Origin: a bacterium
GTDB lineage: Bacteria > Hydrothermota > Tepidihabitantia > Tepidihabitantales > Tepidihabitantaceae
Direction of reading: 5' to 3'
NCBI GenBank assembly: GCA_046485285.1
Contig: JAWOHE010000051.1
Location: forward strand, 1 to 31,420
Length of the DNA stretch: 31,420 nucleotides
The notes under the pieces were generated by a model. That model ran no database searches. It saw only the letters and a list, made by a program, of their open reading frames with translations, and had not been told where the DNA came from. Below are positions 1 to 31,420 of this stretch, piece by piece. A program made the position numbers and the translations under genes. The first letter of the stretch is position 1. Every line of letters begins with the position of its first letter.

Positions 1-1198
1 CTGGGCCAGCCGGCTGGAGCAGACCGACGGCGTGACGATCTGCCTCCTGGGCGCTGACCTTGCCCAACTCGAAGTCGCCCGCGAGATGATACGGCACGTC
101 CAGGAGCAGCGCCGGGTGCTGGCGGCAAGCGCAAAGGCGCTCAGGGAATCCGAGGCAAAGACCGCTAATCTCATCCGGTTCACCGCCAGGAATGCCTTGA
201 CCGCCGGCCGGTTGGAGCGGCAGGTGGGGCGGCTCCGCGGGGAACTGGAAGGGCAATTCCGAATGGTCGGCGACTCGCGGGCAATTCAGCACGTGCGGGA
301 CCTCATCGACCGCGTCGCCCCGACTGCCGCCAGCGTCCTCATCACCGGTGAGAGCGGCGCGGGCAAGGAGCTGGTGGCCCGGGCAGTGCACCTGCGGAGC
401 CCGCGCGCCGGCGAGGCCTTCGTCGCACTGAACTGCGCGGCGATTCCCGGGGAGCTTATCGAGAGCGAGCTTTTCGGCCACGAAAAAGGCGCGTTCACCG
501 GCGCGGAATCGGCCCGGATGGGCAAGCTCCAGGAGGCCGATGGCGGGACCCTGTTCCTGGACGAGATCGGTGACCTCAGCCTGTCGGCGCAGGCGAAGCT
601 GCTGCGCTTCATGAACGATTCCGAGATCCATCGCGTCGGCGGCAACGCCGTCATCCACCTCGACGTCAGGGTCGTCGCCGCGACCAACAAGAACCTCCCG
701 GAGCTGGTCCAGGAGGACCGCTACCGGAAGGACCTCTACCACCGCCTGAACGTCGTGACCATCAACGTTCCGCCGCTCCGCGAGCGGGCCGCGGACATCG
801 AACTCATCACCGCGTTCTTTCTTGACCGGCTCTGCGCAAACTACGGGCGGATCGTCAGTCTCACCCCCGAAAGCCTGCTCGTGCTGAAGGCGTACAGCTG
901 GCCCGGCAACGTCCGCGAACTGCGGAATCTCATCGAGCGCGTGGTCATCATGGCGGAGACGAACCCGGTCGAGGCCGAGGAACTGCGCTCGTTTCTGGGC
1001 GCCGAGGCCAAGGTCCCGACGGACGGGACCCTCAAGATTGCCATCGAGCGCGCGGAGCGCGAGGCGGTCGAGCGGGTGCTGGTGCAGACCGACGGCAACG
1101 TCACCGAGGCGGCCGCGATCCTGGGCGTCGTCAGGCCCAGCCTGTACCGGATAATGAAGCGCTACGGAATCGCGACTCAGACCCGGACCCACAACTAA
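1..1198 (+). CDS. Sigma-54-dependent transcriptional activator (NtrC/bEBP family AAA+ with Fis-type HTH), 5' end outside window
   Basis: Walker A GESGAGKE, ESELFGHEKGAFTGA loop, Walker B TLFLDEI, YRKDLYHRLNV, WPGNVREL and C-terminal HTH GNVTEAAAILGVVRPSLYRIMKRYG. The frame is open back to the window edge, so the GTG at 32 is probably not the real start. Confidence 0.95.
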   Translation, partial: WASRLEQTDGVTICLLGADLAQLEVAREMIRHVQEQRRVLAASAKALRESEAKTANLIRFTARNALTAGRLERQVGRLRGELEGQFRMVGDSRAIQHVRDLIDRVAPTAASVLITGESGAGKELVARAVHLRSPRAGEAFVALNCAAIPGELIESELFGHEKGAFTGAESARMGKLQEADGGTLFLDEIGDLSLSAQAKLLRFMNDSEIHRVGGNAVIHLDVRVVAATNKNLPELVQEDRYRKDLYHRLNVVTINVPPLRERAADIELITAFFLDRLCANYGRIVSLTPESLLVLKAYSWPGNVRELRNLIERVVIMAETNPVEAEELRSFLGAEAKVPTDGTLKIAIERAEREAVERVLVQTDGNVTEAAAILGVVRPSLYRIMKRYGIATQTRTHN

Positions 1199-1220
1199 CC
1201 CCAAGAGCAGCGCCGGTTCC

Positions 1221-1284
1221 TGTCTCTCCCGGGAGAACGGCTGACTCCCGGGAGAGACAAAGTCAGTCCCCTGTCTCTCCCGGG
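1221..1284. promoter_or_regulatory. Putative upstream activator sites (TGTCTC-N6-GAGACA-like) for promoter 1
   Basis: TGTCTCTCCCGGGAGAAC (1221-1238), TGACTCCCGGGAGAGACA (1242-1259) and partial TGTCTCTCCCGGG (1272-1284). The first two start 21 bp apart, about 130-170 bp upstream of a -24/-12 element. Confidence 0.7.
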
Positions 1285-1390
1285 CGCGGCCGGTGCGCCG
1301 CGTCCTTCCCCGGCCCGCAGGTGCGTGTTGACGCGCCGCTTGCCCTGACCCGGGCCGCGACAGTCTGTCTCAATGCGTCCCGCCCGCCTT

Positions 1391-1406
1391 TGGCACGCCC
1401 GGTGCA
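1391..1406 (+). promoter_or_regulatory. Sigma-54 (-24/-12) promoter 1
   Basis: TGGCACGCCCGGTGCA: GG at 1392-93, exactly 10 nt, then GC at 1404-05. Lies upstream of the CDS at 1511 (RBS AAGGAG). Confidence 0.8.
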
Positions 1407-1510
1407 TTAGCCTGTTCAAGCGGTGCGTGGAACCCCGCCCTCGCCCGGTCCGCGCACCACGGTAATCGACTCAGGCAAGGTCATGCCTGAGAGAAGTAAG
1501 GAGAAGCGCA

Positions 1511-2248
1511 ATGTACCTGAGACGCATCGCACCACTGCCGATGGCAGTGGCACTGCTCGGACTGCTCGTCGGGTGCGGTCAGAACCACGACCCGGTCATC
1601 ACCTCCCTGACCGCAACGCCCGACGCCACCGTTCGGCCGCTTGAGACCGTCCTGCTCGCTGTGAGCGCCACGGACGAGGACTCCGATTCCCTGGCCTTCA
1701 CGTGGAACGCCACGGTCGGGACACTATCGGCCACGACCGGCGAGACCGTCACCTGGACCGCACCCGACGGCGCCGCAACCGGCACCGTTACCGTGGCCTG
1801 CAGTGACGGCCAGGGCGGCACGGACGCGGCCAGCAAGGACGTCAGCTCCCGGGCCTGGAACCGCTCCGCCATGGACGGCGAGACCCCTGATTCGACCTAC
1901 CTGCTCAACCCCGGCACGACCGAGGCAACGTTCGTGTTCGAGCTCGACGGCGACCCGTTCCCGGCCGGTTCCATCGTTGACTCGGTCTTTATCACGACCG
2001 ACTTCGAGCCGACCGAGCAGCTCCAGCACGAGCAGTTCAACGTATGGGTCGTCTCCCCGTCCGGGACCCAGAAGCTGATCTATGACGGCTACGACCTGAT
2101 TTTGCTGGACGTGTACGACCTGAGGCTCACCCCCACCTTCGCCGGCGAGCCGGCCGAGGGCGCCTGGAAGCTCCGCGTCACGAGGGTGAACCAGGGAGTT
2201 GAAGGCTTCTTCGCTGCGTGTGACCTCGAGGTCTTCTATCACTACTAG
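1511..2248 (+). CDS. Lipoprotein with Ig/PKD-like domain and C-terminal proprotein-convertase P-domain-like module
   Basis: Lipobox LLVGC; NHDPVITSL...DEDSDSLAFTW...VACSDGQGG Ig-like pattern; VVSPSGT...FAGEPAEGAWKLRV resembles P-domain signatures. Confidence 0.75.
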   Translation: MYLRRIAPLPMAVALLGLLVGCGQNHDPVITSLTATPDATVRPLETVLLAVSATDEDSDSLAFTWNATVGTLSATTGETVTWTAPDGAATGTVTVACSDGQGGTDAASKDVSSRAWNRSAMDGETPDSTYLLNPGTTEATFVFELDGDPFPAGSIVDSVFITTDFEPTEQLQHEQFNVWVVSPSGTQKLIYDGYDLILLDVYDLRLTPTFAGEPAEGAWKLRVTRVNQGVEGFFAACDLEVFYHY

Positions 2249-2356
2249 CCGGCGCTTTGTCCCGCGGCTCGAGGGATGGGAGATGACTCGAATGGAGCGC
2301 GAGGTCGAAGGGCCGAAGCGCCAACCGAAGGACCGGAGAACGCCAGGAGAAACAGT

Positions 2357-2536
2357 ATGAAATCGAGTACGCGTGACGAAGCGGAAGGCAGGGTTCACAA
2401 CGTGCGGGGCAGTATCAAGGAAGCCGTGGGGAAGGTCATCGGCAACCGCAAGCTGAGACGCAAGGGCAAGGCCGAGAAGCGGGCCGGCAAGGCGCAGGCG
2501 AAGGTCGGCCAGGTGAAAAGGGTCCTGGGAAGGTAG
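2357..2536 (+). CDS. csbD: CsbD-family stress protein
   Basis: MKSSTRDEAEGRVHNVRGSIKEAVGKVIGNRKL..KGKAEKRAGKAQAKVGQVK is a typical CsbD pattern. RBS CAGGAG lies before the ATG at 2357. Confidence 0.9.
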   Translation: MKSSTRDEAEGRVHNVRGSIKEAVGKVIGNRKLRRKGKAEKRAGKAQAKVGQVKRVLGR

Positions 2537-2542
2537 GAAGCC

Positions 2543-3451
2543 TTGTTGTACCTGGCCGGAGCGGTGCTGACGGTCTTCTGGGTCGCGCTCGCCGGCTGGC
2601 TCTTCTACCGGGCAATCCGTTCCCGGCTCGGCGTGGCCGGCAATATCCTGCTGTTCACCAGCCTGCTCGTTCTGGGCTTCACTGCTGTCCATGGACTCGT
2701 CCTGCTCAACCCCGGCCCCCCGCTGCGGATTCTGTGGTGGGCACTGTTGGTCGGCAGCGTTGTCGCGCTCGCCCACGCCGTGCTCAGGATCTTGCCGTTT
2801 CCGACGCCGTCGTGGCTGGCGGCCCTGCTTGGGGATCCACTCTGGCGCCTTCCGACGCTTCCGGTCACCGTCATCAGCCGCACGGGCCTCCGGCCCGGGA
2901 TGCTGGTGGTGGAGGTCGGAGCCGGCTCCGGACGGCTCTCGGTCGAGGTGGCAAGGCGGCTTCTGCCCGGCGGGAGGCTGATTTGCATCGATATTCAGCC
3001 GGAGATGATACGGGCCATCACGACGAGAGCCGCCGATTCCGGCATCGACAACATCGAGACCCACGTTGCACTCGCCGAGCGACTCCCGGCAGGCATCGCC
3101 GGCGCGGACCTGGTCCTGTTCGTGGCGACAATCGGCGAGGTGAAGGACAAGCAGTCGGCGCTGGCCGAGGCGCTCCGCGTGCTCAAGCCCGGCGGCGTGC
3201 TGTCGGTAAGCGAGTTCACCAGTGACCCCCGCCACTGCCCGAAGGACGAGGTGAAACGCCTTGCGAAGCAGGCAGGGTTCGAGGAGCTGATGACACAGAA
3301 CGACGCGTTCGGCTTCACCGCCAACTTCTCCAAGCCGCGGGGCGCGGCCGACGCGCTGCCGTCCGCCGGACCGGGAAGCTACGTCGAGGAACCCCCACCC
3401 GTTGCCGGGCACCCGGTCGAATCTCCGGCCAGAGACAATCTGTCTCCCTGA
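2543..3451 (+). CDS. Class I SAM-dependent methyltransferase with N-terminal transmembrane segments
   Basis: Motif I VVEVGAGSG, ICIDIQPEM and RVLKPGG; about three hydrophobic helices at the N-terminus; TTG start after AGGAAG. Confidence 0.85.
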   Translation: MLYLAGAVLTVFWVALAGWLFYRAIRSRLGVAGNILLFTSLLVLGFTAVHGLVLLNPGPPLRILWWALLVGSVVALAHAVLRILPFPTPSWLAALLGDPLWRLPTLPVTVISRTGLRPGMLVVEVGAGSGRLSVEVARRLLPGGRLICIDIQPEMIRAITTRAADSGIDNIETHVALAERLPAGIAGADLVLFVATIGEVKDKQSALAEALRVLKPGGVLSVSEFTSDPRHCPKDEVKRLAKQAGFEELMTQNDAFGFTANFSKPRGAADALPSAGPGSYVEEPPPVAGHPVESPARDNLSP

Positions 3452-3458
3452 GGATACA
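3420..3458. promoter_or_regulatory. Putative upstream activator sites for promoter 2
   Basis: AATCTCCGGCCAGAGACA (3420-3437) and TGTCTCCCTGAGGATACA (3441-3458), again starting 21 bp apart. Confidence 0.65.
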
Positions 3459-3543
3459 ATGGCGCCGCAGCAATGGTACCTGCCGCACGGTCCGCGCCGG
3501 GCGATACCGGCGGCCGGGTGCTACGACCGCGGCGAGACGGCCC

Positions 3544-3559
3544 TGGCACGCGATGTGCG
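3544..3559 (+). promoter_or_regulatory. Sigma-54 (-24/-12) promoter 2
   Basis: TGGCACGCGATGTGCG with GG-N10-GC spacing. Confidence 0.75.
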
Positions 3560-3569
3560 GGTACCCATA

Positions 3570-3736
3570 CCAAGGGTAGGAACCAGGATTTGCAGCGACA
3601 GCGCGCAGTGTAATCCCCCCGCTGCCTGGTGTCGCGCACGGCGGGATGATGGGCAGACAATCATCCGGACGCCCTCGAGGGGTCGGCGGGAGTCGGTGGC
3701 TCTGCCTCCTTGTCGACTTCATGCCGACCCCTCGGG
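3570..3736 (+). ncRNA. Putative structured RNA/leader, copy 1 (three hairpins, CUGCCUCC loop)
   Basis: Stems GCGACA/TGTCGC (3595/3635), GGATGAT/ATCATCC (3644/3666) and CTCGAGGGGTCGGC/GCCGACCCCTCGGG (3674/3736). Homologous to 4637-4799. Confidence 0.55.
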
Positions 3737-3786
3737 AATTCACACGAGGACCCGAGGACAGCCTACCCGACCCGGCGCGCAGAGCG

Positions 3787-3842
3787 CTGAATTCTGAACT
3801 ATGAACCTTGAACTGCGAGCCTTGAACCACGGACCACGGGCC
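3787..3842. repeat. Degenerate 7-bp tandem repeat (8 units)
   Basis: ctgaatt ctgaact atgaacc ttgaact gcgagcc ttgaacc acggacc acgggcc. Confidence 0.7.
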
Positions 3843-3857
3843 CGGCCGCAAGAGGAG

Positions 3858-4109
3858 ATGAAGATGCCGAATACTGCAAGTCGGACCAGAGACGAGGAAC
3901 GCCCCGGCAGCGATGTGGCCGGACAGATGGCCGCGCCCGCCGGCGCGCCGGGCCGGACAGCCGCGCTCCGCCGCCGCGCGTCACCGCAGTTGAATCAGAA
4001 CCCCGAGGGCGGAACCCCCGGTACGGCCCCGGCTGGCGGGTCGCGCTTGACGCGAGCGCCCGCGCGGCACTACTGGCTGGTTCCGGTCGACCGTGACCGC
4101 CTGCCGTGA
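3858..4109 (+). CDS. Small hypothetical protein (low complexity)
   Basis: AAGAGGAG RBS next to ATGs at 3858/3864, downstream of promoter 2; no recognisable domain. Confidence 0.35.
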   Translation: MKMPNTASRTRDEERPGSDVAGQMAAPAGAPGRTAALRRRASPQLNQNPEGGTPGTAPAGGSRLTRAPARHYWLVPVDRDRLP

Positions 4110-4443
4110 CGAGACCGGGACCACTCGGCAAGGGAAGCCGGCCTCGAGGGCGCGCCGGGTCCCCGACGCCTCGCCCGAGTCCGGGTTCCTCTCGCAGGGC
4201 GACCCGGCCGTGAAGTCCAGGGGCCGAAGGCGCACCGCAGGGAAGCAGGCGGGCGAGAGGAAGCTCAAGACCGCGGTCGAGCGCGCCGAGCGCGAGGTGG
4301 TCGACAGGGTGCTCAAGCGGGCCGATGGCAATGTTGCCGATGCGGCCGGGGAGTTGGGTATCCTGCGAACCAGCCTCTACCGCATCATGAGGCGTTTCGG
4401 GATTACACCTCAGTCGCGCCGCGGGGACGAGTCATCCAGGTGA
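4093..4443 (+). CDS. Stand-alone Fis-type (HTH_8) DNA-binding protein; start uncertain (alternative GTG at 4210)
   Basis: LKTAVERAEREVVDRVLKRADGNVADAAGELGILRTSLYRIMRRFGI matches the HTH of the 1-1198 activator at 31 of 47 positions (manual count); no AAA+ domain. Confidence 0.75.
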   Translation: MTACRDETGTTRQGKPASRARRVPDASPESGFLSQGDPAVKSRGRRRTAGKQAGERKLKTAVERAEREVVDRVLKRADGNVADAAGELGILRTSLYRIMRRFGITPQSRRGDESSR

Positions 4444-4476
4444 ACAGGCGTTGCACCGGCGTGAACCACCCGGGGG

Positions 4477-4556
4477 TGTCTCCTTGCGGGCACGACCTTT
4501 GCGCCGCGGCGCCGGGCGAGCCTGTTCGTCGGCCCCGGTGTCTCTCTGGGGAAACA
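4477..4556. promoter_or_regulatory. Putative upstream activator sites for promoter 3
   Basis: TGTCTCTCTGGGGAAACA (4539-4556) and a weaker TGTCTCCTTGCGGGCACG (4477-4494). Confidence 0.55.
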
Positions 4557-4610
4557 CGGGTTCGGCGTCGCCGCCAGCCTGTCCTGCAGAGCTCGCCGGG
4601 CGGCTCGGTC

Positions 4611-4626
4611 CGGCACGCTATGTGCA
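4611..4626 (+). promoter_or_regulatory. Sigma-54 (-24/-12) promoter 3
   Basis: CGGCACGCTATGTGCA with GG-N10-GC spacing; closely resembles promoter 2. Confidence 0.75.
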
Positions 4627-4636
4627 TACTACAAGG

Positions 4637-4799
4637 TTAGTGGAAGATGGACGCGACCGGGGAACGACAGCACAACCCACGTGCCACGACGTGCGCTGTC
4701 GCGCAGATGGATGATGGTGCGCAATCATCCATGGGTAACACGGGGTCGGCGGCAGTCGGACAAGCGCACCTGCCTCCCAACCGGCGGCATGCCGACCCC
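4637..4799 (+). ncRNA. Putative structured RNA/leader, copy 2
   Basis: Stems CGACAGC/GCTGTCG (4665/4701), ATGGATGAT/ATCATCCAT (4707/4732) and GGGGTCGGC/GCCGACCCC (4742/4799); CTGCCTCC in the loop at 4770-4777. Confidence 0.55.
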
Positions 4800-4840
4800 A
4801 CCTTTCGACGGGATGACCAAACATCAGTAGGAGACGGGAT

Positions 4841-5338
4841 ATGAAACGCACAGTACTGACCGCGTTCGTGATTGTCGGCCTCTGCACCGGGGTTGCCGAT
4901 GCCCGGCCGCAGGGCTTCGGCCTGGGCCTGATGGGCGGGAACCCTTCCGGGCTCAGCGCCAAGATCTGGACCAGCCGCAACGTCGCGCTCGACGCCGGGC
5001 TGGGATACTCAATGTGGTCCGGGCGGGCGCTGCACTTCCACGGCGACGTGCTCTGGCATACGAACAGCCTGCTCCAGTCGTCGGGCGATGGCTATCTGCC
5101 GCTCTACATCGGCGTCGGCGCCCGCGTCGGGATGTCGGCGGACGACTACCCGGACACGAGGATCGGCATCCGGGTCCCGTTCGGGCTCGAGTACGTGTTC
5201 GCCAGCGTCCCGGTCGGCCTGTTCGTGGAAGTGGTCCCGACATTCGACCTTGCCGGGGTTCCGCCCAGCAAGGGATTCTTCGGCCCGCAGGGGTCAGTCG
5301 GGTTCCGCTACTACTTCAGCGGGTCCGCGCGGGACTAG
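4841..5338 (+). CDS. Small outer-membrane beta-barrel protein (DUF3996-like)
   Basis: Signal peptide; amphipathic strands GFGLGLMGGNPSGLSAKIW, LYIGVGAR, IGIRVPFGLEY, LFVEVVP; terminal GFRYYF. Confidence 0.75.
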   Translation: MKRTVLTAFVIVGLCTGVADARPQGFGLGLMGGNPSGLSAKIWTSRNVALDAGLGYSMWSGRALHFHGDVLWHTNSLLQSSGDGYLPLYIGVGARVGMSADDYPDTRIGIRVPFGLEYVFASVPVGLFVEVVPTFDLAGVPPSKGFFGPQGSVGFRYYFSGSARD

Positions 5339-5388
5339 CGGCGGCAATGACGTCCGCAGGTGAGAGCTCCGGACCGAGAAACCGGGCA

Positions 5389-5547
5389 AACCACCAAGGC
5401 ACAAAGAACCCGGCGGCCACCGGCCGCCGGGAAGCCGCGCCTTCGGCGCGGAGAGAAGGAGAACTCCGGCAGGATTCCGGAACGGACTCCCGGCGCGACG
5501 CGCCGGGGTTCGGACCCCAGAGTCTTCTGTCTTCGTGTCTTGGTGTT
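5389..5547. repeat. Intergenic element bounded by imperfect inverted repeats (CACCAAG.CAC.AAGA)
   Basis: AACCACCAAGGCACAAAGAA (5389-5408) versus TCTTCGTGTCTTGGTGTT (5530-5547); related motifs at 10183 and 30304. Confidence 0.55.
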
Positions 5548-5603
5548 GAATCCGACCCGGAGTCGACAAGTCAAGTTCGAGACAAGGAAAGGCTGGTGAC
5601 GGT

Positions 5604-5753
5604 ATGTTCTGGGCAATAGCGGTCATCCTGTTCATCCTCTGGGCGTTGGGCTTCTTCGCGTTCCACATCGGCACTCCGCTGATTCACGCGCTGATTGTCA
5701 TCGCCGTCATAGTCGTCATCTGGCGACTTGTGACGTCCCGGAGAGCCCGCTGA
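5604..5753 (+). CDS. lmo0937-family (DUF5670-like) small membrane protein, 49 aa
   Basis: Not in ORF track; manual translation MFWAIAVILFILWALGFFAFHIGTPLIHALIVIAVIVVIWRLVTSRRAR. Confidence 0.85.
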   Translation: MFWAIAVILFILWALGFFAFHIGTPLIHALIVIAVIVVIWRLVTSRRAR

Positions 5754-5762
5754 GGGCTGGAC

Positions 5763-5942
5763 GTGAACACGACGCAGAAGAAGGCCGGTACAGGGCTGTT
5801 CTGGGCTGTCGCCATAGTCCTGCTGGTCCTGTGGCTGGCGGGCCTGCTTGCGGGAGTCGGCGGTCCGCTGGTTCACATCCTGCTCGTCATCGCCCTCGTC
5901 CTGATCATCTACCGGCTGGCGAAGGGCAGGAAGATTCCGTGA
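5763..5942 (+). CDS. Second lmo0937-family small membrane protein, 59 aa
   Basis: Not in ORF track; GTG start, MNTTQKKAGTGLFWAVAIVLLVLWLAGLLAGVGGPLVHILLVIALVLIIYRLAKGRKIP. Confidence 0.8.
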   Translation: MNTTQKKAGTGLFWAVAIVLLVLWLAGLLAGVGGPLVHILLVIALVLIIYRLAKGRKIP

Positions 5943-6036
5943 GACGGGAACGAGTTATGAGCAGGAAGGCACACAGCACCCGGAAGCTCCGCAGGGCGAA
6001 GAGAATCTCTTCAGCTACGAACCACAGGAGAAGCAT

Positions 6037-6348
6037 ATGAGCCATATGAAGGACAACCCTGAGAAGCTCGACGAAGCGCTGGCCCATCTGAATGAGGCCG
6101 CCAGGGAGCGACGAGAGGAATTGCGCAAACTGCTTACCGAGAAGTACACCGACCTGTGGTCGGCCCTCGGCGGTGCCGCCCACGCGTCCGCCGACTGGGT
6201 TGGTGAGCAGGGCAAGGAGGTCGGCGCCACGGCCAGGGTGGCCGCCACTACCGTAGACCATTCGGTGCGCAAGCACCCCTGGTACTACGTCGGCGGCGCG
6301 GCGGCTACCGGCCTGCTCATCGGGCTCCTGGCCAGGAGGCGGCGGTAG
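6037..6348 (+). CDS. ElaB/YqjD/DUF883-family tail-anchored membrane protein
   Basis: Helical N-terminus and C-terminal VRKHPWYYVGGAAATGLLIGLLARRRR signature; RBS CAGGAG. Confidence 0.85.
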   Translation: MSHMKDNPEKLDEALAHLNEAARERREELRKLLTEKYTDLWSALGGAAHASADWVGEQGKEVGATARVAATTVDHSVRKHPWYYVGGAAATGLLIGLLARRRR

Positions 6349-6360
6349 CCGATTCAGAGC

Positions 6361-6729
6361 ATGAAGTTTGTCCTCGGAATCCTGTCAGGGTTGTTCGGCC
6401 GCTGGCTCGGCGGCGTCCTGGCCATCCTCAAGACCGAGGCGGCCGCGACCTACGTCGCCGGGGTGCGGAAGGCCCGCCGGGCATTCATCGCCCTGCTGGG
6501 GATGGCCATCTTCCTGTTTCTGGCGCTGATGGGATTCGCGTTCATCCACATTGCGCTCCTCGCGTGGCTGCCCTGGAGCCTGCCGGTCAAGGCGCTAGTG
6601 CTGCTGATTCTCGGGGTGGTCTATCTCAGCGTCGGACTCGCGGTCGTCGGTGTGCTCGGTTCCGACCGGGCCTGGATCAGGTTCACGAAGGTGGACCGCA
6701 TCCTCGCCGGCCTGCCGCACCGGAGATAG
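6361..6729 (+). CDS. YqjE/holin-X-like two-helix membrane protein
   Basis: Two long hydrophobic segments; immediately follows the DUF883 gene, as in yqjD-yqjE arrangements. Confidence 0.6.
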   Translation: MKFVLGILSGLFGRWLGGVLAILKTEAAATYVAGVRKARRAFIALLGMAIFLFLALMGFAFIHIALLAWLPWSLPVKALVLLILGVVYLSVGLAVVGVLGSDRAWIRFTKVDRILAGLPHRR

Positions 6730-6837
6730 CGTGGAGTTGACTGCCCGCAGGCGGGGGCCGCGCAGGGCAAGTGCTAGTCAGTAGTCTGAAATGTCCAGTT
6801 TCGCTCAATAGTCCGCAAAACCTCTAAGGGAGGAAAG

Positions 6838-8823
6838 ATGATAAGGAAGACCGTGTCACTGACGGCACTGCTGATGGCAGTGCTTCCCGCGCTCGTGTTC
6901 GGATACCCGGGCATCGGCGGCGGGAGAGGCCTGCTGCGCGTCCAGAGCGCGCTGGTCGAAGACGAGGCCGGGCTGACACTATCAGCCCACGCGCTGGGAC
7001 GCAACGCGCTGTTCGCCGAGCCCAATCCAACTAACACTAAAGGATGGGTGCTCGACCTGGTTGCGCCGGAGCTGAGCTACGCGCCGGTTGTCACCAGGTA
7101 TGTCGGCGTGGAGGTATTCAGCTCGTGGGGCGGGATATTCCAGACCCCGAAGAAGATAGATAATGACGGCTTCACGATGGCCACGCACGACCTCAAGGCC
7201 GGCGGCAAGGTGTCGGTGCCGATCATACCGGTGCTGAAGCTGGGCTTTGCCGGCTCCTACACGTTCACGTCTGGCAGGAATAACAGACCCGACGTCGAGT
7301 GGCTCGACCCGTACGGCATCCCGCAGGCGGGCGACCCGGCCGTCGCCGGGGCGTCGAAGTTCGCCTGGAACGGCCTGGCGACGCTGCAGTTCCAGGACGT
7401 GCTGCCGACCGCGCCCAACTTCATGTTCAACCTCGGCAAGATCAACGAGGAGACCCGGTACGGCATCGGCGTCGAGCTGGCCGGCCGCGGCTTCGCGCTG
7501 TTCGGTGAAGTGCTCTCGCGCCAGCCGGCCGCCTCCAAGAACATGTTTGATACCGACATCGGCCACGTCTACCTGACCCCCGGGGTCGTGTTCGGCAACG
7601 CCAGTTCGTTCGCGTTCAAGGCCGCCTACTCCTTCGCGCTCGGCAAACGGGCGAATAACGAACTCATCGCCGGCATATCGCTGGCGACGCCGTTCGGCGC
7701 GCGCCCCAAGCCTCAGTTCGGCACGATTGCCGGCACGGTCACCGACGAAAAGACCGGCGTCGCGCTCGCCGCCAATGTCGGGTTCCCGAGGAACGACCAA
7801 TTGACGCCGATCACCACCAGCGCAAGGGGCGTGTTTGAGGTCAAGAAGGCCCCGACCGGCGTGACGGTGGTCGAAGCCTCTGCCCCGGGCTACCAGTCGC
7901 AGTCGGTCCCGCTCGACGTCAAGAAGGGCGCGGTCACGACCCACGACTTCAAACTCCGCTCGCTTGTCGCCTACGGCGTGGTCGCGGGCCAGGTGCTCGA
8001 TGCCGCGACCAAGCAGCCGCTGAACGCGCGGATCGAGTTCCCGAAGAGCAGCCTCGCGGCGCTGAACTCCGACCAGCCGGGCGGCGCGTTCCGCGTCAAC
8101 GACGTCCCGACCGGGGTCTACAGCGTGACCGCCGCGCTCGAGGGCTACTTCACCGGTTCGCAGACCGTCACCGTCGAGGACGGCAAGGTCACCAACGTCG
8201 TGTTCAACCTGACCACCAAGGACATGACGAGCACGCTGACCGGCAAGGTGTCGGACAAGCAGACCGGGAAGCCGCTGGTGGCGACGGTCAGCTTCCCCGA
8301 CGGGGGCGTGGCCGCAGCGGTCACCAGCCCGACAACCGGCGTCTACTCCACCGAGCTGCCGGTCGGCTCGTACGCGGTCAAGGCCACGGCCGAGGGCTAC
8401 ATTGACCAGACCGCGGCAATCGTGATCGAAAAGGGCAAGCCTGCCGTCAAGAACTTCGAGCTGGTCAAGGAAGGCATGTCCATCACCCTGCGCGGCATCT
8501 ACTTCGACTACGACAAGTCGACAATCAAGCCGGAGTCCCGGCCGGCGCTTGAGGATGCCGCCAGGATTCTCACCGAGAACCCGTCCATCCGGGTCGAGAT
8601 CCAGGGCCACACTGACAGCGACGGCTCGGAGTCCTACAACCTCAGCCTGTCCGACCGCCGCGCCGCAGCGGTGGTGAGCTACCTCGTGCATAACCTGCGC
8701 ATCGACGCAAGCCGACTGATGTCGAGGGGCTATGGCGAGAGCAACCCGGTGGCCACGAACAGCACGGCCGAGGGCAAGGCCCTCAACCGCCGGGTCGAGT
8801 TCTACATCATCAGCCAGAAGTAG
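6838..8823 (+). CDS. OmpA-family protein: N-terminal barrel-like region, three carboxypeptidase-regulatory-like domains, C-terminal peptidoglycan-binding domain
   Basis: Signal peptide; three G.I.G.V.D..T..PL.A repeats; IYFDYDKS, IQGHTDSDG, NLSLSDRRA, GYGESNP, NRRVEF; RBS GGGAGG. Confidence 0.92.
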   Translation: MIRKTVSLTALLMAVLPALVFGYPGIGGGRGLLRVQSALVEDEAGLTLSAHALGRNALFAEPNPTNTKGWVLDLVAPELSYAPVVTRYVGVEVFSSWGGIFQTPKKIDNDGFTMATHDLKAGGKVSVPIIPVLKLGFAGSYTFTSGRNNRPDVEWLDPYGIPQAGDPAVAGASKFAWNGLATLQFQDVLPTAPNFMFNLGKINEETRYGIGVELAGRGFALFGEVLSRQPAASKNMFDTDIGHVYLTPGVVFGNASSFAFKAAYSFALGKRANNELIAGISLATPFGARPKPQFGTIAGTVTDEKTGVALAANVGFPRNDQLTPITTSARGVFEVKKAPTGVTVVEASAPGYQSQSVPLDVKKGAVTTHDFKLRSLVAYGVVAGQVLDAATKQPLNARIEFPKSSLAALNSDQPGGAFRVNDVPTGVYSVTAALEGYFTGSQTVTVEDGKVTNVVFNLTTKDMTSTLTGKVSDKQTGKPLVATVSFPDGGVAAAVTSPTTGVYSTELPVGSYAVKATAEGYIDQTAAIVIEKGKPAVKNFELVKEGMSITLRGIYFDYDKSTIKPESRPALEDAARILTENPSIRVEIQGHTDSDGSESYNLSLSDRRAAAVVSYLVHNLRIDASRLMSRGYGESNPVATNSTAEGKALNRRVEFYIISQK

Positions 8824-8843
8824 CGCTGATACCGGCAACAGGG

Positions 8844-8869
8844 CGGGGGCGGCTTCACAGCCGCCCCCG
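8844..8869. terminator. GC-rich hairpin after the OmpA-family gene, between convergent genes
   Basis: CGGGGGCGGCT-TCAC-AGCCGCCCCCG, 11-bp perfect stem with a weak U tract. Confidence 0.65.
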
Positions 8870-9319
8870 TTCCGCGTGCCGCGCGGCCCGCAGAACCGAC
8901 GATGAAAGCCCCGCTTCCCGGCCGGACCCGGGTCCAGAGGACGACGACCGAGGGCGGGCGTCGCGTGCGGCCTCCGGGCCGGGGTCGTGCGGCTCACCGC
9001 AGTCGTCGAGGCTGAGCGGCCCGGGCCGGCGCGACCGGGCGCGCGCCCGCTCGCGGGCGCGGTTGCGGCAGACGTCGATGACCCAGGTCGAGATTCGGCA
9101 GTCGCCGCGGAAAGCGGGCAGGCCGCGCAGGGCGCGCTCGATTCCCTCGATGGCCGCGTCCTCGGCCTCGGCGTCGTCGGCGAGGACCGTCCGGGCGTAG
9201 GCGAGCGCGACCGGCCAGAACCGGCGGAAGAACCGCTCGGCCGCGCCGGGCCTGCCTTCCCGGAGGTCGTCGAGCAGGTCGCGGTCCGGGTCCGGGCGGG
9301 GCGCGCGGGGTTCGTCCAT
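8855..9319 (-). pseudogene. ECF-type sigma factor with region 2 only (region 4 absent); probably truncated
   Basis: DRDLL..LREG...AAERFFRRF...AEAEDAA.E.....LRGLPAFRGDCRISTWV..VCRN is an ECF sigma-2 pattern. The tail is low-complexity and no sigma-4 HTH was seen in any minus-strand frame. Confidence 0.7.
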
Positions 9320-9351
9320 CGCCTTTCACGATAGCCGGGCGGCCACGGACG

Positions 9352-9782
9352 TCAGTCTCCATCGGTATCGAGCGCGGCGATGACCGCGCGTTCGACCGCT
9401 TCGAGGGTCCCGGGGTCGAGCCCGCGCACCCGCCATTTCTCGCGCCGCGGGGCGAGCACGGCGGCGAGTCCCGGGCCCTGGGCCCGGCGCTAGCGTCCCC
9501 AGACCTCGCGGCCCCAGCAGAGGTATGAGTAGGCGGCGGCGTGGGGCGTGTCCCGGCGGGCGAGCGCGGCGCGGACCGCGTCGGCGACGCCCTGCACCAC
9601 CGCGGCCTGCTCGCGGAACCGCTCGACCGCACGCTCGGGCAGGCCGGTCCTCGCCCGAACCGGGCGGCCTGCCACTGGACGGCAAGGGTTCGTCGGAAGG
9701 CCTCGGGCCGGCGGAGGGAGGATGCCCCGGTTGGTTTCGGCCGCGCAGGCGGCGGCGGGTGGTGTCGGCGTGAGTCCGTCAT
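9352..9782 (-). pseudogene. Disrupted small helical protein (in-frame TAG at 9490-9492, probable frameshift near 9650) resembling the SIRV2-type capsid fold
   Basis: GC3-biased frame runs ...ERAVERFREQ...YSYLCWGREVWGR*RRAQGPGL...EKWRVRGLDPGTLEAVERAV... to a TGA at 9352-9354. The upstream GC3-rich frame starts at ATG 9782. Confidence 0.55.
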
Positions 9783-10275
9783 GTTCGCCCTGTTGGATGC
9801 CGCCGGCGGGAAAGACTAACACGAAATCTTCGCTCGCGGGCGGCCGAGGCAGACTCGTCCGCCGCAACCGGGTTGTTTGCGGGCAGTTACGCGACCCGGT
9901 CGAGTAGCGATTCCGGGTCCGGGTTCACTTGCGGGGGCACTGTCCGGGGGAGAAACGGGTAGCGGCTACCGATATGCTTTCGTGGGCCGGGTCCGGGAGC
10001 GGCTCGCCGGCCGGCTCGAGACCTGCCGGTGCGGCCGGTCTGCCGGGCGTCCGGACCGGCGCAGGTCAGGATGCGGTCCAGCCCGCGCGGCCGGTTGCCG
10101 GCCGGGCCGCGCGGCTGGCGTCCGTCCGGCCGGCTGTCCGCGCCGCGGGCGGAGAGGGCCCGGGAAGGCGGACAGGGAGTCAAACACAAAGACACCAAGA
10201 GGATTGGCGCACGTACCGGAACAGGCAAGAAACTCAAGGGCACGAAGCGGGACTGGGCGAAACCCGGCCCGCGGG

Positions 10276-13200
10276 CTAGCGGGAGTCCGGTTCGCCCGGC
10301 CGGCTGAGGATGACGTCCCGGTCGGGCAGGAGCGGGAGCATCAGCCGGCCGTTGCAGGGTGAGTAGACGCCGTCGGCGAGCGACCCGGTCACCGTCACCC
10401 AATGCCAGGGCACGTCGAGCACGGCCGTCATCGGCACTGCCGGCAGACCCCCGGTGCGGACCCCCTCGAGCCGGAGCGTGGCCGAGCGCTCGGACTGGTC
10501 CAGAACCAGGCGCGCCTGCCGGTGCTGGAGCAGGTAGCGTCCGACGTCCTCAATCGGCGCGACCCAGAGGCCGGCGTTGCGCACGAGCCGGGCCTGGCGG
10601 CCGAAGGTCAGCGGCGTCACCGAGTAGGTGTGGGTGACATTGTGGCGGAGCATCGTCTGCAGTTCGCGGGCTTCCGGCTCGAGGATGCGGTGGTGCTGGA
10701 GGATTGTCCACTTGTCCCGGCCGGCGGCGAGAATGCGGATGAATCCGGCCAGCCCGGGCAGGGTCTCGTTGTAGAAGGCGAAGCTCGAGAGCCGGAACCG
10801 GTCGAAGCCGGACGCCGGGTTGTGACGGTCGCCGGTGGCGCGCCCGAACCAGAACCCGGCGCGGCGGGCCGCCTCGACCAGTTCTGGCCCGGCCGCGCTG
10901 TAGGGGTAGTGGCAGGTGCGGACCGGCGCGCCGAGCGCCTGCTCGAGCGCGCTCGCCGCGGCGGGCAGTTCGTCGGGTCGGCCCGCGAGTTCCGGCGCGT
11001 GGGTCAGCCCGTGGGCCGCGATGGTGTGGCCGCCGGCGAGCAGGCGCTTCGCCTCGGTGACCCCAAGGCGAAGGAACGGCACGCCGTCTTCCTCCGCGTG
11101 CCAGCCCGGCTGGGCCTCGGTCCACTCGACGACGAGCCCGAAGCCGGCCTTCATCCCATAGCGGTCGAGGACCGGCACCGCGTGCTTGAGCTGGTCGTAT
11201 GAGCCGTCGTCGAAGGTGAACGACACCGCGCCGGCGCGGTCACCTTGGAATCGGGCGAGCCGGGCCGTGACGCCCTCGCCCGGGTCCGGCCGAGTCCCGG
11301 CGAGCCGGGCGAGGCTTGCCCGCCGGGCCGCCGAGTCGGCGAGGACCGCGTCCAGGCCGGCGGCGAAGAGGCCGTAGCTGTCCTTGAGACGTTCCTCGTA
11401 TTCCGGCTCTTCCCACCCGCGCCAGCGCCAACGCCGGGTGAACTGGAGGACGCCGTTCCGGACCGGCGGCAGGGCAGCGGCGATCGCGCCCGGCGTCGCC
11501 TTGTCCGCGATGAATGCCGAGAAGGCGAAGCCCGTGGTCGTCGCCGACTGGATGCCATCGGCGAGCGGGTCGTCTTGCAGGACCTGGAACGAGGACGGGT
11601 CCGAGACGTTGAGCAGCGCCCAGGGCAGGCGGAGCTCGATGACCCGGTCCAATGCGTACCAGTCGGCGAGTGAGTTGTCGGCGGAGCGGCCGAAGCTGAG
11701 CCGGCCGTACTCGGTAGTGTAGGTCGGGATGGTTTCGCCGGCGGCGGTGAACCGAAGGTGGTTGCTGATGAGGCGCTGGGTGACGAACGCGCCATCCCGG
11801 CCGGCGGCCGTCCGGACCGCGGGCGGGTCGGTCAGGTAGGGGTCGTAGTAGAGCGAGTAGCCGCTGTCGACCAGCACCTCGGCGTCGCCGGTGTCGGAGA
11901 GCAGGACGAGGAACTCGACGCCGTTGGCACAGTCCAACCCGATCCGGCCCAGCCGCGTGTTGCCGAGGCGCGGGTCGTAGGTGTCGATGGCAATGCCGAT
12001 CGCGTGCCGGCGCCAGTCCGGCGCCTGTGCGAGGTCGAGCCGGAGGTAGCAGTACTCCTCGTCGGCCGCGGCCCAGAGGGCCCGGATGCCGGCCGCCGGG
12101 TCCCGCGCCGCGGCGAGGGGCCGGCCGGCCCAGTCGCCGGTGTCGCCGTCGACCGCGACCAGCTCGCGGCCGAACCGGACCATCCCGAAGCACTGCTCAG
12201 GGTTCTGGACGTTGTGCCAGAGCCGGACCCGGTCGGCCGGGACCGCGAAGTCGTCGATGAGCCAGTTGCGCTTGAACCATTCGTCGAGCCAGGCGAATAC
12301 CACCCCGCCCGCGCAGCCCTCGGCGTGGATGGCGTCCAGCATCGCAAGGTTCATCCGGGCCTGTTCGGCCTCGTCGTGGCCGCCATGGTTCATCCCGAGC
12401 CAGCTGTGGTGGGAGCTGCCGCGCGACGAGGGCACGCCGAACTCGGCGACCAAGACGGGCAGGCCGGTGTGGTGCCGCTTCAGGTCGTGCAGGTAGCCGG
12501 CGTAGTTGTCCGACTCGCCGCGGGCGTTGCGGTAGTCCCGGTAGGCCGGGTCGAGAAACACGAAATCCGGGTAGTAGGGGTAGACGTGGTAGGCCGCGTA
12601 GTAGCCGGCCCGGAGGGCGGGCGTGGTGTGGAGCGCGAGCGGGTCAACGGCGACGAGGTCGTTATCCGCCTCGCGTGCGCGCCACCGGTCGGCGTACTCG
12701 CTGGGATGGTACATCGGGTCGATCGGCAGCCAGCTCGTGAAGGCGACCGGCCGCTGGACCCGGCCGGCCAGCACCTCGTACTGGACGAGGTAGTCGAGCA
12801 TCCCGGCGAGCCAGACCTCGGTTGGACTGCCGGCCGGGACGCTGAAGAAGGCGCCATCGTAGCGGCCGACGTTCTCGCGCGCGGAGTCGGTGACGGCGAC
12901 CGCCTCCGGCTCCCACTCGCGGCCGAACAGGTAGCCGAGGGTGAAGGCCGACACGTCGGCGGAGTAGGCGCCGGCGGCGTGGGCCGGCCGCTCGGGCCGC
13001 ACCGCCCGGCCGGACACGACGTCGACCGCGTCCCGGATCTCCTGCTTGAGCGCGCGGGTGTAGTCCGGGTCGAACAGGTCGTTGGATTCCGGAAGCTCGG
13101 CCCAGATGCCCTGGAGGAGGAAGACCGGCCGCTCGGAGTTGCGGAAGTTGTGCGCGGCCAGCGCCTGGTAGAACTCCGGCGGCAGGATGGTGTAGACCCG

Positions 13201-13599
13201 GACCGTGTTGATGCCCGCCTCGGCCATCTGCGCGAGCCAGCGGGCGTAGTCCTCGCGCCGGGCAGCGAATTCGGTCGGGTAGCGGCCGGGCAGGGCCACG
13301 CCGAGGTTGGCGCCGACCACGAAGAGCTTCCGCCAGGACTCGGTCTTCTCGCCGCGGGCGGTGCTGGACACCACCAGGTGCTCGAACTCATCGCCGGCGC
13401 AGCGGAACCGGACCTCGGCTTCGGCCGCGGCCGCTTCGATTTCCTCGCGCGAGGCGGTGATCTCGGCCGGGCCGGGCGCAGGCTCGACCACCCGGACGAC
13501 CCGGGGCCGGGCGCGCCCGCGCTCGAGCCGGACCAGCCACCAGACCAGCAGGCCGAGGCCGGCCAGCATCAGGCCAATGACCGCGTACTTGCCCCGCAT
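10276..13599 (-). CDS. Membrane-anchored glycoside hydrolase (clan GH-A-like TIM barrel) + DOMON/CBM9-like + CE4/NodB polysaccharide deacetylase fusion, 1107 aa
   Basis: Start MRGKYAVIGL at 13599 with a TM helix; GINTVRVYT, LGYLFGREWE, AYHVYPYYP, VLVAEFG, FAWLDEWFK; VDGDTGDW...IAIDTYD; SFTFDDG, AHGLTH, HYPY. Confidence 0.85.
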   Translation of the reverse strand: MRGKYAVIGLMLAGLGLLVWWLVRLERGRARPRVVRVVEPAPGPAEITASREEIEAAAAEAEVRFRCAGDEFEHLVVSSTARGEKTESWRKLFVVGANLGVALPGRYPTEFAARREDYARWLAQMAEAGINTVRVYTILPPEFYQALAAHNFRNSERPVFLLQGIWAELPESNDLFDPDYTRALKQEIRDAVDVVSGRAVRPERPAHAAGAYSADVSAFTLGYLFGREWEPEAVAVTDSARENVGRYDGAFFSVPAGSPTEVWLAGMLDYLVQYEVLAGRVQRPVAFTSWLPIDPMYHPSEYADRWRAREADNDLVAVDPLALHTTPALRAGYYAAYHVYPYYPDFVFLDPAYRDYRNARGESDNYAGYLHDLKRHHTGLPVLVAEFGVPSSRGSSHHSWLGMNHGGHDEAEQARMNLAMLDAIHAEGCAGGVVFAWLDEWFKRNWLIDDFAVPADRVRLWHNVQNPEQCFGMVRFGRELVAVDGDTGDWAGRPLAAARDPAAGIRALWAAADEEYCYLRLDLAQAPDWRRHAIGIAIDTYDPRLGNTRLGRIGLDCANGVEFLVLLSDTGDAEVLVDSGYSLYYDPYLTDPPAVRTAAGRDGAFVTQRLISNHLRFTAAGETIPTYTTEYGRLSFGRSADNSLADWYALDRVIELRLPWALLNVSDPSSFQVLQDDPLADGIQSATTTGFAFSAFIADKATPGAIAAALPPVRNGVLQFTRRWRWRGWEEPEYEERLKDSYGLFAAGLDAVLADSAARRASLARLAGTRPDPGEGVTARLARFQGDRAGAVSFTFDDGSYDQLKHAVPVLDRYGMKAGFGLVVEWTEAQPGWHAEEDGVPFLRLGVTEAKRLLAGGHTIAAHGLTHAPELAGRPDELPAAASALEQALGAPVRTCHYPYSAAGPELVEAARRAGFWFGRATGDRHNPASGFDRFRLSSFAFYNETLPGLAGFIRILAAGRDKWTILQHHRILEPEARELQTMLRHNVTHTYSVTPLTFGRQARLVRNAGLWVAPIEDVGRYLLQHRQARLVLDQSERSATLRLEGVRTGGLPAVPMTAVLDVPWHWVTVTGSLADGVYSPCNGRLMLPLLPDRDVILSRPGEPDSR

Positions 13600-13600
13600 C

Positions 13601-15103
13601 TCAGAACGCCCGGCTGACGCCGGCGCCGAAGCCGGCGTAGAGATACCGCCCCCGGCCGGCGGTGCGCTCGAAGTTCGCGTCGAGCGCGAGCCGGATGCCG
13701 GCTGCGAGCAGTTGGTCAAGCGAGCCGCCGGCCCGGGCCACCCACTCCTGTGCGGCATTGAGCCCGCCGGCCGCGTCGGCGGCCAGCCCGGTGCGGCTCC
13801 CGCGCCAGCGGAAGCTCAGGCCGACCGTGTTCGTGACCAGGCCGCGGGGCGAGTAGTAGCGCGGGGAATCGACGCGGAAGTCGTCGAAGCTGAAGGTGTA
13901 GGCGAGCGCCAGCCGGGGCCGGGACAGGAGGTCGAAGCCGGCGCCCGCGGACAGCGAGTTCCTGACGTTGCCGTCGTCGATGACCTGCAGGCGCGCGGCC
14001 CGGGCCTCGACCCGGAGCCCGGGCACCGGCCTGACAACGAGCCCGGTCGCGCCCGCGAAGGCGCCGATGTTCTGTGTCGGCTCGAACAGGATGCGGCCCG
14101 CGTCGCCGGTCCACGCCAGCCAGGTCCGTTCCAGCTCCCAGGCCAGCGTCGCCGACTTGAACGCGAAGCCGAGGACGTCGCCCTGGGCCTGGGCGGTGAG
14201 GCCGAGCCAGGTCAGCGGCCGGTACGTGACCGCGGCCCGCGCCAGCAGGTAGTCGCGACCCAGCGTGCCGCGCCGATTTGCCGACCAGGACAGGGCCGCG
14301 CCCGGCACGAGCCGGTCGTCGAGGCGCTGTTCGTAACGGAACCGGTACTCGCGGCTCGCGCCGCGCACCTCGCCGTCATCGTCGCGCGCGTCGCGGAGCT
14401 CGATGCCCGCCCGCGGCGCAGCGGCCTCGGCAACACGCCGGTGCGCCTCGGCGATGTCCGCGCGCCCGGGCGAAAGCTCCAGCGCCCGGCGGTACTGGTC
14501 CCGCGCCGCCAGCGGCCGGCCCGACCACTCGAGGTTCTGGCCCAGGCCGAAAAGGTAGTCGGCGTTCCCGGGCGCCAGCGCGTCCAGCCTGCGGTAGAGC
14601 GCGGCCGCGGCCGCGTGGTCGCCCGACCAGCCCAGCACCTGGGCCCGGCGCGACAGCACCTCGCGGTTGCCCGGCAGCAGTGACTCGGCCTCGGCCAGCC
14701 AGCGAAGGGCTTCCCGGTAGCGGCCGGCCCAGCCGGATACCCGGCCCTTGCCCAGCACCGCCTCGGGGTAATTCTCGCCGGCCGGGTCGACTTCCTCGTA
14801 GAGCGCCAGCGCATCATCCTGCCGGCCCTGCCAGGAGAGCGCCAGCGCCATCCCCAGTCGCGTGTCGTCGTCCGAGCGGTCCTCGGCGAGCAGGCGGCCG
14901 TAGACCGCGATCGCCGAGTCGAGCGCGCCGGTGTTGCGCAGCACCAGCGCGAGCGCCTTCCGGAGCGGCCGGTCGTCGGGCGCGGAGCGCACGGCGGCCT
15001 CGATGCGGGGCAGGGCCTCGGCCCCGCGTCCGGCCTCGACCAGGTCGTGGACCTCGGCGACGGTAATCGGCTCGAGGGCGAGCAGGAGCAGCAGCAGTAT
15101 CAC
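13601..15103 (-). CDS. TPR-repeat plus C-terminal beta-barrel outer-membrane export protein (PgaA/YaiO-like), about 500 aa
   Basis: GTG start overlapping the GT2 stop (GTGA); signal-like VILLLLLLA; TPRs with W.G motifs (LGMALALSWQG, RAQVLGWSG); YYSP motif, beta strands and terminal F. Confidence 0.85.
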   Translation of the reverse strand: MILLLLLLALEPITVAEVHDLVEAGRGAEALPRIEAAVRSAPDDRPLRKALALVLRNTGALDSAIAVYGRLLAEDRSDDDTRLGMALALSWQGRQDDALALYEEVDPAGENYPEAVLGKGRVSGWAGRYREALRWLAEAESLLPGNREVLSRRAQVLGWSGDHAAAAALYRRLDALAPGNADYLFGLGQNLEWSGRPLAARDQYRRALELSPGRADIAEAHRRVAEAAAPRAGIELRDARDDDGEVRGASREYRFRYEQRLDDRLVPGAALSWSANRRGTLGRDYLLARAAVTYRPLTWLGLTAQAQGDVLGFAFKSATLAWELERTWLAWTGDAGRILFEPTQNIGAFAGATGLVVRPVPGLRVEARAARLQVIDDGNVRNSLSAGAGFDLLSRPRLALAYTFSFDDFRVDSPRYYSPRGLVTNTVGLSFRWRGSRTGLAADAAGGLNAAQEWVARAGGSLDQLLAAGIRLALDANFERTAGRGRYLYAGFGAGVSRAF

Positions 15104-16557
15104 GACGCCCCGCCGAAGCCGCTGCGTTCGAACTTGTACCAGGACCGTTGTCCCCGGGCCCAGTCCCACGCGCCCCAGAGCTGGAACGCGGTCCGGAGCG
15201 GGCCGTAGACCGGCCCGCTGACCATCGAGTAGCCGACCAGCCGCAGCCAGTCCCCGAACGAGCGGTAGCGCATCGCCTCGACGTTGACCGTCGAGCTCCG
15301 GGCGAAGCGGCGCTCGACCGCGGTCGTGACGAGCGCGGTGATGATGCCGCCGGCCAGCGCGGCCGCGCCGAGAATCCCGGCCAGCCACCACAGGCTGACT
15401 TCGCCCGCCGCCGCGAGCCAGACCAGGAGCCCGAGCCCGGCGACCTGGAGCGCCGGCGCGAACCCGACGAAGACGACCTGATAGGCCATCCCGAGCAGCC
15501 CGGCCGTGCCATAGCCGGGCTCGAACCACATCGCCCGGTGGAGAAGGAGCGACTCGATCAGGCCGCGGTGCCACCGGTTGCGCTGGCGGGCGAGCTGGCC
15601 GAGGGTTGCCGGCACTTCGGTCCACGCCACCGGCCAGGGGTCGAAGACAATCGGCCGGCGCAGCCGGTTCTCGCGGATGTAGCGGTGCAGCCGGACGATG
15701 ACCTCCATGTCTTCGCAGACCGTGCCGGTCGGCCGGCCCCGGCCGATGCGCCGGACGTACTCGTGGCGGTTGAACCGGGTCAGGAACCCGCCGCACGCGA
15801 GCAGGAGCTCGCGGTCGAACATCGAGAACGCGCCCGAGAGTACCATCAGCGAGCCGGCCGCGGAGAGCGCGATGCGGCCGACGGTATACGAGACGAGGTA
15901 CTCGATGAGCTGGAACATCACCAGCGCCCGGCGCGGCAGGTGCGCGGCCGTGACCCGGCCGCCCTCGACCCGAACGCCGTTGGCGGCGGTGATGAGCCCG
16001 CCCGCGGCCGCGGCGTTCCGGCAATGGAACAGGCCGGCGAGACGGCTCAGCGCGGAGGGCGCGAGCAGGGAATCCGAGTCGATGGTCACGACGAGTGGCA
16101 TCCGGGTCAGCCCCAGCCCGACGTTCAGCGAGTCGGCCTTGCCGGTGTTCGGCTTGTCGGCGACCCGCAAGCGCGGGTCGAGACCGGAGCAGAACACCTC
16201 GCGCACCGGCGCGGTGCCCAGCAGGTCAACGTATTCCGTCGGTTCGGGCCGGAGCCGGAACTCCCGGCGGAGCGCCGCCAGCGTGTCGTCCGAGGAGCCG
16301 TCGTTGACGACGATGACTTCGAACCGCGGGTAGTCCAGCGCGAGGAGCGAGCGCACGCTTTCGACGACCGTCGCGGCCTCGTTGTAGGCCGGGACGAGGA
16401 TCGCGACGCCCGCGTCGGCGGCCGGCGCGCCGGCCGGGTCGGGTCCGGACCGCGAGCGCCGGAACACGACGAGGAAGACGACGAAGAAAGACACGTTGAT
16501 GAGGACGTCGAGCCCGAAGTAAACCGCAAGCAGGTCGACCGCGACCCAGAGCAGCAT
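15100..16557 (-). CDS. GT2 processive glycosyltransferase (PgaC/IcaA/cellulose-synthase-like)
   Basis: LVPAYNE, VNDGSSD, GKADSLN, IDSD, CEDME, QRNRWHRG; N- and C-terminal TM helices. Confidence 0.93.
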   Translation of the reverse strand: MLLWVAVDLLAVYFGLDVLINVSFFVVFLVVFRRSRSGPDPAGAPAADAGVAILVPAYNEAATVVESVRSLLALDYPRFEVIVVNDGSSDDTLAALRREFRLRPEPTEYVDLLGTAPVREVFCSGLDPRLRVADKPNTGKADSLNVGLGLTRMPLVVTIDSDSLLAPSALSRLAGLFHCRNAAAAGGLITAANGVRVEGGRVTAAHLPRRALVMFQLIEYLVSYTVGRIALSAAGSLMVLSGAFSMFDRELLLACGGFLTRFNRHEYVRRIGRGRPTGTVCEDMEVIVRLHRYIRENRLRRPIVFDPWPVAWTEVPATLGQLARQRNRWHRGLIESLLLHRAMWFEPGYGTAGLLGMAYQVVFVGFAPALQVAGLGLLVWLAAAGEVSLWWLAGILGAAALAGGIITALVTTAVERRFARSSTVNVEAMRYRSFGDWLRLVGYSMVSGPVYGPLRTAFQLWGAWDWARGQRSWYKFERSGFGGAS

Positions 16558-16575
16558 CAGCCGGGGCGCGCGGCC

Positions 16576-17256
16576 TCAGGGGCCGTTCCGGACGTCGACC
16601 GTGATGACGGCGGAGTGCGCCCGGTTTCCGCTCGAGTCCGAGGCCGCGGCGTAGAGCGTGTGGGTGCCGTTGCCGGCTGCCCGGCTGTCCCAGTAGTGGA
16701 TCCAGGGCGGGTTCGAGAGCAGGGCCAGGGTGTCGCCGTCGAGGAAAAAGATCAGCTCCGTCACGCCGCGGTTGTCCCAGGCGAGCGCCTCGACCCGGAC
16801 CGTGTCACTGACCACGGACCAGGACGCGGGCCGGACCAGCGAGACGACCGGCGGCTCGCGGTCCGGCGGCGTCTCGGGCGGGGCGATGATGGTGACGAAT
16901 ATCGGGCTGGTGTGGGTCTCGTTGCCGGCGGCATCGTGCGCCACGCAGTAGACCGAGTGACAGCCGGTCGTGTCCGGGTACCACCGGGCGTGGTACGGCT
17001 CGGACCGGACCGCGGCGAGGCTCTCGCCGTCAACGTAGAAGACGACCCGGTCGAGCCCGTGGTTGTCGTAGGCGTCGGCCCGGATATCAATCGTGTCGCG
17101 GCCGAGCGAGGCCCAGGCCGCCGGGTAGACGACCGAGACGGTCGGCGGCGTGGCATCGTAGGTCAGGTCAGCACAGCCGGCCGCGAGCAGGCCGAGCGCC
17201 GCGAACAGCGCCAGAGCGGGGGCGCGCCGGCCCCGGTTGTCGTCGCAGGTTCTCAT
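16576..17256 (-). CDS. Lipoprotein with two tandem bacterial Ig-like (Big_7-type) domains
   Basis: Lipobox LAAGC; two D..PP.VS.V.P...A.DN.G...V.F..DG...A.D..GN repeats. Confidence 0.85.
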   Translation of the reverse strand: MRTCDDNRGRRAPALALFAALGLLAAGCADLTYDATPPTVSVVYPAAWASLGRDTIDIRADAYDNHGLDRVVFYVDGESLAAVRSEPYHARWYPDTTGCHSVYCVAHDAAGNETHTSPIFVTIIAPPETPPDREPPVVSLVRPASWSVVSDTVRVEALAWDNRGVTELIFFLDGDTLALLSNPPWIHYWDSRAAGNGTHTLYAAASDSSGNRAHSAVITVDVRNGP

Positions 17257-19142
17257 CGGTACACCTCCACCTCACCGGTGGTTTCGAGGTCGAATGTCAG
17301 GTAGGCGAACGTGCCGTCTTCCTCGGTTCGCTCGACCCGGCGGAACGCGACCCCGCTCGCCCGCGCCTTCAAGCCCGGCTCGCCGAGGCGCAGGGTCAGC
17401 CCCTTGACCGGTTCAGGGTTGCGGTTGGCGAAGGCGAGGATGGTCCGGCCCGGGCCGGAGCTGACCCGGATGTCGACGTTGCGCCGCGCATCCCACCAGT
17501 CGGCAATCCGGTCAAGGCTGGTCAGCCAGGCATCGCCGGATTCCGCCGCCCCGGCAAGGAAACCGGTAACCGGCTTGAGGGTGGTGCCTGAGAAGCCGCT
17601 GTAGGCGGCGTGCAGGCTGAGAATCATCATTCCCCGCCGCTCCCGGGCCAGGCCGCGCCAGGCCGATTCCAGCCGCGCCGCGAAGCGCCGGGCGTCCCGG
17701 GCCTGGTCGGGCTCCGGGTAGTCCGACCCGGACGTGCCCTGGCCGTAGAAGTCCCAGTCCTCGAGCGCCGGCGAGAGTTCGAGCACGTCCGTGACCAGGC
17801 AGTACTGGCCCCGCACCCAGACCGGCAGGTGGTAGGGGAAGAGCGCGCCCGCGAAGCCGGTCGCGTGGTCGAGGAAGATCGATGAGTCGTACCGGTAGCG
17901 CCGCTGGGCGAGGGCGAACAGACCGGCGGCGGTGCGGTTGCTGAACGGGAAGCGGAAGCCCCGCACCGGCTGCCCGAGGAAGTCCTCCAGCCGGGCGAGC
18001 TCCCAGACCGCGCGGCAGTAGTCCAGGTCCCGGAAATACGGGTGGCTGAAGCTCAGGCTGGCGAGGCGCGCCCGGGGTTCGCGCCGCAGGCAGTCCAGCG
18101 TCGCGGCCGTCACCCGGCCGGTGACGAACACGTCGAGCTCGCGCAGGCCGGGCACGGCAAGCAGGCCGGCCAGCATCCGTTCAATGCCGCCGCCCGGGGC
18201 CGGGTCGCCGGCCTCGTTAAGGGTCACCGCCAGCGCGCTCCGGTACGCGCCCGGCCAGGGGTTGACGCAGACCTCCGGCCCTGAGCCCAGCGCCAGCGCG
18301 AACACCCGGCGGTAGAACGAGGCTATCGCCGGGACGTCGCCCGCGCCCCCGTCGATCGACGGCTGGAGCAGGAGGAAGTGGGGCACGAGGATGCCCCAGC
18401 CGCGGCCGAAGGCGTTGGCCGTGACGCCGGGGAAGGTCGTCCGGCCGTCGGTCCAGCTGGCGAGAGACTGGAAGCCGCCGGCCGACTCGACCGGCACGAG
18501 CAACCAGGCTTCCTCGAACGGCCGTGTCAGGTCGGCCCGGTAGTCCTCGAACAGCGCCGCGTCCGGGTCCTTGACCAGCCGGAAGCCAGCCAGGTTCTCC
18601 TCCCGCATCGAGTAGCCGAAGACCGGGGCGAGCGGCCATTCTGTTTCGTCGAGCAGGTTGCCCGACGCCACCCGGTCCTCGCCGTCAGGCGTATTCCGGC
18701 CGATGTTCTCGCCCGAGATCAGGATTCCGCCCGCATTCACCCACCCAGCGAGGTTAGCCATGCTCACGCTGTCGAGATACGACAGCGAGAAGACCCGGTC
18801 AGCGTCGTGGTAGCCCGCGATGGTCGGCGCGACGATGATCCGCGTCGAGTCGAGTCGGCCCCGGTCGAGCAGGATCGATTTGTCCGCGACCTCGGCGAGC
18901 GCGCCCAGGCCGTTGAATGTCTCGAGGCAGATATTGGCCCCGGACGGCAGCAGGCCCGCGCCGTCGGAGCCGGTTGTCAGGAACAGCACCCGGGGATAGA
19001 CGAGAGCGATGTCCGGGTTGGCGCCTGCCGCCCGGGGGGCCGCGCCGCAGCCGGCCAGGGCCAGTACCGCCGCCGCGGCCGCGAGCCGGAGGCCGAGCCC
19101 TGACGCAGTGGCGCGGCGGCCGGGCGGGAGGGGACTGAACAT
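17253..19142 (-). CDS. Lipoprotein with N-terminal GATase-like fold and C-terminal degenerate polysaccharide-deacetylase-like domain
   Basis: Lipobox LALAGC; LAGWVNAGGILI; WPGAYRSALAVTLNE, SFSHPYF, GFRFPF, YRYDSS, LSLH, IADWW; ATGA overlap with the next gene. Confidence 0.75.
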   Translation of the reverse strand: MFSPLPPGRRATASGLGLRLAAAAAVLALAGCGAAPRAAGANPDIALVYPRVLFLTTGSDGAGLLPSGANICLETFNGLGALAEVADKSILLDRGRLDSTRIIVAPTIAGYHDADRVFSLSYLDSVSMANLAGWVNAGGILISGENIGRNTPDGEDRVASGNLLDETEWPLAPVFGYSMREENLAGFRLVKDPDAALFEDYRADLTRPFEEAWLLVPVESAGGFQSLASWTDGRTTFPGVTANAFGRGWGILVPHFLLLQPSIDGGAGDVPAIASFYRRVFALALGSGPEVCVNPWPGAYRSALAVTLNEAGDPAPGGGIERMLAGLLAVPGLRELDVFVTGRVTAATLDCLRREPRARLASLSFSHPYFRDLDYCRAVWELARLEDFLGQPVRGFRFPFSNRTAAGLFALAQRRYRYDSSIFLDHATGFAGALFPYHLPVWVRGQYCLVTDVLELSPALEDWDFYGQGTSGSDYPEPDQARDARRFAARLESAWRGLARERRGMMILSLHAAYSGFSGTTLKPVTGFLAGAAESGDAWLTSLDRIADWWDARRNVDIRVSSGPGRTILAFANRNPEPVKGLTLRLGEPGLKARASGVAFRRVERTEEDGTFAYLTFDLETTGEVEVYR

Positions 19143-19149
19143 CCGTGTG

Positions 19150-19155
19150 ATTATA
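19150..19155 (-). promoter_or_regulatory. -10 element (TATAAT) 7 nt before the ATG at 19142; probably a leaderless operon start
   Basis: Minus strand reads GGGTATAATCACACGGATG; no SD sequence and no clear -35. Confidence 0.55.
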
Positions 19156-19234
19156 CCCGCATCGTCGGGACAATCCAGCGGCCGTCGGGCCGGACGGTGA
19201 CTGTACCCGCCTGCGCCGGCGTCGCCGGACGCAG

Positions 19235-19260
19235 GCGGGCGAGGATTGCTCCCCGCCCGC
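19235..19260 (-). terminator. Hairpin downstream of CDS 19289-21055
   Basis: GCGGGCGAGGA-TTGC-TCCCCGCCCGC. Confidence 0.5.
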
Positions 19261-19288
19261 AGTTGTCCTGGCGCCGTTGGCCGGGCCG

Positions 19289-21055
19289 CTACTTCACGAC
19301 CGTGACCGGGACGGTCAGCGTTGTGCCGTCCGCGTCGGCGCGGACGAAGTAGACGCCCGGCGCGAGCCCGGTGGCGTCAAACCCGAGCGAGTGCCGCCCG
19401 GCCGCGCTCGAGCCCTCGAACACCGTTCTGACCGCGCGGCCGCCGCGGTCGTAAAGGCGCACTGCCAGGCGGGCCGGCCGGTTGAGGGTATACGTCAGCT
19501 GACCGCGGCCGGTGAGCGGGTTCGGCGCGACGCTGAGTATCCCGTCCGCCATCACCAGCCGGCGTTGCTCGGCGACGCCGGACCAGTCGGTGCGGTCGAA
19601 GTACGCCGAGAAGTTGCTGCGGCGCAGGTAGACAACGCCATAGGCACTGCCCAGGAACTCGATGGCCGGGCGGTTCCAGTACGGCTGGTGGTCGGACATG
19701 GCAACCGGAGTGGTCCAGGGCCCGGCATAGTCGCGCCAGGTGTAGCGCATCTCGCGGGTCGGCGTGTAGTGCCGGTAGATTATCGCCTGGCCGCCGCCCG
19801 CGCGCATCGCGACGTCCGGCGACTCCGAGCCGGTTGTTGTGTCGTTGCCGACATTGCCGTAGAACCAGGTGCTGCCCGGGTTGCCGCCCTGGTAGTTGGT
19901 GAAGTACTGCACCCAGAACAGGCTCCCGGGCTCGTAATCGAAGGCGCACAGGATTGTGTCGTGGTAGGCGCCGATCGAGGTGTACTCGCCCTGCTCGGCC
20001 GGGATGCTGCGCATAACCCGGAACCCAGGCCCGCGGCGGGCGGTGATGCGGACGTTGTCGAGGGTGTCGTAGTACGAAAGCCAGATGAACGAGCTTTCCG
20101 CGCCCGCGTTGAAGCAGGCGTCGAGCCCGCGGTCCGCGTTCGTCACCCCGGTCGAGATTATCGTGTCCCAGGTCGCGGCGGCCGCAGTAGACCAGATGTA
20201 CTTGATCGCGCCGCTGTGGAGCAGGGTGAAGCAGTAGATCCGGTCGTTGTAGGTGTCCTGGGACGAGACCAGCGATATCTCCTTGACCGAGTCGCCCGCC
20301 GCCGCGGTGTAGATGGTCAGCCAGGCCGAGCCGTTGCCGAATGCGGTGTCAGCACCGGTGCTGGCCCGGAACCGGCGGACGCGCGCCTGGCGGTTCGGGG
20401 AGACCCCGCCATCATACACGACATAGCAGTAGTTGGTCAGCACCGCGGCGCTGACCGCATACATGTTGAGAGATGTGAACCAAGTGTAGGTCTCGGTCCA
20501 ACTGACCCCGCCGTTGGTGGACAGGTTGACCGACCAGTAATTGCCCGTGCCCTCCCGGTACGCAAGAACGGCGAAGAGGTTGCCCGAGGCCCGGTGGATG
20601 TCGAGCTCAACAAGCGAAATCGTGTCGCGGTTGCCGATGCGGACATCGTCGCCCCAGAGACAGGTCTGGTACGTCGGCACCGGCGTGCGCCAGGAGTTGC
20701 CGATCGTGACCGCGCACGGGTCGACCAAGCCGCCGAGCGCGTGGAACGCCGCACGTGCCTCATCGTACCGGCCCCGGTTCCAGAGGCCGGTGACCTCGGC
20801 CGCTGCCGCGCGGGCCGCCGGGCTCGCGTCGCCGGGCAATTCGAGTTCGATGCGGGAATTATCGCGCTCGGCCTGGTTCATCCGCTCGAGTGCGACCCAG
20901 GCCGGGAAGCGCTCGGTCTCGGGCCGGGGCTGGTCGCGGTCAGTCGGGCTCGCGACGCGCGGGCGCGAGTGGATGTCGCCCTGGGGTGCCGGGAGCTCCA
21001 AGGCGAGCGAGGCTGCCGCAATCGCCAGGACCGCGGCGATGACTACCTTCTTCAT
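19289..21055 (-). CDS. Secreted protein with BNR/propeller-like region and canonical T9SS type A sorting domain
   Basis: Signal peptide; STNGGVSW BNR-like motif; tail LSVAPNP...LYDRGGRAV...LAPGVYFVR...VTVVK; RBS AAAGGAGG. Confidence 0.8.
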   Translation of the reverse strand: MKKVVIAAVLAIAAASLALELPAPQGDIHSRPRVASPTDRDQPRPETERFPAWVALERMNQAERDNSRIELELPGDASPAARAAAAEVTGLWNRGRYDEARAAFHALGGLVDPCAVTIGNSWRTPVPTYQTCLWGDDVRIGNRDTISLVELDIHRASGNLFAVLAYREGTGNYWSVNLSTNGGVSWTETYTWFTSLNMYAVSAAVLTNYCYVVYDGGVSPNRQARVRRFRASTGADTAFGNGSAWLTIYTAAAGDSVKEISLVSSQDTYNDRIYCFTLLHSGAIKYIWSTAAAATWDTIISTGVTNADRGLDACFNAGAESSFIWLSYYDTLDNVRITARRGPGFRVMRSIPAEQGEYTSIGAYHDTILCAFDYEPGSLFWVQYFTNYQGGNPGSTWFYGNVGNDTTTGSESPDVAMRAGGGQAIIYRHYTPTREMRYTWRDYAGPWTTPVAMSDHQPYWNRPAIEFLGSAYGVVYLRRSNFSAYFDRTDWSGVAEQRRLVMADGILSVAPNPLTGRGQLTYTLNRPARLAVRLYDRGGRAVRTVFEGSSAAGRHSLGFDATGLAPGVYFVRADADGTTLTVPVTVVK

Positions 21056-21077
21056 ACGGCCTCCTTTGATTCAAGCG

Positions 21078-21105
21078 ATGATAGGTCGGCCGGCACCGCT
21101 GTCAA
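21078..21105 (-). promoter_or_regulatory. Sigma-70-type promoter (TTGACA-N16-TATCAT)
   Basis: Read directly on the minus strand; near-identical copy at 29186-29213. Confidence 0.7.
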
Positions 21106-21127
21106 GGGCGGCTGGCGGGCCGGGTAG

Positions 21128-21853
21128 TTACCGGCTGTCCCCGGCCGGGGTCGAGTCGTCCTCGGACCAGAATACTATCTTCCACTCGCCCCGGGCCCCG
21201 CACTCGTTGGTGTACGGCACCCGGATGTCGAGGTCTTCGCCCCGGGCCAGGCTCGGAAGCGGCACCGAGAAGAACGCCATATTGCTTTCGATGGGGAAGC
21301 CGGCAAAGCCCGGGTACTCCCACTCCAGCTCCGGGTTGGCGATGCTGAAGCCTTCGTTGTACGTCAACCAGACCGTTGGCACCAGCGGCACCACCGGCGG
21401 CATCTCACCGTCCGCCTCGCCCCGTGCTTCCGCAGCCATATCGGCCGTGATTAAGGTCAGGTGGGGTGAGAAAGGCCGCGGGCCGGAGGTGATGACCGGC
21501 TGGATAGGTTCGTCCGTGCTCTCCCAGGCCGGCCCGAGCTGGAACGGGCCGAGCGTGCCTTCACCGTGCACCTGCAGGGCGGGCAGGGCGGCGACCCCGC
21601 CGTCCGGGCCTTCGACCCGGTTCTCGAACCAGGCCGCGAAATCCGGGGACGGCGAGGGTCCGAAGCGGACGTTCTTGAACTCCGCGGTTGAGGTGTAGCT
21701 GGAGAAGGTGCCCTGCACTCCGTACGGGTCAATGGTCTGGGTGTAGTTGAGCTGGACGGTGACAGTGTACTCGGGCGAGCCGAGGAATGCCTGTGCGGCC
21801 GGCGCGGTCCCGGCACCGAGCATGAGGCAGGCAAGCGCGATTTGACTGCACAT
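21128..21853 (-). CDS. Hypothetical secreted protein
   Basis: RBS AGGAGG, signal-peptide-like N-terminus, 241 aa, GC3-biased codons; no domain recognised. Confidence 0.65.
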   Translation of the reverse strand: MCSQIALACLMLGAGTAPAAQAFLGSPEYTVTVQLNYTQTIDPYGVQGTFSSYTSTAEFKNVRFGPSPSPDFAAWFENRVEGPDGGVAALPALQVHGEGTLGPFQLGPAWESTDEPIQPVITSGPRPFSPHLTLITADMAAEARGEADGEMPPVVPLVPTVWLTYNEGFSIANPELEWEYPGFAGFPIESNMAFFSVPLPSLARGEDLDIRVPYTNECGARGEWKIVFWSEDDSTPAGDSR

Positions 21854-21862
21854 CAGCGCCTC

Positions 21863-23572
21863 CTACCTGGCGACAAGGACCCTGTGGACGACCGACGCAT
21901 CACGGACAAAGTAAACGCCCGGCGCGAGGCGGGAGACGTCGTTCGCCCCGGGCGCGAGCGCCATCACCTTCCGGCCGGAGGCGTCGAGGAGGACGATTGC
22001 AGATTGCAGGTTGCTGGTTGCAGAATGCAGATTGAGAGAGCCCCGGACGATGGTCGCGTTCGGCGTGAAGGCTGACGAGCCGGGCGCCGGGCGCTCCCTG
22101 ACCCCGGTCTGCCAGGCGCGGTAGAGCCCGGTCCGTGCCATGTCGAACTGGTAGGTCGGCCATTCCCAGGCCGCGCGGCTGAAGGGCACGCCGGCCTCGT
22201 AGACCGTGACCTCGGTCGTCCCGGAGGCGTCGGCGACGACGACGATGTCGAGCGAGTCGTCGCCGTCAACGTCAGCCACGGTCGCGCCGTTCAGGTAGGT
22301 GAAGCCGCCGGGCCGGAGCGGCCAGCCCGACACCGGCGTCCCGTCGTGGTGGACGGCAAACATGAAGCCCTTGCCCTCCGACATCAGGTTACTGGCGAAT
22401 ATCACCTCCATGTCGCCGTCGTCATCGAGGTCGACGACCGTGATGTTACCCTCCGCGGCGTCGCCGTTGGGCTGGACGACCGGGAAGCCGCCGAGCAGCG
22501 AGCCCCCGGCGTCGAAGCCGAAGAGCACCGCGGCCGCGCCGCCCATCACCCCGGACTGGCCGCAGAGCACCTCGATGTTGCCGTCGCGGTAGAGGTCGCA
22601 GGCGGTCGGCGGGCAGTAGGACCAGCGGGCGAACCGGTAGGGCCAGCCGGGCAGGAGCGTGCCGTCGTGGCGGAAGACGTAGGTGCCGCTGCCGTCGCGG
22701 TGCTCGGCGACGATTATCTCGAGCGTGTCGTCGCCGTCGACGTCGGCGAGCGCCGGCGACTGGTAGGAGAAGTAGCCGCCGTTGGGATTGGTCTGCGGCC
22801 AGCCCGGCTTGAGCGTTCCGTCGGCGCGGAACACGTAGAGCGAGTTGTATGAGCCGTAGACGATCTCGGGCCCGCCGTCGAGGTCGATGTCGCCGACCGC
22901 CGCGCCCATCGCCGGCACGTGGTCGAGCGAGCAGGGCCAGGCGCCGGGATACGGCGTGCCGCGATGGGTGAGGACGTGCAGGTGGCCGATCGGGTAGTCC
23001 CGCTCGCCGACGACTACCTCGAGCGTGTCGTCACCGTCGAGGTCGACGAGCGTCGGGCTGTCCGAGAAGTTGCCGCCGACGAGGCCGGTGAAGGGCCAGC
23101 CCGGCTTGGCCTCGCCGCCCTCGGTGAAGACGCAGACCGCTCCGCCGCTCGTCATCCCGCGCGTCGAGACCGCGATTTCGAACTCGCCGTCGAGGTCGAT
23201 GTCGGCGACCGAAGCGGCGTATTGGCCCATGCCGGGCAGACTGCGCGGCCAGCCCGGGTGGTAACTGCCGTCGTACCGCCAGACGTGAAGCTGGTTCCCG
23301 GTCGCGGGCATTATCACCTCGGGCCGGCCGTCGCCGTCGAAGTCGGCGAGGGCGACCCCGCGGCTCGGTCCGAACTGCGGGTTGCTGGTCACGGTCTTGG
23401 GCCATCCGGGCATCACCGGCAGGTCGGGCCGCGCGCATTCCGGCGCCGCGCGACCGGTCGCCCGGATTTCGCTGAGCCCCGGGACCTCGGCCTCCGGTCC
23501 GGTCACCATCACTTCCAGCAGGCCGGCGACCGACGCGGCCGCGAGCAGGCACGATACGAACAGGGCTTTCAT
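21863..23572 (-). CDS. FG-GAP/VCBS-like repeat protein with short T9SS-type C-terminal domain
   Basis: Repeated D.DGDG..E and PGWP motifs; W.T...D..RTG closure; TIVRG...LLDASGRKVM...PGVYFV tail. Confidence 0.85.
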   Translation of the reverse strand: MKALFVSCLLAAASVAGLLEVMVTGPEAEVPGLSEIRATGRAAPECARPDLPVMPGWPKTVTSNPQFGPSRGVALADFDGDGRPEVIMPATGNQLHVWRYDGSYHPGWPRSLPGMGQYAASVADIDLDGEFEIAVSTRGMTSGGAVCVFTEGGEAKPGWPFTGLVGGNFSDSPTLVDLDGDDTLEVVVGERDYPIGHLHVLTHRGTPYPGAWPCSLDHVPAMGAAVGDIDLDGGPEIVYGSYNSLYVFRADGTLKPGWPQTNPNGGYFSYQSPALADVDGDDTLEIIVAEHRDGSGTYVFRHDGTLLPGWPYRFARWSYCPPTACDLYRDGNIEVLCGQSGVMGGAAAVLFGFDAGGSLLGGFPVVQPNGDAAEGNITVVDLDDDGDMEVIFASNLMSEGKGFMFAVHHDGTPVSGWPLRPGGFTYLNGATVADVDGDDSLDIVVVADASGTTEVTVYEAGVPFSRAAWEWPTYQFDMARTGLYRAWQTGVRERPAPGSSAFTPNATIVRGSLNLHSATSNLQSAIVLLDASGRKVMALAPGANDVSRLAPGVYFVRDASVVHRVLVAR

Positions 23573-23586
23573 CTCTTACCTCCCAG

Positions 23587-25449
23587 CTACCTGGCCAGGA
23601 CCACCCGGGCGACGGCAGGCGCGCCGCGCCCGGGGCCCGAGGCCGAATGTACGAAATAGACGCCTGGCGACAGACGCGAAACGTCGTTCGGGCCGGGGGA
23701 GAGAGCCATCACCTTCCGGCCGGAGGCGTCGAGGAGGACGATTGCAGATTGCAGGTTGCAGATTGCAGAATGCAGATTGAGGGAGCCCCGGACGATGGTC
23801 GGGCCGGCAGCCGCCTCCGGCCCCCGGACCGCCGGCCGCTCGCGCGCCGCGGCCTGCGGCGCCCAGGGCGAGCCGGTGCGCTGTTTGTCGAACCGGAGCG
23901 TCGGCCAGGGCAGTTCGCCCGTGGCGCAGGCGGCATCGGTGTCCCAGATGAACCACCGCCCGTCGGACCCGGTCATCAGTATCTCGGTCAGGCCGTCGCC
24001 GTCCGCGTCCCAGAGCAGGGGCGTCTTGCAGAGCGGGATGTGGCCCTCGACGAAGCCCATGTTGCCCTGGTCGGGCAGGAAGTAGGTCGGGAAGTCCCGC
24101 TTCGGCCAGCCGGGCAGGCTCTCGCCCCCGGCACTGACGACGTAGAACGAGGAGTCGCAACCCGCGGTGAGAATCTCGAAGCCGGGCGTCGAATCGACGT
24201 TGCCGATGCCGGGCGCGTGCCAGACCGCGTTGCGGGTCTCGAACGGGAAGCCGGGCACCGGGCGGCCGTCGGCCCCGAAGACGTGGATGTGACCGCCCCA
24301 GTCGGCGCCGGACGCGACGAGGCCGAAACTGCCGACGACGATCTCGAGCCGCTCGTCGCCGGCGAGGTCGGCGACCGACGGGTGCGAGAAGGACTTGGTG
24401 TATAAGCCGGAGACGTAGCCGGCATCCTCGGTCAGGTCGACCGGGAAACCGTCGAGCCGGGTGCCGGAGGTGTCGAAGACGTCGAGGTACCCGGTCCGGC
24501 GCAGGATGATGATCTCCGGCGCGCCGTCGAGGTCGATGTCGGCGACCACCGGTGAGGCGTAGTCGGTCGACTGGGCTGAGATCGCTCCCTGGGTCTGCCA
24601 CTCGCGCCGGATACTGCCGTCCGAGTTGAGGATGAACAGCCGGCGCTCGAGCAGGGGCCAGGGGCTGTAACGGCCGTGGAGATTGACGTGGCAGATGATT
24701 TCCCTGAGGCCGTCGCCGTCAAGGTCGGCGACCGCCGGGCCGGTCCAGCAGCCGTGCTGGTTGATGGTGTCGCCGGGGTAGAACTCGGTGCGCCAGAGCG
24801 AATCGCCGCGAAGGTTGAGCGCGTAACAGCTCGCGCCGCCCTTGCGCGCGGAGTTGAAATCGGTCGTCATGAAGACGAGTTCGAGGGTGTCGTCGCCATT
24901 GATGTCCGCGGCCGCGACCTCGGCGTAGATGTCGTTGTAGGGGTCCTCGGGCCAGCCCGGGCAGATGAACGGCCAGCCCGGCTTCGTCCGGCCGCTCATC
25001 GCGTCGAGGACATAGACCCGGCACTTGTAGTTGGGCGGGTCGGGGAAGAACGTCTCGCACATCGGGATGATGAGGTCGTCGTAGCCGTCGAGGTCGAGGT
25101 CGGCGACGGTGACCGAGGCCGGCTCGGGGTTGCCCATGTAGCCCCAGGTCTGGGCCCACTTGCGGCTCAGGTCGTGGTCGAAGACGGCGACGCGGGTGAT
25201 GCGGGTATTCTGCTGGCCGACATCGGAGAGCCGGCAGACGTACTCGAGTTCCGGGTCGTCGTCGAAATTGCCGGCGTTGACCGCCAGACCCCAGGTCCCC
25301 TCGAGCTCGATGACGGTGTCATCGAGCGGGCGGCCGGCATCAAACACGGCCGTCCGGATACCGCCGGCGCCGATCTCGGTCAAGGTGACCGTCCGGCCGG
25401 GCGCCGCGAGTCCGGCCAGCAAGGCAAGCGCGAACATGGTCAGCGACAT
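23587..25449 (-). CDS. FG-GAP/VCBS-like repeat protein with short T9SS-type C-terminal domain
   Basis: ADLDLDGYDD, ADINGDDTLE, ADLDGDGLRE and similar; start MSLTM at 25449 after GAGGAGG; same tail cassette. Confidence 0.85.
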   Translation of the reverse strand: MSLTMFALALLAGLAAPGRTVTLTEIGAGGIRTAVFDAGRPLDDTVIELEGTWGLAVNAGNFDDDPELEYVCRLSDVGQQNTRITRVAVFDHDLSRKWAQTWGYMGNPEPASVTVADLDLDGYDDLIIPMCETFFPDPPNYKCRVYVLDAMSGRTKPGWPFICPGWPEDPYNDIYAEVAAADINGDDTLELVFMTTDFNSARKGGASCYALNLRGDSLWRTEFYPGDTINQHGCWTGPAVADLDGDGLREIICHVNLHGRYSPWPLLERRLFILNSDGSIRREWQTQGAISAQSTDYASPVVADIDLDGAPEIIILRRTGYLDVFDTSGTRLDGFPVDLTEDAGYVSGLYTKSFSHPSVADLAGDERLEIVVGSFGLVASGADWGGHIHVFGADGRPVPGFPFETRNAVWHAPGIGNVDSTPGFEILTAGCDSSFYVVSAGGESLPGWPKRDFPTYFLPDQGNMGFVEGHIPLCKTPLLWDADGDGLTEILMTGSDGRWFIWDTDAACATGELPWPTLRFDKQRTGSPWAPQAAARERPAVRGPEAAAGPTIVRGSLNLHSAICNLQSAIVLLDASGRKVMALSPGPNDVSRLSPGVYFVHSASGPGRGAPAVARVVLAR

Positions 25450-25473
25450 GCTGCCTCCTCTCAAGTTCGCCCA

Positions 25474-25501
25474 AGTGTAGCCTGCGACCGGTTCCCGTCA
25501 A
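25474..25501 (-). promoter_or_regulatory. Sigma-70-type promoter (TTGACG-N16-TACACT)
   Basis: Read on the minus strand about 25 nt upstream of the ATG at 25449. Confidence 0.6.
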
Positions 25502-25534
25502 CGGCGAACCGCAGTCCCGGCCCGGACGACAACG

Positions 25535-25562
25535 ACGGCGGGGAGCGCAGGCTCCCCGCTGT
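25535..25562 (-). terminator. Hairpin downstream of the LVIVD gene
   Basis: ACGGCGGGGAGC-GCAG-GCTCCCCGCTGT. Confidence 0.6.
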
Positions 25563-25581
25563 GACGAACGGCCTTACCGGG

Positions 25582-26787
25582 TCAGCGGGCGATGACCACC
25601 CTGCGGACCGGCAGTGCGTCCTGCGCCAAACGCGTCTCCCTCACGAAATACACCCCCGGGCTGAGGCGCGAAACGTCGTTCGGGCCGGGGGAGAGAGCCA
25701 TCACCTTCCGGCCGGAGGCGTCGAGGAGGACGATTGCAGATTGCAGGTTGATGGTTGCAGAATGCAGATTGAGAGAGCCCCGGACGATGGTCGGGCGCGG
25801 CTCGGCCGGGGGCTGTCCCCGGCCCGGCTCTTCCGCGGTGCCCGCGCCGCCGTAGAACTCGATGACCTGCAGGCCGTAGGTGTAGTCCGCCACATAGGCA
25901 TACACGCCCGCGACCACCACGTCCTCGGCATTGCCCGACGTATCATAGAAGCCGACTTCCTGCGGGTCCGTCGGGTCGGACACATCGACCACCCGCAGGC
26001 CGGCGTTGTCGTCCGCGATGTAGGCGTACCGGCCGTCAATCGCCACGCTATAGGCGGCGTCCGGGGTATCGAAGAAACCGACCTCCAGCGGGTCGGCCGG
26101 GTCGGACACGGCGATCACCCGCAGGCCCTCCGCGAAATCGGCGACGAACGCGTACTCCCCGGCGATTGCCACGCCGCAGGCATTGCCCGGGGTGGCGCAG
26201 GACCCAGTCTCGTGCGGGTTCTCCGGGTCGGACACGTCAATCACCCGCAGACCGGACCCGAAATCCGCGACATAGGCGTGCTCACCGGCCAGCGCCACGC
26301 AGTAGGCACGGCCCGGCGTGTCGTAGAACCCGACCTCCCGCGGGTCGGCCGGGTCGGACACATCAACCACCCGCATACCCTGCTCGAAATCCGCCACGTA
26401 GGCCAGGTCCCCGGCCAGGGCGACGTGGTAGGCGTAGCCCGGCGTGTCGCAGAATCCGACCTCCCGCGGGTCGGCCGGGTCGGAGATGTCAACGACCCGC
26501 AGACCCTCCGCGAAATCGGCCACGAAGGCATACTCCCCGGCGACCGCCACGGCGTAGGCCCAGCCCGGGGTGTCGCAAGACCCGATCTCCCGCGGGTCGG
26601 CCGGGTCGGAGACGTCAATCACCCGCAGGCCATCTTCCCAATCCGCCACAAAGGCGTAATCGCCACTGACCACTACCCCGAAGGCGCGCCCCGGCGTGTC
26701 GCAGGTGCCGACCAGCCGGCAGTTGAGCGAATCGGCCGTCGCGACCCCGAACAGGCCCAGGCTGACGAACAACGCGACTGCTCTCAT
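25582..26787 (-). CDS. LVIVD-repeat seven-bladed beta-propeller with short T9SS-type C-terminal domain
   Basis: Seven 42-aa units DTPG.A..V.V.G.YAYVAD...GLRV.DVSDP..P.EVG; signal peptide; tail cassette. Confidence 0.9.
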   Translation of the reverse strand: MRAVALFVSLGLFGVATADSLNCRLVGTCDTPGRAFGVVVSGDYAFVADWEDGLRVIDVSDPADPREIGSCDTPGWAYAVAVAGEYAFVADFAEGLRVVDISDPADPREVGFCDTPGYAYHVALAGDLAYVADFEQGMRVVDVSDPADPREVGFYDTPGRAYCVALAGEHAYVADFGSGLRVIDVSDPENPHETGSCATPGNACGVAIAGEYAFVADFAEGLRVIAVSDPADPLEVGFFDTPDAAYSVAIDGRYAYIADDNAGLRVVDVSDPTDPQEVGFYDTSGNAEDVVVAGVYAYVADYTYGLQVIEFYGGAGTAEEPGRGQPPAEPRPTIVRGSLNLHSATINLQSAIVLLDASGRKVMALSPGPNDVSRLSPGVYFVRETRLAQDALPVRRVVIAR

Positions 26788-27014
26788 ACTACCCCGCTAC
26801 TTCTGGATGATGACCTTCGCACTCGACCCCCCGACCCCTTGACCCCTCGACCCCTCCGCCCGGATGAAATACACCCCCGGGCTGAGGCGCGAAACGTCGT
26901 TCGGGCCGGGGGAGAGAGCCATCACCTTCCGGCCGGAGGCGTCGAGGAGGACGATTGCAGATTGCAGGTTGATGGTTGCAGAATGCAGATTGAGAGAGCC
27001 CCGGACGATGGTCG
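25645..27014. repeat. 149-bp C-terminal cassette: identical copies at 25645-25793 and 26866-27014; diverged copies at 21908-22056 and 23653-23801
   Basis: Direct comparison; the core GCCATCACCTTCCGGCCGGAGGCGTCGAGGAGGACGATTGCAGATTGCAGGTTG is identical in all four. Confidence 0.92.
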
Positions 27015-29163
27015 CGCCGGCCGCGCGGCGCGCGCCGGGCTTCCCCGGCTCCGCGACGCCGGTCAGCGAGTCGGCGATGACCGAGATCGACGAACTGCCG
27101 GAGTTGGCCACGTAGGCGCGTCCGTTTCCGGTGTTGAAGGCGATCGCCGCGGGGTCACGGCCGACCGGGACGGCGTGGCGGATGGCGTTGGTGGCGCCGT
27201 CGATGAGCGTCAGCCGCCGGTTGCGGGCGCCGCAATAGGCCAGGTCGGTGTGCTCGCTGTAGCCGACCGCGCTCCCGGGGTTCGAGCCGAGGCTGACGAG
27301 CGCGACCAGGCTGTCCACGGAGCAGTCAATCACCGCCACCTTGCCGTCGTTGCTGATCGAGCAGTAGACCTTGTTGTGTCGGGGATTGTAGGCGAGCCAG
27401 TACGGGTAGGTTCCGCCGACCGCCACGGTGGCGACGACGGTGTCGGCCGAGCAGTCGATGACCGAGACGGTGCTGTCGCCGTAGTTCGACACGTAGACCT
27501 TGTTGCCGGCGCTGGCGTGGCAGAGCCGGATCGGCGCCGCGCCTACCGGGATCGTATCGAGCAGGACATTGGTCGCGCCGTCGATGACCGCGACCTGGTT
27601 CCGGCCGCGCAGGGCGACGTAGACCTTGTTGCTCGCCGGGCTGCAGGCGAAGCTGAACGGGTCCGAGCCGACCTTCAGCCGCGCGAGGACTGCGTGGGTC
27701 GCGGCGTCGATGACCAACACCGAGTCCTGCCACTCGTCGGCGCAGTAGACCTTGCCCGCGGCCGGGTTGTAGAGGATGCTCCGCGGGCCGCCGCCGAAAG
27801 GCACCGAGTCGACCAGCGTGCCGGTCGCGGCGTCGATGACCGCGACCCGGCGCGAGGTGTACGCGGCGCAGAAGACCTTGTTGTCCGCGCTGTCGTAACA
27901 GGCCGAGTAGATGTCACGGCCGACGGTGATGTCGGCGATGATGGCGCTGGTTGCGCCGTCGATGACCGTGACCGTCGGGCCGTGGGCGTTCGGGACGTAG
28001 ACGCGGTTCTGGCGGGAATCATAGCAGGCGTCGTATGGGCAGTAGCCGACGTATACCGTCGCGACCGTCGAGTCGGCCGCGCCGTCGACCACGCTCAGGT
28101 TGTTACCGTCCTGGTTGGCGATGTAGACCCGGTTCGCCGCGGCGGCGTGAACCACCGGCCCCGGCGTATAGTCGACCGCGGCGTCGCGGAGCTTGGCATT
28201 GGTCGCGCAGTCGACGATTGTCACCTTGCGGCTGTACTGCATCGTGCAGTAGACCTTGTTGCCGGCAGGGTTGCAGCCGACCGCGTAGGCCTGGCTGACG
28301 GTGAGTGACGTGTCGATGGCGCTGGTCGCGCCGTTGATGACGACGAGCTTGCTCGCGCCGTTGGCCGCGGCGTAGACATTGCCGCTGGTCGGGTTGTAGC
28401 AGATGTCGCGCGTCGTGGCGCCGGTCGCGACCGTCGCGAGCACGGTGTCGGCCGCGCCGTCAATCACCGTGACACTGCCGCTGGTGCTGTTCGCGCTGTA
28501 GACCCTGTTCTGCTGGGAGTTCCAGCAGAGCGCGACCGGGGCGCGGCCGGTCGTGACCGTGGCGACGACGTTGTTCGTCACGCCGTCGATGACCGTCACC
28601 GAGCTGTCGGTCGTGGCGGAGCAGTAGACCTTGTTGTTCGTGGCGTTGACGCAGAACGCGTACGGGTAGCGGCCGGTCGTGACCGTGGCGATGACGCTGT
28701 TCGTCGCGCCGTCGATGACCAGCGCCTGGTTGGTGGACGTGTTGCCGACGTAGACCCGGCCGGTCGCGGGGTTGACGCGTATCTCCGCAGAGGCGTAGCC
28801 GCCGACCGGCACGGTCGCCAGCAGGCCGTTGGTCGCGCAGTCGACGACCAGCAGGTTGGCCTCCGTGGCGGCAGTGGTGACGTAGAGCTTGTTGTTGGCC
28901 GGGTTGCAGGCGAGCGCCCGGACGCCCTCGCCGGCCGGTACCGGGATTCGGCCGATGCGCGCGCCGGTCGCGGCGTCAATCACGACCACCTGGTCGCCAC
29001 CGGCGCCGCCGGCGTAGATTCGGTTGAGCGTGCCGTGGTGGGCCAGCCGCGACGGCCAGCCCACCCCGCCGAGCGTGTCGGGCAGGAGAATCGTGGTCTC
29101 AAGGTACTGGCCGCCGGCCGCGGCCGCGAGCAGGACGAGCGCGAGCAGGACTTTGTGTTGCAT
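26797..29163 (-). CDS. YVTN/YncE-like beta-propeller repeat protein (about 16 repeats) with short T9SS-type C-terminal domain, 788 aa
   Basis: Start MQHKVLLAL at 29163 after AAAGGAG; repeated N.VY......V.VIDGAT..V.ATV.VG units. Confidence 0.9.
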   Translation of the reverse strand: MQHKVLLALVLLAAAAGGQYLETTILLPDTLGGVGWPSRLAHHGTLNRIYAGGAGGDQVVVIDAATGARIGRIPVPAGEGVRALACNPANNKLYVTTAATEANLLVVDCATNGLLATVPVGGYASAEIRVNPATGRVYVGNTSTNQALVIDGATNSVIATVTTGRYPYAFCVNATNNKVYCSATTDSSVTVIDGVTNNVVATVTTGRAPVALCWNSQQNRVYSANSTSGSVTVIDGAADTVLATVATGATTRDICYNPTSGNVYAAANGASKLVVINGATSAIDTSLTVSQAYAVGCNPAGNKVYCTMQYSRKVTIVDCATNAKLRDAAVDYTPGPVVHAAAANRVYIANQDGNNLSVVDGAADSTVATVYVGYCPYDACYDSRQNRVYVPNAHGPTVTVIDGATSAIIADITVGRDIYSACYDSADNKVFCAAYTSRRVAVIDAATGTLVDSVPFGGGPRSILYNPAAGKVYCADEWQDSVLVIDAATHAVLARLKVGSDPFSFACSPASNKVYVALRGRNQVAVIDGATNVLLDTIPVGAAPIRLCHASAGNKVYVSNYGDSTVSVIDCSADTVVATVAVGGTYPYWLAYNPRHNKVYCSISNDGKVAVIDCSVDSLVALVSLGSNPGSAVGYSEHTDLAYCGARNRRLTLIDGATNAIRHAVPVGRDPAAIAFNTGNGRAYVANSGSSSISVIADSLTGVAEPGKPGARRAAGATIVRGSLNLHSATINLQSAIVLLDASGRKVMALSPGPNDVSRLSPGVYFIRAEGSRGQGVGGSSAKVIIQK

Positions 29164-29185
29164 CAGGACTCCTTTGATGACGGCG

Positions 29186-29213
29186 ATGATAGGCCGGCCG
29201 GCACCGCTGTCAA
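29186..29213 (-). promoter_or_regulatory. Sigma-70-type promoter (TTGACA-N16-TATCAT) of the YVTN gene
   Basis: One mismatch versus the copy at 21078-21105. Confidence 0.7.
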
Positions 29214-29236
29214 CGGCCGCGCCGGCCCGGCCGCCA

Positions 29237-29265
29237 TTGACAGCCCGGGGGCCGGTGCCTACACT
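29237..29265 (+). promoter_or_regulatory. Sigma-70-type promoter of rsgA (TTGACA-N17-TACACT)
   Basis: Near-consensus; the GTG start follows 7 nt after the -10. Confidence 0.75.
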
Positions 29266-29272
29266 GGCGGCA

Positions 29273-30304
29273 GTGAGTCTCGCCGAACTGGGCTGGAACG
29301 AGCACTTCGCCCGCGCGCTGGCCGGGCGCGAAGCCGATGGGCTGGCGCCCGCGCGGATCACCGCCCGGGAGAAGGAACGCTGGCTCGCGCACGACGGCAC
29401 GGCCGAGCTGACCTGCGCGCTCGCCGGCCGGCTCCGGCGCGAGGCGGAGCAGTCGGGCGGCTTCCCCGCGGCCGGGGACTGGGTCGCGGTCCGGCCGCTC
29501 GACCGGGCGCGGGCGGCAATCCACGAGCTCCTGCCGCGCCGGACCCGGCTCTCGCGCAAAGTCCCGGGCGCCTGGACCGAGGAGCAGGTCATCGCCGCCA
29601 ACATCGACACGGTCTTCATCGTCGCCGGGCTCGACCGCGACTTCAACCCCCGCCGGGTCGAACGCTACGTCACCGCGGCGCGCGCGGGCGGCGCGGCGCC
29701 GGTCATCGTCCTCAACAAGACCGACCTCTGCCCGGACCCGGCCGCCGCGGCGGACGGGCTCGGCGCGCTCGCGGCCGGCATCGCGGTCCACCCGGTCAGC
29801 GCGCTCGCGGACACCGGGCTCGACGCGCTCCGGCCCTACGCCCGCGCCGGCGAGACGGTCGCCTTCGTCGGCTCGTCCGGGGTCGGCAAATCCTCGCTCA
29901 TCAACCGACTGCTCGGCGTCGAGCGGCAGGCGACCGGCGAAATCAGCCGCGCGGTCGGCAAGGGCCGGCACATCACCACCCGGCGCGAGCTCATCCCGAT
30001 ACCGGGCGGCGGCCTGCTCGTCGACACGCCCGGCCTGCGCGAGCTCCAGCTCTGGGGCGGCGGTGACGACCTCGAGGCCGCGTTCGAGGACATCGAAGCG
30101 CTGGCGCGGCGGTGCCGGTTCCGCGACTGCCGGCACGAGGACGAGCCCGGCTGTGCGGTCCGCGCCGCGGTCGAGGCGGGCGAACTCGAGCTCGAGCGGC
30201 TCCGCAACTACGAGAAGCTCCGGCGCGAGCTCAAGTTCCTCGCCCGTCGGCAGACCTGGTCGAAGATGAAGAAGCACACCCCCCGCCCGCCCGGCCCGGG
30301 TTAG
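29273..30304 (+). CDS. rsgA: Ribosome small subunit-dependent GTPase A
   Basis: AGDWV, LPRRT.LSRK, QVIAANID, LNKTDL, GSSGVGKSSLIN, GRHITT, DTPGLRE, Zn site CRFRDCRHEDEPGC; start VSLAELGW at GTG 29273. Confidence 0.95.
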   Translation: MSLAELGWNEHFARALAGREADGLAPARITAREKERWLAHDGTAELTCALAGRLRREAEQSGGFPAAGDWVAVRPLDRARAAIHELLPRRTRLSRKVPGAWTEEQVIAANIDTVFIVAGLDRDFNPRRVERYVTAARAGGAAPVIVLNKTDLCPDPAAAADGLGALAAGIAVHPVSALADTGLDALRPYARAGETVAFVGSSGVGKSSLINRLLGVERQATGEISRAVGKGRHITTRRELIPIPGGGLLVDTPGLRELQLWGGGDDLEAAFEDIEALARRCRFRDCRHEDEPGCAVRAAVEAGELELERLRNYEKLRRELKFLARRQTWSKMKKHTPRPPGPG

Positions 30305-30328
30305 ACACAAAGACACCGACAGCGTCCT

Positions 30329-30701
30329 GTCACCCCGACCGAGCCCGCCGAGGGTGAGTGGAGAAATCCCTTTCCGGTGCTTCTCATTTCGACCCCCTCC
30401 GTCATTTCGACCGGAGTGGAGAAATCCCTTTCCGGTCGTTGTCATTTCGACCGCAGTGGAGAAATCCCTTTCCGTGCCCGTCATTTCGACCGAAGTGGAG
30501 AAGTCCCTTTCCGGTCGTTGTCATTTCGACCGCAGCGAAGCGCAGTGGAGAAATCCCTTTCCGTGCCCGTCATCTCGACCCCTTCGACTGCGCTCAGAGC
30601 TTGCCCTGAGGTACTCGAAGGGGCAGGCTCCGCGCAGCGGAGTGGAGAAATCCCTCTCCGGTGCTTGTCATTTCGACCGCAGTGGAGAAACCCCTCTCCG
30701 G
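30329..30701. repeat. REP-like tandem array of about 39-40-bp units (GTCATTTCGACC-NN-AGTGGAGAAATCCCTTTCCG)
   Basis: AGTGGAGAA cores at 30357, 30415, 30455, 30494, 30544, 30641 and 30681; TCATTTCGACC-type blocks precede most of them; one unit carries an inserted CCCTTCGA...TCGAAGGGG hairpin. Confidence 0.9.
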
Positions 30702-30808
30702 CTCGTGCCGGACCCTCGGGCCGTGGTACTCATAGCCCGTGGACGCGCTTTCGGCGCTGCGATTAATAGGCTGTCGAACAATCGGCGTCGCCGTGGCATA
30801 ATGCCGCC

Positions 30809-31024
30809 ATGGCGAAGAGCGTCAGGGTAGTCGTCGGTCAGCGCATCCGGGAACTGCGCGAGAAGAAAGGCTGGTCGCAGGAGAAGCTCGCCGAGGAGGC
30901 CGACCTTCACCGCACCTACATCGGCCAGGTCGAGCGCGGCGAGAAGAACATAGGGGTCGAGAACCTCGTGAGGATTGCGGCGGCGCTGGGCTCCACGGCG
31001 GCTGACGTTCTGCGGGGCATCTGA
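30809..31024 (+). CDS. Xre-family HTH regulator (probable restriction-modification controller)
   Basis: GQRIRELREKKGWSQEKLAEEADLHRTYIGQVERGEKN..VENL.RIA.AL; 10 bp upstream of a C5 methyltransferase; TGnCATAAT 6 nt before the ATG. Confidence 0.9.
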   Translation: MAKSVRVVVGQRIRELREKKGWSQEKLAEEADLHRTYIGQVERGEKNIGVENLVRIAAALGSTAADVLRGI

Positions 31025-31034
31025 CGGCAGGGTC

Positions 31035-31420
31035 ATGCCGAAGCAGTACAAGTTCATAGACCTGTTCGCAGGCATCGGAGGGACGCGATTGGCCTTTGAG
31101 GCGGCAGGATGCAGGTGTGTCTTCTCGTCCGAATGGGACAAGCACTGCCAGTTGACCTACGCCGCCAACTTCGGAGAGACACCTCACGGCGACATTCGCC
31201 AACTCCGCTCCGAGGATATCCCTAGGTACGACATCCTGGTGGCGGGTTTTCCCTGTCAGCCATTCTCGATCTCCGGAGTGTCCAAGAAGAACGCCCTCGG
31301 AAGGCCCCATGGTTTCGATGACCCCACTCAGGGAACGCTCTTCTTCGAGTTGAAGCGCATCATACGAGACACACGTCCTCGGGCGTTCCTACTTGAAAAC
31401 GTCAAGAACCTACGCAGTCA
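31035..31420 (+). CDS. dcm: DNA (cytosine-5)-methyltransferase, Dcm/EcoRII-like, truncated by window end
   Basis: Not in ORF track; manual translation FIDLFAGIGG (motif I), SEWD, GDI, GFPCQPFS (motif IV), GVSKKNALGRPHGF..TQGTLFF, LLENVKNL (motif VI). Confidence 0.92.
   Translation, partial: MPKQYKFIDLFAGIGGTRLAFEAAGCRCVFSSEWDKHCQLTYAANFGETPHGDIRQLRSEDIPRYDILVAGFPCQPFSISGVSKKNALGRPHGFDDPTQGTLFFELKRIIRDTRPRAFLLENVKNLRS

Follow-up and report, generated by a model that had tools for sequence, protein, structure and literature searches.

Two copies of what, judged from sequence, is probably a new regulatory RNA lie in the window, our term for the whole analyzed stretch of 31,420 nucleotides from an uncultured bacterium of the family Tepidihabitantaceae. 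The element is regarded as new because it matches no catalogued family and, in a small number of uncultured relatives, turns up again ahead of stress and outer-membrane genes. Its pairing is kept through compensatory changes beyond those seen in controls, and it is a conserved structured RNA. With a probability of roughly 0.55, we favor the interpretation that it is a new 5' leader RNA of an envelope/stress regulon, dependent on sigma-54 and an activator and possibly also released as a small RNA. An earlier note on this DNA had proposed an undescribed sigma-54-dependent sRNA or leader family; the proposal is supported here, and none of the refuting conditions that it named, all of which were checked, came true.

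A conserved three-hairpin RNA

The duplicated three-hairpin element lies where the earlier note had placed it, with model bounds of 3567-3742 for copy 1 and 4636-4806 for copy 2, both on the forward strand. The two copies were aligned with MAFFT over a shortened stretch. A covariance model built from them alone (R1) was followed by a full-length model (R2), which scores copy 1, of the subtype found before a small MPN open reading frame, at 116.8 bits and copy 2, of the subtype found before an outer-membrane protein gene, at 120.5 bits. The RNA is about 170-195 nt long. The fold common to the family consists of a single-stranded purine-rich 5' tail, a helix P1 enclosing a small hairpin P1a, a helix P2 and a long GC-rich helix P3. 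P1 (3592-3603/3627-3639 in copy 1, 4661-4672/4694-4706 in copy 2) contains the first stem that had been described, CGACAGC/GCUGUCG, in both copies (3596-3603 with 3627-3634, and 4665-4672 with 4694-4701). The second stem stands as P2, GGAUGAU/AUCAUCC (3644-3650/3660-3666 and 4709-4715/4724-4730), which is only 7 bp in both window copies; the additional GG..CA that had been counted in the stem sits in the loop. The third is recovered as P3, GGGGUCGGC...GCCGACCCC plus an inner helix (3679-3696/3713-3731 and 4742-4759/4781-4799). A compensatory change had been read into this inner helix, and one pair is indeed changed on both sides (G-U versus C-G), but two others are changed on one side and one is broken in copy 2. 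The loop of P3 carries an anti-Shine-Dalgarno-like GCCUCC (3704-3709 and 4772-4777), which is nearly invariant across copies while the flanking loop bases vary. The best-conserved stretch of the whole element is the P1-P2 junction, TGTCGCG-N-GGATGA.

Folding energies separate the two copies. Copy 1 folds at -89.9 kcal/mol (z -4.5), with 0 of 200 shuffles as good, whereas copy 2 folds no better than its shuffles (z -1.3; 21/200 as good). The case that the element is more than a chance arrangement is made by homologues and covariation. Searching 44 genomes of the same bacterial family with R1 gave strong matches of 36-80 bits in 9 more genomes, and R2 scored these at 110-183 bits. In all, R2 finds 17 copies in 10 of the 44 genomes and 15 further copies (13 strong, 2 weak) in 13 of 71 metagenome stretches. 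Genomes carry 1 to 5 copies, sometimes in tandem; the genome of the window has two. The distribution is narrow: no copy was found by covariance model in 22 genomes of sister families, none outside the window's own genome in a phylum sample of 150 genomes in which 17 candidates were scored per genome, and none by a sensitive R2 search of nine same-family genomes that lack the RNA. BLAST against the own genome and 40 relatives returned short matches only; those over the middle hairpin are chance matches inside a protein-coding gene family. Three weak R1 hits, L061 (26.6 bits), L077 (23.7) and L062 (22.6), were not accepted as copies and were dropped from later alignments because they have no promoter and look like coding sequence or partial hairpin matches.

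The earlier note recognized no known riboswitch or sRNA in the element, and Rfam 15, which includes Qrr, GlmY/GlmZ and the riboswitch classes, bears this out. It gave no match in the window at gathering score, two irrelevant chance-level hits elsewhere between 3450 and 4900 at E<=10, and nothing that overlapped the RNA when six related loci were searched at E<=1. A survey of the literature at the level of abstracts turned up no description of the element.

Covariation among the homologues, one of the checks that had been suggested, exceeds the controls. Across 28 distinct sequences 92.9% of the cells pair. Of the 41 pairs, 17 show changes on both sides, where shuffled alignments give 3.7±1.4 (0/500) and slid controls 3-9; in the 17 genome copies alone the figures are 12 pairs against 4.7±1.5. 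The alignments were fitted to the model, which biases all of these counts towards structure. At five positions the commonest pair is G-U; such pairs would mismatch on the opposite strand, which assigns the RNA to the strand read from the promoter. RNAalifold, unaided, recovers P1 and P3, while P1a and P2 are absent from its consensus. Within this narrow clade the outer stem of P3 and a large part of P2 are nearly invariant and hence provide little covariation information. By inspection, we found no alternative (switch) pairing, nor any contact of the leader with its own ribosome-binding site that covaries. Four candidate contacts were considered by eye and rejected for want of covariation: pairing of the P3 loop either with the 5' tail or with the ribosome-binding site of the gene itself, pairing of the 3' strand of P1 with the 5' strand of P3 (a possible switch), and a closing helix of the 5' and 3' tails.

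Predicted sigma-54 promoters and a candidate activator

Both copies begin about 10 nt 3' of a predicted sigma-54 promoter of the form GG-N10-GC on the forward strand. Promoter 1 (3545-3558; -24 GG, -12 GC; TGGCACGCGATGTGC from 3544) and promoter 2 (4612-4625; CGGCACGCTATGTGC from 4611) share an exact GGCACG-N4-GTGC at 3545 and 4612, directly upstream of the RNA as had been claimed. The sites show the GG-N10-GC spacing expected for sigma-54 and are close to TGGCAC-N5-TTGCW. Taken alone, GGCACG-N4-GTGC does not reach significance, since the window has 10 matches at up to one mismatch against 8.2 expected. GGCA[CT]-N5-[TGA]TGC lies 22-28 nt ahead of the model start in 28 of the 28 copies with upstream sequence, and R2 excludes the promoter motif. 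A third promoter-like site with the exact GGCACG-N4-GTGC (1392-1405, forward strand) precedes a Big_9 gene (1511-2248); it shares the regulon signature, yet no R2 match accompanies it.

Upstream of these sites lie enhancer-like palindromes, TGTCTC-N6-GAKACA. Two precede the third site (1221-1259, starting at 1221 and 1242), two precede promoter 1 (3420-3437 with two mismatches, 3441-3458 with none) and one precedes promoter 2 (4539-4556, one mismatch). The window contains 11 such palindromes against 2.3±2.0 expected, and 10 of the 11 are upstream of the three sigma-54 sites. These predicted activator sites lie 73-170 nt upstream of the -24 element, and the palindrome is also visible upstream of the relatives' RNA copies. 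A candidate activator is encoded nearby, at 2-1198 on the forward strand: the 3' part of a sigma-54 activator (bEBP) gene, cut off by the contig start, with an AAA+ Sigma54_activat domain (E 2.9e-69), an AAA lid and an HTH_8 domain (E 9.5e-9). The genome also has rpoN (Sigma54_DBD, 156 bits). Thus rpoN, an activator gene and candidate upstream sites are all present, which strengthens the assignment of the predicted promoters to sigma-54.

Downstream genes and a proposed role in cis

The two window copies precede unrelated open reading frames, in agreement with the earlier note. Behind copy 1 lie a small open reading frame of 81 aa, MPN...RHYWLVP (3864-4109, forward strand), with conserved termini, a low-complexity middle and no Pfam or NCBIfam hit, and a gene for a stand-alone HTH_8 protein (4093-4443, forward strand; Pfam HTH_8, E 7.9e-10) that matches the activator's DNA-binding end at 63% identity (BLASTP, 33/52). 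Behind copy 2 is a small secreted protein gene (4841-5338, forward strand), the commonest gene behind the RNA, whose product is probably an outer-membrane beta-barrel and whose orthologues (68-80% identity) follow the RNA in other genomes. Among the language-model neighbours of this protein a minority of members carry DUF3996 or OMP_b-brl, which we mention as a lead only.

By position, then, the RNA is mostly a leader: a recognizable gene lies shortly downstream in 24 of 31 copies. The gene is that of the outer-membrane protein in 21 cases and the MPN open reading frame with the HTH_8 protein in 3; one further copy of the 31 precedes a lipoprotein gene and one precedes the genes that remain after deletion of the protein gene. 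The start codons, on the same strand in all cases, fall 25-141 nt past the model end, the distance from P3 to the start codon being 35-60 nt, and in the window no additional promoter-like site was seen between P3 and the open reading frames. The wider gene set comprises the small outer-membrane protein, ElaB/DUF883, stress proteins of the lmo0937 and CsbD types and an OmpA-family protein. Attachment of the RNA to individual operons varies, since the MPN operon has it in this window and lacks it in G041, while a Big_9-like gene has it in G041 and lacks it here. The membrane protein also has paralogues of about 50% identity. At their loci R2 with filters off gave no match below E 0.005 (best 16.0 and 12.6 bits), and their upstream regions have no sigma-54 motif apart from one in G055, where the leader is different and shorter.

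We propose that the RNA forms the first 170-195 nt of transcripts from the sigma-54 promoters of one activator-controlled regulon, and that it would work mainly in cis, adding a post-initiation checkpoint to several of the regulon's operons. P3 would probably be an attenuator or an element affecting stability or translation, and the RNA might be read by a factor that recognizes the GCCUCC loop or P1-P2. There may also be accumulation of a short form that ends behind P3. The transcript itself, its ends and any termination at P3 are predictions in this scheme. On the forward strand, a consensus scan called no intrinsic terminator at P3, with the proviso that its U-tract criterion may not suit this lineage; the tails that follow P3 (CUCUGAAAUUGC, ACCUUUCG, UCGGGAAUUC) have no U run, and the sequence right after P3 is A/U-rich relative to the GC-rich genome. 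Certain features sit uneasily with action in cis alone. A few copies are solitary: in G041 one lies by itself, 215 nt ahead of the next promoter and copy, and behind a divergent copy on a metagenome contig there are about 870 nt that bear no coding signature. The presence of 1 to 5 copies per genome and the invariant GCCUCC loop, which resembles the seed of a base-pairing sRNA, point the same way.

Other readings and known systems

These last features are what one would expect of a trans-acting sRNA family comparable to Pxr or Qrr, in which each copy would be an sRNA gene with its own sigma-54 promoter. P3 would then be the transcript end or a processing site, with downstream genes expressed by read-through, and the exposed GCCUCC loop would pair with the Shine-Dalgarno regions of target mRNAs. 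The constancy of this loop amid variable flanking bases, the tandem copies, the stand-alone copy in G041, the absence of a convincing open reading frame behind the divergent copy, the copy numbers and the A/U-rich stretch after P3 are all consistent with such a family. So is the location of one subtype in G052 directly 3' of the activator gene, as pxr follows nla19 (PMC5568312). We nevertheless regard this reading as possible rather than likely. In 24 of 31 copies the RNA is shortly upstream of a recognizable same-strand open reading frame with no other visible promoter, P3 lacks a U run and drew no terminator call, and neither an Hfq nor a CsrA gene was found in the genome, which is 88% complete. 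Moreover, a genome-wide duplex scan that paired the loops and 5' tails with 2362 putative start regions gave energies at noise level. The one 12-nt match linked the copy-1 loop to the start region of a secreted repeat protein of 661 aa on contig C80, which has dozens of paralogues and no clear orthologue.

To our knowledge, few regulatory RNAs that depend on sigma-54 have been described (Qrr, GlmY/GlmZ, CrcZ, NrsZ, Pxr), nearly all from Proteobacteria or Myxobacteria. The element described here would extend this list by a family of unrelated structure, found in uncultured bacteria. It would be unusual in that it accompanies several operons of a single activator regulon and is not one stand-alone gene, and it is specific enough for inclusion in RNA family databases. 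Qrr RNAs depend on sigma-54 and the activator LuxO, are roughly 100 nt long, require Hfq and end in canonical terminators, whereas the present RNA has no Rfam match and its genome no Hfq gene that we could find. NfeR1/alpha-r14 and CcsR, stress- or nutrient-induced and sometimes multi-copy, carry a C/U-rich CCUCC-type motif in hairpin loops; they have several anti-Shine-Dalgarno loops each and other promoter types, in contrast to the single GCCUCC loop and sigma-54 promoter seen here. Like the present RNA, Qrr1-5 of Vibrio occur as several homologous copies per genome (PMC3730234). For Pxr of Myxococcus and relatives, the published description (PMC5568312) gives a predicted sigma-54 promoter, a gene just 3' of the activator gene nla19, a predicted triple stem-loop, tandem paralogues with their own sigma-54 promoters in some species, and a coding region of 108 nt standing alone between nla19 and an NADH dehydrogenase gene. 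Compared by that description, the likeness to Pxr is one of gene organization only (sigma-54 promoter, activator gene nearby, tandem copies); the RNA studied here is 170-195 nt long, mostly lies directly before open reading frames and comes from a different, uncultured lineage.

It is tempting to combine the two roles. One could envision a regulon-wide riboregulator of sigma-54 transcripts that acts as a leader checkpoint in cis and, after cleavage or termination behind P3, as an anti-Shine-Dalgarno sRNA in trans. A module of enhancer site, sigma-54 promoter and 190-nt RNA would then move among the promoters of an envelope-stress regulon, the trans form would reshape outer-membrane protein synthesis, and at the DNA level the circuit would be closed by the stand-alone HTH_8 protein, which repeats the activator's DNA-binding domain. 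We consider this combination unlikely as it stands; if true, it would place such a dual riboregulator in an uncultured lineage apparently without Hfq and CsrA.

A special case of action in cis would be a ligand-sensing riboswitch with P1-P2 as aptamer and P3 as expression platform. Its 5' UTR location, its presence ahead of several different genes of one regulon and its conserved joining regions would suit a riboswitch. On the other hand, the fold is a row of hairpins with no closed junction, we found no way for the putative aptamer to pair alternatively with P3, no known class matches, and the genes that go with the RNA serve stress, envelope and regulatory functions and not metabolism or transport; we therefore hold a riboswitch to be improbable. 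The leader reading that we prefer has precedents. The Klebsiella nasF leader, controlled by NasR, lies behind a sigma-54 promoter and undergoes regulated termination, and the E. coli ompA mRNA has a structured 5' UTR with a 5'-terminal hairpin. By description, both resemble the present case in that a long structured leader separates the promoter from an envelope or regulon gene and brings in control after initiation. Unlike the nasF leader, the RNA has no dual-hexaloop (ANTAR-type) motif and no U-tract terminator, and unlike that of ompA its 5' end is predicted to be single-stranded. Since its promoters and enhancer sites have a clear signature and its gene set is defined, the system would offer a tractable model of combined control by activator and sigma-54 and at the RNA level.

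Conservation might also reflect the DNA, if the element held a downstream binding site for the activator or the stand-alone HTH_8 protein. By eye, TGTCGCG-N-GGATGA bears a weak and loose likeness to the upstream palindrome TGTCTC-N6-GAKACA, but the second half-site is lost, a pattern search finds no such palindrome inside either copy, and the compensatory changes and strand-specific G-U pairs indicate RNA, which leaves this explanation very little room. A small protein-coding gene or a mobile repeat is the least credible of all, although some copies have one stop-free forward frame. Among close relatives the spacings of conserved blocks differ by 1, 2 or 4 nt (not multiples of three), in four copies every forward frame is interrupted by stops, the 5' tail keeps no conserved AUG and the check for a conserved peptide yielded none. 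The own genome has two copies only and a sigma-54 motif stands ahead of every copy with upstream sequence (28/28), which shows that the element is not a MITE or REP.

Evidence for a structured RNA family

The earlier note had described an ordered set of inverted repeats common to two stretches, each behind a sigma-54 promoter. The sequence of 3300-5100 bears this out: the RNA copies lie at 3567-3742 (+) and 4636-4806 (+), and a pattern scan of the window finds GGCACG-N4-GTGC exactly at 3545 and 4612, before one copy each. Mean column identity between the copies is 76% (MAFFT). Copy 1 forms the proposed hairpins (-89.9 kcal/mol, z -4.5, none of 200 shuffles equal). Since copy 2 alone folds no better than its shuffles (z -1.3, 21/200) and the promoter pattern by itself is not significant in the window (10 matches, allowing one mismatch, against 8.2 expected), the two copies alone are suggestive, not conclusive.

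The interpretation proposed at that stage, an undescribed sigma-54-dependent RNA family, is supported by repeat, Rfam, peptide, covariation and promoter tests. In BLAST against the 2.34-Mb assembly (102 contigs, 88% complete), either copy finds itself and, weakly, the other copy only, which rules out a repeat. No Rfam 15 model reaches its gathering score in the window, in line with novelty; at E<=10 only two chance-level matches fall within 3450-4900, neither accounting for the element, and at E<=1 no match overlaps the RNA in six related loci. A peptide explanation is ruled out because spacers between conserved blocks vary by non-multiples of three (P1 interior 21-44 nt, P3 loop 15-21 nt, P2-P3 linker 11-17 nt). 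Stops occur in every forward frame in 4 of 17 copies, and an AUG in the 5' tail is present in some copies and missing from others. Short BLAST matches over the middle hairpin in relatives lay inside a protein-coding gene family and were dismissed as chance. A match to PtaRNA1 in a related locus (L070:1494-1540 (-), E 0.037) falls short of the gathering score, with 29.2 of the required 47 bits, and is probably also chance.

A covariance model built from P2 and P3 of the two window copies only recovers both in their own genome and matches nine further genomes among 44 of the same family at 36-80 bits: G003, of the same genus, G041, and 7 of the 11 genomes of one other genus. It finds nothing at E<=0.001 in 22 genomes of four sister families of the order; three weak matches without the promoter (26.6, 23.7 and 22.6 bits) were discarded. 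The full-length model (192 positions, 41 pairs) scores 17 genome copies at 110-183 bits. With more candidates scored, it yields no additional copy in nine other genomes of the family, and it yields none in a 150-genome phylum sample with 17 candidates scored per genome. Among 71 metagenome stretches, all from one exact-pattern scan of metagenome contigs, it gives 13 strong matches, at 127-187 bits, and a pair of weak ones, identical to each other, at 36 bits; together they fall in 13 stretches. The distribution is patchy, with 1 to 5 copies per genome, and tracks close orthologues (at least 68% identity) of the downstream membrane protein.

Model-based alignment of the 31 matches gave 28 distinct rows, in which standard pairs occupy 92.9% of cells, against 27-56% with slid partners. 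Both sides change in 17 of the 41 pairs, against 3.7±1.4 in shuffles (0/500) and 3-9 in slid controls, in alignments fitted to the model, from closely related sequences and with a nearly invariant outer P3 stem; restricted to the 17 genome copies, the count is 12 against 4.7±1.5. Examples are A-U/G-U/G-C and C-G/U-A in P1, and U-A/C-G in four rows of P2. The preference for G-U at five positions fits only the promoter-read strand. An RNAalifold consensus recovers P1 and P3, not P1a and P2. Two unpaired elements are conserved: a 5' tail rich in purines (GAAGGRAAU, or CAAGGNUAG in the window), and the GCCUCC of the P3 loop, replaced by GCUCCC or GCCACC in divergent copies.

Promoters, enhancer sites and associated genes

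As the full-length model excludes the promoter, the promoter motif provides an independent check, and it upholds the proposed sigma-54 link: GGCA[CT]-N5-[TGA]TGC, its GG 22-28 nt ahead of where the model begins, precedes all 28 copies with upstream sequence (three further copies, at contig ends, are outside this count). TGTCTC-N6-GAKACA palindromes, also visible in relatives, number 11 in the window against 2.3±2.0 expected; the sigma-54 sites at 1392, 3545 and 4612 have 10 of these upstream, at a distance of 73-170 nt. The genome has rpoN, the window starts within a sigma-54 activator gene (2-1198 (+)), and in G052 an MPN-type copy directly follows the activator gene. We infer that this is a new, lineage-restricted structured RNA dependent on sigma-54 and its activator.

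Two enhancer palindromes, perfect or nearly so, accompany the third sigma-54 promoter (1221-1405), which precedes the Big_9 gene (1511-2248) without an RNA copy. G041 shows the opposite: there a Big_9-like lipoprotein gene has the RNA before it, and the sigma-54 promoter of the MPN operon has none. This difference suggests that the RNA module is shuffled among promoters of one regulon. At L098 (about 2010-2143) a sigma-54 motif lies 133 nt upstream of a distant membrane-protein orthologue (54% identity), with a shorter leader unrelated to the RNA.

A small outer-membrane protein gene (4841-5338 (+) in the window) stands behind 21 of the 31 copies, an MPN ORF followed by an HTH_8 gene behind three, and a lipoprotein gene and a remnant left by protein-gene deletion behind one each; start codons in these four classes lie 25-141 nt after the model end, always on the same strand. 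The neighbours are stress and envelope genes, comprising at 5604-8823 two lmo0937-family membrane proteins, ElaB/DUF883, a 122-aa membrane protein and CarboxypepD_reg plus OmpA; a related locus adds a weak Holin-X-type family match and a related contig CsbD.

The stand-alone HTH_8 protein (4093-4443 (+), 116 aa), apparently read from a regulon promoter, is 63% identical (33/52) to the DNA-binding end of the activator, and could provide built-in negative feedback by competing for the enhancer sites. The small MPN ORF overlapping its start (3864-4109 (+); also L072:1660-1875 and L070:1868-2080) belongs to no family. Its ends are conserved (MPNxA... and ...RHYWL(V/A)P) around a non-conserved Arg/Gly/Ala-rich middle, and the peptide it encodes might bind RNA or DNA. 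Behind the membrane-protein gene, an intergenic stretch of 265 nt (5339-5603) contains several GC-rich hairpins and then a run rich in T, possibly a terminator region or a further RNA element.

Leader or small RNA

Qrr1-5 are the classic sigma-54-dependent small RNAs, and functional analogues of the present RNA include anti-Shine-Dalgarno loop sRNAs, the nasF leader and the ompA 5' UTR. No Rfam family matches it, and its closest analogue in organisation is Pxr. Pxr is described as transcribed from a predicted sigma-54 promoter and encoded just behind the activator gene nla19; it is predicted to fold into a triple stem-loop, and its tandem paralogues have promoters of their own (PMC5568312). 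Qrr1-5 are described as multi-copy (PMC3730234). A literature search, mainly of titles and abstracts, found no description of the element.

By position the RNA would mostly be a leader. We found no other promoter-like site between P3 and the ORFs in the window, so their expression should pass through P3, which is very stable and has no U run after it. These features favour action mainly as a cis leader (probability roughly 0.55), which would act once sigma-54 has initiated transcription, as a gate on elongation, stability or translation. Inspection showed no covarying contact between the leader and the ribosome-binding site. One could alternatively envision a small RNA acting mainly in trans: one of the tandem copies in G041 stands alone, codon-position GC is flat over the roughly 870 nt behind a divergent copy, copy number varies, and the anti-Shine-Dalgarno-like P3 loop is nearly invariant. 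We regard such a role as a tentative second choice; neither Hfq nor CsrA turned up in the 88%-complete genome, an absence that may reflect the missing part. Cis and trans roles could coexist. The chief remaining reading, a leader that works as a ligand-sensing riboswitch, is improbable; no switch-like alternative pairing was found.

At L074 (1-1010, in G041) one copy of the RNA adjoins the end of an IS30-like transposase fragment and is followed by an internal membrane-protein gene fragment only, with lmo0937 and DUF883 genes beyond it; the locus seems to have been rearranged, with promoter and RNA kept intact. A divergent third subtype (36 bits) on a metagenome contig (L148:1230-2520) has four enhancer-like sites and a sigma-54 motif; its P1a loop contains CCUCC and its P3 loop GCCACC. 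The stretch of about 870 nt behind it, without coding signature, leads to a gene with a T9SS sorting domain. A coarse scan for target duplexes gave hits at noise level only. Elsewhere in the window's own genome, the start region of a gene on contig C80 (6186-8291 (-)) has 12 contiguous bases complementary to the copy-1 P3 loop (8 to copy 2); it encodes a 661-aa secreted repeat protein whose family has dozens of paralogues in each genome.

Follow-up and report, generated by a model that had tools for sequence, protein, structure and literature searches.

A conserved, apparently undescribed three-helix RNA with an anti-Shine-Dalgarno-like loop downstream of sigma-54 promoters in WOR-3 bacteria

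The window (the whole stretch of 31,420 nucleotides that was analysed) comes from a WOR-3 genome of 2.34 Mb and 69% GC, represented by an 88%-complete assembly in which rpoN is present. From the window start, the genes follow in the order sigma-54 enhancer-binding protein, Ig-like protein, CsbD, methyltransferase, RNA copy 1, an ORF of 81 amino acids (aa), a stand-alone Fis-type helix-turn-helix (HTH) protein, RNA copy 2, a 165-aa secreted protein, and then DUF5670, DUF883 and an OmpA-domain protein; CsbD, DUF883 and DUF5670 are presumably general-stress genes. The features relevant to the two RNA copies, with their helices P1, P2 and P3, are as follows.

32..1198, plus strand: gene for a sigma-54 enhancer-binding protein (domain match)
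1391: third sigma-54 promoter, following the activator gene
2357-2536: CsbD gene, following the activator gene
3544..3559, plus strand: sigma-54 (-24/-12) promoter of copy 1, consensus match, conserved spacing to P1
3570..3734, plus strand: RNA copy 1, purine-rich 5' tail, P1 3591-3638, P2 3644-3666, P3 3676-3734
3704..3709, plus strand: GCCUCC in the P3 loop of copy 1, for the most part paired by prediction
3788..3829, plus strand: TGAAC-type heptamer array in the spacer 3' of copy 1, a dispersed repeat outside the RNA
3864..4109, plus strand: small ORF of 81 aa, first gene 3' of copy 1, 132 nt past P3
4093..4443, plus strand: stand-alone Fis-type HTH ORF (HTH_8), start uncertain
4611..4626, plus strand: sigma-54 (-24/-12) promoter of copy 2, consensus match, conserved spacing to P1
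4637..4799, plus strand: RNA copy 2, purine-rich 5' tail, P1 4665-4701, P2 4709-4730, P3 4742-4799
4772..4777, plus strand: GCCUCC in copy 2, half open by prediction
4841..5338, plus strand: 165-aa protein with a signal-peptide-like start, first gene 3' of copy 2, 41 nt past P3
25451..25458, minus strand: GGAGGCAG in the ribosome-binding site (RBS) of an FG-GAP gene, complement of CTGCCTCC, 1 nt before the ATG at 25449

The enhancer-binding protein is, from the position of its gene, the likely activator of the RNA promoters. Its C-terminus is 63% identical over 52 aa to the stand-alone HTH protein, which might compete with the activator for its binding sites; a stand-alone HTH gene was also found directly 5' of the RNA promoter at most loci of group 1. 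The 81-aa ORF gave no family in a Pfam search and ends in a conserved RHxWLVP-type motif. Small proteins of this type (about 60-80 aa, with a variable middle, unannotated) occur as several paralogues per locus, often downstream of sigma-54 promoters, and the corresponding profile matched in 12 of the 44 family genomes, three of these weakly. The 165-aa protein had no Pfam match and is putatively an outer-membrane beta-barrel; DUF5670, DUF883 and OmpA-domain genes follow it. TGAAC-type heptamer arrays of at least four units number 28 in the genome, on 18 contigs.

Transcription of the two copies probably starts near 3570 and 4637, respectively. Copy 1, whose P1 has a C-rich loop of 9 nt, folded more stably than shuffled sequence over its whole region (z -3.83), in P3 (z -5.89) and in P1 (z -3.42), while for copy 2 the whole-region z was only -1.14, with -3.25 for P3 and -1.91 for P1. 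Covariance model R1, in whose training set both copies were included, scored them at 107 and 118 bits. The 5' tails of all copies (3570-3590 and 4637-4660 in the window) are purine-rich, Shine-Dalgarno (SD)-like and single-stranded before P1, and an ATG often follows the tail, opening no conserved frame.

Loop-blind patterns retrieved four real copies among 132 genomes of the WOR-3 class and at least seven from metagenomes, where 113 of the 120 stretches listed were chance matches; a first covariance model matched 10 of the 132 genomes, all in the organism's own family. The close set comprised 22 distinct aligned copies (mean pairwise identity 72%, about seven clusters). Nine distant copies came in addition from a second model together with a P3 pattern: one in G008, six linked to a KTSC-domain gene, and a pair in G128 C80, of which one combines a group-1 P1 with a group-3 P3. 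These make a total of 31 copies in view. Outside that total stand L068 (cut, near L109, with GCCUCC), L205 (cut 5' of the loop) and L254, a lone GCCUCC hairpin with no promoter in view; in the last (1333-1456, G123), which precedes an ORF of the RHxWLVP type, GCCUCC forms the 3' end of the 12-nt loop of a single long hairpin. Pattern matches in G022, G127 and G000:C90, inside coding sequence and lacking a promoter, were dropped, as were those in L038-L042. The RNA was thus present in 11 of the 132 class genomes, all within one family (11 of its 44 genomes), and on metagenome contigs, with up to five copies per genome in G113, where they are near-identical, and six in G128. Model R2, used with stricter filters, found no copies in a sample of 150 further genomes of the phylum, and viral contigs gave none. 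Neither 21 more distant beta-barrel-like paralogue loci nor the Desulfosarcina and Mesorhizobium loci had the RNA nearby, and a BLAST-type search of 41 relatives yielded only two weak matches, neither confirmed by covariance model. The search range was WOR-3 genomes, metagenome stretches and viral contigs, so that absence outside WOR-3 is little tested. One locus, on the minus strand of L203 (1490-1716) in the single-contig genome G008, holds the RNA and a small ORF alone, divergent from sensor-kinase genes and without the beta-barrel operon; its loop reads ACCACC.

The structure was supported by covariation among the 22 close copies: both sides changed in 14 of the 38 pairs, compensatory changes were found in all helices, and 95.7% of 832 alignment cells could pair, a level matched by none of 500 shuffles and well above the 36-48% obtained with slid alignments. 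These figures overstate independence, as the alignment was fitted to the model and the copies form few clusters. The three helices are dissimilar to one another, and 11 of the 38 pairs never vary (7 of 17 in P3); this conserved primary sequence of the stems, above all P3, suggests contact with a protein or ligand. Rfam gave no match at the gathering score (best E 2.4, to an unrelated family), and no paper on a WOR-3 RNA was found in literature searches at the level of titles and abstract openings. The three-helix RNA is a real, conserved and apparently undescribed family.

The first-pass annotation had placed CTGCCTCC in the apical loop of the third stem of both copies, as a conserved anti-SD-like 8-mer. 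The coordinates (3702-3709 and 4770-4777) were correct, and both sites lie in the third helix of the duplicated element. The bare count of CTGCCTCC is no higher than chance: the window holds four matches where 2.05 are expected, a number reached in 18 of 100 shuffles, the fourth (40-47) lies inside a coding region, and 93 occur genome-wide. The apical position held for the alignment consensus, in which the motif is unpaired, but only in part for single-sequence folding of either copy, where GGUGGC, on the opposite side of the loop, paired with GCC and CC of copy 1, and GC of the copy 2 motif was paired. The mean unpaired probability of GCCUCC was 0.30 and 0.44 in copies 1 and 2, respectively, with an opening cost of 3.1-3.2 kcal/mol, placing the window's copies among the least accessible of those scored. 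Conservation likewise extended to the hexamer rather than to the 8-mer, GCCUCC being kept in 19 of the 22 close homologues and CUGCCUCC in only three. This was the comparison across homologues by which the annotation had proposed to judge its own claim, and it upheld a conserved core within adjacent bases and a loop length that vary: the P3 loop of the close copies measures 15-21 nt, with GCCUCC at its 3' side except for one GCAUCC and two GCUCCC.

Over all 31 copies, GCCUCC lay in a predicted loop in 25. Five of the nine distant copies carry it, and one carries GCCCCC, in the 9-nt loop of a P1 sub-hairpin; one other has GCCUCC in a fully open P3 loop, and the remaining two are without the motif. 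The sub-hairpin position is that of the KTSC-linked group (five of its six copies have GCCUCC there, and in G126 the stem shows a compensatory change), and the occurrence of the motif in a different hairpin in one paralogue group points to a movable seed. The six copies without a looped GCCUCC read GCAUCC, GCUCCC (twice), ACCACC, GCCCCC and ACCUUA, three or four of these breaking the anti-SD core. When 28 copies were scored, 18 of 24 GCCUCC sites had an unpaired probability above 0.5 (two of the 24 being paired P2 sites), and only about 8% of shuffled copies held GCCUCC anywhere. The 16S 3' end of the source genome, GAUCACCUCCUUUCU, identifies CCUCC as the true anti-SD core. The family thus has the conserved, unpaired, SD-complementary seed typical of a trans-acting anti-SD sRNA, weakly so in the window's copies. 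A second conserved C-rich single strand, GUUCCA(C), was seen in the P1 internal loop of most close copies and is absent from the window's two.

It is improbable that the unit is just a stabilising 5' structure that recent duplications copied along with its promoter in a mobile stress cluster, its loop kept by descent only. The narrow host range, the near-identical copies of G113 and the overall identity of the close copies would all fit such a cassette, but GCCUCC stays in place while its loop neighbours and loop length vary freely, the motif recurs in another hairpin, and compensatory changes run across all helices.

The complement of the loop at the RBS of the FG-GAP gene, from which the annotation had drawn its example of a target, was confirmed, as was the use of GGAGG by other genes for secreted proteins in the window (starts at 21055, 21853 and 23572). 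Between 19289 and 29163, the minus strand encodes a run of secreted proteins whose C-terminal tails are nearly identical, as is usual for a sorting signal, and three proteins of this run have GGAGGC sites. Among 1,954 genes from a crude caller, with sites counted within 20 nt of the start, GGAGG occurred in 474, GGAGGC in 128 and GGAGGCAG in 25, and the last figure gives a probability of 0.28 for one match among the window's 25 genes. The match of FG-GAP to the loop is probably chance. That the RNA is a dedicated repressor of this gene is very improbable, despite the perfect 8-bp match (10 bp with copy 1) and a site ranking 34 and 114 of 1,935 by duplex energy (top 2% and 6%; ranked in one whole genome, with target accessibility ignored). 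The gene was not found in seven of the nine other RNA-bearing genomes checked, these seven being all those of genus g10 (74-97% complete); it is present in G003, G113 and G004. Its orthologues have GGAGGA in G003 (with RNA), a retained GGAGGC in G113 (with RNA) and GGAGGC in G004 (no RNA found), and these sites do not covary with the presence of the RNA. Genes encoding the tail motif of secreted proteins had GGAGGC more often than the rest (20 of 136 versus 108 of 1,818, p 4e-4), but this enrichment disappeared once the GGAGG preference was allowed for (p 0.11), and those genes are paralogues. FG-GAP mRNA as the specific target therefore failed every check run (gene presence, RBS covariation and duplex rank), and as a conserved RNA-target pair it is largely refuted. 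No conserved target of the RNA was found with one genome scanned whole. None of 99 distinct regulon sites had GGAGGC, a result that comes from only 10 gene families and is not significant; it fits self-avoidance.

A sigma-54 promoter lies 5' of the RNA in all 30 copies with upstream sequence in view, and the promoter-to-P1 spacing is 30-38 nt in all 21 such close copies, so that the RNA has the own promoter of a trans-acting sRNA. Its intrinsic terminator is lacking: only 3-6 U, and no U-tract, were found in the 12 nt 3' of P3 in close copies, and terminator calling after P3 gave none, nor did the KTSC group show any. A same-strand start codon follows P3 after 36-139 nt in 20 of the 22 close and at least seven of the nine distant copies, which is the position of a riboswitch or cis leader, 5' of a gene and in one transcription unit with it. 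This spacing and the missing U-tract make a cis-acting 5' leader a strong rival, one that we regard as a real if somewhat unlikely prospect. It would provide a second input on sigma-54 stress genes, with a protein or ligand on the conserved helices and C-rich loop, or the loop docking its own SD as a pseudoknot, and would set translation, Rho termination or mRNA lifetime of the downstream gene. The invariant stem sequence agrees with it, as do Rho, RNase E/G and RNase Y, all present, and the finding that all nine close orthologues of the 4841 gene (at least 68% identity) have the RNA upstream. Against a cis leader, duplexes between the loop and the copies' own ribosome-binding sites were weak (-3.8 to -12.7 kcal/mol, mostly 4-5 bp) and showed no covariation, and the 4841 gene's own site ranked 1,866 and 1,502 of 1,935. 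No expression platform (terminator, SD sequestration or switch) was found in pseudoknot-free folding, in which a P1/P3 switch was rejected at a cost of 15-34 kcal/mol, and the SD lies outside the structure, unlike that of a thermometer. The promoter and RNA together stand 5' of genes from at least four unrelated families that also have members without this unit, and an intact RNA persists in places where its neighbouring gene has decayed or is absent (the first copy of G113 C224, G113 C156, G130 C108 and G128 C151). The similarity of two G128 paralogues collapses directly 3' of P3.

Several other functions were considered and set aside. A leader peptide or coding function was rejected: an ATG is present in 14 of the 22 copies, with products of 19-66 aa or in-frame, the frames differ, and no upstream ORF is conserved. 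A DNA operator was rejected as well, the P2 spacer being variable and G-U pairs many, and pairing of the loop, whether to DUF5670 sites or to the purine-rich tail, showed no covariation by inspection. A c-di-GMP-I riboswitch, presumably alike at GCCUCC, was rejected, with no Rfam match. Beside the RNA copy in L190 (2093-5002, G113) lie genes whose translations resemble kaiC, kaiB and a PAS sensor.

Some bacterial RNAs, such as CrcZ and Csr-type RNAs, act as decoys that titrate a protein. A decoy made in bulk from sigma-54 promoters, titrating a protein that binds C-rich loops or helices with no mRNA pairing, is an unlikely explanation of the present family. It would account for several paralogues with a promoter each, for the presence of two or more C-rich single strands in each RNA (GUUCCA in P1, UCCCCC, CCACC), and for variants that remain C-rich even with SD pairing lost; one group, moreover, that with GCCUCC in P1, directly precedes a KTSC-domain gene of 73 aa (for example L252 2317-2538 in G129; also in G123, G126, G128 and G130). 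That linkage is limited to one group, however, such RNAs usually repeat one motif many times where here it occurs once, and the candidate proteins were not found: Hfq was detected in none of the 44 family genomes, and neither CsrA nor KhpB/Jag (Jag_N) was found in the 88%-complete own genome.

Orphan cis-regulatory motifs and riboswitch candidates are lineage-restricted structured RNAs 5' of genes with conserved stem sequence, and the WOR-3 RNA resembles them in all these respects; it differs from them in that no expression platform was found, the downstream genes are unrelated and Rfam gave no match. RsaE has a C-rich loop proposed to seed RBS pairing. The same is proposed for a UCCC loop of S. 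aureus RNAIII, according to the part of the source available (PMC4615179). RNAIII and RsaE have several UCCC loops, unlike the WOR-3 RNA, which has one loop of this kind, followed by UCCC in only some copies, and neither shows sequence or Rfam similarity to it. Closer in the loop itself, as described in the available parts of the respective papers, are NfeR1/alpha-r14, with three hairpins and an Hfq-independent anti-SD loop of CCUCC core (PMC10746234), and the alphaproteobacterial cuckoo RNAs (RSs0680/CcsR), which share that core and are defined by CCUCCUCCC in the loop of every hairpin (PMC4615179). The WOR-3 RNA has one GCCUCC per RNA, and its helices are dissimilar with conserved stems, unlike the two to four similar hairpins with variable stems reported for cuckoo RNAs and alpha-r14 in the same excerpts. 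It also lies 5' of a gene, without an Rfam match, and has a sigma-54 promoter, which the nfeR1 promoter region, as far as described there, does not contain. RSs0680a-d are, in the same partial source, paralogues that a stress promoter transcribes together with a small gene (PMC4615179). The organisation is rather that of Pxr in myxobacteria, described in the portion available as a triple stem-loop that has a sigma-54 promoter of its own and neighbours the gene of a sigma-54 activator, with paralogues having a promoter each and processed forms (PMC5568312). The likeness to Pxr (sigma-54 promoter, three helices, activator gene nearby) is one of organisation only, with no Rfam match; the pxr gene is given as 108 nt, as against 160-200 nt for the WOR-3 RNA, which has no U-tract and a leader-like position. 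PmaR of Agrobacterium, which in the accessible text has an accessible C-rich loop on a long stem that is not anti-SD and mostly activates its targets (PMC6234868), is alike in its C-rich loop and cautions that such loops need not repress at the SD. The WOR-3 RNA is not a cuckoo RNA, RNAIII or RsaE; by analogy with what these partial sources describe, it would work most like NfeR1 and the cuckoo RNAs and be organised like Pxr, as a member of neither.

The reading that we favour, though tentatively, is an anti-SD RNA that would need no Hfq, would be set free from the 5' part of stress transcripts made from sigma-54 promoters, and would act in trans. Each copy would be the first 160-200 nt of the sigma-54 transcript of a general-stress-type gene cluster, folding into three helices and presenting GCCUCC, with its CCUCC core, in a loop. 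When the enhancer-binding protein fires, the stable RNA would be left as a free species, its 3' end set by cleavage or Rho termination past P3 and trimming stopped by the GC-rich P3; the RNases and Rho named above would allow a free RNA to arise in this way. Independently of Hfq, the loop would then base-pair with many mRNAs at ribosome-binding sites of the type GGAGG(C) and lower their translation, as for NfeR1; the FG-GAP mRNA would count at most as one among some 128 equivalent candidates and not as a dedicated target. Hfq-independent anti-SD sRNAs are known, by the parts of the source available (PMC10746234). Direct support in this proposal exists for the fold, through covariation, and for the promoter, the conservation of the loop, the number of copies and the range of hosts. 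The trans-acting translational repressor put forward in the first-pass annotation thus remains plausible as regards its conserved anti-SD-core loop, and is weakened by the leader-like position and the absence of a terminator in most copies. The main argument for a trans role is the movable, open anti-SD seed; the main gaps are the absent terminator and the absent conserved target. An extension of this proposal, which we consider unlikely, is a broad device for reallocating translation, in which a multi-copy leader RNA would damp about 7% of mRNAs (those with GGAGGC) under stress and regulon genes would escape, with a seed movable between hairpins, no need for Hfq, and damped mRNAs rich in secreted proteins.

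The significance of these findings is limited by the narrow range of the RNA and the weak named target. They add an RNA family that is both new and well supported; it occurs in an uncultured phylum, in a sampled family of genomes without Hfq, and its natural variants (seed moved, seed lost, neighbour gene lost) make the choice between cis and trans action directly testable. If the RNA acts in cis, it would be a new orphan leader; if it reallocates translation broadly, it would give WOR-3 a regulatory RNA family, none having been found there in the literature searched. If it acts in trans, sigma-54 stress signalling would be joined to SD-selective control of translation through an RNA embedded in a leader.
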